In this document: one piece after another, positions 1 through 64,000 of the stretch
How positions within the stretch are numbered: the first letter of the stretch is position 1
Layout of the letters: each line of letters opens with the position of its first letter
Assembly: GCA_951406725.2 (NCBI GenBank)
Contig: OX597820.1
Span: forward strand, 104,780,001 to 104,844,000
Length of the DNA: 64,000 nt
Source of the DNA: Octopus vulgaris
Taxonomy: Eukaryota
Direction of reading: 5' to 3'
Notes under the pieces: generated by a model
Seen by the model: the letters and a program-made list of their open reading frames with translations, nothing else
Told to the model about the DNA's origin: nothing
Database searches by the model: none
Translations under genes and position numbers: made by a program

Positions 1-19
1 ATACATATACATATAGTTA

Positions 20-450
20 TTGTTCTGTGGTGGTTAGATCAACAAAAAAGCACATCTAGTGAGAAATAAATATTATTAAATAAACACATGTGTTTATGTG
101 CTACTATTAGCTTCATGTACTGAGAGCATGTCAGATAGTATTTTTTAAGACGTTTGGTGTCTTAGCACTGTCCACATGACATAACGAACAAGCGAGAAAA
201 GGCAAGAAAGAAGTGAATATAAAAGGTGGAAGGTTAAAAAACGGAAATCGAAAAATAAAACAGAAAGACGCAAAAGTGGGGAATTTTTTTGATACGTTAA
301 CATATGGTGTGCATTTTTTCGACAATTTTCCACTTTATCGTATGTGGTGTGGCATTCGACTTTAACCCCTATAGTTGGCTAAGTTATTTTCGAACGCAGA
401 GACGCCATTGGGAAACATTGGGTAAATTACCCCTACAACGCGGAAAAACT
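20..450 (-). mobile_element. 3' end remnant of a Hydra-like Penelope element (related to 17858-19752)
   Basis: Shares blocks with 17860-18160 (ttatgtgctact, ttcatgt, cataacgaac, cgagaaaaggc, gaagtg.ata.aaaa.gtg.aagg). Confidence 0.55.
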
Positions 451-1201
451 GTATCTATATACACATTTCGGCGCTTAAAAAAATAAAACAAATGTTTGCT
501 TATATTTATATACTCGTGCTTATACATATATACATTCATACACATACATCTCATACATAAATGCATACACTCACTCATACATACATGGATACATACATAC
601 GTTCATACATACATAAACATCAATACACTTATGCACATACACACACTGATATATATACACATACAGACATACAATACATACACACGCACACATATATTTA
701 ATGCATTCATACACACAAATATATACATACATACGTACATAGTTACATATGTACATACATGCACACCGTCACGTAAACGGTAATGAAACATACACAGCGG
801 TCTACTGTGTCACGTACGCTATGCGAACATATTTATCCACGCGTGCACATACGCGCACAATTTCGCTCAAATATATGCATTAGTCAATTCCGTTAACTAA
901 AACCCCAAAAGCGGAATAATTGACTTGAAGGCGCTTGCCTTTTTATTAGTGTCCGGCTTGGATTCTACAGCGGGAAAACTTAAGATAAATCCAAAATACA
1001 GACAGAGACACAGACATATATACCTTCTTAAGATTTAAAGAATGATGGTTAAAACCAGCTACTTTCCTTCACAACCTTGCTACCAAGCAGGTAGTCGATC
1101 AAAATTTACTCTAAAATTAAAAAGAGAAAGAGAACATAAATACATAGTACGTCGTACACACATTCATACATATATACATTCAAACTTACTTAAACTTACT
1201 T

Positions 1202-1238
<37 letters not shown>

Positions 1239-1389
1239 TTTCAATTATAGTTATTCTGCTACTGTTTCTAAAACGTTATATTGTTTTCGTTTGTCTTGTG
1301 AAGAGATTTCAGCTTCTGTACTTTTTATTTTATTTTGCCAAAAGTTGTCTTAAGATTGTTTATTACTGCTATCTCTAGCGGACGAGTAT

Positions 1390-1438
1390 CCACCTTTGAG
1401 GATGACCACAAAGAGGTCGAAGCTGTACAGTCTAGTGG
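1390..1438 (+). ncRNA. Degenerate minimal type I hammerhead ribozyme
   Basis: ccac..TTGAGGA t gacc-acaaaga-ggtc GAAG ctgtacag TC ta gtgg; palindromic stem III; two core substitutions. Confidence 0.55.
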
Positions 1439-1633
1439 TCTTGTGGTTGGAATATGGTAGGAGTTCACTCTCCTGCTTGCAACATATATCGGGTGCAATT
1501 TGTATCAAATAACTAGCTAGAGGAGACGTTCCCCTGGGATCAAAAATAGCAGTAACGTCGTTTCCTACGGCACAGCCATGTTTAAGTGGCGGTAAACATT
1601 ACTTCTCAGTATAGTTACTGCATTTATAAAAGA

Positions 1634-2004
1634 CTAGCAGTATCGCCCGGCGTTGCTCAGGTTTGTAAGGGAAATAACTATAAAGCATTTTTAGAGAGTT
1701 ATAGCCAAAAAATAGCAAAAAAATGATGGTAAATTTTTTTTTGAGTTAAAAAAGGTTGAGTTGCGTCCCCTAGACAGTCTGTGGTTTGTTTCTGATTCTC
1801 GACCCCATGTCGATTTTATCGACTTTTTTCAGAACTGGGGGAACTTTTCAAAATTTTCGCTGCGTTAGTTTTGAATTATGACATTGGGCTATGTGTGTGT
1901 CAAGTTTCATCAGAATCGGTTGAAAGCCGTGGTCAGGGTGAGGGTACAAGCAAACATACACACAGAAACACGCACAGACAAACTGCCGTTTATATATAGA
2001 GAGA
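1634..2004 (-). mobile_element. Non-autonomous Helitron-like element
   Basis: Minus strand starts TC(TA)n and ends ...gcaacgccgggcgatactgCTAG; near-identical inverted copy at 7081-7450. Confidence 0.7.
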
Positions 2005-2794
2005 TTTTCTAACTAGCTAATTTGCTTGTTGCAAGATTTGTTTATGAAACAAATAAGGTTCTGAACATGTTTATTTCACTGTTTTTCTTACAATATCAGA
2101 TTTATGACTGACGTATATCCGGCTATAGTGTCATTTTCTTTTGTCACTCCTGTTGCAAGGAGGGGTAAAATTCCAGACAATTCTAGTCCACTTACGTTTC
2201 ATAAAGACTGTGAATGTTCAAGAAATATTAAATGGATTTTAAAAATCATTATTTATTTCTCATATATGTGTCGAGGCGTCAACGATTTTAAAACCTTAAG
2301 GTGCAGTGTATGCGGTCATTATCTGTGATGATAGGAAGTGCTGCTTACAAGGACGCGGAAGAGGGTTTCTACGTTACCACTCGACTCATTAGAAATAGCA
2401 AGCAAATTTCTATCAAATCACACCCTTCTGTGCTTAAAAATAGAAAACGTATGTGCCCACGATAATGTAGTCCTGAATCCGTTACGCCTTAAAAAACGAT
2501 GAGACGGTCACAGCTTGAACACCCTCTGTCACAGATTTCTTCAGTCAAAGCTATATAGAATAATTTGTAAAATATTAGGGTTAAAAAATCTTATACGAAA
2601 AGTCGTAGGCAGTCCATGAACTCAAAGCCATATCTTCTGTGTTTATTATTTATAATTTTAAGGTGAAGAAACGTTGCACTCATGATCGTAAGATTGTGAT
2701 TTCGATTCCTGGACAGGGCGATGCGTTGTGTTATTGAACAAAACATTTCATTTCGCGTTGCTCCAGTCCACTAAGCTGGCAAAAAAGGCAAGAC

Positions 2795-2985
2795 AGCGAG
2801 CTGACAGAATCGTTGACTCGCCAGAAAAAAACGCTTTGTGGAAATTTTGTCAGTCTTTATATTCTGTGTTCAAATTCGACTTTGCTTTTTATCCTTTCTG
2901 AGTCGATAACTAAGCACCAGGCAAGTGCTGGAGTCGATCTAATAAACTAGCCTATACCACAAGATTTCAGGCCTTGTGTCCATAT
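2795..2985 (+). mobile_element. tRNA-derived SINE (Octopus OK-like), diverged
   Basis: gcgagctgacagaatcgttg...gttcaaattcgactttgcttttatcctttctgagtcgata matches the SINE at 50428-50655. Confidence 0.6.
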
Positions 2986-3647
2986 TACAAAGAATCCTTT
3001 TTAGCTTTATCTACTTCGAGTTCCATGTTAAAAACTTTTTCATCTCTCAAAGTTTCTAAAATTCCTATGTCAACAATAATTATTTGTTTTCTTTTACCTT
3101 CTTCCCAACTGCCTTCTAGAAATACTTCAGTGTGATTAATACGTGTCATATATTTATTTAACAAGAAATGTGTGTGTCTATCTATCAACTCGCATAACTT
3201 AGAGGAAGAATGTTAGCTGCCATGTTCCTTTTTTAGAGCCTCAGAAACTACTGCAAGAAAATATAAAAGTTGCCTTTTATAGCTGAGACTCAATCTGAAT
3301 GTTTATAACAGAATACATTCCACCAAAAGCACTCAAAAGCCAGGTGCTGGTGTTAAACCACGGTAACTGAATGATTCTACCACTGAAATGTATACATGTA
3401 TATGCATATTTTATTATTCTTGTATTCATTTATTCTTTTACCTGTTTTCGTCTTTGGACTGCGAATATGCTGGAGCACCCCCTTGCACGGTTTATTCGCT
3501 GACGACCACAGTTCTTATGTTTTAAGACTGGTACTCATTCTGTTGGTCTTTCTTGATCTAACTGTTACGTTGCGGTAGTGTAAAGAAACTAATACCGGTT
3601 GTGTTATGTGTGGAGATGGACAAACACACAAAGACACATATTCAAAC

Positions 3648-4010
3648 ACGTGTAAGAACTATCCACTAGATGGAAACTTCCTAGCAAAGTCGATAGTATA
3701 CAATGCAAAGGTTGAAACAGCAGTGATGAACTTAAAATCTATATTTAAAACTCACTCTCTTCAAACGTAAACATTCATTTGTCAGCTCCCAACAGAAAAT
3801 GTGCTACGGATTTGTCGAAGTTCATGTGGTTCTGTGTGAAACAAGACCTCATGAATTCAAAATTAGCTGGTCTATTGTAGATAATGTGCAACCATACAGG
3901 AACGGAGCTTCAAATCAAATTCGATGTGAAAAACTGAGAATTTTGATTGAAGGCACCAATAGTTTGAACAAAAGAACTGAGCTGTTAACGTGGCTAAGTA
4001 TCTTTTAAGC
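3648..4010 (+). pseudogene. PLE GIY-YIG endonuclease fragment (Hydra-like)
   Basis: Translates TCKNYPLDGNFLAKSIVYNAKVE ... ISWSIVDNVQPY...CEKLRILI...LNKRTEL; frameshifted. Confidence 0.65.
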
Positions 4011-4658
4011 AAATACAAGCCTCCTCGAATTTCGAAATGTTTAATTAATAGGTTTTATTGATATATGTTTTAATATATGTGCTTTGCGTGTCTGTGTGTG
4101 AGTATATATTTAAAGGCATATGTGTATATGCATACGTGTATGTATACACGTATACATGAATATATAATTCTGTGTATATATATGTGTGTGTCTATAAGTG
4201 TGGATATGTGTATGTGTAAAATAAACACCCGCGTACACACTCATTGTTTTTTAAAACATTAATTAAAAGTATTAATTAACATTATTTCTTAAAAGTATTA
4301 TTTTGAAACTTTGCTTAAAAAGCAAGGTAATTTCGTGACTACGATTGCATGGAGTTTGTGATGTTTATAATAATATTACCTCAAGAACCAGAAGTAAAAT
4401 CAAAAGCGTGTGCTTGAAGCAGTCGTGTTTGCAGGTGTTGTTCACAAAGATGTTTAAACGAAAGAACATAAGGGTAAGCTTTTCCTTCAAACTTCCATTT
4501 CATACTTCAAAACATATTCAGGACAGTGGCTATTCAAAAGAAAACCAGGCTCGATTTACCAGCTTATGATCGGAAGAGCCTTTCAGTCATAAAGTAATAA
4601 AGAATACTCTGCATCTGTACTGAGTTCCGTAATTTATCCCTTCTTGTGAATCAACGTA

Positions 4659-4703
4659 TGTGTGTGTGTGTGTGTACATACATACATACATACATACACA
4701 CAT

Positions 4704-4734
<31 letters not shown>

Positions 4735-4799
4735 TACATACATACATACATACATACATACATACATACATACATTCATACATACATACATACATACAT

Positions 4800-4832
<33 letters not shown>

Positions 4833-5021
4833 ATACATACATACATACATACATACATACATACATACATACATTCATACATACATACATACATACATAC
4901 ATACATTCATATATACATACATACATACATTCATATATGCATACATACATACATACATACATACATACATTCATACATTCATACATACATACATACATAC
5001 ATACATACATACATACATACA

Positions 5022-5053
<32 letters not shown>

Positions 5054-5065
5054 CATACATACATA
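4659..5065. repeat. (CATA)n/(CA)n microsatellite
   Basis: Directly visible. Confidence 0.95.
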
Positions 5066-5826
5066 TAAATATATTAATATTCACAAGCAGAATGGAATGA
5101 GCGAGTTATTTTATTACATAAAATTACAATTGCTTCATCGATATTCGATCTTAAGTGTATAACTATGCTATTGTGTATGAAATCTATTTGTTGCCGAAAC
5201 TTGTATTATCAACAATTTCTATTTAATTGAAATCAATTTTATCTATATAGATTAGTTTGTGATTATTATTGGTTTACTTCTCAGAACGTTCGGTCTTATT
5301 TGTTCTGGTAGATTCCGTGAGAGCAGACAGCAGCCTGCTGTCAGAGGTCTCCCAGGATCTCTTCCTGCATTATAAGATTTGATACTTGGTTGTTAATTAT
5401 CGTGTGAGACATTCAACATCCAAGTACCAATCTCAAAATCCTAACTGTTTCCAGCAGAGCAGTTTCGGGACTTGCTCTGCTGTCATATCGATTCCGATTT
5501 CTTTGACATATATATATATTTATATATATATATATATATATGTGCGCACGGACACAAGACGGATTTCCATACAGTTTTTCGTCAACCAAATTCACTCAGA
5601 AGGCATTGGTCAATCCGGCAGTCCAGAGCAATAGTAGAAGACACGTGCCGACGATACTGCGCAATACTTCTGGTAGTGACACAAACATCTTAACATTTAT
5701 TAAGCCTTTCTTAAGGATTTATATGAACTATTCCTTTCTCGGAATTCAAGCCGGTCGCTAACAAAGTGACAAGGCTCTTTTGTTTATGTCAAGACAGCTC
5801 TTGGAATTTTCAGCATGCGCGCGCGC

Positions 5827-5880
<54 letters not shown>

Positions 5881-6282
5881 GTGCGTGTGTGTGTGTGTGT
5901 ATGTATGTATTCCATATCTATATGTGATTGTATACATGTGTTCAACCCTGTTGCCTCAAATGGAGAACCCCTGGAATATTTTATAATTGTTTTCACTTCA
6001 CGACTAATCATTTCTATATGGCAAATAAAGATAGTCAGTCAGGCTCTGTTCTATTTTTGAAGAATCGCAGGATTTTTAGGTATCCGTGCTTAATTTTTTC
6101 TTACCAGTTAATACCTTCGGCTTTTGGTTTCGGGGTTCTTTTCTCTCCAAACGATTGTTTCTAGAATTACTGCATTCATTTTGGTGGTAACGACGTTAGT
6201 ATACGATGTTATAACAGAGAGTCGTTTTAGTTCATTATGTACAACACTGCATGATGCTGAGTTCGTGGTGTTGTTTTCATCT

Positions 6283-6326
<44 letters not shown>

Positions 6327-6522
6327 GTGTGTACGCATGCATGCATGTATGTATAGATAGACAGATACACATTCATATCTATATACATATATATGTATGT
6401 CTATATATATATATATATACCGGAGTAAACATATAATGTGAAACAAGGCGGGAAAAAGAGTACTCAAATACCAGGGGTAGAGTAATATGCTTTATTTAAA
6501 AGCAGCAGAAATTCAACAAAAC

Positions 6523-6560
6523 CTGTTACTCGGAGTTTCACGTTCCCGTTCGTCGGACAG
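6523..6560 (-). ncRNA. Minimal hammerhead, U4C core variant
   Basis: ctgt CCGACGA acg-ggaa-cgt GAAA ctccgag TA acag. Confidence 0.7.
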
Positions 6561-6912
6561 TTTTTGTTAAAATAGAATCGATATGCCAATTCTATCAAGA
6601 CTAGTATAAACGTCACACCTTTAAAAATGGACTTGTTTGATTGGTCCTTTCAAATAACGGTCATATTCGAGCAATAAACAAAAATGAGCTCAATATGAAA
6701 TATATAAAATTATAAAAAGATTCGATGTAAGGTTCTTTTCCTCGACTTTAATAATTTTATATATCTTTTATATTTTATATTGAGCTCGTTTTTGTTTATC
6801 GCTCGAATATGACCGTTATTTGAAAGGACCAATCAAACAAGTCCATTTTTAAAGGTGTGACGTTTATACTAGTCTTGATAGAATTGGCATATCGGTTCTA
6901 TTTTAACAAAAA

Positions 6913-6950
6913 CTGTCCGATGAACGGGAACGTGAAACTCCGAGTAACAG
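6913..6950 (+). ncRNA. Minimal hammerhead, U4C core variant
   Basis: ctgt CCGATGA acg-ggaa-cgt GAAA ctccgag TA acag. Confidence 0.75.
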
Positions 6951-6973
6951 GTTTTTTGAATTTCTGGTGCTTT

Positions 6974-7450
<477 letters not shown>

Positions 7451-7547
7451 TATATATATATATATAATACAATTGCAGCGTGGAAGGTGTTCGTAAGCCA
7501 TTTAAGAAACACAAAATCCGTTAGACTGACTTCAACATTTAAATTTA

Positions 7548-7600
7548 ATTTGCCAAAATATTTTCGTCGCTTTGAGACCGCGACCTGTTCACCGATAAAA
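7548..7600 (-). ncRNA. Minimal hammerhead-like motif with G3-C8 core
   Basis: ttttatcg GTGAACA g gtcgc-ggtctcaaa-gcgac GAAA atat TT tggcaaa. Confidence 0.65.
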
Positions 7601-7611
7601 ATAAAGCACGG

Positions 7612-7667
7612 AATTTTGTCAGTGAACAGATCGCGGTCTCAAAGCGACGAAAATATTTTGGCAAATT
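7612..7667 (+). ncRNA. Minimal hammerhead-like motif with G3-C8 core
   Basis: aattttgtca GTGAACA gatcgc-ggtctcaaa-gcgac GAAA atat TT tggcaaatt; stem I tttgtca/tggcaaa. Confidence 0.7.
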
Positions 7668-7801
7668 AAATTGCAATGTTGAAGTTAATCTAAAGGTTTT
7701 TGTGTGTTTCTTAAATGGCTTACAAACACCTTCTACGCTGCAATTGTTTTCGTTCCAGCACAGAATCTCAGATCAGGTCACTTGCTATGCAAGTACATCT
7801 C

Positions 7802-7893
<92 letters not shown>

Positions 7894-9684
7894 ATAGAAT
7901 AGAATTGAATTGAATTGAATTGAATTGAATTGAATTGAATTGAATTGAATTGAATTGAATTGAATTGAATTGAATTGAATTGAATTGAATTGAATTGAAT
8001 TGAATTGAATTGAATTGAATTGAATTGAATTGAATTGAATTGAATTGAATTGAATTGAATTGAATTGAATTGAATTGAATTGAATTGAATTGAATTGAAT
8101 TGAATTGAATTGAATTGAATTGAATTGAATTGAATTGAATTGAATTGAATTGAATTGAATTGAATTGAATTGAATTGAATTGAATTGAATTGAATTGAAT
8201 TGAATTGAATTGAATTGAATTGAATTGAATTGAATTGAATTGAATTGAATTGAATGAATTGAATTGAATTGAATTGAATTGAATTGAATTGAATTGAATT
8301 GAATTTGAACTTGAACTGAATTGAACTGAACTGAACTGAACTGAACTGAACTGAACTGAACTGAACTGAACTGAACTGAACTGAACTGAACTGAACTGAA
8401 CTGAACTGAACTGAACTGAACTGAACTGAACTGAACTGAACTGAACTGAACTGAACTGAACTGAACTGAACTGAACTGAACTGAACTGAACTGAACTGAA
8501 TCTGAACTGAACTGAACTGAACTGAACTGAACTGAACTGAACTGAACTGAACTGAACTGAACTGAACTGAACTGAACTCGAACTGAACTGAATTGAATGA
8601 ACGAACTGAACTGAACTGAACTGAACTGAACTGAACTGAACTGAACTGAACTGAACTGAACTGAACTGAATTGAACTGAACTGAACTGAACTGAACTGAA
8701 CTGAACTGAACTGAACTGAACTGAACTGAACTGAACTGAACTGAACTGAACTGAACTGAATTGAACTGAACTGAACTGAACTGAATTGAATTGAATTGAA
8801 TTGAATTGAATTGAATTGAATTGAATTGAATTGAATTGAATTGAATTGAATTGAATTGAATTGAATTGAATTGAATTGAATTGAATTGAATTGAATTGAA
8901 TTGAATTGAATTGAATTGAATTGAATTGAATTGAATTGAATTGAATTGAATTGAATTGAATTGAATTGAATTGAATTGAATTGAATTGAATTGAATTGAA
9001 TTGAATTGAATTGAATTGAATTGAATTGAATTGAATTGAATTGAATTGAATTGAATTGAATTGAATTGAATTGAATTGAATTGAATTGAATTGAATTGAA
9101 TTGAATTGAATTGAATTGAATTGAATTGAATTGAATTGAATTGAATTGAATTGAATTGAATTGAATTGAATTGAATTGAATTGAATTGAATTGAATTGAA
9201 TTGAATTGAATTGAATTGAATTGAATTGAATTGAATTGAATTGAATTGAATTGAATTGAATTGAATTGAATTGAATTGAATTGAATTGAATTGAATTGAA
9301 TTGAATTGAATTGAATTGAATTGAATTGAATTGAATTGAATTGAATTGAATTGAATTGAATTGAATTGAATTGAATTGAATTGAATTGAATTGAATTGAA
9401 TTGAATTGAATTGAATTGAATTGAATTGAATTGAATTGAATTGAATTGAATTGAATTGAATTGAATTGAATTGAATTGAATTGAATTGAATTGAATTGAA
9501 TTGAATTGAATTGAATTGAATTGAATTGAATTGAATTGAATTGAATTGAATTGAATTGAATTGAATTGAATTGAATTGAATTGAATTGAATTGAATTGAA
9601 TTGAATTGAATTGAATTGAATTGAATTGAATTGAATTGAATTGAATTGAATTGAATTGAATTGAATTGAATTGAATTGAATTGA
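7802..9684. repeat. (GATA)n followed by a ~1.8-kb pentamer satellite (GAATT)n-(GAACT)n-(GAATT)n
   Basis: GATA 7802-7892; GAATT ~7903-8304; GAACT ~8305-8783; GAATT ~8784-9684. Confidence 0.97.
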
Positions 9685-11620
9685 AAAATGTAACAAAAAG
9701 AAAATAGAAACTACACGTCGAAATGTAAGGGGAAAGTAGGAAGAAAAATGAGCGAAAATGCACATTGGAAATAAAAAAAGTAAAGGTTTTTATGAAAAGT
9801 AATGATACATATGTACAATTAGATGAACTGAGGTAGGAATAAAGGTAATGAAGGTCATTATTGTGAATTGTTAAAGAGATTCAAAGGCATACCGGTTTCG
9901 TAAAATTACTGATCACTGCTTTGAATGCGTACCGATTACCGAATGGTGTCGGATCTACTAGTCCCTGAGTAAAAAGATTATGTATAAGGGAGGTAAGTAA
10001 TTCTGGATTTGGTAAATATAAATTTGTAATGTGAATGGTTTATGGGATGTATGGGGGTTAATGGTATTAATTGAAAGGTTTGTAGTGTTCTGTATTAAGA
10101 TATGTGTTCATATTGAGTTGTGGAAGATATTTATTGATGAAAGTTGCCTCTTTATTCATTCTTTGTTCTGTGAACATTGATAGAGTGGAAATTTAGGAAA
10201 TTAGGATTAAGGTTTCTAGCACACCTTTCTATGTGTTCACTGACCTGTATCTGTCTGTATTGTGGGTGGCGGATTTGTTCTTTGTGGAGAGTAGTTCTTC
10301 GACGGAGTGATATTCCTGTTTGGCCAATATAATGATTACCACACCCTAATCATGTAATGGCATAGAGTAGGTTTTCGAAGCCACGGGTGAAATTTGATTT
10401 AATCTTAAATATTTCACCTTGTTTAAAGTGGAATTCTGAACCCTCCAAAAGGTGGAAGCATGTACCACAGTTAGGTCGACCACATTTTTTCAATATTTTT
10501 TTCAATGATTTCGGTTGCATTTTGCCTTTGATAATTTTATGTGAGCCTAAAATTTTATTCATTGTTTTATCTTCTGTGGGGATGGGTAGATTTTGGATGA
10601 TAATGTTGAAGGCTTCATTGTTTCTAGGGTTATGTGTGGCGATGTATGGGAGTATTTTAAAGTCTGGTGTAGTATTTCGGTTAACTTCCCTTAATGTTCG
10701 TATATCTATTTCCTTAGCTTGTTTAATGCCATCATTTATTGATGATATTGTGTAATGTCTTTTGATTAGTATAGATCTGAGTTCACGGAGTCTTCGTTCA
10801 CGAGTATAGGTGTCCGAAACTATTGTACAGATTCTTTTCGCTAGCTTATAAGGTATATTAATTTTTATGTGTTTGGGGTGGCATGAGTTGAATAATAAGT
10901 ATTATTTAGAACCTGTAGGTTTATAGAAGATGTCTGTTTCGATGTGGTTATTGACTATTTTATTTGGATGTCAAGAAAATGGAGTTATTTACTGCTGTGC
11001 TCCATGGTGAATTGTATGTTGCTGTATTGTTAAGCATTATTTTGAAATCGAGGAGTTTGTCCATACTATCTTTCCAAAGTATAAATCAATTGTCCAAATA
11101 CCTCTTCCAGTTCTCCTTTAAATAGCAATGAAATGAGGTATCGTATTTTTGTAATGATGATTGGTATATTTCAAGTTCTAGGTAACCCATTACAAGGTTC
11201 GCAATCACTGGAGCAGCTCGGTTTCGCATTGCAATTCCACAATTTTATCGATAGTAAACTATATCGAACATGAAATAGCTGTTCAGTAGGATGAATTTGA
11301 TTGCTGCAATTATGAATCTGAGTGCTGCAATTATGAAAGTGATCGCTTCTATACCATAATTGGTAATGTGTTAATAAAAAGCGTCAAGTGCTTTATTTCT
11401 ACCTTTTGTAGGACAGTATTCACTTTTGTGTTTTACTATTGAGTCATCTTCCCCGGTGTAGTTGTGAAGTGCTTCTGTGTGGCGTAATTTTCTGCAGAAA
11501 TCCAGTGTTATCCTTAATTTCATTCGGGTTCGATTTGCGAGGGTTTGGTGTAAACTTTAACCCCTTTGCTAGAATTTTAGTTTGTAAAATACTTAAAATT
11601 TTCTTTGATAAGTTGTACAT
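9685..11620 (-). mobile_element. Penelope-like retrotransposon, Neptune-type (RT + GIY-YIG), decayed
   Basis: Minus-strand motifs LAKGLKFTP; GIAM..RAAPVIANLVMGYLE; WKRYLD; TDIFYKPT..SCHPKHIKINIPY; CGRPNCGTC; HYIGQTG; many frameshifts. Confidence 0.85.
9879..9926 (-). ncRNA. Minimal hammerhead with G3-C8 core in the PLE 3' region
   Basis: attcaaagca GTGATCA gta-attt-tac GAAA ccgg TA tgcctttgaat; 10-bp stem I with one bulge. Confidence 0.75.
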
Positions 11621-11624
11621 TTTG

Positions 11625-11694
11625 TTCCACTTTAAACAAGATGAAATATCTAAGATTAAACCAAATTTCACCTGTGGCTCCGAAAACCTACTCT
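11625..11694 (+). repeat. Inverted copy of PLE-internal segment 10364-10433 at the element's 5' junction
   Basis: ttccactttaaacaag...cgaaaacctactct is the reverse complement of 10364-10433 with some mismatches. Confidence 0.75.
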
Positions 11695-12044
11695 TTGTAT
11701 TTAAGGTTGGCTTTTGTTATGCTTTAGGATTCAGAAATAGTTTGTAGATAAAGTTGGCCATTCAAGAATAGATCAGACTGTTGGTTCTATTACTTTCCTA
11801 TTAAGAAAATTTAAACTGTGTAATGCACACAGATACACGCACAAGTACCCTTAACAGCACTCACCTGTTTACAAGTAGGATATTTTTCCCATGGCCATAG
11901 GAGCTTTCATGGAAATTGGGAACGAAAGAGACGCTTGTTTGACTGCAACACTTGTTTACAACTATCACGCAATCAAGATAAGGAGGTACAAACACACACG
12001 TACGCATGCACACATACCCACACACACGCACACACATATATATT

Positions 12045-12195
12045 ACGATAGGCTTCTTTCAGTTTCCATGCATCAAATCTACTCACGAGGCTTTGCCAGG
12101 TCAGAGGCTATATAAAAAGATACTTGGCCAAGGTAGCATGCCTTGGGACTGAACTCGGAATTGCGTTATTAAGGCAGTCTACTTCTTAACCACAA
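12045..12195 (-). mobile_element. tRNA-derived SINE (OR-like) fragment
   Basis: Reverse complement of the 5' half of the SINE at 31318. Confidence 0.6.
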
Positions 12196-12267
12196 TCATA
12201 TATACAAGAGTTAAGGAATGGAGTAGATCATTTTCTCCCTACTCTTCAATTCTTGGATCTTATATTT

Positions 12268-12712
12268 ATGTAACATATGGTATAATTTTAATCAGGGCAA
12301 AGTTTTGCTATTTCTCCGTACACTGAAAAAAATTAGGAACAACCTTAATCGATTTTCGAACCTTATTGGGTTCTCATCAGAGGCGTCCACATCATTCTGA
12401 CGCCTCCAGAGAAACAAGCAGCCAAACTGTTTATATACTCAACATATGAAGGAGTTTCTAATTTGCATACCGAAAGTGTTTAACACTCTATAAATACCAA
12501 CGGCCTGCCAACGGGGATCCTAGTCCACACAGTACCAAGGTATGATATAATAAATATGTAACATATGGTATAATTATAAATAGGGAAAATTTTAGCCATT
12601 TCTCCGCAGACTGAAAAATGATGGACCACCTTAATCTATTTTTGAGTCATATTGGGTTCTCATCAGAGGTGTCCACATCATTCTGACAGCCTCCAGAGAA
12701 GCAAGCAGCCAA
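12268..12712 (-). mobile_element. Tandem ~286-bp hammerhead-delimited repeat (non-LTR retrozyme-like), ~1.5 units
   Basis: atgtaacatatgg at 12268 and 12556; hammerheads at 12343-12383 and 12629-12669; homolog at 58790-59200. Confidence 0.7.
12343..12383 (-). ncRNA. Minimal type I hammerhead ribozyme, intact core
   Basis: cct CTGATGA gaacc-caataa-ggttc GAAA atcgat TA agg. Confidence 0.85.
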
Positions 12713-12950
12713 ATATATATATATATATATATATTTCACAACATAGCGAAGACATGACACGATATAGGTAAAGAAATTTGAGAAATTTGAAAAGAAACCG
12801 GTTATTTCTCCAAACACTATGTTACTATACGCAAAATTATATAACATTTTTCTAACATAACGATTTAAATATATTCTTTAACCATATAACACAAGTCTTC
12901 TGTAGCTTTTTCACTCTATTTTGTCTTTTATACATCCAACCACGTGCTTT

Positions 12951-12957
12951 CACACAA

Positions 12958-13007
<50 letters not shown>

Positions 13008-13197
13008 GACCGGCTTCCTTCCGTTTCCGTCTGCCAAATCCCGATGCTATAGTAGAAGGCACTTGCCGAAGGTGCCTTTCTTATTTTAATAGACCATAAA
13101 CCAAATTTTCAAAATAAAGCTACTTGTAGATCGCTAAACCCAGCAGCTCTGAAATTGGGGTAGTAGCTAAAAAAATACCAAGAAACATTGATAATAA
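12951..13197. repeat. Inverted local copy of 19630-19845 (PLE/SINE junction)
   Basis: Reverse-complement match with few mismatches, including the junction and a shared SINE-internal deletion. Confidence 0.85.
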
Positions 13198-13225
13198 ACA
13201 CACACGTATATATACACATATATAT

Positions 13226-13318
<93 letters not shown>

Positions 13319-13731
13319 ATCTATGTATATGTATATGTATGTATGTATGTATGTATGTATATATATGTAGGTATATGTGAACTAGGCTGATATGAGAGAG
13401 ATGGAAGGTGAGAGAGAAGAAGACAACGAATGTATGTGTGCGTCAATGCGCGTGTGTGTGTATGTGGGTGTGTGTGCATGTGGGTGGGTGTGTATGTGGG
13501 TGTGTGTAATGTATGTGTATACCATATATGTTATGTAATATTGAAAATAAAAGTTGCAATTCCGAGTATTCTATTTTTATTATCTCAGAAACTTTACAAA
13601 TATGTCCCATTTACACGTACCAACACACGCACGCACACACAGATACACACACATACAAACACATACACACACAACGAGCACACACACACCACGCGCACAC
13701 ACACCGCCCCAGCATGTGTGTGCGCATGTGC

Positions 13732-13767
<36 letters not shown>

Positions 13768-13808
13768 TCATGTATATTATATATATACATGTATATATAT
13801 ATATATAC

Positions 13809-13871
<63 letters not shown>

Positions 13872-13880
13872 TACACACAC

Positions 13881-13926
<46 letters not shown>

Positions 13927-13962
13927 ATCAAAATAAAATAAAAACATGATGCGAAGGATTCA

Positions 13963-14040
13963 GCGGTACATATGTTTCGGGCCTTTATTAGACAGATTTA
14001 TAACAAAGCATAATGTATGTCTGTGGCCTTCTTCAGCCGC
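13963..14040 (-). ncRNA. Hammerhead with extended stem II
   Basis: gcgg CTGAAGA aggcc...ggccc GAAA catatg TA ccgc. Confidence 0.75.
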
Positions 14041-15939
14041 GCACAACAGCTTCCACAAGGACATGTGTTACATCAAAAATTCTTGGTTGGGGATGCAAAT
14101 CCTCTCGTTTACGTACGACATAATGCGGCAGCAGCATAGAATTGAAGCGTCCATCTCTTTCTTCTCTCAATGTAGAATGAGGAAACTTGGATGTTGAGGT
14201 AATGTAAATAAATAAATACATATATAGAGGTGAAGATGGAGGGGCGAGAGTTCGGGACGAGGGATAAAAAATATATATAAAAAATGTAAGTATAGAATAA
14301 TATAACAATGTAGAGGATAAAGATATAAAGAGTTGTAAGGAGATGTAAAGGGGGTATAAAGAAATATAAAGAAATATAAATAAATGTAAAGGCATAAGGT
14401 TATAAAGTAAAAATAGAAATGGAAATAAAAGTAAAAAAGTAAAAGAACCTGATAAAAACATGATAAAAGTGTAAAAGAATGTAAAGATAAGGGATGTATA
14501 GAGGTTACGGACCAAGCATGGTGGTCAGGAGATTGATAAAATTTAGTTGTAGAACTGTCAGTAAATCAACCGTTTCGTCTGGGGACTTAATGCGTTGTAA
14601 ATCAGAGCTGATGAGCATTTAATCTGGTTCCTTGAATTAAATGGACTTCTAGTACATACATATCATCATGGATACATACACCCACATACACGCGTACATA
14701 TATGTCTCCAAGCCTATAAGCATACACACGCACTCGCGTGTAAACACGTACATAAACACACACGTACCCACACGCACGTGCGTACACACACATACATACA
14801 ACAGAATATCCGCATATATAGACGGACATTACGCGCGTACACGCTCACATGTATATACGCGCGCCCCTCATTACATACACACACGTATATGCCCACGCCT
14901 CTAGGTCTAGGTATAAGATATTAAAGGATGTGTATAAGAACGTATGTAAAGAATCCCGTACTCATGTTAATACGCGCACGCACACACGGCTGTGTGTCCG
15001 TATGTGCGTGCACATATACACCCATACACACACACAGAGACACACGCGCACATGGGTATAGCTATAAGATATCGAAGTATGCATGTACATATATGTGCGT
15101 GCATATGTATGTATGCGCATACACACGTACGCGGACGCTCGTATACTCAAAAGGTGGATCCGTAGGTAAGTAAATATATATAGAGGTGTAAAGCGATAAG
15201 AATGAGGGTAAGGGTAAATATTAGAAATAAAAAATACAGTATAAAATAAGAAATACAATGTAATAGTTAGAAATGAAATATAAGAATTATAAAAATTATA
15301 AGAGTTAAGGTAAGGGATGAAAATGAAAATGAGAATAAATGTAAGTAGAATAAAAGCAAAAATAAAATTAAAATTAAAGATAAAAATAAATGGAAGTAGG
15401 ATAAAAGTAAAAATAAAAGTAAAAATAAAAATAAAAATAAAATAAAATAAGATAAAAATATAATTTTGTAAAGTTTAACATGAGATGAAGGTGGTTGAAA
15501 GCTATAGGTGTGTGTTAAACGTAGGGGCGGGCGGGGAACTGAAAATTGGAAGGGTGGGAAGTGGAGTTTGGCGGTGTGCGTTCAACATCTGAGTTAGAAA
15601 TGTGAAAGGGTATAGATATAGGGGATTAAAGAGACTACATAGGGAGGATATGGGTGTAGGAGAAGAAATATTTAGGGAAAAGAAGTCATATATGGGAGAC
15701 AAAATTTGTATATATAGGGGGAAAATGCAGGGAACCGTATATGCACATATACACACCCACACACACACACACACACGCACACGTATATATATATATGTAT
15801 ATGTACACATACGTACACGTATGTGCACATACATACGCACACACACACACACACACATACACACGCACATATAGGAAAGCGGGATGTGCTGGAGCCGACA
15901 GGTTGCACCGGGTGGGAGGAAATTGCATGGGGAAATTGC

Positions 15940-16253
15940 ATCGTTATGTTAGAAAAATGTTATATAATTTTGCGTATAGTAACATAGTGTTTGGAGAAAT
16001 AACCGGTTTCTTTTCAAATTTCTCAAATTTCTTTACCTATATCGTGTCATGTCTTCGCTATGTTGTGAAATATATATATATATATATTTGGCTGCTTGCT
16101 TCTCTGGAGGCTGTCAGAATGATGTGGACACCTCTGATGAGAACCCAATATGACTCAAAAATAGATTAAGGTGGTCCATCATTTTTCAGTCTGCGGAGAA
16201 ATGGCTAAAATTTTCCCTATTTATAATTATACCATATGTTACATATTTATTAT
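15940..16253. repeat. Inverted copy of upstream flank 12547-12864 captured inside the insertion
   Basis: Essentially identical reverse complement except for (TA)n length; includes a decayed HHR at 16131-16171. Confidence 0.9.
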
Positions 16254-16683
16254 GTTTTTACATGTTTTTATCAGGTTCTTTTACTTTTTTTACTTTTATT
16301 TCCATTTCTATTTTTACTTTATAACCTTATGCCTTTACATTTATTTATATTTCTTTATATTTCTTTATACCCCCTTTACATCTCCTTACAACTCTTTATA
16401 TCTTTATCCTCTACATTGTTATATTATTCTATACTTACATTTTTTATATATATTTTTTATCCCTCGTCCCGAACTCTCGCCCCTCCATCTTCACCTCTAT
16501 ATATGTATTTATTTATTTACATTACCTCAACATCCAAGTTTCCTCATTCTACATTGAGAGAAGAAAGAGATGGACGCTTCAATTCTATGCTGCTGCCGCA
16601 TTATGTCGTACGTGAACGAGAGGATTTGCATCCCCAACCAAGAATTTTTGATGTAACACATGTCCTTGTGGAAGCTGTTGTGC

Positions 16684-16761
16684 GCGGCTGAAGAAGGCCA
16701 CAGACATACATTATGCTTTGTTATAAATCTGTCTAATAAAGGCCCGAAACATATGTACCGC
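16684..16761 (+). ncRNA. Hammerhead with extended stem II
   Basis: gcgg CTGAAGA aggcc...ggccc GAAA catatg TA ccgc. Confidence 0.8.
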
Positions 16762-16944
16762 TGAATCCTTCGCATCATGTTTTTATTTTATTTTGATCAA
16801 TTTACTCCACCACCTACACCACCAAACGGTATACACAGGTGCTTATAATTATCAAGTACTCACCCCGAATTTCTATATATATTATACATAGATATATATA
16901 TATTTATACACGTATATTATATGAATATATATATACATACACAC

Positions 16945-17010
<66 letters not shown>

Positions 17011-17112
17011 TTATATATATATGCACATGCATACATACATACATACATACACACATACGTACACTTCAAATCCAATTACCCTGCTTATGCAAGCATTCAT
17101 GCGCCTACCTCC

Positions 17113-17185
<73 letters not shown>

Positions 17186-17810
17186 CACATATACGAAATT
17201 GTTAACTATTAGCAGGAACGCAGAACTTTTTTTAAGAAAGACCAAAGCCAAAAAGAAGGAAGAAAATAAATGCTCGTGTGTATGTATGAAACTCATTTTG
17301 TCATTAAACACACCTGGAAAGAATTAAGTCAAATTGTAATGACGTCTATTCCAAATCCTTTTCATTAACATCGTAAATTATTTTCACGACGCATATAACC
17401 GTCCCATCTATAGTCATCTGGTACACTAACCTAGCTTACTCATATGGTTTTTACTATTGTGACGTCAAGCGTAAGTCGGTTTAACTTTTTTATACAAGAG
17501 ACGAATTCCAAGTGCATATGAACCTATTGATGAAGTAAACAAGATGAATTCTTTTGCTGTTTATTTTCATTCTTTACATTATTTAGTTAGAGGAGGAATG
17601 TCTGGGACATTTTCTGAGATATTTTTCCGAGAGTGTTCGTGACATTTTCAGGGTTTCTAAGATTATTGAGGGAGGAATGGCAAAAAAGTTATCCTCAGAC
17701 AGGAGACCTGGCTCGAATGCTTATAGGTGGCGCTGTCATACCGGGTAACTGATGATATCTACAGCACAGTTAATATCCTACACAACATATGCGTGTATAC
17801 ATATATGTGT

Positions 17811-17857
<47 letters not shown>

Positions 17858-17858
<1 letters not shown>

Positions 17859-19752
17859 AAACACAATACATGTCTTATGTGCTACTAAAACGTTCATGTG
17901 CTCAGAACAAGCCAAACAATGTTTTATAACACGTCTGTTTCATAATAGTCATCAGGCACAGCCTACACAGCATAACGAACTAAAAATGATATGAAAGAAG
18001 AAACGAGAAAAGGCGAGAAGGAAGTGTATAGAAAAAGTGAAAAGGTGAAAAAAAAGGGAAAACGAATAAGTAATCAAAAAGAAACTAAAGGGGAAAAGGA
18101 GTTATCTCTTTTGACCGTAAATTATAAGGCTGAAAAAATAGTCGCTTAAAGTTTATGGTACAGTTATTAATCAGATAAAAGATGAACTTCCCAATTCTTC
18201 AACAGGAACTGAGGCATATGCTTACAACCACTGAACATTTCAGATCTAGAGTTCAGCAGTGAGTTAGCGATCTTAGATCTGAAAAGGACCTGAACTCTTT
18301 CAGTAAAGCATAGCTTATAATTTTTTGATCCGTTAACACACGGTGTGGATTGTTCGATTATTTTCCACTGTGGAGTTGCGTCAGATTTCAAGCTTCATAC
18401 ATGGCTAGCGAACCTAGTAGCTTTGCTTTTATCCCTATGTCGGAAGGAAAACATGCGATTAGTATAATGATTCTTAAATTCTCCTTCACAAAGTCCGATA
18501 TAGCTCTTCTTATCGGCTGTGTTATCATCTAGCGTTGCAGTAACGTCGGCCTCATATATGACGGATTTAATCATATATCACTGGTCAAATAGACAGGTTT
18601 CTGGGCCTCAACAGTTACAACTAGATTTAGGCTCTTGGTGTTGACCTCGTGTAATGATACTCTTCATATTGGGGCAACATCTATGTAATAATTTCACAGA
18701 ACGCCTGTTAAATATTACCCTGTATCTGTGATTTTCTGAAAAATGTTTAAGAGACACGGGGATCCTTTACTTACGTTAGATTTTCCGTTAATGGAAAAGG
18801 AAGAGAGGCGAAACAAATAGTTTCCCTTGGTCTATTTTTAGGTTTATTATTATTCTGATTAATATTAGAAGGGTTGTATATTAATTTATCTTTAAAGCCA
18901 CTATTGGTTTGGGCATTATTATAGTAAGGGGTTACTTTCTCGAAAATTTCTTTAGAGGAAGAGAAGTAAGACACTCCTTTACTCATATTAGCTATCAAGT
19001 TTTTTAAGTATTACAGGAGGATGATAAGCCTGTGTATGTATATTGGCGATTTTCTCGTTAGGCTTATGAAAATGTTTATAAGAGGAGGAGTTCAAGTCTG
19101 GGAAAGCATCTAAGAAATCATCTATAGACAGATTAGTAGCTACTGATTTTAAGGCCTAATTGACTGAAGATAGAAATAAGTTGTTTATCAAGGGGGTGGC
19201 CATCACTGCGATGGGAAATATCCAAACCGTCGTCTCAGTATAAACTAACATCGAGAGATGAGTACTTGGATCTCAATGTGTTTAATACAAAGAGACCCAA
19301 AATGTCGCAGACGTCAGCACTATCGTACGACCCCATAGTTACATCAAATAATTCATCATTATTCGACCTTTTTTTACCCATGCTAATTCCTTACTAAATA
19401 CTAGTGTTTTCTCGCATGCCTGATAAAATCCAGGTCTAAGGGGTCTATATCAACATATGATTTAGTAAACCCAATGGCTTTATCAAGTAGTGATCTAGAT
19501 ATGGAGGGATAAAAACTTATAATGACAAACTGAGCGAATCTAGCCTTATTCTTAATCTTAATATTCTTGAACCAATCTACTACAGTAAAACTATTATTCT
19601 ATTGTTGAAGCCCAGTGTTCTCTCTAATGTTATTATCAATGTTTCTTAGTATTTTTTTAGCTACTACCCCAATTTCAGAGCTGCTGGGTTTAGCGATCTA
19701 CAAGTAGCTTTATTTTGAAATTTGGTTTATGGTCTATTAAAATAAGAAAGGC
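17858..19752 (-). mobile_element. Hydra-like Penelope element (RT + C-terminal GIY-YIG), 5'-truncated pseudogene
   Basis: DHKPNF; QFVIISFYPSI; FDVTMGSYDSADVCDI; LY*DDGL; KLCFTER..LLNSRSEMFSGCKH; 3' end abuts (TA)n. Confidence 0.85.
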
Positions 19753-20060
19753 ACCTTCGGCAAGTGTCTTCTATTATAGCCTCGGGATTTGGCAGACGGA
19801 AACGGAAGGAAGCCCGTCGTATATATATATATATGTATTTGTGTGTGTGTCTCCTTGTGTTTGTCCTCCCTTCATCGCTTGACAACCGATGTTGGTGTGT
19901 TTACGTCCCCGTAAATTAGCGGTTCGGCAAAAGTAATCGACAGTACTTGGCTAACAAAAAAATAAGTCCTGGGGTCGATTTGTTCGACTAAAGGTGGTGC
20001 TCCAGCATGGCCGCTGGCAAAATGACTGAAATAAGGAAAGGAATAAAAAAAAAATAAAAG
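19750..20060 (+). mobile_element. tRNA-derived SINE (OR-like), 5'-truncated
   Basis: ggcacctt.ggcaagtgtcttcta...gcggttcggcaaa...gctccagcatggcc...atgactgaaa. Confidence 0.75.
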
Positions 20061-20329
20061 AATATATTTATATGTGTTTTTGCAACGCGTGTAAATTTAT
20101 ATATCAAGCCTAATCCTGTTTATCTGTATCACTATCTCCATATCAACTCACCCGAATTTCTCTTGTAGCCACTCTTTACTCTGTAACTTTACTCTGAACT
20201 TCGGAATTTAAATCATTTACGCAATTTCTATATTTATCATCTCTACATCTCACCAGTTGACTTTATACATACACACACACATACACACTTACACACATAC
20301 ACACACACACAGACACACACACACACATG

Positions 20330-20530
20330 TTTCAGTCATAAGACTGTAGCCATACTGGGGTACCCCCTTGAAAGATTTTAATCGACCAATCCGACCCCAA
20401 TACTTTATATTTTTCCTTAAAGTCTGGTACTTATTCTATTGGCCTCTTTTGCAGAACTGCTAAGTTAGGGGGACGTAAACACACCAACATCGGTTGTCAA
20501 GCGATAATGGGGGACAAACATAGACACAAA
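20330..20530 (-). mobile_element. SINE 3' half
   Basis: tgtttcagtcat...gaactgctaagtt.ggggacgtaaacacacc. Confidence 0.65.
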
Positions 20531-20624
20531 GCGGGATTTGTAAAACATTTTAAAGATTCTGTTTCATAGAATTAACATACACCCTCTCTCGCGCGCGTGC
20601 TCTCCTTTCTTCGTTTTTGTTTGT

Positions 20625-20707
<83 letters not shown>

Positions 20708-22139
20708 CCTCTCTCGTTGTATCCCTTCCGTGAATATGGTCCAATATACGGACACTCTTGCTTGTTACAACAGTAACTAATGGTACCGCTCACAAACTGA
20801 ACATTTGCAAAATGCACAAAAGATTCTGTTTGCGTTTCTTGGAATTAACATTTACTTTCCTTTTCCAACCAATCAGTTGTGTATACGGCATACACACACA
20901 CACACACATGTACATAAAAAGTAATCAAATGCACACTTGTCTACTAAAGAAACATGCACATCCATTACATACAAATAAGTGCATGTATAGTGCATCTGTA
21001 TCTGCATGTATGTGTTTGTGCGTGTGTGTCCGCGGACAGCAGACAACTATTTCTGAAATAATTTTTGTTTGTTGTTGTTGTTGTTGTTGCATGATACCAA
21101 AACTGTATGCACTCTTATAACTTCAACAGCAACAGAATTAAGAGTGGGAAAAATTCAATTGTATGTATGAGATTTGTTTGTGTTCATTTTCATCTTCTAA
21201 AGAAAAGAACAAAAAATCGCCAAAGGCAATGTCTGAAAGGAATATGTATAGTTCAGAAAATAAGTTAAAATTCATAAAAACGTTCGTTTCAAGATTAAAA
21301 AGAAAAGATAAGGTTTTTTAACGATGAATCATCATAATTAATCACAGTTTCAAGTTAATAAAAATAAATCGGGCAATGAGCTTAAATTAAGATTTTAAAA
21401 TATAAAATTTCACAAACGAGAACTTTTTATATTAGATACTCAAAAGAATAAATAAATTCATTGATATATATCTTTATGTATTAGACCTAAATTATTAGAC
21501 CAAAATTTGATGTATATATTTCTGCTAACTTTTAGTAGAGTTGTTGTATTGGACTACCAATTCGGAGTTATTTCTAGCACTCCCTATGGTTTGTCCTAAC
21601 CTTCGATGTTGAAAATGATTTGACACCATGTGCGCCCAGTCATTTGATCACAAACAAAAGTCCAGTATGTCCGTATAGTTTTCTGGAAGTTAAACTTTCT
21701 CACTTCAAGATACTTTTAACAATATTAGTTATTGTTGATCGATACCAATAGCTAATATTGATTATTTGATCATGAAAAAAGCTTCTTTGAGAATAGAATA
21801 ATTTATTACCATCCTTTTGTATATGTATTTACTTAAAGTTTTAATTCTTTTCACCTGTTATTTAGGTATTTTAAATTTACCATTTCCTTGCTATTCTTTT
21901 CATTATACGTAAATGTACAGTTTGCTAGGTGTTTCTCAATAATATTCCAAAAAGTATATTTTCTGTATCGTTTAAATTTGTTGTTAAATATTATGTAAAT
22001 TTTTATCCGAGGTTAATTGAATTGAGTCATTTTCTTTCGCTGTTGCATTGCTGGAGCTTTTTGAAGTTGATTGTAGAGTTCTTTTGTCATTGCCTTACTG
22101 AACTGCTTTTTGCCTGTTCGAAGTAGTTTCAATTTTGAT

Positions 22140-23420
22140 TATTATGATTTTCTTATTCTTAACTCAGCTGTCAAAGCCAAAAACAGCTCAGAAGGCAAAA
22201 GCCCTTGAATTTACAGAAAAAGTATCAAAAGAATTTGTACCGACTCACAGTAACCTGTTAAAATGCAGGATGTACCACGCTAATGTCAAATGCGATAAAT
22301 GGCATTTTGTTGAGTTGCACAAAATGAACAAAAAACATCAAAACTTTTTAAAACACTACCAAAAGTGAACCGACATTTATCAAATCGATTGAATTTACCG
22401 AAAACGATAAATTTGGGGGCGCAATGGTGACTGATGTGTTTCCTGTTGCAGACATTGGACTCACTAATTCAAGTTTGAGTAGACTCTTTGATTCTATCAA
22501 TAAGGCATTGCCATTTCAATTTACGTGCCGAAAATATGTTGATAAGCTTAGGCAAAATACGATTGAAAATTGCAAGAGCTGCCAGAAATATGTTAACATG
22601 TTTAGTGCATTTTGATCAGATGCCCGGCTGACCGAAATGTATTTTTAATTGTTGATGAAAGTGAGATCGATGACAAAAAATTGCTAATGTATTAATTGGT
22701 TCAGTTGAAAATTCTCAAAACGTTCTTAATATAATGTTTACCACTCGAATCAGCTCTGATACAGTCATTGCTCAGATCATCGCTGATTTGCTAAGAAGTA
22801 TGGCGGTTCCAAAAACAAAGTTTCTCCTCTGATGTTGCTTGGTATATGGTAGTTGCTGGAGAGACATTGCAAGTTATGTAGCCTAAACTCTTCCATGTAA
22901 CCTGTTTTTTCCATATACTGCACAACTGTGCTCTAAAAATAAGGGCTTCATTTTCTGCAGTCGATTGTCTGATTGCCATTGTCAAAGCTGCTACTGTAAA
23001 AAAAAAACGTTGGGTGCTTGAAATTACTATGCCAAAAACCTTAAAGAAATTACAAAAATTGTAGAGACTTTTGAGGACGAATGCATTTTGGAGCAGTGAG
23101 CAAAAGAAGCTGTATGAAACCCTGAGATCAGGACTAACCACATCGAATTTGTTCAAACTATGTGCAGTTGAAAGAGTTGGTTTTGAAAGCCTTCACCATC
23201 TACGATGTTGCATCATGACTTATATTGATTTTACATTCAATAAAGACCAAATCAATTCAATAATTCAACTAATGTACCCTAAAGTTTCACCCACACAAAT
23301 GCAAATTTGATACAATGCCAAGCAACATAAGCTGCTACAGAACGCAGTTTTTCTGTGCTGAAAAAAATACTTGCAAAAGACAGGAATCTTTTGCCTACAA
23401 ATTTAAAGCATATCATATTG
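22140..23420 (+). pseudogene. Decayed hAT-type (CGGBP1-like) transposase
   Basis: Fragments VKCDKWHFVE..KKHQ; IVDES; SDVAWYM; HVTCFSHILHNCALKIR; ATERSFSVLKKILAKDRN; frameshifted. Confidence 0.7.
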
Positions 23421-23518
23421 TACTGTAATAAATTTCATAGATAATTTTTTTTATTGTTTTGACAATACTAGATCATAAATTAATAAAAACTAGAGTGAAC
23501 TCCCTGCTGTTTATGGAC

Positions 23519-23606
<88 letters not shown>

Positions 23607-24981
23607 GAGCTCAATGCTAAAACAAGATGATAGGTATTAACACTTTAGCCGTCCCAGTTATAGATTACAGCTACAATATCCTTAACTAGACACTAAATGA
23701 ACTGACCAAAATAGATAGGAAAACAAAGATAACTTGACAGGATCTAGGATGCATCACCCAAAATCTGACATAGAAAGGCTATATATACAACGTATAGAAG
23801 GTGGTAGAGGCCTTATACAGCTGGAAAACTATTATAAAATAACCACCATAGGACTGCAGAAGCAAGGAAAACTGATACAAATAGCGGCAAAACACGAGCA
23901 AAACTAAAAACTGTTCTGAGTATTTAAGGAAGCTGATAAATACAAACAAGAAATCATACCACCTAACAAATATGAAGAAGAAGAAGAAGAAGAAGAAGAA
24001 GAAGAAGAAGAAGAAGAAGAAGAAGAAGAAGAAGAAGAAGAAGAAGAAGAAGAAGAAGAAGAAACAAAAGCTATAAAATAAATGAAATCCAAACTAAAAC
24101 TAGAACAGCAATGGACATTGATAAAACGATGGCAAGAAAAGCCCTTTCATGGCAAATACTGGACTAAACTAAATGCAAAAGAAATAGACAAAGAAAAATT
24201 CCAGCAATGGTTGAGAAGCTCAGGACTCAAAGCAGAGACAGAGGGATTTTTAATTGCAGCACAAGACCAAAGCCTCCCCACCAGAAATTACCAAAAACAT
24301 GTAATGAAAAGAAATATAACAAGTAACTGCAGAATATGTGGAGATGGACAAGAAACAATAAATCATGTTATCTCTGGCTGCCCAGTCCTGGCTAAGAAGG
24401 AATATATTCACAGACACGACTGAGTTGGGATCTACATACACTGGAAGCTATGCCAACATTATGGAATAACAACAGAAAAAAGATGGTATGGGCACACACT
24501 AGAAAAGGTCACAGAAAACGAGAAAGCAACCATACTCTGGGATATGCCAATACACACAGATAGAGAAATTAAGGCCAACAGACCAGATATTGTTGTCAGA
24601 GATCATGAAGATAAAAAATGCTTTCTAATTGATGTATCAATACCAGCAGATGACAACGTTTCTCTAAAAGAAATGGAAAAACTTTCAAAATACAAAGACC
24701 TGGAAATAGAGGTAACCAGAATGTGGAATCTAAAAACAGAAACAATTCCTATCATAGTAGGCGCATTAGGCATGATAAAAAAATATTCAGACAAATACAT
24801 AACAAAAACACCAGGACGTACAAACACATATAACATACAGAAAATTGCACTACTAGGCACGGCACACATCCTACGCCGAACACTTTCAATACAGAGCATC
24901 ACAACAAATCACAGCACATACCCAAGGCACACAGAGCTGCGCTCGGTAGTGAAGTGAAAGCACGTTATAAAAATAAAACTA

Positions 24982-24985
<4 letters not shown>
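23607..24985 (+). mobile_element. R4/Dong-like non-LTR retrotransposon 3' half (zinc knuckle + RLE) in (TAA)n
   Basis: GGRGL; LKAETEGFLIAAQDQ; CRICG..ETINHVISGC; YIHRHD; ANRPDIVV..IDVSIP; IIVGALG; (AAT)n on both flanks; internal (GAA)n expansion. Confidence 0.9.
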
Positions 24986-25060
<75 letters not shown>

Positions 25061-25259
25061 CAAACGCACATCGCTGTGAAAACAACATCCATCCTTGAAT
25101 TTATTTATTTATTAATTTTTAAATACATACAAATCTGAATTTGCGTGTGTAATCTGGAAATGTATACAATGAACTTCTCTGCCCTAGGTGTATGGAAAAC
25201 ACTCGGCGAAAAACGGAAGAAAATTTGAAGAAAGACGGAAAAAACATAATAATAATAAC

Positions 25260-25293
<34 letters not shown>

Positions 25294-25295
25294 TC

Positions 25296-25380
<85 letters not shown>

Positions 25381-25383
<3 letters not shown>

Positions 25384-25927
25384 GTCCTAATGCAGTACCA
25401 GGCAGTGGTTCTCGTGGCTTCTGATCTTACCTGATTGGAAGTGTTATCATGTACATTGTTTTGTCCTGGTATAAAAGATGGGCTACAGCAAATATTCTGC
25501 TCAATACCGCAGATTTGCCTGTCAGTTGTTTGACCTTAACTAGTTGAGCATGTTCCTTGGTAGCTGACGATATGTGCATCTCTGATCACATGTAAAAGTA
25601 GTGGGAGAGCATCATAACCATGAATAGAGACAAATCCTTTGGGGTTTGAATAATTCATCTCTGGAAACATGGGTGTTTCGTTCAACATCCTTAAACAACC
25701 CTTATTCAGGGTCCTTTTGAGCGGGATGGATTACTCGACCAGAAGAAAATTCTAACTGGGCCCCAACTGCAAGTTCATGTGCTGTTTATCTTGATATGAG
25801 ATCACCATGACGCTCACATATGGTTGTGATGCATGTGCCTAGTGTACCCTTATCAGACGGGTAATCATGGTGGGTATTGTATATTTACCCCAGTGTCACT
25901 TTGATGGCATGCTCTGCTCTCTCACAC
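25381..25927. mobile_element. Interspersed repeat between (TAA)n runs, possibly the 5' part of a Dong-like element
   Basis: Complex sequence bounded by (AAT)n on both sides; identity inferred from context only. Confidence 0.35.
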
Positions 25928-26003
<76 letters not shown>

Positions 26004-26739
26004 TTAAAATTTATCAACAAAGTTAAAAAATAAAATTTGGAAAAGTATGAAAATAAGATTAAACTCAGGCAATTTTTAAGGTTAAAATATTTGCCCTATC
26101 GATAATAAGTCAAACAAATTGTGTTAGCTTTAAAGTATCTAGTCATTCTCAGTACATTCTGGCAGAATCGAAAGTGAAAATCTGGAAGCTGTTGTTTTAC
26201 GTCAACAGAGAATGCTTCGTTCTTTTATATGATGTCTGTCCATATCACTCGCATTCCACCGGTGTAAAGGGACTATGAGACACCTTGATACTTCGATCTT
26301 ATAGTTATACTTTCCTGTTCTTTTTTAATCATCTAATTTATAATAGTCATAATCCCATGATTTTTTTTTTGTGACAGACGCGAGAGGGGTAGGAGCGTTT
26401 CCATTATTTTTTAAATCCCAACACAGTGGTAACGAAAGAAGCTAAGTAACAAAAAATCTTTCTTTACCTCTTTTAGTTAAATTCCCAACTTTAATCACAG
26501 CTCCTTATTCAATCTGTTTGTTTTATTCTACCAGTGCACCTTTTTAAACCTTGTTTCTTTATAAATGATTACATTAAACGTCATTTCAGCATGTCTTGCT
26601 TGAGCAAAAATTCCTTTTCTATAACTGAATAACAATATATATATGCAAATATTTATTCAAAGATTACATATCTGTATGTGTGTGTGTGAGAGAGAGAGAG
26701 AGAGAAAGTGAGTGTGTGCACGTATGTGTATATCTATAT

Positions 26740-26801
<62 letters not shown>

Positions 26802-27000
26802 TAACAATTGAGGATAAAATCTTTAAAAGAAATGCATATTCTGCATTAAATGCGAAATCACATGTGATATGTAACTGAATTCTTTTTTAAAATGATGTGT
26901 TTTGAAGTTTTGCATTCAGTAAAATTTTGTTTATTTTTAGTAGTTTTGACCGCATTGGTCCCTCTTAGCGTGTTGGTATCTACGAATAGTAGTACCCTCA

Positions 27001-27043
<43 letters not shown>

Positions 27044-27145
27044 TTACACACACATATCTATATAAATATATTTGCTGCGGCATAAAAAACGACCATCGTA
27101 CACATTTGTAAGAAGAATAATTTCTATAACCCTGAAGTCAGTAAG

Positions 27146-27206
27146 ACTCGCTGAAGATAAACTAAGACCTTTTTTTCTGAAAGTTCGAAATCACGGTGAT
27201 ACGGGT
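27146..27206 (+). ncRNA. Minimal hammerhead
   Basis: actcg CTGAAGA t aaact...agttc GAAA tcacggtga TA cgggt. Confidence 0.7.
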
Positions 27207-27479
27207 ATGTCTGGCTTTTTTAATTTCCGATTATTTTCGTCATTGGTACGGAGTTTCAGAATTTTTATTCCTTTGCTCGCTTTCACCTTTGCGTTTAAGT
27301 GAAAATTTGTGGTTTGGTCATTTTGACTGCAATATCTAGCATGCCGGTACTGCTTGTTGGTACCCTTAATTATTACTTGTTAATCTTTTACCGTAATGGG
27401 TTTTTTAAGCCACTGATATTATATGTAATAATATTGTCATATATATATATGTGCAGAATAGTTTTATAACACATACATT

Positions 27480-27517
<38 letters not shown>

Positions 27518-27792
27518 AATGGATGTGTTATAAAACTATTCTGCACATACAATAACAGCCATACCAACAATTCAACATACCCCCATCATCAGCTGCCCCA
27601 CGGATTTTCACTATTGTTTCGACACCTGGGCAGTACCGTTCAATCCACCGGTGTCAACAGCACTAAAATAAGTGTTGTTCGGGAACAAACCTTAGATATC
27701 ACCACATTCATTCAGTCTTAATTCTAACGAGGATTAAACACTAACTTTATTAATTAAACTACAACAAAGAAACATATGTATATACATATTTG

Positions 27793-27838
<46 letters not shown>

Positions 27839-27885
27839 CATACATGTTTATATATATATATATCCACATAGTGACCATTCTCTTA

Positions 27886-27954
<69 letters not shown>

Positions 27955-27955
<1 letters not shown>

Positions 27956-28320
27956 CTTTACTCTTTTACTTGTTTCAGTCATTTGACTGTGGCCATGCTG
28001 GAGCACCGCCTTTAATCAAGCAACCCGAACCCGGGACTTATTCTTTTGTAAGCCCAATACTTATTCTATCGGTCTCTTTTGCCGAACCGCTAAGTAACGG
28101 GGACATAAACACACCAGCATCGGTTGTCAAGCAATGCTAGGAGGACAAACACACAAACATATATATATACATATATACGACGGGCTTCTACTAAATCCAC
28201 TCACAAGGCTTTGGTCGGCCCGAGGCTATAGTAGAAGACACTTGTCCAAGGTGCCATACAGTGGGACTGAACCCGGAACCATGTGGTTGGTAAACAAGCT
28301 ACTTACCACACAGCCACTCC
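27955..28320 (-). mobile_element. tRNA-derived SINE (OR-like), near full length
   Basis: Reverse complement of 31318-31690. Confidence 0.85.
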
Positions 28321-28336
28321 TGTATATATATATATA

Positions 28337-28520
28337 TACATTTTTGTTATTTTTATACAAGAATAGTGTTGACACAATGACATGCTGAAACTTCGAAGTC
28401 ACTATCTCAACACTATTCTTGTATAAACATAACAAATATGTACGCTACAAGGAGTAATGAATAATCCTTCACTTTGGTATTAACCTGCCGTTATAACTTT
28501 ACATAACAAGCATTAATGTG
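28337..28520. mobile_element. Small palindromic PLE-end insertion with a half hammerhead
   Basis: Arms 28337-28372 / 28407-28442; GAAA cttcgaag TC at 28387-28400. Confidence 0.6.
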
Positions 28521-28599
28521 CGTGCGTGCGTGCGTGTGTGTGTGTGTGTGTGTTATGTGGTAAGACTTCAACAAGTGAAATAACACTCGATCAGCTAAG

Positions 28600-28880
28600 A
28601 GAGTAAAGATGTTATAATGAAAACCGCAAGTCTTGTGAAATACAGCTATCAAAGGTTTCATAGCCGAAACACTAATTATTTCGGGGGTTTTTTTCATGCT
28701 GATAAAGACAAGACCGTATTGAAGTGACCATCGCAGATTCTTCTTAAGGTTGGCAAAGCTTAGCCAGTTCAATCGAGCGCTTTACAATACAGGTATCTTG
28801 CGTTACGATGAATCTTTTGCATATGGATTATTCTGCTAAAAACATTCCTACATCGCCTAGCGATGTTTACTTGAGGCTGT
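28600..28880. pseudogene. Hydra-like PLE ORF N-terminus fragments in opposite orientations
   Basis: + strand MDYSAKNIPTSPSDVYLRL; - strand KKNLRW...KTCGF. Confidence 0.5.
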
Positions 28881-29733
28881 TTTTTATATTATGTCCACGT
28901 ACAAGCCTTTCATATGTCTTAACATCTCTTATATATATTTTATTGCTTTATATATTTTTCTGTATATTATTTTTCACCCTTTATAATTGCGTAACTTACA
29001 CGCGTGTAGTATATACCTAATGTGTATGTGCGTGCATATATACATGTATACGAATGATTGTATATATACTAGTGCAAGACTCTACCTATTGTACTTGTCT
29101 CCTTCCTTCATACCTATATGTATATACGTTTATATATCTGCAGGTGTAGATGTGTTTGACAGACAGGAGGGTGTATTTGTGTATATACATATATAACTCA
29201 TTTGTATATTCAAGTTTTGCTGTGAATGTGAATGTTTTACTGTATATATTTTTTTGCGTATGTGTTTTTATTTACATATACGTCTATCCGCGTATGTATG
29301 TGCATGTGTGTATAGAATACGTTTTGTATATTCGCGTATGTATGTGTATGTGCGTATAGAGATGTGTATATGAACATAATGATGCGTGCGTTTTTGCGTA
29401 TGTGTTTTATTTGTATATACGTCTTTCTGCGTATGTATATGCATGTGCGTATAAACTACGTTTTGTATATCCTCGTATGTATGTATCTGTGCATGTAGAG
29501 ATGTGTATATGAGCGTAGTGATGTGTGCATGGGTATATATGCGTGTGTATGTGCGTGTATGCGTATACATATATGTATATATGTGTGTTTATATGTATAT
29601 GTACACGCGTTTTAGTATGTATATAAATATATATACATACATGTGTGTGTATATATGTGTGCATATACGGATTCTATGAATGAAGTGTTACTTTCCCTTT
29701 ATTCAACGGTTTTTTTTAATACCGTTTGTCTTA

Positions 29734-29792
29734 ATAACTTATGAGATGCCGGAGCAGACTTCAGCCCCGGCATCCGAAACTCTGAGTTTTAT
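29734..29792 (+). ncRNA. Decayed hammerhead (G5 mutated)
   Basis: ataa CTTATGA gatgccgg...ccggcatc c GAAA ctctgag TT ttat. Confidence 0.6.
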
Positions 29793-30021
29793 AATGATAA
29801 CCAACCAATTGTTATTTTTATAGATATACATACATACATGCATGCATGCATGCATACATACATACATACATACATACATACATACATACATACATACATA
29901 CATACATACATACATGCATACATATATACATTAATACACACATTCACACACAAATATGTATGTATGTGTATATATGACTCTGTGTGTGTGTACGTATATG
30001 TGTGTGTGTGTGTGTGTGTAC

Positions 30022-30052
<31 letters not shown>

Positions 30053-30463
30053 AGTAATATATAAAAATGTATGGATATATGTATATAGATATATAGATAT
30101 GCTAACTTATTTGCTTTGATGAAATGTGACGGTCTATATACATGTCTGATTGTGTTTGGTTTGTTTTTGTTAGATTCTGATGGCGTGTATATTTTGTTTT
30201 TATTTAACTGTATTATCATCAATCTATTCTATTTTATTTTATTTTATTTTATTTTGTTTTAGCCTTCGAGCTAAAGTATTTTTAAGGATTTAAGGATTCA
30301 TTATTCTTTTACCCTGTATACTTTATTTTCTTGCTTATATAAGAAGGATTCTTTCATTATATCTCAGTTCATTACGGAGATGGCAGTATGCTCAACTAAC
30401 CAAAATGTATTGTTTTAGAAATAAGCAAAATGACAAGTAAAAAATCTAGGTACCTTTCGAAAG

Positions 30464-30569
30464 GTCACCTGAGGAGATGCATCTGTGCCTATAATGCATA
30501 ACCATTTATTGTACAGCATTTCACCTGTAAGGTACAAGTGCATGATGAGTCGAAACGATCGTAATGGTT
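30464..30569 (+). ncRNA. Decayed hammerhead with long stem II insertion
   Basis: CTGAGGA gatgcatctgtgcct...aggtacaagtgcat..tc GAAA cgatcg TA, then aataaa and a microsatellite. Confidence 0.5.
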
Positions 30570-30872
30570 CTGAATAAAAGGTCACATGAATTCCCTTTTC
30601 TGTCTCTCATATCTTTTATATGTATGTATGTATATATAAGTTTGTATGTATGTGCATATACATATATATATATATATATGTATGTATGTATATATATGCA
30701 TATGCATATCTATGTGTATAAATAACTTATAAATAAGGGCAAAAGATAAAAATTCCTATACCAAATATGCCAAGAATAGACCTTAATTCATCAGTAACCA
30801 CATGTAATTAATTCATCACTATAAGCACGTCTCGAAGCGAGCTGACAGAAATTTCTTTAAAATTCTGTTGTC

Positions 30873-30929
30873 ACCGAATCGGTCCGATTTCTGAGTTAAT
30901 TCATAAAAAGTTTTCTCGTCATCAGCGAT
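30873..30929 (-). ncRNA. Hammerhead, stem II degenerate
   Basis: atcg CTGATGA ... GAAA tcggaccga TT cggt. Confidence 0.6.
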
Positions 30930-31317
30930 AAATACGTCAAAAAATAAATTAAATACTTATTTTCACCCATGGAACAAGCAGACGCAAAGTCATGAGTACA
31001 CTTAAATACCCTAAATATATCAAAATAGAAATTTAGCAGTACACGTCGAGAAACGTGCGATCAGACTGAAAATTATCATAGAGTAGGAGACAGTCCGGAA
31101 GTGAATGGTAATAAATTTACAATCTAACATAGGATAAAATTTTCGAAAATTTTATCAGTGGCCAGCATATTAAAAAATACCTTTTAAGGTGAAAATTATA
31201 AACAACTTATAAATAAGGGCAAAAGAAAAAATATGTCTATGCCAAATATGCCGAGAATTAGACTTTAAATTGCCAGTAACCACATATTATTAATTCATGT
31301 GTATATATATATGTGCG

Positions 31318-31690
31318 TGTGGTAAGTAGCTTGTTTACCAACCACATGGTTCTGGGTTCAGTCCCACTGCGTGGCACATTGGGCAAGTGTCTTCTACTAT
31401 AGCCTCGGGCCGACCAAAGCCTTATGAGTGGATTTGGTAGACGGAAACTGAAAGAAGCCCGTCGTATATATGTATATATATATGCGTGTGTGTGTTTGTG
31501 TATCTGTATGTGTCCCCCTAGCATTGCTTGACAACCGATGGTGGTGTGTTTATGTCCCCGTTACTTAGCGGTTCCGGAAAAGAGACCGATAAAATAAGTA
31601 CTGGGCTTACAAAAGGGGTCGAGTTGCTCGATTAAAGGCGGTGCTCCGGCATGGCCGCAGTCAAATGACTGAAACAAGTAAAAGAGTAAA
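31318..31690 (+). mobile_element. tRNA-derived SINE (Octopus OR-like), full length
   Basis: A/B-box-like head tgtggtaagtagc...ggttcagtccca, CORE-like ggcac.ttgggcaagt, internal microsatellite, conserved tail; further copies in window. Confidence 0.85.
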
Positions 31691-31729
31691 GAGAGAGAGT
31701 ATATATATGTGTGTGTATATATAAATGTT

Positions 31730-31794
<65 letters not shown>

Positions 31795-31984
31795 ATATGT
31801 ATATATATATATATTCCCAGTACGCACGCTACTCGAAAGAAGGCCGACAGAAATCTCTAAAAAATTCCATTATTACCATATCGGACCGATTTCAGGGTTA
31901 GTTCAAAAAAGAACCCTCCCATGACTTAGTGTTTGCTTCTTCTATGGGCATGAGTAAGTATCTCATTTACTTCTTTGCCACATG

Positions 31985-32045
31985 TATCACTGACGAAGAG
32001 AGGGTTCTTTTTTTTAACTAACCCTGAAATCGGTCAGATATGGTA
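31985..32045 (+). ncRNA. Hammerhead with insert after A9
   Basis: tatca CTGACGA agag agggtt...aaccct GAAA tcggtcaga TA tggta. Confidence 0.65.
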
Positions 32046-32340
32046 ATAATGGAATTTTTTAGAGATTTCTGTCGGCCTTTTTTCGAGTAGCGTGCGTACT
32101 GGGAAAAAATTATATGCTAAATGGATAATATGTCCAATTTTCAGCATATTTGGCATTAGGAATTTTTTCGCTTGCCCTTATTTATAAGTTGTTTATAATT
32201 TAACCTTTAAAGGTATTTTTTAATATGCTGGCCATTGATAACATTTTTTTTTCGAAAAAATTTTATCCTACATTAGATATATATATATATGTATATACAT
32301 ATATTTATATACATATATATATATATATATATATAATATA

Positions 32341-32387
<47 letters not shown>

Positions 32388-32627
32388 CAAATTTATAGAA
32401 AAACAAAGATGAAGTCAGGTGTAAGAACAACAAGCAAGTGTATTAATTAGACTTGTGAGAAGAGGACAGAGCAGTGTGGATCGTCAGATCGTAAAACACG
32501 TGGCAAATCATACCCGGGCTCAAACCACAGCGGATCGATAAATGCTACAGCAGAGAACTCTTCATGTGATGAAACTACAAGTCATGAAACTGGTGCATCG
32601 GATAATACTCAGAGGAAACCGAGGGTT

Positions 32628-34085
32628 TTGTGGCCTGCTGCTAATGAGAAAGTGAAATATAAAGAGTTTGAAAACAAGGTTTGTCGGGCTCTTTATAAAA
32701 TGACAGGCTCTACAGTGGAGAAACTGGGAAAATTATCAAGCTCAATATACGATATAGGAAAAGATTTATTTGGAATAAAAGAGAATATCCGACTAGTGAA
32801 AGGAAAGTGTGGACCAAGCAAGAGGATCAGAAAAATGCAGCAGTTGAGGAAGGAAAAGTCCGACTTAAGAAAGCGATGGAGATGTGCTGCACTAGTTGAG
32901 AAACCTGGCCTTGCGTTACTGTATAAAGATTTGAAGAGGAAATGTCGTTATGTGCAACGACATATCCGCCGATATGAGCGTCGAAAAGAAAGTAAAAGGA
33001 CTCGGGGGCAGTTTCTGAAGGACCCGTACGGGTTTACTAAGAAGCTGTTCACTGAACCGAAGAGTGGTACTTTATCGTGCACTAAAGAAGAATTGGATGC
33101 TCATATCAAGGAAACCTACAGCGATCCGCACCGTAACCAGGCGCTGCCACCTCTACATGGGTTAAATCATCTCTCAGGACCTGATATCGAATTCCAGATT
33201 GGGGACATCAGGGAGAGAGAGGTGAATGACTTCGTAAGAAAAGCTAGAGCAAAGAGTGCCCCAGGAGGTCATGGCGTCTCATATAAAGGCTACAAGTACT
33301 GCAATCGTCTGCGAAAGAAGCTCTTCGTCCTTATCCGACAACTGTGGCGCGAGGAGACTATAGTAGAGGATTGGTGTAAGGCAGAAGGTATATACCTGCC
33401 GAAAGAGGCCAATGCAAAGACCATAAAACAGTTTAGGCCGATATCCTTATTGAATGTGGAAGGCAAGATCTTTATGGAAATTCTGTCGAGGAGAACAGTG
33501 GCATATTTACAGAGTAACGGATATGTTGATGAATCTGTTCAAAAGGCCGGAATCCCCGGGATCCCTGGATGCGTTGAACACTGTTTTTCGATTTGGAAAG
33601 CTATCCAGGATGCCAAACAGAACAAGAAAAGTCTGAACGTGGTATGGCTCGACCGAGCTAACGCGTATGGTTCAGTGCCACACAAATTACTAATAACAGC
33701 CATGGACCACTTCCACATTCCTGACAAAGTGATCAAAATAATGAGGATGTACTATGACAGTTTCGAAATGAGGTTTACAACTGAAAATTTTACAACAAAT
33801 TGGTACCGATTGGAGGTTGGCATTGCTGCTGGCTGTACAATATCTGCCACGTGGTTTATCTTAGTCATGGAGTTGATTTTGAAAGGTGTAGTATTTTCGG
33901 AACAAATCGCCCATGTACAATCGCCTAAGAAAGCCTTCATGGATGACGTGACACTTCTAGCTACAGATAAACAAATCATGCAGAATGCCCTTTTGAGATT
34001 AGACGAACTTGTAAGGTGGTCAAGGATGCGATTTAGAGCAAAAAAGTCGCGTAGTCTGACATTTGTTAAGGGAGTGCAGAAATAA
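32628..34085 (+). pseudogene. Reverse transcriptase domain of the HERO-like element
   Basis: KSAPG; FRPISLLNVEGK; WLDRANAYGSVPH; GIAAGCTIS; AFMDD; premature stop at 34083-34085. Confidence 0.9.
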
Positions 34086-34145
34086 TTTTAATTTCGAATA
34101 TCTGAAGAAAGCATTCTAACAGTCAAGGAAGAGTCCGTCAAGAGC

Positions 34146-35525
34146 TTGGGACGAGTATACGCTGGAACATTGTCAGACAGAAGTCGTGGGATTGAAATTA
34201 TGAAACAGGCCGAGACTGGGTTATCAGCGATTGATGTTTCGAAGTTACCAGGTAAATATAAAATTTGGTGCTTGCAGTTCGGCTTGTACCCGCGACTTGC
34301 GTGGCCACTTTTAATATACGAAGTAGCATTGTCACGAGTTGAAAAGATTGAACAAAAATGTAATGTGTTCATTAGAAAGTGGCTAGGTCTACCTCGTATG
34401 TTGAACAGCTCAGCTCTTTATCGTAAAAGAGGTTCGTTACAGTTACCAATAGCATCAATAGTCGAAATATATAAGTTGGGGAAGATACGGACGGTCATGA
34501 TGTCTTCTCTTATACACAGAGATATGGTGGGAGCAACGCAGAACCATCGGAAAGGATTTGGTTTTGGCGCAGATCAGTTCAGACCGTTTGCAAGCATGAT
34601 GCCGTGTGAACGCAGATCTGTTGTTAGCAACAGCGTCAAAACAAGAGAAGCAGAGAGAAGAGAGCTTCATTTGATCCGATGTGTTCATCAAGGTCAGATG
34701 ACGAGATGGGAAGAACATGTTGTTGAGGGGAAGATAAGTTGGGATGAGATGTGGAAGTGGACGACATCTCGGCTGAGTTTCCTGATTCGTTCATCTTATG
34801 ATGTTTTGCCATCACCTACGAATCTAGTAAGATGGAACGTCTTAGAGAATGACATCTGCAAATGTGGAAAGGTCGGTACACTAAAACATATTCTTTCCAA
34901 CTGTTCATTAGCATTGAACAGGTACACATGGAGGCACAACTTGGTCCTTAAGGTTATCTTCAATGCTATAAAGAACCAAATTCATCTCAACAACACTGAG
35001 GAAAAATCGTTAAAAGTACCATCAAGAGAGTTCATTACCTTCGTGCGACCAGGTCAGCAGATCCATTTCAAGAAGAAGACCAAGAAACTTCCTGAGAAAA
35101 ATGAAAAGTGGAACGGCTATTGGGAGGTAACTGCAGATTTACCTGGGTGCCAGGTTTTCTTTCCCATCCCAGTTTCGAAAAAACCAGATATTTTGATGTG
35201 GTGTGAAAGAAAGAAAGTTGTAAATATAGTCGAGCTAACGGTTCCTCACGAAGATAATATGGACGCCGCTCGAGCTCGAAAATTAAACCGTTATGAAAAC
35301 CTCCTCGAGGAATGTGAAGACGCAGGCTGGAAAGCGGAACATTTTCCTATCGAAGTCAGATGTAGAGGGTTTGTAGGACACAGCGTGAGACGACTGTTGT
35401 TATCGTTAGGCCTAACTCATCGTAAAGTCAATACCACCATCACTGATATCCAATCTACAGTGGAGAAGGCTAGCCACTGGATTTGGTTAAAAAGAGACGA
35501 TGAGCGATGGCTAGAAGTATATTGA
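34146..35525 (+). pseudogene. Thumb, zinc knuckle and RLE endonuclease of the HERO-like element
   Basis: CKCG..GTLKHILSNC; RYTWRHN; KPDIL..IVELTVPHE; K..RY; PIEVRCRGF. Confidence 0.9.
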
Positions 35526-35743
35526 GTTCTTCATAACCAGCTGATCTAGCAAGCGGGGCCTCATATCAGTGAGGGGGGCCGGTGCGCATTGATGCCGTCG
35601 AGAGGTAGGCCCCGAAACGGCGCGCATTCTCTCCTGATGACCCCATACACTTGCTAGCTTCCGATATACGGAGCTTTTAACTGGTGGCACTTGCATGTGC
35701 AAGTTGTTTGCAAGACATGTGTGTGTGTGTATATATATATACA

Positions 35744-35807
<64 letters not shown>

Positions 35808-35833
35808 AATAGATATACATACATACATGTGTT

Positions 35834-35905
<72 letters not shown>

Positions 35906-36678
35906 TATATGTATACAAACAAAATACCGGGACAGGTATGTGTGTATGTGAGTGTGTGTTTTCGTGTGCTTATGTGTGTCTATATGTGTTGACCTTATCT
36001 TTCGAGCTTGTAACCAATGGTTATGTTTTATTTTTCTATATTTCTATGGTGAGGAGGCTGGGGAATAAAATTAGAAATTGATCCAATTATATTGGTGTTG
36101 GCTACGAAACTAACAAAGTCATTAAAGCAAAAATCTACCAATCTTCACATCAAACGAGTTGATACTCTTTAAATGGTTTCATTATTCCGTTTTTAATAAT
36201 TCTCTGGGTTGGCCACATCATTAGCATGCTAGGGGTGGTGGGGAGAAAATGGTACGTGATATTTCTTCCAGCTGGTTAAGCTCTAAGTTCAAGTCTTGTA
36301 TGGTCAGGTTTGCCTGTCATGCTTCGAGGTCGATGACATAAAGTATCAATCAAGTACTGGGGTCAAAACTATTAACTCACATATTTCCCCTCAAAATTGC
36401 TGGCTTTTTGTCCCCAAAACAAACTATTATTAAATGTGGTCAGCTGGCAGAATTGATGTCAGGAAAATGCTTTGTGGTTTTCATTCTGGCTCTTTACGTT
36501 CTAGGTTCAAATTCCCCCGTGGTCAATCCTGCCTTTCATACTTTCGGGACTGATAACATCAAGTTGCACTCACATAGTGGGGACGATGTAATCGACTTGC
36601 CCCTTCACCCTAAAACTGCTGAAATTATGCCAAAATTTTAAACCACCATTATTGTTATTGTTGTTGTTGTTGTTGTTG

Positions 36679-36731
<53 letters not shown>

Positions 36732-36799
36732 ATTATTATTATTATTATTATTATTGTTATTATTATTATTATTATTATTATTGTTATTATTATTATTAT

Positions 36800-37290
36800 T
36801 CAGTAGTCTTATTTTTATAGTGCTTTCATTGCACTACCGAGCGCAGCTCTGTGCATTAGATGTGTGCTGTGGTTTGTTGTGGTGCTCTCATTTTCACTGC
36901 ATTGAAAGTGTTTTATGTAGGATGTGTGCGGTACCTAGTAGTGCTATTTTCTCTATGTTATATATACTTGTAAGTCCTGGTGTTTTTGTTATGCATTTGT
37001 ATGAACGTTTTTTTTTTACCATTCCTAATTCGCCTACTAAAATAGGAATTGTTTCTGTTTTTAAGCTCCACAATTGAGTTACCTCAGTTTCCTTTTAGAG
37101 AAACGTTGTCATCTGTTGGTATTTATACATCGATTAGGAAGCATTTTTCTAGGTGATTTTTGACAACTATATCCTGCCTATTAGCCTTGATTTCTCAATG
37201 TATATTGGTATATCCCAGAGTATAGTTTTCTCGTTTTCTGTGACCTTTTCTGGGATGTGCCTATACCTTTTTTCTGTTGTTATCCCATAG
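36800..37290 (-). mobile_element. R4/Dong-like 3' fragment
   Basis: Reverse complement of the 24460-24985 family; 3' end in (TTA)n. Confidence 0.8.
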
Positions 37291-37291
37291 T

Positions 37292-37635
37292 GTAGTCATA
37301 GCTTTGTCGTGTCTGCATTATAAAATCAAACCTGCTGACAAATGGTACAAGCACCACCCTGAGGCTGTAACTGAGGGAGAAAATGTAACTATTCTTTGGG
37401 ACTTCTCATTATGTACAGACCGGACCATCAAAGGAAATAAACCAGATATTGTTGGGAAAGACCAAATCAATAAAGTCTGTTTATAGATTTACATGAGCAT
37501 ACCCTGTGACCATAATATCTCGGCAAAAGAATTTGATATGCTCAGAAAATATAAAGATTTGCTAATCGAAAGGATGTGGCGTCTCAAGATAGTTACAATA
37601 CCAGTGATTGTAGGAGCACTTGGAATTATCAAAAA
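37292..37635 (+). mobile_element. R4/Dong-like RLE fragment, different subfamily
   Basis: KWYKHHPE..TILWDF..NKPDIV..KYKDL..VIVGALG; ends in (TTA)n. Confidence 0.8.
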
Positions 37636-37672
<37 letters not shown>

Positions 37673-37890
37673 TTCATTATCATCTTTCAATTTTGTTTCC
37701 ATTTCTTGGCGAGTGTCTTCCTGACATCTAGGGCAGAGAAACGTACTGTATACATTGGTAGGCCATGAAAATAAACGCACCAGATTGTTTATTTACAAAG
37801 TCATGTGATAGAGAAAAGGTGGAAGAAAGACAGAAAAAAAGGAAAAAAGTAAACAAAGAAAATAAAGGGGAGAAAGGGAAATTATTATCG

Positions 37891-37951
<61 letters not shown>

Positions 37952-38069
37952 CATTATTATTATCATTATTCCTTTTGAGGTCGATAAAATAAGTACCAGT
38001 TGAGCACTGGCGTCGATGTGATTGACTAGACCCCTCCCCAAGAAGAAAGAATTATCATTATTATTTCCA

Positions 38070-39045
38070 TTTTATTTCTCACACCTCTCGATTTTACTTG
38101 CTCCGGTTAATTCTGCAAGAGCAGAAAGCAACCTGTTGCCAGAGGTCTCACAAGGCCTCTTCCCACGATACTTAACACCCTAGTACCATGCTCAAAATCC
38201 TAGCTCCCCCCCTCCCGGAAGAGTAGTTTTCTAAGCATGTTCTGCCCTCATGTCAATTCCAATTTCTCCAAAATATTGCCCAGACTTGGCTGTTAGCGCC
38301 CCCAGTGTCTCTACAACTATTGGGATAACAGTTACTCTTTTCGTTGCCCATATTCGTGCAATTTCCTCTTTTACTAGCTTGTACTTTTTAATTTTTTCCA
38401 GCTCTTTGTCACCCACTCGTGCATCCCTAAGCATAGCAATATCTATGATCTTAGTTTCCTTCATCCTTTCATCTGCTACAATGACGTCTGGTCTCCCAGC
38501 ATCAATTACTTAGTCATACGGATTGTAAAATCCCAGATCTTAAACTCATTATTCTCAGTGATGCCTTCTGGTTTAAGTACGTACTACTTCTGTGTTCTTT
38601 CAAGACCATACTTCTCACACAATCTCCAGTGAACAAATTTAGCTAAGTTATCATGTCTCATTTTGTATCCGTTTTGGACCACTCACAATATGTGATAGTT
38701 TCATTGATCTTATCCATTTGGAACTTGGCATATCAATGCCTCAGTGCATCCTTTCAGATCTCACTTTACTTTAGCCACCTCCAGTTGTTGGTTCTGTCTT
38801 TCCCCTCCAATTCACTGAGGTATTGCCCATGTACCGTTTTCATATTCCAGTTGTTTAGTCTTGTTTCCTAACTGATTTGAGGAGAGTCACATTTTCACTA
38901 GGTATCGTGAACAGCAACAAAGTTTCAATCTGCTCTTTGACTTACCATCCCAGGCAGTTATCCTCATTGACAACACAGATCTTGCATAACTATGAGACCT
39001 CTTCCTCCTTATATCTAGGCACATACACTTCATCAATATCACTTT
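38070..39045 (-). mobile_element. R4/Dong-like fragment, third subfamily
   Basis: RPDVIVAD..TKIIDIA..KYKL..VIPIVVETLG; bounded by (TTA)n. Confidence 0.75.
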
Positions 39046-39054
39046 TATTATTAC

Positions 39055-39109
<55 letters not shown>

Positions 39110-39360
39110 TAGAATATAGCAACAGCTTTTTGAATATATTATGTGTGTAAGTATGTGCGTGAGTGTACATATATTAAGTTGAGGGAAAAGTTCGTACACA
39201 GTGTAAAAATGAACACACACACCACAAAAATATATTAAAAACCATTATTTTTACACGGCGCACGAACTTTTTTCTCAACCTAATATACATATATAGTCGT
39301 TTAGATCACTTGCGAACTAAATAGCCATATTTTGCGTATGTATATATATATATATATATT

Positions 39361-39530
39361 ACGGAGATGTACTTACATAGCAAGTGACCTGATCTGAGAT
39401 CGTGTGCTGGACCGAAAACAATTGTAGCGTAAGCCATTTAAAGACACACAAAAACCGTGAGATTTACTTCAACTTTTAAATTTAAGTTGCCAAATATTTT
39501 CGTCATTTTGAGAGCGCGACCTGCTCACTT
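39361..39530 (-). mobile_element. PLE end of the 7465 family with G3-C8 hammerhead remnant
   Basis: GTGAGCA g gtcgcgctctcaaaatgac GAAA atat TT ggcaa at 39487-39530. Confidence 0.65.
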
Positions 39531-39633
39531 TGTATTGTGTGCGTGTGAGTGTGCGTGCGCGCGTGTATGTGTGTATGTATGTATGTATAAGTTAGAGTTG
39601 TTTAAAACCTCTAAGAGATTGTTAAATCCAAAG

Positions 39634-39688
39634 ACGTTCCTGATGATGACTACCACTACAACTGGTAAACATAAACGATAGTAAATGT
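39634..39688 (+). ncRNA. Decayed hammerhead
   Basis: acgttc CTGATGA tgactacca-ctacaac-tggtaaaca TAAA cgatag TA aatgt. Confidence 0.5.
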
Positions 39689-39785
39689 ACTATAACTACC
39701 ACTTTTCTTTACTAATTAATTAAATTATTGGCTTACTAGTGCAAACGACCAACTTCTTCCTGTTATTTTTCCTCCATTTTCTTCT

Positions 39786-39822
<37 letters not shown>

Positions 39823-40093
39823 TATAAATGCGGGTATCTAAGAGATACCACCATGCTTGAAATAGCAGTCAAAACCTGACTGTAAAACCACATCAAGTAT
39901 CCAATGCAGCACAAGGTGAAAAGACATAAGAAAAATGACCTAATAAAAATTGGATAATTCTAGACCCTGGATTTCTGCCGTTGTCAATGAAATATACCAT
40001 GAATTGTACATAAATAAACATATATATACATAAACCTACGAATACTCACATATACGCACATGTACAAGTGTGTATGTGCGCGCGCGCGCGTGT

Positions 40094-40136
<43 letters not shown>

Positions 40137-40223
40137 TGTCTGTGTGCACGTATATACAACCACCAGCTCAGGTGTCCATCGCAGTGAATATAATGACGAA
40201 TATATATAAAATACCTACATAAA

Positions 40224-40556
40224 TAAGGATAAGATCATTATTTTAAATAGCGATCAAATCTAGTGGCAGCATAGGAAGAAAAATCCTTATAGGTTATAAT
40301 AATTATCATAATTATAAATAAGGTATCTAAGAGAAATCACTATGCTTGAAATAGCAGTCAAAATCTGACTCTAAAACCACATCAAGTATTCAATAGAGCA
40401 TAAGGTAAAAAGACAAAAGAAAATGCTATTTCAAGCCTGGTGGTATTTCTTAGATACCCTTATTTATAATTTTAATGATTATTATAGCCTATAAGGTTTT
40501 TTATTCCTATGTTGCCACTAGATTTGATCGCTATTTAAAATAACGAACTTATCCTT
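40224..40556. repeat. Palindromic insertion (~130-bp arms); partial direct copy at 39817-39960
   Basis: 40225-40356 is the reverse complement of 40424-40556; microsatellite flanks. Confidence 0.75.
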
Positions 40557-40568
40557 GTGTGTGTGTGT

Positions 40569-40621
<53 letters not shown>

Positions 40622-40696
40622 CGCGTGTGTGTGCGTGTGTGTGCGTGTGTGTGTGTGCGTGTGTGCGTGTAGTTTTTGGTGTGATGTACAGAAATT

Positions 40697-41297
40697 GAAT
40701 ATTAAGAAAAAAGTCGTCAGAATTTTGGAAAAAAAAGGATCTTTTTATTTCTTCAGTATTATTAGTGCTTTTGTTCTTTTCTCGAACTTGTCAAATAAAA
40801 TTTTGTGAATGTACAAACAACTTGTTCATTTATATAAAACAGATGTTTTGGGTGGGGTTGTTTAGAAGAGAGCTGTTTTTGTTGTCTATCTATCCATCTA
40901 TCTATCTATCAGCCTATCTACCTACCTATATTTCTATCTATCCATCTCCACTGTCACCCCCCACCCCACCCCACCCCCAAAAACAATGTTCTCTTCTAAA
41001 CAAAAACCCACAAAAAACATGTTTCTTATAAATGAACAAGCTGTTTGTTGTACATTCACAAAATTTTATTTGACAAGTTTGAGAAAGGAATGAAAGCGCT
41101 AATAATAATGAAAAAATAAAAAGATTCTTTTGTGTCGGGGGGGAGTCGTTTTCTTTTTGTGCCTTATAATATAACACACTCACCGGTAAAATTTCCACTT
41201 TTTCCTATTTTTATTTCCCTAAAATTTTCGTTGCAATAGTTTTGACTCTTTTTGATTCTTTTTTTTTTTCCAAAATTCTGACGACTTTTTCTCAATG
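40697..41297. mobile_element. Long inverted-repeat (foldback/MITE-like) element
   Basis: 40701-40872 pairs with 40990-41130 plus 41266-41295; (TG)n flanks. Confidence 0.6.
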
Positions 41298-43083
41298 AGT
41301 GTGTGTGTATGTGTGTGTGTGTGTGTGTGCGTGTGTGTACGCGCATATACATACATAACTATAGATAAAGAGATATTGGACAATGTAGTACTGATCAAGT
41401 TTTAACTACCTTTCATTAAAGGTCTGCTCAATCGGCACACTGACCTTGGATTAGACAAGAACAGCACCATCTGGTCATGTAGAATTTGTATATGATACCT
41501 CTGGACCGGATCAATTCCTGGTGTATGATCAAGTCAAAGAAACGAAGATGAATATATAAATTTAACTTAAATTATGAAAATATATATTCAACCTATGAAA
41601 AATAGACAGCTTGGACTGTTGTTGTAGAGATTCAATAATAGAATAAAGACTATGATCCATGAAAACTTAATTGAATTCTGTTTATAATGATTTATAATCG
41701 TGTTTTAAAGATGGCTATATTTTAATTATAGTCGTAATTATAGTCATAGGCAATTTTTTCCTTCATACAAACATCCAATGTATTAATATTTATCTACATA
41801 CACCAAACACTTCGAGACATACCCGTCATCAGTTGTCGACTTTAGACCATCGTGATTTTGACACTTTCTGACAGCAACATTCCCTCCAGCATTGCCTAGC
41901 AACAGGAAACTATCAGAGAATGTCTATGCTGTTTTTAAAGTATCCATCTATCAACATATTTAACAAAAAAAAATTACAAAATTTGAAGATAGTTAAACCC
42001 CACATTGCGTCACAGCACTTGGGAAATTTACTTCTGCAAGAGAGTGATGTTACATACATTGTTTCCTTTCCTCACTGACTCTCGTCTCAGAAATATTGTT
42101 GTTCAGTCTTCAAGATCTACAGACAAAACCCTCTTCTTGTACCTTTAAAGTAGATAAGTAATAATGAGGTCTTCAAGGATCATCAGTAATATCGTGGAGA
42201 GAGCAATATGGTCAGTTCTAAAGGGATCACAAGGAATTTCTAGCACTGGACTTTGCAGGATTTCTGCAAATCTTTAAACTTAACTGTCTTCTGTGTCTGT
42301 ATTTTCTTCATATTCTCCTCCTGGGCAAGGTACTGTTAGTTCAAACAAGCTAACTCTTCAAGTGACATTTGATACATACCAAGATGTGTTCATGATGTGT
42401 TTACGTTGCTGATGTTGTTCTGACGTTGATAATCAAAGCTATTCCATCCGTGTCCGTCCAGTGTTTTTAGGGATATTCTAGGACTACGTTATCCAATATG
42501 TCCTTACCGTTTCTTTAAACAGCAAGTGGTGTTCATGCGGATTGCAGATGGGTTTTTTTTCCAGGACAACCTCCACACTCCGATTATTGACACAATGAGA
42601 CACTATCGACCTAACTTATTTGCACTGTCATCTTTAAAATGCATAATCAATCAACCTGACGAAATAAAAGTTACCATACAAAATTCAAGTGTCCTAATGC
42701 TTTGAAGCATTAGAACTCTCCTGTAAAGCAATTCACATTGGAGACGGCCTCACTGATGTAAAATCGACAGCTCGCTGATCACCGCAGCTGTCTGAGCCCG
42801 CAGAGCCGAGTCACTAGAGTCAGACTTCCAAGTCTGAATGGGATCGGATTGCGCAGGCTGGCTCTCACTTTAAAACTATTAAGCATAGATCGGAAGAAGA
42901 ACCCTGCAGTGTCAAGGATCAGTTAATATAACTACCTGAGGACATCCACTCTTCTTTATGATCTTCGTACGCGAAGAAAACTACCATCATACAGAAAGAA
43001 GTGAATATTCACCAAATGAAATGTATTTGTTTGATTTAATGTAGATGGATATAAGCTATTTTGGAAATGTATATCCTCTAAAA

Positions 43084-43358
43084 CAGTGCTTTTCAAACTA
43101 TCTGATGTGGCGTACCGACAGTTCCCCACCACCACCAATGTGCTAGGGACCGGTAATATTTCTTAGTAATATTAATTTATACCGGAAATAATATATAATG
43201 AATATAATAAAAGTTGACAATTTCTTTTATCTTATATTTATTTTGTAAACAAATAATACAATATTACATAAGCATTTTATAATGTTTCTTTCTTTTCTGG
43301 AAACTCGCCGCGTATCCGGCAGCTGATGTCTCGCGGACCACCACTTTGAGTAGCACTG
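43084..43358. mobile_element. hAT (Charlie-like) MITE
   Basis: TIRs cagtgcttttcaaact / actttgagtagcactg; 8-bp TSD ctctaaaa / ctctacaa. Confidence 0.8.
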
Positions 43359-44154
43359 CTCTACAACATTTACTCTGAATGAGGAAAAATGTCATTTGTA
43401 TAAATCAGCAAATGTTCGTCTCAGTTTGTTACTGGAAGTTTGAGGCTTTAAGCAAATTGAGTGTTTATGATTCTGATACTCCAGGAGTAATGAAAGACAT
43501 TATTATTAGCATCGGGGGTAGGAGAAAAGAAGAATGAGTATTGATCTTTTCTGCATTACCTTTTATGTCCATTGAGCAAGTAATGAGCCTTCGATTGACT
43601 TGCGAGGAATAACAGCTAAATCTTCCTAAAATCACACCTACTGTATTAAAAGGGAAAGATACATTGGACAGTGTAGACCTATTCCAGGTTTGATCCCCTT
43701 TTATAAGTCTGTTCAATCAGAACTAAGAGTAAACAACAACAATAACAACTGGTCAAGCAGAATTTGTGTTTGACAGCTTCAGACCGAATCAACAGACACA
43801 ACCCAAAGAGACACAACCGGAACAACGCTAATATCAATACCTCTACAATCGGGAGAGTAATAATACTTATTTACTGCATCAGACAAGAATCACAATATTG
43901 ACGATTTTGTCAGGATTTGAACTCAGAATGTAATACATTGTAAAGTCACAAATACTTAATACCGTAGAGAAAATGATTCATTGCATCAGTTTATTTACAA
44001 CTAGAAATGAACAGAAAAAGTGGCTGCAGAATATTTTCCATTAATTCAGACTGTAATTAGTGATGTTCCCTCCCGCCGCACAAAAAATCTAGATACTCAT
44101 AATTATTATAAGGAGTAAGACTACGCGTCACTAAAAATGTTTAAACGCAAGTGC

Positions 44155-44545
44155 AAGCGTGGATGTGTAATAAGAAGCTTGCTTACCAATCACATGGTTT
44201 CAGGTTCTATCCCACTGCGTGACACCTTGGGCGAGTGTCTTCTACTATAGCCTTGTGAGTGAATTTGGTAGACAGAAACTGAAAGAAGCCCGTCATGTGT
44301 GTGTGTATGGGTGTGTGCGTACGTGGTGTTTGTGTGTGTGTGTGTCTGTGTTTATCTCCCACCACGGCTTGACAACCAGGGCTGTTGTGTTTACAACCCC
44401 TAATTTAGCGGTTCGGCAAAAGGGTCCGATAGAATAAGTACTAGACTTAAGAAAAAAATATAGGTAAGGAATCAACTAAAAATTATTCAATGCGGTGCCC
44501 CAGGGTGGCCGCATTTTAATAACTGAAACAAGCAAAAGATAAAAG
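44155..44545 (+). mobile_element. tRNA-derived SINE (OR-like)
   Basis: Colinear with 31318-31690. Confidence 0.8.
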
Positions 44546-45373
44546 ATATCAAGATTTCTTACTATAAGCTTCACTCTCCACCGCATTTTTATACTTTAGT
44601 CAAGTTGGGTATACAATACAATATATTGTACTAATCTCTACTTAGGTACAAATGGTACTTAGCCTGCTCCGATCAATTCATTAAACAAACAATCCTTGAT
44701 AAAAGGAATTTAATTGTTTTCATTTTGTTATAAATAGAAACCGACGTTCATGGAGTCGGTTGCAAACCGAGACATTATTCAGATAGATTCCTAAGAGAGC
44801 TTCTAATTTATTTAATGTTCATTTGTAAATAGGACCTACAGTGGGTTGTCTGAGTGAATAGTGACCTTAGAGACAAAGTTTCGGTATAATATTGTTTCAG
44901 ATAATAATATAACAAGATGTCAGGTATCACACCTTGATTCGTTATCTGAAGTAGAGGTTGTAATCTTGAGGGTATTCTCTACCGTCATATCATCAGAACA
45001 ATCATTTAAGCTCACTGGGTTGCTTGATGCATTATCTTAAAAAGGCAATCCTTTTTGAAAATATTGCACCTGGTACTTTACCGCTTTCTACGGTTGCGCA
45101 ACGCTTCTAGCCATCCGAGCATTTTTATTTCACCATCAGTTAAAAGGTAGATTAAGTTTAGCTTAGTCATATAAATCCTTTTACATCTTTGTAGTTAAAG
45201 ACATGTGTGTGATTGTGTGTGTGCGCGCGCATGTGTGTGTGTGCGCGCGCGCGTGTGTGTGTTGTGTTTTTATGTGAAGTTAAATATTAAAACAATTTAA
45301 CATCAACGTGAAGGATTGCTCGGTAGCTTTTAGGAGAGTACACGTTTATTAAACTTTTACAAAGAGAAGAGTA

Positions 45374-45412
45374 ATAGTATCTTCGAAGTTTCGGTTTGTT
45401 CACCTTCGTCAA
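45374..45412 (-). ncRNA. Decayed hammerhead
   Basis: TTGACGA a ggt-gaacaa-acc GAAA cttcgaag; same stem III palindrome as 28391. Confidence 0.45.
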
Positions 45413-45488
45413 TCTGACTAAGCTTATAAGCTTATAAGTGAATATATGTGTGTGTGTGTGTGTGTGTATGTATATGTATATATACATA

Positions 45489-45552
<64 letters not shown>

Positions 45553-45580
45553 TATATGTATATATATACATGTGTGTATA

Positions 45581-45635
<55 letters not shown>

Positions 45636-45673
45636 TATATATGTATTTATATATATATGCATATATATGTATA

Positions 45674-46610
<937 letters not shown>

Positions 46611-46779
46611 ATATGCATATACACATAAATATATATATGTATATATATATGCATATATATGTATATATATATATATATATGTGTGCGTGTGTGTGTGTGT
46701 ATGTGTGTGTGTATGTATATATATGTAAGTATATGTATGTAAATATACATACACACACACACACACTCTCTCTCTCTCT

Positions 46780-47192
46780 CTAACCGCTCAGTCGAAGTCG
46801 ACTCTCGGTCACTCGTTGGATCAGTGTCCTCCAGTCAGTTCTATCCTGCGCCGCTTCCTTCAGACTGGCCATGTCCATTCCGGTATCACTCCTGATGGTG
46901 TCAAGCCAGCTGGTTCTTGGTCGGCCTCTTCCCCTCTTGCCACTGACCATTCTGAACATGAAGTCCTTCTCCAGGGATTCTCTCCGCATAATATGACTGA
47001 AATATGCCAATCTACGCTTGGTGATCCCAGCTTCTAGCGACATTTTCGGCCTTATCTGCTTAAGAACTTCTCCATTAGTGAGCCTCGCTGTCCATGGAAT
47101 CCGAAAAAGTCTTCTCCAACACCAAAGCTCGAATGCATTAATTCTCTTCTGGTCAGCTTTCTTTAGTGTCCAGGTCTCGCATCCCTGCGCTG
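46780..47192 (-). mobile_element. RTE-clade LINE 3' end
   Basis: [54 protein letters not shown]. Confidence 0.9.
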
Positions 47193-47316
<124 letters not shown>

Positions 47317-47323
47317 TATATAC

Positions 47324-47374
<51 letters not shown>

Positions 47375-47789
47375 CATACATACATATCAAACTGAGAGAG
47401 TGAAATAGGTAAAAATGTACCCTACATATGTTTCTTAACTAGCTGAAGCGCATTATGCAAATATCATGAAATGAACTCTACTCAGCATAGCTAATTATGA
47501 AGCTGAGATTACCTTAATGAAATTTACATTGCCGCGCGAAATTCCTAAGTCAGACACAGTACAATGGTGAGTCCAACTGAAAAGTCAGTAGCAAAAATAT
47601 AAATTAAATAAATAAATAAAAATCATTAAATTAAGGAAGAGAACCAATGAGCGTTTTAGTACAAAATAAGACCCAAAATATGCAAAGAGTGAGTGTGGTT
47701 TATAGTCAAAGAGTAGGAAGAAAAGGAGAAACAGAAAGAAAGAATGGAGAAAATGATTGTTATCATTATGAGGGAGGACGAGATATTGG

Positions 47790-48775
47790 GGCAATAAAAA
47801 CTTTATCAAGACTCTAAACCACGCCTTGGTTTAGAGTAGGTTTTCCATAAAACCACAAATACAGAAAGATCTTTAACAGACGCTTAATTAAATTATCATA
47901 TAGCTGCTGCCCCAATATGAAAAGCATCAGTACCCGTAAACACCACCATGAGACCACTCCCAGTTGTAACTGTCCACTTGACCAGACAGACATGCATGAT
48001 AAACTCTGTTGTATACGAGGCATAAGTGACAGCAACGCTACGGGATAGCCTAACCGAAAAGAAAATTATATCGGGTTGTGCGAAGGCGACTTTAAAAGAC
48101 GCTATGCTAATCACCTACCTATCTTCTTTCTGGCACATGAACAAAAGTAAAGCTACAATGTTGGCTAGGCCTGTGTAGAGTTTGAAAACCAACTCTACGT
48201 TACATGCAGTCACTTGGAAAATCGTTGTAAAATCTATGTCATATGTTAATGTATCTAAAAAATACAAGTTATGCATAGTCGAAAGATCGCATATCCTTAT
48301 TTAGATGTAAGAATTCCACCGCACTGCTGAATTCCAGATCAGAAATGTTCAGAAAATGCTGGTAGACTGGAAAACACCACCCTCTCCGAATTGAGTAGCT
48401 GTATCGCAGACTTTAGACCCCTTTCGCGGATTCTATACCAACTAGCTTTGTGGCTTTACGGTCAAAGGGGACATAACTCTAATTCTCTTTTTTCTTTTCT
48501 TTGTCCATTTCTTTCACCCTTCCACATTTTGCATCAATCTCCTCGTTTTTACTCTTCTTCTATAGTCCTGATTTGTAACTTTAATGACCATGTGCTCAGA
48601 ACCCGGAGATTGCTTGGAGATACTAGGCGTATTATCAAAACCTGCCTAGAAAACATCTCCAATGTATGAATCTGTACGTAGCTCAAAACTATATACTGTC
48701 TATATTAAACAATATTTATCTCTCACCGAATGGAGTACTTTTTTGTTGGACTTACCTTAACGGAAAAGTAAACTA
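47790..48775 (+). mobile_element. Hydra-like PLE GIY-YIG and 3' end fragment
   Basis: SCCPNMKSI..CNCPLD; YIGLCEGDFKRR; WKIVVK..KLCIVE..LLNSRSEMF. Confidence 0.7.
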
Positions 48776-48778
48776 TAC

Positions 48779-48895
<117 letters not shown>

Positions 48896-49359
48896 TGTTT
48901 GTGTGTGAAATGCAGCTAAGCATTTCGCCCGGCGTACGAACGATTCTGCCAGCTCGCCGTCTTAAACTAAGAAGTGGTAATGGAAGTTGACTTGTTCACT
49001 TTAGTTGGGGAATTAAATTTAACTTATTCAAAAATTGGATGATAAGCAGTGGAAATAATTAATTTTTTGGAACTCCTTTAAGTTTTCCGTATGCTTCAGC
49101 AGTAAAGCACACTTTATGTTGGTACGAGATAAGCTGCCTATGACTAACAATTTTCTTATTCATCAAATATTTTCATTCAGGTCGAAATACATGGAATATG
49201 AAGTAATAGTTAGTTTCTTCATATTGAGTCAATTCTCCAAGAAGAAAATGTTCTTCTATATTATGAGCCTAATTATTTTTTTTTATTATTTTCGAAAATT
49301 AAATTTAAATTCTCGAACGGAAAATATCATATTATCACTAGAAATGAAGTTAGGAAAGT

Positions 49360-49446
<87 letters not shown>

Positions 49447-49589
49447 TTATTAGCTACGCAGGGCTGAACACAGAGGGGACAATACAATGTAGAACACAGG
49501 CAGCGAAAGAACACATGAGAGCAAAGCGCTCTCCCTCTCTCTCTTTCTCTCTCCCTCTCTCTCCTTCTCTCTCTCTCTCTCTCGGATTT

Positions 49590-50078
49590 ACAGGATAATG
49601 CTCAAAGTGGTTTCGTCATTCACACGTACCATCTTTGCTACATTCACCCACCTTTTATTGAAACTTTCGTGAGACAACGCTTCCCTCTATATTCTCACCT
49701 TCCTTGTCAAATGGTACTTGAAAAAGTTGATGAGCGATTGGCCAGAGAGGAAAGTGTTTGTCTCTAAACCTTTCGCACGATCCACCACACACATTCTTTC
49801 AGCATAGCCACCAGTACAATGAAAACTGCCTTGCCTTCCTGGTCAAAGGAAGGTGGCGGGGCAATATTCACGATAGACTCGGTCGACAACCGAAATCGTC
49901 CCAGACGTGACAGCAGCCGTTCGACATAAGCCCACAGGTCTGAAATGCTTGGACATTGCACGAGTGCGTGCAGAACGGTTTCGCCGCTCTGACCGCATCT
50001 CGGGAAAGTTGGTCCGGTTTTTCTCGAACCGTGCTTGTAGAGCTTATCCCGAACGGGCAATGCTTCCCGATAGCACTG
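49590..50078 (-). mobile_element. Tx1/L1-like LINE 3' fragment
   Basis: CYREALPVRDKL..PRCGQSGETVLHALVQCP..LWAYVE (zinc-knuckle region). Confidence 0.75.
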
Positions 50079-50082
50079 GATG

Positions 50083-50178
<96 letters not shown>

Positions 50179-50225
50179 TGAAGACAAATGTGGCAAAACA
50201 AAACCAGAAGAGAGAAGAAGCAATA

Positions 50226-52055
50226 CACTGAACCGCAAGAGAAACGCGAGACGTGTGTGATTGTGAAATATGTTTTAATTTCATTAAGTCAGAGATAAAT
50301 TTTGATAAATCTGATAAAGTCAATTTCTTGCCTGCACTTTAACCACAGTCTATGGGTCGTTGTCATGTGTTCTGGTAGTGGGCGGATCCAGCACATCGAG
50401 AATGTAGGGTGTGACATGTCCAATACCTATTTCTTTATTACCCACAAGGGGCTAAACATAGAGGAGACAAACATGGACAGACATAGGTATTAAGTCGATT
50501 ATATCGACCCCAGTGCTTAACTGGTACTTAATTTATCGACCCTGAAAGGATGAAAGGCAAATTCGACCTCGGCGGAATTTGAGCTCACAGCGTAACGGCA
50601 GCCGAAATACCGCTAAGCATTTCGCCCGACGTGCTAACGTTTCTGCTAGCTCGCCGACATGTCCAATACCGTGTATGCCCTCCCTGGGTGTTCAAAACGG
50701 CCATACACCGTCGGTACATGGAGTGCATGATGCGGCTCACAAAAGCCATTGGCTTTTCCTACACCCTGAGGAAAGCTGCCTCCAGTTCCTACACCTGTTC
50801 CTACACCCTGAGGAAAGCTGCCTCCAGTTCCTACACCTGTTCCTACACCCTGAGGAAAGCTGCCTCCAGTTCCGCAGGTGTTGTCGGCCTTCTGGTCCAG
50901 TCGTCTCTAGATTTCATCCCACAGGTGTTCAATTGGGTTCAAATCCGGGATGTGAGCCGGACATGGCATTGTTCTGGTGTTGTGCTGGCGTAGGAAGTCC
51001 ATAGTAACCCTGGCCGTGTGGGAGGGATTATTGTCCTGCTGGAATACGTGGCTATGGTGTCGCGCGACGAAGGGCATGATGTAAGGTCTTAGTATCTGGT
51101 CAACGTAGCGTTGCGTTGTGATGCTGTTCCCTCTGCATGCTGTTCCCTCTGCATGCACATTTTGGAACACATGGGGCCCAGTTCTCTGACTCAAGCCTAT
51201 AGCACCCCAAACCATGACGCTTTGGCCTCTCCACGGCACATGCGTCTCTGTAGCGGTCACCCCTCCTACGCCACACCCCCACTCTACCATCCGAGGTGGA
51301 AACGCAGTACCGGCTCTCGTCAGAGACTATCGACCTCCATTGTTGATGCTGCCAATGTCGGTGCTGTATAGCCCACTGTAGTCGTGCCTGACGGTGGTGG
51401 GCAGTGAGGACAGGCCCTCGAGCAGGACGACGGCAATGCAGGTTGTTGGCGGCTAGTCGACGTCGTACCGTGTCGCCGCTGATGGGTCGCTGTCCAGTGC
51501 CAATGGTCACGCGAGCTGTCACGCTGGCCGGTCTGAAGCGTTCAAGGAGGTGTTACAGGTAGATAAAGCTGTTCTATCGGGAAGTGGTCACCTGGGAGCG
51601 CCCTCTGCGGGTATGGTCTGCAGAGATGTTGGTGCTGTTGTATCGTTGTTGCAGGCGATAGAGGGTGCTGACATGGATATTGTAAACTTCTACAACAACC
51701 AGTGTATGCTGCCCTGCTTGCAATTGGCCGATAGCTTGTTCTCTCTGCGCTGCTGACAATCGGTTCATACCTGATGCGTCCAAATTATAAATGCCAGGAG
51801 TGCGGTTAGAGTTGATTTTTTTACCTATAACCACCACGAGATTCACGTGCATTTCGGTTTTCATGGCAATTGTTTGCCATTCCACTTATGCGTTTTGGCG
51901 TCTCGTTTCGGGGAAAGTTGAAAGGTTACCTGCAATTTGGGTCTCAGCCATAAACCAGCATATCTTGGAGTATTTACATCTCCGAAATAAATTTTCAGAA
52001 ATTGCCATATAAAAAATGACATTTGAAAACATCGCGTTTCTTTTGCGGTTCAGTG
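50226..52055 (-). mobile_element. Tc1-family DNA transposon, full length, frameshifted transposase
   Basis: 24-bp TIRs cactgaaccgcaagagaaacgcga / tcgcgtttcttttgcggttcagtg; TA on both sides; SDESR, VMVWGAI, FQQDN, PDLNPIEHLW. Confidence 0.92.
50428..50655 (-). mobile_element. OK-like SINE nested in the Tc1 copy
   Basis: 15-bp TSD gacatgtccaatacc at 50413-50427 and 50656-50670. Confidence 0.88.
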
Positions 52056-52717
52056 TATATTAATTTTATAATCAAAAGCCAGAACAGCAGAAACCTGTGG
52101 ATTCCAGTGAAAAGCTGAGAAAATGTCCACTAAAGTTTGAAACATTTCTTGACAGGATCGAGTGAAGTTTTAGGCAGAACAATTCACTAAAATCAGTGGT
52201 ACTAGGCTCCAGACGTTTTCGGGAAGTTTCGATTCGATAAATGTTTGCATGATAAATTTTATATATGAAAATAAAGGATTATTGATGTTTTCCATGTTTT
52301 CTTTTTTATTATTTTTTTTTTGTAAGTTTTTCAATTTTACGATCTAAATTTTACGATCGAAGACCCAACATCCCTCTGTAGGTACCAGACTTAAAGTCCA
52401 GTGAGAGAATATATATATAACTGGGAGTTGTTTATAAAATAGAGCAGACTGTATAATAAAAAAAACAATGAAAGAGAAATTTCAAAGGAAAGACATTTCA
52501 AAGAAAACTTGTTAAATAACGAAAGCGAAACAAATCGAATATGTATTAACGATGAGAAGTTACAACTCGTGAGTTGTTATGGAAATGTAATGTACAGACA
52601 TCTTGTAGTACGGTAGTGGTCGTGATCGTGGTCTGATCATCGTCGTCGTCGTGTTCGTGTTGGTAATGCTGATAATTAGCAGCAACAGTGGTGACGATGC
52701 ATGTTAGTGATAATTGT

Positions 52718-52798
<81 letters not shown>

Positions 52799-52954
52799 TA
52801 ATGATAGTGATGATCGCAGGAGGAGCTATAAGTTGTGTAGGTGTTTGTTGGTTGGGTATGATGCTAAATAATGGCGGTGGTGTCACGAAAGAAGATAGCG
52901 GCAAAATATATAATGATGTGGAATGGAAAAGTAAAATTGAGGTAATATTGAAAG

Positions 52955-53007
<53 letters not shown>

Positions 53008-53738
53008 GAGAGAGAGGGGGAGAGAAAAGGAGAAAACAGATGAGGGCCTGACGAAAAAAAAAAGCAGGAAAAGAACATACGATGGAAGAGAAGTGAAGAA
53101 TATATATGACATGGAGTGGTTAAAGGAGATAGAAGAAATTGTCAGAAAGAATCAAGGATGTTAAGATTTGATTGGAAAGTCGTAGGAATGGAAAGACTTC
53201 GGTGATTACAGAAGAGAGATGATGGAACGTAGGGGGATGGTTTAGAAGGATAAGTAACAGGAGTGGATATGAAAAAGTGAGAAAGGGTGTGATACTCCCA
53301 CGATAAAACGTCATCGCATCAAGATAATTAAGCTGATAAATGAAGTCTTCCTTCATTTTTTTTCTACGTTCTTTTTCTTTTTGTTTTTGTTATTGAAATT
53401 GTTGCTCTTGTTATTTTTGAAAGGTGGCGAATTGATAGATTCGTTAGAGCGTCGGTTAGATCCTCCTGCAGTGTTTGTTCTGGCTCTCTGCGCGCTAATT
53501 TCAGTCGACTTTGCTTTTCACCATTCTTGGGTCGATGAATAAAGTACCACTTCAACACTTTCATTATCTCTCTTTCTCTCTCTCTCTCTCTTTCCCTCTC
53601 TCTCTCTCTCTTTCCCTCTCTCTCTCTCTCTTTCCCTCTCTCTCTCTCTCTCTCTCTCCCTTTTTCATTCTATTTCCCTCTCTCTTTCTCTCTCTCTTTC
53701 TCTCTCCCTTTCTCTCTCTTTCTCTTTCTCTGCACGCG

Positions 53739-53808
<70 letters not shown>

Positions 53809-55074
53809 TGTGTTGTAAGTGCTTGTGTATGTGAGTATTGTTTCTATAATTCGAAGGTCTAGCTTTGTTACATCATGTTACACTGGTTCTGCCTGAGAAT
53901 TGTGTTAAAGAAAGATGTGTCTGTGCAATGCACAGCCGCTTGGATGATAATTTCACGAGTTGGGAAATCCTTTGGTCGAAAAACTTGTCGAATCCGACGG
54001 AAAACCCACCATTGTTGTAAAACGTTTTACAAGACAGAGCAATTAAAATAAAATATTAGTTTTGGTTTTACTTACAAAAGAAAAACTGAAACATGTAGAC
54101 CGTCATAATTTTCTTAATGGCAAAGAGAGGCTTCTTCGTTTTTTTATTATAATTTCATTCAAATCTAAGATGATTTTAGGAATATGAAATCGACCCTGCA
54201 TTTGACTGGTTCTTTATTTTATCGATTTCGGAAAGATGAAAGGCAAAGATTACTTCAATGAGATTTGAAGTTAGAATGTAAAGTGCTGTAACTAAACATG
54301 GCAGTGTCCAACACTCTAATGTCTTCAAACAATAAGGAAGCTTCAGTGCGATCAGTCGATCTGCCAGAAAATGAAACCAAATTTCCCTTAAATTACATCC
54401 TCTTGAAAGGAAGGGCATATTGGCTGTCATGATCCTGGATACACTATTACTGAGAAGAAAAGTTATAACAGTCGCGGTTGGAGGGCATTCAAACAAATCT
54501 AAGTGTAGTCAATGCTTAACCAGGCCAAACAACATCTCAGAATTTGAAACGGTGTTGCGGCTTCGACTAGCCAGAAAATCGCCTCTTATTCTTCGGCACT
54601 CGCCTTTGAGGCTGATAAGATGTTGATTCTTTTTGATGAGGCAGTAACGAAAAAACTTGTGCTTTTTTGTGTTTTATTGATTTCTAATCTTGGTAGAGCC
54701 AGTTTGCGATCAAGTTGACAAGCTTCACTTTAAAATAGCGCAGGCAAAGCCGTGAGATTTTTTTAAAAATTGCCAGGCAATAATGTGGTTCTATTCCATT
54801 GCTTGTACGGATCAACCAAGGCTTCGTGAATGAAATCTGGTTGACGAAAACAATAGAGCACATTTGATGGATCGGTACAGTCGATGAGCAATGGAGGAAA
54901 TCCATCATCTTGATCATCTTGATCCAACGCCAGGCTCACACCTCCTCTTGTTCCTTTAATGGAGACCATCCTGTTGCAAATATTTGGGACAAATCTCCAC
55001 TCCCAGGTCAACGTCTTCCATTCCTCCCACCAGTTAAGGAAACCATTCTTCAAATCGACCGTTCGCGATATAGT

Positions 55075-55317
55075 AAGAAGAAGGAGGAGGAGGAGGATGA
55101 GGAGGAGAAGAAGAAGAAGAAGAAGAAGAAGAAGAAGAAGAAGAACAACAACAACAACAACAACAACAACAAGAACAAGAAGAAGAACAAGAAGAAGAAC
55201 AAGAAGAAGAACAAGAAGAACAAGAAGAACAAGAAGAACAAGAAGAAGAAGAAGAAGAAGAAGAAGAAGAAGAAGAAGAAGAAGAAGAAGAAGAAGAAGA
55301 AGAAGAAGAAGAAGAAA
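55075..55317. repeat. Compound (GAG)/(AAG)/(AAC) microsatellite
   Basis: Directly visible. Confidence 0.95.
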
Positions 55318-55669
55318 AATTGTTTCAAGTTTAGTTGCAAGTAAATCATTCCAACCATGACCACTCCTTTTTTCAGGTTTAAGTGTCCTTATTGCATTTT
55401 ATCTTTTGGCAAGACGGAAGAGTTTGTGTCTCCAATTCTTCATTCAGAACGCCAGGTCTTTGAAATTCACTCCGTACCTATGTATTGAAACGCAGTATCA
55501 ATCTGGGGGGTTTTCTAGACACCACCGTAAGAAGGGAGATGGAGGATTTAGCAAGTGCCCCAGCAAGAAGTGGCAGTGAATTTGATTGGTACCACTACAA
55601 GAGGGGAATGGTAGATTTGATGGGTACCACTATAAGAAGGAATGTGGCAGATTTGGTAGGTAGTTGTTT

Positions 55670-56030
55670 CAGTGGTTTGACTGCGGCCATGCTGGACCAC
55701 CGCCTTTAGTCGAAGAAATCGACCCCAGTACTTATTCTTTCTATGCCTAGTAATTATTCTATCGGTCTCTTTTGCCGAACCGCTAAGTTTCGGGGGCGTA
55801 AGCACTCTAACATCGGCTGTCAAGCGATGCCGGGGGGGGACAAACACAGACACACACGCGCATAAATATATATATATATATATATACGATGGCCTTCTTT
55901 CAGTTTCCACTCACAAGGCTTTGGTCGACCCGTGGCTATAGTAGAAGCCACTTGCCCAAGGTGCCACGCGGTGGGACTGAACCAGGAACCATGTTGTTGG
56001 GAAGCAAGCTTCTTACCACACAGCCACGCT
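55670..56030 (-). mobile_element. tRNA-derived SINE (OR-like)
   Basis: Colinear with 27955-28320. Confidence 0.85.
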
Positions 56031-56689
56031 AAGTTTGTGCAAGAACCAATGGTAAAGAAATGTTTGTGTAAGGTTTTTTATGTAGTAACGGTGTTAGTGT
56101 AATATCTATAACTTAGAAGTAGTAAATTTGTGTAGGATTCACGTTTATGTTATAATATTTCCTTTGTTTACTTCAAAAATTATTTTCTACAGAACTATTT
56201 ACCATGATTTTCTGGAGATTTCTACCAATCTAAATAAAACATTAGAATTATTGCTGTTGTCCCTGTAGCTAACGCCAGATAAAATCGATATAGTACAATT
56301 GTAATCAAAGTCATTCCATCCGTGATCATCCCATCTTGTTCTTATGCGCAGCGATTCCAAGGCTACATTATTCATAGTTGTCCTTCCTTTCGAAATTTTT
56401 GCGTATGATTTGAGGGTAAACTGGCAGCTATTTCTAGTTGGTTGTACGACCCGGCAAGTAAACAATACGATGTTTCGTAGGTAAAGTAGATGTTAGAATA
56501 TTTAATACATTGGAACAGGTGTTGGATGTGATTGTAAAAGAAACTAAACCATGTTCCACTTCACCTTCTGCAAAACCATTATCATTATTTTCAACACCAT
56601 TACCATCAACATCACTACCAAGATTCACCACCTCATCGTCGTCGTCGTCATCGACATCATCACCAACACTGTCATCTTTATCACTACGA

Positions 56690-56719
56690 TGACTACGATG
56701 ACGACCATGATAATGAGAT

Positions 56720-56792
<73 letters not shown>

Positions 56793-56794
56793 AC

Positions 56795-56863
<69 letters not shown>

Positions 56864-57339
56864 AATGATGATGATGGCGACGAAGATGATGATGATATCG
56901 ACGGTGGAAGCGGCGGCAAAATCGATTACGACGGGGTGGAGGAGGAGGGGCAGGTGGAGGCGGCAGCAGCGGCATCGGCGGCAACAGCGTCAGCGACGGC
57001 GGCAACAGCGTCAGCGACGGCGGCAACAGCGTCAGCGACGGCGGCAACAGCGTCAGCGACGGCGGCAACGGTGGCCACGATGTCAACGGTGGCGGCGACG
57101 GCTATAATGCCTTTAATCTAAGATCTGCTGAATCAGGGCTGACCTGAAGTTAAACAACAATATCAACGTCATTGTCATGATTAGAATCACCACCATCTTT
57201 GATCGCCTTCATTATCAATATCAAATTCGTAATCACAGTTGTCATTGTCAGCATCACCATCGTCGTGTCACCATCATCATTCATCATCATCATCATCATC
57301 ATCATCGCCATCATCATCATCATTATCATCATCGTCGTC

Positions 57340-57372
<33 letters not shown>

Positions 57373-57375
57373 GTT

Positions 57376-57407
<32 letters not shown>

Positions 57408-57426
57408 AATCATCATCATCATCGTT

Positions 57427-57479
<53 letters not shown>

Positions 57480-57582
57480 AATCATCATCATCATCGTTAT
57501 CATCATCATCATCATCATCATCATCAATCATCATCATCATCGTCATCATCATCATCATCATCATCGTTATCGTCATTATCAT
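56690..57582. repeat. (GAC/GAT)n, 21-bp minisatellite (gcggcaacagcgtcagcgacg x4) and (CAT)n
   Basis: Directly visible; the (GAT)n and (CAT)n blocks are mutually complementary. Confidence 0.9.
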
Positions 57583-58394
57583 CGGCAGGAGCAGTAGTAT
57601 CGCCTTCAATTTCGCCTCGTTTTTTAACGTCTGTATGTTATTCTCGATTTCTTTGAATATCACTCTTTTCTTCTTTTTCTTCTTCATCGTCTTCTTCTTC
57701 CTCCTCCTACTCCTCCTGCTAGTTCTACACCTCTTTTTTCCTTTTTCTTCTATTTCTTCCCCTTCTACTGCCAATTCTTTTTTCTTGCTCATCTCTTCCT
57801 CTACTAATTTTTTCTTTCTTCCCTTTTTTCCTTTCGCTCTACTTTCGCTATTCCTCCATTTTCTTCTGATCCTTCTTCTTCTCCTTCCCCTTCTCTTTCA
57901 TATTCTTCTCTTTTTCCCTATTATTCTTCCCTTGCATCTTCTTTTTCATCTTCGTCTGCTCCTTTTCCTCCTTATTCTTGCTCTTCTCTTTTTTTTTTCT
58001 TCACCATCATCCTTTCCATTACCTAGTAACCTGTAGGAAAGTCAGAAGTTAAGCTTATTTATCAAAGTAACATCAAACAAGATTTTTTTTCTCCCTACAG
58101 AAATAATGTCAGTCCCCCGTCAGTCACTGCCCATTATATCTCCGTGCATGTATATGCAAGCCTAGACACGAATTTTTCAAAGACTAGCAAGTTGCCCATG
58201 CACACAAGTCACGCTTCTCCACGCCTCCGATGTTTATTCTAGGACTGCCGACTTGGAAGTAGGGGTGAAATAAGGCATAAGATTACTAATACAACCGATT
58301 CTAAAAGGGAAAAACGTTTGTGTGACACGAGTACCACAATGTGTATGTGTGTGTGCGCATGTATGTATATATATATATATATATGTACGTGTGC

Positions 58395-58442
<48 letters not shown>

Positions 58443-58789
58443 GCATACATACATACATTCAAATATGTGTGTATGCATATATATATATATATATGTATAT
58501 ATGCATATATGTGTGTATGTGTATATGTATATATATATATATATATAAATATACATATACATGCACACACTCAAATATGTGTGTATGCATATATGTATGT
58601 ATGCATGCTTAAATGTATGTATGTATGCATGTAGATGTAGGTGTTTGTATATGTGATGTTATTACGATTGCAACAAACAAAAGAGAAACCAAGATACCCA
58701 GAGACTACAAACATCGCTGGTAGCATTCTACCATGATCATTTAGATAAGCACCTAAATTCAAACATATGTGTATATGTGTGTGTGAAGG

Positions 58790-59200
58790 GTACGTAGTAA
58801 ATATACAAGCATAGTAAATCTGCCTATTTCTGCATATGTTCAAAAAAATTATGAGCCACTTTAATCGATTATTCAACGCTTATTGGCGTCTCATCAGGGA
58901 TACGTACATCAATTTGACTAATCTCAGTGAAACAACTAGTGAGTCTGTTTATATACACAACAAATCCAGTAGCTTCTGAGAACTGGATCTAGTAGTGTGC
59001 ATACCAAAAGTATAAAACATTCTAATATCAGAGGCCTGGCAACTGGGAATCCAATCTACACAGTACCAAGGTAGGATATAATATACGTAAACCTGTCTAG
59101 TAGACATAAAAGCGAGGCAAATTTATCTATTTCGCAGTAGACTAAAAAAAATGATGAACAACCATAATCGACTTTCAACTATTGGGGACTCGTTAACAGG
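58790..59200 (-). mobile_element. Second, diverged locus of the ~290-300-bp hammerhead tandem repeat
   Basis: Shares ctgtttatatac, ggcctg.caac, acacagtaccaaggta.gatataat with 12268-12712; HHR remnants at 58859-58900 and 59163-59200. Confidence 0.7.
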
Positions 59201-59234
59201 AAAAACATCGTTAACAGAATCCAAAACATAAGTA

Positions 59235-59404
<170 letters not shown>

Positions 59405-59455
59405 CTTATGTTTTGGATTCTGTTTTTCCTGTTAACGAGTCCCCAATAGTTGAAA

Positions 59456-61192
<1,737 letters not shown>

Positions 61193-61279
61193 ATATATTA
61201 TATATTATGAAATTTGATTTTGAATTGCTAAATTGAATTTTCCCTATAAGTTTGGAATTATATTTCCTATTATTATTAA

Positions 61280-61343
<64 letters not shown>

Positions 61344-61375
61344 GTATGTATGTACGTACGTATATATATATATAT

Positions 61376-61428
<53 letters not shown>

Positions 61429-62231
61429 TAGATATATACATATATATATATACGTGTGTATGTGTATTAATTGGCAGAAGTTACAAAATGACGAGCTTTC
61501 TGCAAATGGTATTTATCTGTCTATTATAGGTTGAGAGAAACAGAGAGAGCTATACAAATACACTTACACATGCATAAATTACACACAAACGCACGTACAC
61601 ACACAAGAGCACGCACGTGTGCGCACGCGCACGCACACACACATACACACATACACACACATACACGAGCTTAGCGGATTAGATGGCAGGCGACTCTCTT
61701 GAGCTCATCCATCCTTTGACAGATTCTATTTTCCGTCTAAAAATGTGCCAAAAATACTAGTTTAGTTGCCAACGTCTCGATTATGCAACAAGTAGTGCAT
61801 GTGTTATTACGTATGTATAAATAAATGCACTAATACATAAGTGTGGCCGATGGAGTCACAGATCTTACAAACAGAGACCTGCTACAGATAATCATGTATT
61901 TTCGTCATTCATCCTCTTGACCTCAGGAAAGGAGTTTATTAATTTCCAAAAAGTACAAAACACTTATCTCCTTCAAAGTAGGATCTTCTGATTTCAATGT
62001 ACTTTTAGCGCTCCCCTGGCAAACAAAATGTCTAATTCAAAATTTCTCTCGAAATCAAAATTTGAAAAGCGATAGCGAAACCGGTTATTATGTTGGAAGA
62101 AAAAATCTCATTTTGCACAATATTGTATAATACTTTTGCTATTATGATTCTAATATATTCTTTAGTCTTATAAAACAAATATTCTCTGCTTTTCATCTTA
62201 TTTCTTTCCATGTATTATATATATATATATA

Positions 62232-63481
62232 GGATCGGCTGAAAAGTTCATAAGCTGATCAAGATACTTTCATGAAATGTGACCGAAAGAGGTTTATTTT
62301 TCAATATAGTCCCCACTTGCAGTCCACACACTCTTTCCATCGGTGTTGCAGCATTTGGATCTCACTGGTGAAGAAGATTTCATCCTGTTGGTAAAAAAAA
62401 AGGTCATCAATGACGTCATCATCAGTGCGATATTGTTTCTCAGCCAAATGCATTCTCTTGTCGGCGAACAGATGCTAGTGTGATGGGGCCAAATCATAAG
62501 AATAAGAAGAGTGCCCAACCAATTCAAAATCACAGCTACCACAGCTGTCACAGCAGCAACTGAAGCCAATGACTTGTGTACTGGAGCATTGTTATAACGA
62601 AACAAGACTCCTTTCGTCAGTTTTCCTTGGCATTTGGTCATGATAGCCTTTCGTAACTAGCTCCGCAAGTTGGCATAGTACACTCCATTGATGGTGCGGC
62701 CCTTTTGAAGATTAGTTAATAAACACAGTACCTTTCGCATCCAAAAAATTTGAGACCATCATCTTCCCTGCAGATGAACTGACCTTAGATTTCTTTGGAG
62801 CAGGAGAGGCGGAATGTTTCCACTGCATGGATTGTCTCTGTTTTTTTTTTTTTTTTTGGCTCAAAGTGATGGAGCCAACATTCATCCTGAGCTAGAAAGC
62901 TTTTATCTCCCTCAAACAATGTCATATTTTCCTGTTATATGATCAGCCAGGTGAACTTTTGATCAAGTATCATAAGAAGTGGTGCCCACCGAGCAGAAAC
63001 CTTTATTATGCCAAGTTCATTCACAGAATATACTTATAGCATTGGCTATTTCATTTATAGTCAATCACCTATCACCCATCAACATGTCTTCTTTGGTGTG
63101 GCAGCTGCAGGACGTCCAGGCCTTAGGTCATCTTCCAGACTCTCCCTTCCCTTCCTAATTTCAGCTGCACACTTTTTCACTGTTGATAAAGCTGGAGCGC
63201 CATCTCCTAATGTAGCAACCATGTCAGCACGAATGTCCTCGGGGTTAAACCCTTTTTCTGAAAGTACTTGATAACACCACAAAGCCAAATTCTGTCCATT
63301 TTCAAGAGAAGTCGCTACTAGTTACTTTTGAAGACTTCTTTGAACAGTCAGGTGTCATTTTACCAGGAAAAAAACAACCCAGTTGATAAGAAAAGGAGTT
63401 GAAATTAATGCATGCAAGATTTCACAACTCTAGCATCACTCCTTCATAGCCAGTCTATAAAATTTTCACCTTACCTTTGTA
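62232..63481 (-). mobile_element. Mariner transposon, decayed
   Basis: GDGAPALSTVKK..RKGRESLEDDLRPGRP; GVLFRYNNAPVHKS; SGDYIEK; degenerate TIRs ggatcggctgaaaagttcata / tataaaattttcaccttacc. Confidence 0.8.
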
Positions 63482-63489
63482 TATGCATA

Positions 63490-63945
63490 CGACGGGATTC
63501 TTTCAGTTTCCCTCTACCAAATTTACTGAAAAGGCCTTAGTCTCTTCGGGACTACTGTAGAAGACACTTGCCCAAGGTGCTACGCAGTGAGACTGAACTC
63601 GGAACAGTTTGGTAGGGAACCATGTGAATGGATTGGCAGACGGAACTCGGAACCATGTGAGTTGATTTGGCAGACGGAAACTGAATAAAGCTCGTCGTAT
63701 ATGTGTGTGTGTGTGTGTGTGTGTTTGTGTGTTTGTGCCTGTTTATGTAATCCCCTCTATCACTTGACATCCGATGTTGGTGTGTTTACGTCCCATAACT
63801 TAGAAGTTCGGCAAAAGAGACCAATAGAATAAGTACTGAGCTTACAAAGACTAAATCCTGGAGTTAATTTGTTCGATTAAAACCCCTTTAGATGGTGCTC
63901 CAGCATGGCCGCAATCGGATGACTGAAACAACTGAAAGAAAAGAA
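63490..63945. mobile_element. Two SINE fragments in opposite orientation
   Basis: Minus-strand fragment 63490-63605 and plus-strand fragment ~63620-63945. Confidence 0.65.
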
Positions 63946-63969
63946 TAACAGAATGTGTGTATGTGTATA

Positions 63970-64000
<31 letters not shown>

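What the first reader, a model, noticed from the sequence alone, without database searches (positions are those of the whole stretch)
7548..7667. G3-C8 swapped hammerhead core in a palindromic PLE-end family
Seen: tttgtca GTGAACA g(g/a)tcgc..gcgac GAAA atat TT tggcaaa in both arms, and GTGAGCA in a diverged copy at 39487-39530. Positions 3 and 8 are both exchanged relative to CUGAnGA while the free position 7 varies (A/G). Established: C3-G8 is a tertiary Watson-Crick pair in the active hammerhead and compensatory double mutants rescue activity. Inference: a natural compensatory variant fixed in a retroelement family.
Basis: partly seen in the sequence, partly recalled or inferred. Interest (0 to 1): 0.8.

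Follow-up and report, generated by a model that had tools for sequence, protein, structure and literature searches.

The report
Swapped-core hammerhead in Penelope retroelements
A very common jumping element in this animal genome carries a self-cutting 'hammerhead' RNA motif whose two paired core letters are swapped (G-C instead of C-G), and related elements carry the other three possible pairings, so the pair is likely kept by selection, although cutting has not been tested.

Summary
The palindrome is two ends (pLTRs) of a young Penelope-like retroelement (RT + GIY-YIG). Its minimal type I hammerhead has a GUGAACA core: 6,272 exact genomic matches, 94 of the first 100 with G3-C8. A sister family (55% protein identity) has C3-G8 at the homologous place, with a compensatory stem II change. 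In a distant PLE lineage of the same genome, positions 3 and 8 covary: U-A, A-U and G-C. 29 of 30 unselected sites pair, including a second G3-C8 motif in this window (9916, minus strand).

Corrections: the left arm's stem I has two substitutions; the 39.5-kb copy is truncated and decayed; position 7 hardly varies in the family; read-through RNA of this palindrome would fold as one long hairpin.

Against: no cleavage signal in RNA reads or insertion ends; weak dimer helix; the sister family has A9C.

Natural U3-A8 is published. I found no natural G3-C8 or A3-U8 in eight open-access searches; two key papers were unavailable. Earlier scan notes (unchecked) report G3-C8 in phages and protist PLEs. 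Verdict: new variant of a known kind.

The parts
7605..7801 (+). Right arm: pLTR end of a Penelope-like element, long 3' end (with tail), followed by microsatellite
   Evidence: blastn to a natural family copy, 93% over 197 nt; family ends mapped
7615..7665 (+). Minimal type I hammerhead motif: 7-bp stem I, G3-U4-G5-A6-A7-C8-A9 (7622-7628), extra base/stem II (7629-7648; G>A change at 7630 in this copy), GAAA, palindromic AATATT, predicted cut between 7658 and 7659
   Evidence: sequence; fold of the isolated motif gives stems I and II
7715..7801 (+). Remnant of the first codons of the PLE ORF (ATG 56 nt after the predicted cut)
   Evidence: in L362, L363 and L369 the unit runs without break into the ORF N-terminus; ATG located
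7466..7600 (-). Left arm: inverted, slightly 5'-truncated copy with the short 3' end; hammerhead motif 7599-7549 with weakened stem I
   Evidence: blastn 90% over 137 nt
39359..39529 (-). Decayed third copy, truncated just before the core (GTGAGCA); cannot form stem I
9879..9926 (-). Second G3-C8 hammerhead motif (core GTGATCA 9916-9910, CCGG loop, UA cut site) of a different PLE lineage
   Evidence: one of 115 such sites genome-wide
10081..11623 (-). Broken PLE ORF (RT, thumb, CxxC linker, GIY-YIG) ending about 165 nt before that second motif
12342..12384 (-). Canonical C3-G8 minimal hammerhead motif (CTGATGA) of a third family; parent not traced

Best explanation
The feature is a pair of terminal repeats of a Penelope-like retroelement, each carrying a minimal type I hammerhead motif whose tertiary 3-8 pair is G-C instead of C-G; the pair is likely kept by selection, and the motif would self-cleave slowly, as a dimer or with help from the element's protein, in the parent transcript rather than at this palindromic locus.

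SHOWN: the element's architecture (pLTR-ORF-pLTR, inverted truncated partner, two 3' ends about 57 nt apart, TA targets); the motif's position 56 nt upstream of the ORF start; fixation of G3-C8; C3-G8 at the homologous place in a sister family; Watson-Crick covariation of 3 and 8 in a second lineage.

INFERRED, from the anole PLE study: transcription starts in or near the pLTR, and reverse transcription starts at two internal sites in the first codons of the ORF and copies back through the motif. This would give the thousands of short ends and head-to-head palindromes.

INFERRED: cleavage after the UU needs stem III formed between two same-strand motifs through the self-complementary AATATT. 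Tandem copies that could supply this exist (L387, L389).

PREDICTED: read-through RNA of the window palindrome folds as one hairpin of about 120 bp and is inactive.
For: 1. Parent element: 29 of 30 RT-EN copies carry the motif downstream; GIY-YIG Pfam hit above cut-off; 1025-aa open frame in L284; unit continues into the ORF; full arrangement in L387 and a same-strand array in L389. 52 of 99 copies picked by the 3' end alone have an adjacent inverted partner, and partner 3' ends cluster at 145-155.
2. Direct swap: the sister family (54.7% identity over 815 aa) has CTGATGC at 43 of 43 sites in 30 of 30 loci, in the same layout (extra G, GTCAC/GTGAC against GTCGC/GCGAC, GAAA, TT, TG).
3. Covariation in the CCGG-loop lineage (only 24-27% identity in short stretches to the focal protein): 4,398 sites against 6 control. 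First 30 loci: U-A 18, A-U 10, G-C 1, A-A 1. 20 of 21 distinct layouts pair, against a shuffle mean of 9.6, with 0 of 20,000 shuffles as high (layouts are related, so this is not a probability). The protein tree separates a U-A clade, an A-U outgroup and a mixed A-U/G-C clade; 29 of 32 rows pair. 115 of 158 G3 sites have C8.
4. Stems I and II form with probability of at least 0.9 (one end pair 0.7) in a young solo copy.
5. Literature: the C3G/G8C double mutant partly rescues a PLE hammerhead while single mutants are dead (PMC11167929). An extra base before stem II, G10.1-C11.1 and a palindromic stem III are typical of PLE hammerheads (PMC4209133).
6. G3-C8 was never seen with C17 in the CCGG set (0 of 30); in the focal family N17 is U in 116 of 119. 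This fits the note that G3-C8 works worse with C17 (PMC3884650, data not shown there), but it covers only two lineages.
Against: 1. No cleavage was shown. Three RNA-seq runs show no pile-up of read ends anywhere on the unit (fragmented libraries, mostly host read-through, so a weak test).
2. 5' ends of insertions do not cluster at the cut: 3 against 2.2 expected at positions 57-61, up to 5 by eye. An excess at 50-61 (12 against 5.3) is confounded by the palindromic microhomology and by a window chosen afterwards.
3. The intermolecular AATATT helix is very weak (-0.2 kcal/mol, against -8.3 for ACCGGT). The stronger 10-bp duplex swallows A13 and A14, and G3 can wobble-pair with U17. UUU as a poor cleavage triplet is recalled, not tested.
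4. The sister family fixed A9C in a very young, successful family, so non-canonical core letters can be fixed in this lineage.
5. The anole PLE ribozyme was dispensable for insertion in vitro, and no cleaved ends were found in RNA-seq. Metazoan minimal hammerheads cleave poorly.
6. Within the focal family there is no covariation at 3-8: 89 of 98 are G-C, and the rest are mismatches or a gap.
Confidence: 0.65

Rival explanations
1. The hammerhead fold is kept, including the 3-8 pair, but for a non-cutting job (protein-binding handle, translation or reverse-transcription control just upstream of the ATG), and cleavage is negligible.
For: A9C fixed in the young sister family; weak stem III and G3-U17 wobble; 2-bp stems II in much of the CCGG lineage; catalytic mutants did not affect insertion in vitro in the anole element; no cleavage ends seen.
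Against: The 3-8 pair is a feature of the active conformation (PMC3884650 passage). U4, G5, A6, GAAA, U16.1 and a non-G position 17 are kept across families whose stems are unrelated. The pattern partly imposes these letters, but the ORF-anchored alignment does not.
Confidence: 0.25
2. A dead relic or chance look-alike: two unlinked substitutions drifted to fixation and were amplified with a successful element.
For: All 6,272 matches descend from few source elements, so copy number is no evidence of selection. No Rfam hammerhead model matched (none among 146 matches, none in the 150 of 226 listed).
Against: Double changes that keep pairing occur repeatedly: C-G/G-C between sister families, and U-A, A-U, G-C in the second lineage. 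Unpaired states are rare and mostly look like scattered single-copy mutants. Stems I and II also show compensatory changes.
Confidence: 0.07
3. G3 was selected as the G of a YAG splice acceptor inside the motif (poly-U then CAG), with C8 following as a repair; splicing would remove the 5' half of the ribozyme.
For: CAG or TAG ends at G3 in the focal family and in 27 of 30 G3-C8 sites of the second lineage. PLE introns are known to end at stem I (PMC4209133).
Against: Only 1 of 99 copies starts at the base after G3, and no such joint is among those listed from RNA reads (27 joints not shown). An acceptor-like signal lies about 22 nt further upstream, at the family's hard 5' end.
Confidence: 0.03

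Closest known systems
Minimal type I hammerheads (min-HHR) in pLTRs of metazoan Penelope-like elements (Cervera and de la Pena 2014, PMC4209133)
   Same: Position in both pLTRs, extra base between A9 and stem II, G10.1-C11.1, short palindromic stem III, mostly solo or opposite-strand copies.
   Different: Core is G3-C8. The paper reports U3-A8 in Schistosoma; of the 56 motifs in its Fig. S3, none has G3 or A3 (53 CUGA, 3 UUGA).
Natural U3-A8 hammerhead variants (Perreault et al. 2011, PMC3088659)
   Same: Natural covariation of the tertiary 3-8 pair.
   Different: Only U3-A8 is named as natural in the passages read. Here G-C and A-U also occur, fixed in whole element families.
Engineered C3G/G8C mutant of the anole PLE (PAc) hammerhead (Frangieh et al. 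2024, PMC11167929)
   Same: Same base swap in a PLE hammerhead, with partial rescue; motif next to the ORF start; two internal RT start sites giving a tail.
   Different: Made in the laboratory. Here it is the natural state of a young family with more than 6,000 motif copies.
EN+ PLEs of the Neptune and Nematis clades (Craig et al. 2021, PMC8557442)
   Same: RT then CxxC linker then C-terminal GIY-YIG, inverted truncated partner, tail at one end, (TA)n targets.
   Different: Clade not placed by a tree with named references. The paper says canonical hammerheads are universal in C-terminal EN+ PLEs; in the CCGG-loop set only 4 of 4,398 sites are C3-G8.

Membership tests
Penelope-like element (EN+) | Single ORF with RT and C-terminal GIY-YIG endonuclease linked to the repeat | tested here: met
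   29 of 30 RT-EN copies have the unit 932-1116 nt downstream; PF01541 hit above cut-off; RT motifs in the frame. Pfam RVT_1 was not hit for this protein.
Penelope-like element (EN+) | Direct terminal repeats (pLTR-ORF-pLTR) formed by partial tandems | tested here: met
   L387: units at 5222-5425 and 9483-9682 flank the ORF on one strand; unit runs into the ORF.
Penelope-like element (EN+) | Inverted 5'-truncated partner and a tail at one end only | tested here: met
   52 of 99 copies have an adjacent inverted partner; 3' ends at about 148 and 206. The tail is about 57 nt, longer than the 30-40 nt quoted.
Nematis or Neptune clade | RT phylogeny with named reference elements | not tested
   Only the CxxC linker was seen; homologs returned were almost all unnamed.
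Type I minimal hammerhead ribozyme | Stems I and II around the core in type I order | tested here: met
   compensatory change in stem II against the sister family.
Type I minimal hammerhead ribozyme | Literal CUGAnGA core | tested here: not met
   Core is GUGAACA; no Rfam hammerhead match.
Type I minimal hammerhead ribozyme | Watson-Crick pair between positions 3 and 8; U4 G5 A6 A9; G12 A13 A14; A15.1-U16.1; H17 | tested here: met
   All present in the family; covariation of 3 and 8.
Type I minimal hammerhead ribozyme | Stem III able to form, as monomer or dimer | tested here: inconclusive
   Palindromic AATATT is present, but the duplex is only -0.2 kcal/mol; same-strand tandems exist.
Type I minimal hammerhead ribozyme | Site-specific self-cleavage leaving a 2',3'-cyclic phosphate | not testable with these tools
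   Indirect looks were negative or inconclusive. The claim is therefore 'hammerhead-derived motif that likely works like one', not a proven ribozyme.

The most novel reading that the evidence does not exclude
Whole PLE lineages in this genome run on active hammerheads with non-canonical cores, using all four Watson-Crick pairs at the tertiary 3-8 position, G3-C8 appearing in two deeply separated lineages. This would be natural proof that the active-state tertiary pair is under selection in PLEs, and would mean that CUGAnGA-based searches have missed a large share of eukaryotic hammerheads, perhaps also in clades said to lack them.
Probability: 0.45. Interest if true: 0.72.

Novelty: new variant of a known kind. 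Interest (0 to 1): 0.57.

Why it matters
Whether PLE hammerheads do anything in vivo is open: they cleave poorly and were dispensable in the one in vitro system. Repeated double substitutions that keep the 3-8 pair are the kind of evidence that shows selection on the active fold. They also supply a ready natural series (C-G, G-C, U-A, A-U on native stems) for kinetics. Standard patterns and the Rfam models missed these motifs here, so hammerhead counts in animal genomes may be too low. The chemistry is not new: the swap was known to be tolerated in engineered RNAs, and U3-A8 is known in nature.

Tried and rejected
SEARCHES THAT GAVE NOTHING
- Rfam scans gave no hammerhead match.
- A Pfam PLE thumb family was not in the library.
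- The metagenome scan found no relative of the parent protein.
- No RNA holder was listed in the run search; this is not evidence on expression.
- Genome-scope look-up of earlier notes was empty.
- Lunse et al. (PMC5785218) and Przybilski and Hammann 2007 (PMC1986816) were not held, so a prior report of natural G3-C8 there cannot be excluded. bioRxiv supplements are closed; supplements of Perreault 2011 and Craig 2021 were not read.

IDEAS DROPPED
- That the 205-nt unit is a stand-alone non-autonomous element: searches found no shared flank, but traced it to an autonomous PLE.
- Linkage to the PLE fragment in the window (10081-11623): a different lineage.
- Coding constraint on the core: a long stop-free frame crosses older copies but is closed in young ones, and the real ATG lies downstream.
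- Position 7 variation as evidence.
- Shared origin of the two G3-C8 motifs by capture: only a 12-nt identity, E 0.31, and nothing beyond it; left open.

TESTS FOR CLEAVAGE THAT WERE INCONCLUSIVE
- Read ends and insertion 5' ends.

ROWS LEFT OUT OR DOUBTFUL
- The tree holds the 32 of 140 loci that had both an ORF match over 150 aa and a recognisable motif. L119 is probably paired with a neighbour's motif.
- 2 of the 100 places listed were not fetched (likely duplicates).

Full report
OBSERVATION. The right arm (+, 7615-7665) reads as a minimal type I hammerhead: a 7-bp stem I, core GTGAACA, G plus stem II, GAAA, a palindromic AATATT and a predicted cut between 7658 and 7659. The left arm (minus, 7599-7549) has the same core but two substitutions in the 5' strand of stem I. 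The copy at 39529-39359 is truncated just before the core and damaged in stem II. The core is as reported, but 'tttgtca in both arms' is not, and the A/G difference at position 7 is a private change in a dead copy (A in 98 of 100; 101 of 101). Rfam has no hammerhead match here (none in the 150 of 226 matches listed; none of 146).

THE FAMILY. The arms belong to a unit of about 205 nt. Its core pattern, with positions 3, 7 and 8 free, has 6,272 exact matches in G000 and the reversed control has 0. 94 of the first 100 listed are G3-C8 and 6 are single mismatches. Of 99 copies from 98 loci picked by their 3' end alone, 52 have an adjacent inverted partner. 34 start at reference positions 1-2, and partner 3' ends cluster near 148, against 206 for the long end. 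Several solo copies show duplications of about 8-15 nt at their ends and many end in (TA)n.

THE PARENT. The first sets of loci showed no shared flank. A loose end in RNA reads revealed an upstream extension with 526 exact copies. It led to an ORF with RT motifs, a CxxC linker and a GIY-YIG domain (PF01541 above cut-off; 1025-aa open frame). 29 of the 30 best endonuclease matches carry the motif 932-1116 nt downstream. In L362, L363 and L369 the unit runs straight into the ORF, whose ATG lies 56 nt after the predicted cut. L387 is pLTR-ORF-pLTR with an inverted truncated copy in front, and L389 is a same-strand array of short units. This is the PLE layout described in PMC8557442 (passages). 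It also fits the internal reverse-transcription start sites found for the anole element (PMC11167929, parts 1-2 of 4 read). The clade was not placed. The best named homolog carries an Octopus label.

IS THE SWAP COMPENSATORY? Inside the family there is no covariation (89 of 98 G-C); copy number reflects amplification, not selection. Two outside comparisons give the evidence.

First, a sister family (54.7% identity over 815 aa) has the same layout at the homologous place with core CTGATGC, at 43 sites in 30 of 30 loci. This is C3-G8, with stem II changed on both sides (GTCAC/GTGAC against GTCGC/GCGAC). The direction of the swap is not rooted here; C3-G8 as ancestral rests on its being the general state.

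Second, the window holds a broken PLE of a distant lineage (10081-11623, minus; 24-27% identity in short stretches) with another G3-C8 motif 165 nt behind it. Its relatives carry A3-U8 or U3-A8 at the aligned place. A pattern for this lineage with 3 and 8 free has 4,398 matches against 6 controls. The first 30 loci give U-A 18, A-U 10, G-C 1 and A-A 1. Collapsed to 21 distinct layouts, 20 pair; the shuffle mean is 9.6 and none of 20,000 shuffles reaches 20. The N3-N7 control gives 14, and related layouts inflate the contrast. Genome-wide, 115 sites are G3-C8. The 75 sites with G or C at 3 and non-C at 8 split, by my hand tally, into G-U 25, G-A 11, G-G 7, C-A 14, C-U 14 and only 4 C-G. A protein tree of 32 loci gives a supported U-A clade, an A-U outgroup and a mixed A-U/G-C clade; G-C needs 1 to 3 changes and 29 of 32 rows pair (L119 probably mis-paired). 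A canonical C3-G8 motif of a third family lies at 12380 (minus). All four Watson-Crick pairs thus occur in PLE-type motifs of this one genome.

HOW IT LIKELY WORKS. In a young solo copy, stems I and II fold with probabilities of 0.9 or more, apart from one end pair at 0.7. Stem III is one base pair as a monomer. As for other metazoan PLE hammerheads (PMC4209133, parts 1-2 of 4), it would be completed between two same-strand motifs of a tandem transcript, or with help from the element's protein as found for the anole element. In that element single C3G or G8C mutants were dead and the double mutant was partly active. The window locus itself is a by-product. Its two motifs lie on opposite strands, and read-through RNA folds into a hairpin of about 120 bp at -192 kcal/mol, in which the hammerhead stems have probability 0.

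EVIDENCE AGAINST ACTIVITY. The AATATT duplex is only -0.2 kcal/mol, a 10-bp alternative buries A13 and A14, and G3 can wobble with U17. Three RNA runs (about 6% of each read) cover the unit on both strands with no place where many molecules begin or end. Insertion 5' ends are not enriched at the cut (3 against 2.2 expected; up to 5 by eye). The sister family fixed A9C while staying very young (99% identical copies), so this lineage tolerates odd core letters. A fold kept for a non-catalytic role remains a serious rival (0.25).

COMPARISON WITH PRINT. Natural U3-A8 is reported (PMC3088659 passages; PMC4209133). None of the 56 motifs in Fig. S3 of the latter has G3 or A3 (supplement parts 1-2 of 3). 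G3-C8 appears only as an engineered mutant in the passages I read (PMC11167929; PMC8495972; PMC3884650). Eight searches of the open-access library listed no paper reporting a natural G3-C8 or A3-U8, and passages of PMC6765202, PMC6155905, PMC10085705 and PMC7151607 and part 1 of 5 of bioRxiv 2026.07.22.740005 named none. Lunse et al. and Przybilski and Hammann were not held, so absence from print is not established. Earlier notes of this scan report G3-C8 motifs in phages and in protist PLEs; I did not check them.

VERDICT. A real hammerhead-derived motif in a real PLE, with good comparative evidence that the 3-8 pair is maintained and no direct evidence of cleavage. New variant of a known kind; interest 0.57.

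Noticed in passing
L397 3' repeat and L392-L421: A very young sister PLE family (1312-aa open frames) has a hammerhead-like motif with C3-G8 but C at position 9 and a non-palindromic GAAC loop, the CTGATGC core being the same at 43 of 43 sites.
   Followed up: partly
L111-L140 and 4,398 genomic sites: A large PLE lineage whose hammerhead-like motifs are almost all U3-A8 or A3-U8, often with a stem II of only 2 bp; A3-U8 was not found as a natural variant in my searches. L121 and L122, two arms of one palindrome, differ by the double change U-A to A-U.
   Followed up: partly
L002:1478-1712: RNA reads show many more A>G and T>C places (18-19 and 8-15) than DNA contigs (2 and 0), as expected if the palindromes are edited as double-stranded RNA; the runs carry different organism codes, so this is not proof.
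   Followed up: no
L212-L241, just upstream of the unit: The family's hard 5' end follows a branch-point-like word, a pyrimidine run and CAG or TAG; it may be a splice acceptor or a start site with a cap-derived G.
   Followed up: partly
L389:3616-4954: Head-to-tail array of about eight short units at a 170-190 nt period, like a non-LTR retrozyme array derived from this PLE end.
   Followed up: no
The unit is held by runs under six organism codes, so the family is probably shared by related species.
   Followed up: no
window 12342-12384 (-): Canonical CTGATGA hammerhead motif with an ATCGAT palindromic loop; parent element not traced.
   Followed up: no
window 32451-35525 (+): Two long frames (544 and 477 aa) that look like a non-LTR retrotransposon RT with a C-terminal zinc-finger and nuclease region; judged by eye only.
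   Followed up: no
window 7802-9700: About 1.9 kb of GATA and AATTG-type microsatellite directly after the right arm.
   Followed up: no

What the first reader, a model, noticed from the sequence alone, without database searches (positions are those of the whole stretch)
9879..9926. Second, unrelated G3-C8 hammerhead in a Neptune-type PLE
Seen (minus strand): attcaaagca GTGATCA gta-attt-tac GAAA ccgg TA tgcctttgaat, about 200 nt downstream of the GIY-YIG ORF end. It has a long stem I, a G10.1-C11.1 pair and a palindromic ccgg. The stems share no sequence with the 7548 family, yet the same 3/8 swap is present. This argues for function rather than chance, and for a class of ribozymes invisible to canonical-core searches.
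Basis: partly seen in the sequence, partly recalled or inferred. Interest (0 to 1): 0.85.

Follow-up and report, generated by a model that had tools for sequence, protein, structure and literature searches.

The report
Retroelement hammerheads swap their core pair
A small hammerhead-shaped RNA motif behind a Penelope-type jumping gene carries G-C where the textbook core has C-G, and related elements in the same animal genome carry A-U or U-A at those two positions, which likely means the pair is kept by selection and the RNA is predicted to still cut itself, though cutting is untested.

Summary
The motif is at 9926-9879 (minus strand) as described, about 175 nt behind the GIY-YIG frame of a broken Neptune-like Penelope element. 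Of 87 exact family matches, 71 are A3-U8, 9 G3-C8, 7 mismatched or wobble, and none C3-G8 (hand count). A second lineage with different stems gives 1,082 matches, 96 of the first 100 A3-U8. Young intact sister families carry the known U3-A8, and other families C3-G8. On an endonuclease tree that excludes the ribozyme, the pair changes state at least three times, each time at both positions, while stems covary around an invariant core. This points to a selected hammerhead fold. Cleavage is untested: no read-end pile-up was seen, and one young A3-U8 branch also has an inserted U in GAAA. Independence from the 7548 family is unproven, because no parent ORF was found for it. I found no natural G3-C8 or A3-U8 in the searchable literature; two key papers were unavailable. 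This scan noted G3-C8 before in phages and protist elements, and A3-U8 in one phage.

The parts
9879..9926 (-). Type I hammerhead-type motif, G3-C8 core (G3 9916, C8 9911), 3-bp stem II, palindromic ACCGGT stem III, predicted cut 9890|9889
9690..10100 (-). 3' untranslated/pseudo-LTR region of the element; family matches end at about 9690-9730
10100..10940 (-). Broken RT-thumb, CX4CX2C linker (CGRPNCGTC) and GIY-YIG endonuclease part of the ORF; stops and frameshifts; 59% aa identity to an intact 811-aa sister
11026..11623 (-). Broken N-terminal and RT fragments of the same element (aa 57-151 and 356-477 of the intact sister; the middle is absent)
7895..9690 (.). (TTCAA)n satellite abutting the 3' end of the element
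   Evidence: both ends read; the middle inferred
7474..7800 (.). The '7548 family': inverted pair of a short non-autonomous element, each copy with a G3-C8 hammerhead-type motif (position 3 at 7592 minus, 7622 plus), extra nucleotide after A9, 5-bp stem II, AATATT palindrome

Best explanation
This is a short hammerhead-type motif in the 3' end of a Penelope-like retroelement whose core pair at positions 3 and 8 is G-C, A-U or U-A in different related families, and it likely still works as a slow self-cutting ribozyme that is predicted to need a partner copy and probably the element's own protein. Shown: the sequence anatomy, the position behind the endonuclease frame, the states at 3 and 8, at least three double changes of that pair on the element tree, and covarying stems around an invariant core. 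Inferred: two motifs pair through the ACCGGU palindrome to build stem III; any Watson-Crick pair at 3-8 holds the ribose of nucleotide 8 where the general acid is needed (recalled structural knowledge); the RNA is cut after the UH at 9890, processing long tandem or read-through transcripts of the element. The window copy itself is a dead genomic fossil; the selection acted on the active master elements.
For: (1) Closest sisters: 80 of 87 exact pattern matches keep a Watson-Crick 3-8 pair (71 A-U, 9 G-C, hand count). (2) Among 30 aligned copies only 7 of 403 columns separate the G3 and A3 groups, and position 8 is one of them (C in 13 of 13, U in 15 of 17). With the grouping made on position 3, the chance that position 8 is among the other six columns is about 1.5%. 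(3) An endonuclease DNA tree without the ribozyme needs 3 changes among Watson-Crick states, and a single A3-U8 clade is rejected (AU p = 6e-53). (4) Across 9 lineage representatives 94.4% of cells pair, the 3-8 pair is kept in 9 of 9 as three types, all four stem I pairs change on both sides, and 0 of 500 shuffles reach the covariation score (the representatives were chosen by me and are related). (5) Genome counts: purine-3 pattern 342 against 4 in the reversed control; A3 pattern with UY site 1,082 against 1, 96 of the first 100 with U8. (6) A3-U8 elements with long open frames exist (L142, 635 aa). (7) Papers (passages read): C3G/G8C partly restores cleavage in a PLE hammerhead, which cleaves only with the element's protein (PMC11167929); the G:C swap is the one rescuing double mutant in a full pairwise scan (PMC9901934); PLE hammerheads with palindromic stem III act weakly and as dimers (PMC4209133).
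Against: No cleavage data. Two raw RNA runs show family reads in both orientations and no place where many molecules begin or end (about 6% of each run read, standard cDNA libraries, no read 99% or more alike to this copy). In the pairwise scan all other double mutants of this region, which would include A3-U8, had low activity (PMC9901934). In a young A3-U8 branch 26 of 30 copies read GUAAA or a variant of it in place of GAAA and only 4 keep CGAAA, so the core can drift in elements that still spread. Stem II is only 2-3 bp, and in the predicted dimer GUGA pairs with UUAC in place of stem II. Hammerhead cleavage was not needed for insertion in vitro (PMC11167929). The youngest, most intact families carry U3-A8, not a purine at 3.
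Confidence: 0.65

Rival explanations
1. The hammerhead fold is kept as a structural signal (RNA dimerisation or binding of the RT-endonuclease protein), with little or no cleavage; the 3-8 pair is retained for shape, not chemistry.
For: A3-U8 is predicted weak (PMC9901934); the GUAAA branch kept spreading and still shows compensatory stem I changes; cleavage was dispensable for insertion in vitro and no reads ended at the site in that study (PMC11167929) or here; Naiad elements thrive without canonical hammerheads (PMC8557442).
Against: G5, A6, A9, G12-A14, A15.1-U16.1 and a non-G at 17 are kept in 9 of 9 lineage representatives, as catalysis would require; G3-C8 is experimentally competent in a PLE hammerhead.
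Confidence: 0.25
2. The ribozyme died in an ancestor, and the paired states are neutral subfamily markers carried along by successful master copies.
For: Copy counts reflect a few masters, not independent events; G-C to A-U needs only two transitions; branches between families are long (0.12-0.37 changes per site); one origin of purine at 3 is not rejected (AU p = 0.108).
Against: At least three double changes all end in a Watson-Crick pair, and no mismatched state forms a lineage on the tree (mismatched rows are scattered single copies); stems turn over with compensation while the core stays invariant.
Confidence: 0.08
3. Chance resemblance of AT-rich 3' sequence to a short motif.
For: A loose G3 core pattern is not enriched over its reversed control (3,758 against 4,571); fold z-score -0.52.
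Against: Strict descriptor: 0 hits in 6.36 Mb of shuffles; homologous position behind the endonuclease in many families, including ones with the known U3-A8 core.
Confidence: 0.02

Closest known systems
Minimal/dimeric type I hammerheads in pseudo-LTRs of Penelope-like elements (Cervera and de la Pena 2014, PMC4209133)
   Same: Type I topology, position in the 3' repeat behind the RT-GIY-YIG frame, G10.1-C11.1, short palindromic stem III, several families per genome; natural U3-A8 covariant reported in Schistosoma mansoni PLEs.
   Different: Purine at 3 and pyrimidine at 8. None of the 56 representative motifs in their Fig. S3 text begins its core with G or A. This lineage has no extra nucleotide after A9 and only 2-3 bp in stem II.
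Natural core variants of Perreault et al. 2011 (PMC3088659)
   Same: Natural covariation at 3-8 (U3-A8), two-base-pair stem II, single insertions in the core such as U13a.
   Different: The passages read name only U3-A8; here G3-C8 and A3-U8 occur in hundreds to thousands of animal retroelement copies and can be placed on a tree.
Engineered C3G/G8C hammerheads (PAc Poseidon element, PMC11167929; pairwise scan, PMC9901934)
   Same: The same G3-C8 swap, shown there to rescue cleavage at least partly.
   Different: Those are laboratory mutants; this is natural, and the commoner natural state here, A3-U8, was not rescued in the pairwise scan.
Neptune/Nematis clades of EN+ PLEs (as described in PMC8557442)
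   Same: C-terminal GIY-YIG, CX2-5CxxC linker, DKG motif in the intact sister, inverted 5'-truncated copies, microsatellite-rich insertion sites.
   Different: Not placed against named reference elements, so Neptune versus Nematis is not decided.

Membership tests
Hammerhead ribozyme, type I (PLE dimeric form) | Core U4 G5 A6, A9, G12 A13 A14, A15.1-U16.1, H17 | tested here: met
   invariant in 9 of 9 representatives
Hammerhead ribozyme, type I (PLE dimeric form) | Watson-Crick pair between positions 3 and 8 | tested here: met
   G-C here; 80 of 87 sisters; 9 of 9 representatives
Hammerhead ribozyme, canonical consensus | Literal CUGAnGA (C3, G8) | tested here: not met
   0 of 87 sisters; hence filed as a variant
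Hammerhead ribozyme, type I (PLE dimeric form) | Stems I and II with G10.1-C11.1, supported by covariation | tested here: met
   94.4% of cells paired, 0 of 500 shuffles; stem II is short
Hammerhead ribozyme, type I (PLE dimeric form) | Palindromic stem III allowing a dimer | tested here: met
   ACCGGU duplex -8.3 kcal/mol, formed between molecules in the cofold; prediction only
Hammerhead ribozyme (Rfam models) | Score against Rfam hammerhead covariance models | tested here: inconclusive
   no hit at E <= 10 for this motif nor for the canonical control at 12380
Hammerhead ribozyme | Site-specific self-cleavage | not testable with these tools
   no end pile-up in two RNA runs, which is weak evidence either way
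EN+ Penelope-like element | Single ORF with RT and C-terminal GIY-YIG | tested here: met
   PF00078 and PF01541 in intact relatives L142 and L174; window fragments align to the 811-aa sister; the window fragments alone gave no Pfam hit
Neptune/Nematis clades | CX2-5CxxC linker between RT and EN | tested here: met
   CGRPNCGTC; definition from PMC8557442
Neptune clade | RT phylogeny with named reference elements | not tested
   no named references were retrieved

The most novel reading that the evidence does not exclude
All four Watson-Crick pairs at the 3-8 position are used by working hammerheads in one animal genome, the pair has toggled repeatedly in living Penelope lineages, and thousands of G3-C8 and A3-U8 ribozymes have been missed because searches fix CUGAnGA. 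Protein-assisted folding would explain the tolerance, and some Penelope clades reported to lack hammerheads may carry such variants.
Probability: 0.4. Interest if true: 0.72.

Novelty: new variant of a known kind. Interest (0 to 1): 0.55.

Why it matters
Whether hammerheads in Penelope-like elements do anything is stated as unclear in the literature (PMC8557442). Repeated compensatory change at a tertiary core pair, mapped on the element's own tree, is evolutionary evidence that the active-site geometry was under selection in transposing elements. It supplies a natural series of near-identical RNAs (G-C, A-U, U-A, C-G, plus a GUAAA insertion) that makes this directly testable. It also extends natural 3-8 covariation from pyrimidine-purine to purine-pyrimidine at high copy number, and shows that CUGAnGA-based censuses undercount.

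Tried and rejected
Rfam scans: whole window gave only repeat-driven microRNA matches among the 150 of 226 rows shown; narrow scans gave no hammerhead for the variant, the canonical control or the 7548 pair. Monomer folding was not informative. A loose G3 pattern with a 6-nt loop was not enriched. No parent ORF for the 7548 family: no tblastn hit in 30 loci or in 20 further loci plus those 30, and no RT-like ORF in the 9 of them listed. Metagenome search with an endonuclease alignment gave 1 locus with under 100 nt behind the match and no motif, so other phyla are untested. No RNA holder was listed by the index. CpG decay as the cause of G-C to A-U was rejected: neither base lies in a CpG. No hammerhead was found within about 600 nt behind the ORF in L177-L180; these served as outgroups with unknown state. 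The first tree held truncated or long rows; 8 rows (L007, L026, L134, L140, L163, L170, L171, L191) were left out for and the count of 3 changes did not alter. The first structural alignment misaligned two rows (a U3-A8 and a C3-G8 family), which were dropped. Literature searches for 'G3-C8' (1 paper, an engineered variant), 'A3-U8' (0), 'G3C8/A3U8/U3A8/C3G8' (0), 'C3G+G8C+natural' (2) and motif strings (nothing relevant in 25 of 242 listed) found no natural purine-3 case. Lunse et al. 2017 (PMC5785218) was not held, and Przybilski and Hammann 2007 is recalled only, not seen; either may bear on novelty or on A3-U8 activity.

Full report
Observation. The motif is present as written at 9926-9879 on the minus strand. 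It has a 10-bp stem I with one bulge, GUGAUCA, a 3-bp stem II closed by G10.1-C11.1, GAAA, the palindrome ACCGGU and UA. A strict descriptor with a free Watson-Crick 3-8 pair finds 4 sites in the window and none in 6.36 Mb of approximate shuffles. Monomer folding energy is ordinary. In a cofold of two copies the palindrome pairs between molecules, as in double hammerheads, but GUGA pairs with UUAC in place of stem II.

Context. The window lies in a 2.8-Gb animal genome; a cephalopod is my guess from size and repeats, not tested. The motif sits about 175 nt behind a broken RT-linker-GIY-YIG frame with a CX4CX2C linker, the mark of Neptune and Nematis elements (PMC8557442, passages). The element ends near 9690 against a (TTCAA)n satellite. 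Intact relatives score against RVT_1 and GIY-YIG. The family is large: 1,545 candidates, 40 scored.

Sister copies. Among the 30 best copies, 13 are G3-C8, 15 A3-U8 and 2 mismatched. An exact pattern with positions 3, 7 and 8 free gave 87 matches against 0 in the control. By hand: 71 A3-U8, 9 G3-C8, 2 G-U, 3 A-C, 1 U-C, 1 A-G, and no C3-G8 or U3-A8. Only 7 of 403 columns separate the two groups, and position 8 is one.

Wider lineage. A purine-3 pattern anchored on CGAAACCGGTA gave 342 matches against 4. In the first 100, by hand: 54 A-U, 28 G-C and 18 others, 10 of which have A8, most with stems of the U3-A8 families. The same pattern with A3 and a UY site gave 1,082 against 1, with U8 in 96 of the first 100. 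This is a second lineage with other stems and long open frames (L142, 635 aa). Two young families with many intact, near-identical ORFs carry U3-A8 behind the same domain. C3-G8 occurs in a tandem repeat of about 360 bp (176 C3 matches against 3) and at window 12380. All four Watson-Crick states therefore occur in this genome.

Tree. An IQ-TREE tree of the last 440 nt of the ORF (43 natural copies, ribozyme not included; 8 rows left out) needs 3 changes among paired states. G3-C8 lineages are basal in the window's clade and A3-U8 is nested in it (89/95). The other A3-U8 lineage lies outside (97/99). One A3-U8 clade is rejected (AU p = 6e-53); one purine-3 clade is not (p = 0.108), and one U3-A8 family is a single long branch. 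States for 13 rows were entered by hand. Either topology requires three changes at both positions. On 9 representatives, stems I and II covary around an invariant core; relatedness and my choice of rows inflate that test.

The 7548 family. It is a short non-autonomous unit, usually in inverted pairs, beginning about 25 nt before the core. It has 1,234 exact matches, 95 of the first 100 G3-C8. It shares no detectable sequence with this family's 3' region and differs in architecture, but no parent ORF was found in 50 loci. Independent origin is plausible and unproven.

RNA. Two raw RNA runs gave 198 and 162 reads from family members, none 99% or more alike, in both orientations. At position 3, 44 of 51 and 35 of 36 reads show A; at position 8, 44 of 50 and 35 of 35 show U. 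Many come from one truncated copy (39 and 14 reads with the same loose end at 9919). No pile-up of ends was found. Contigs under two other organism labels hold both letters at both positions. This shows transcription of family sequence, probably read-through, and nothing about cleavage.

Against. In a young A3-U8 branch, 29 of 30 copies keep A3-U8, but 26 of 30 have GUAAA or a variant of it and only 4 keep CGAAA. In a pairwise scan of another hammerhead only the G:C swap rescued this region (PMC9901934, passages). In a Poseidon element cleavage needed the protein, was partly restored by C3G/G8C, and was dispensable for insertion in vitro (PMC11167929, passages).

Mechanism. Most likely a slow, dimer-dependent, protein-assisted hammerhead that cuts the element's long transcripts in the 3' repeat, and whose 3-8 pair is constrained by geometry and not by base identity (0.65). 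The main rival is a fold kept for binding or dimerisation without much cleavage (0.25).

Known work. Natural U3-A8 is published (PMC3088659, passages; PMC4209133, parts 1-2 of 4 of the text and parts 1-2 of 3 of the supplement), and none of the 56 motifs in that supplement has a purine at 3. Five searches found no natural G3-C8 or A3-U8. Lunse et al. 2017 could not be read. Also seen, with nothing on purine-3 cores: PMC3884650, PMC6765202, PMC11014351, PMC6962438, PMC6155905, PMC10085705 (passages) and bioRxiv 10.64898/2026.07.22.740005 (part 1 of 5). Earlier notes of this scan report G3-C8 in phages and protist elements and A3-U8 in one phage; I did not test them. Rfam misses the variant and the canonical control alike.

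Verdict. A real, probably unpublished variant series of a known ribozyme, with tree-based evidence of selection on the 3-8 pair and no evidence yet of cleavage. Interest 0.55.

Noticed in passing
L231-L260 (e.g. G000:C18:33323614-33324015): Young A3-U8 branch in which most copies have a U inserted in the second core box (GUAAA) while stem I still varies in compensated fashion (aaacg/cgttt and aagcg/cgctt) and stem III is ACCAUGGU.
   Followed up: partly
window 12332-12390 (-) and about 12620-12680 (-): Canonical C3-G8 hammerhead-type motif with an AUCGAU loop, and a degenerate upstream copy; a different repeat family from the element below it.
   Followed up: partly
window 62050-62095 (+): U3-A8 hammerhead-type motif with the gc-gata-gc stem II also seen in the second A3-U8 lineage; no ORF next to it.
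   Followed up: partly
L061-L090 and L145-L160: Two apparently recently active Neptune-like families with many intact ORFs (811 aa and about 753 aa open frames), both with U3-A8 motifs; the second has an extra A in GAAA and a 3' region of about 650 nt. Good sources of protein for assays.
   Followed up: partly
L201-L207 (G000:C1:20002278-20004542): Tandem repeat of about 360 bp with a C3-G8 hammerhead in each unit, like a non-LTR retrozyme, using the same ACCGGU palindrome.
   Followed up: no
window 32451-35525 (+): Nearly intact non-LTR retrotransposon ORF in two pieces: RVT_1 (E 5.5e-17) followed by a part with a cysteine motif and a possible restriction-like endonuclease; not a PLE.
   Followed up: partly
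L107, L108: The 7548-family inverted pair is itself carried inside larger palindromic repeats of about 3 kb that have been copied many times, which inflates its count.
   Followed up: no
L177-L180: Related elements with no hammerhead found within about 600 nt behind the ORF; L178 and L180 have CUGAUGA followed by short tandem repeats without a GAAA box.
   Followed up: no
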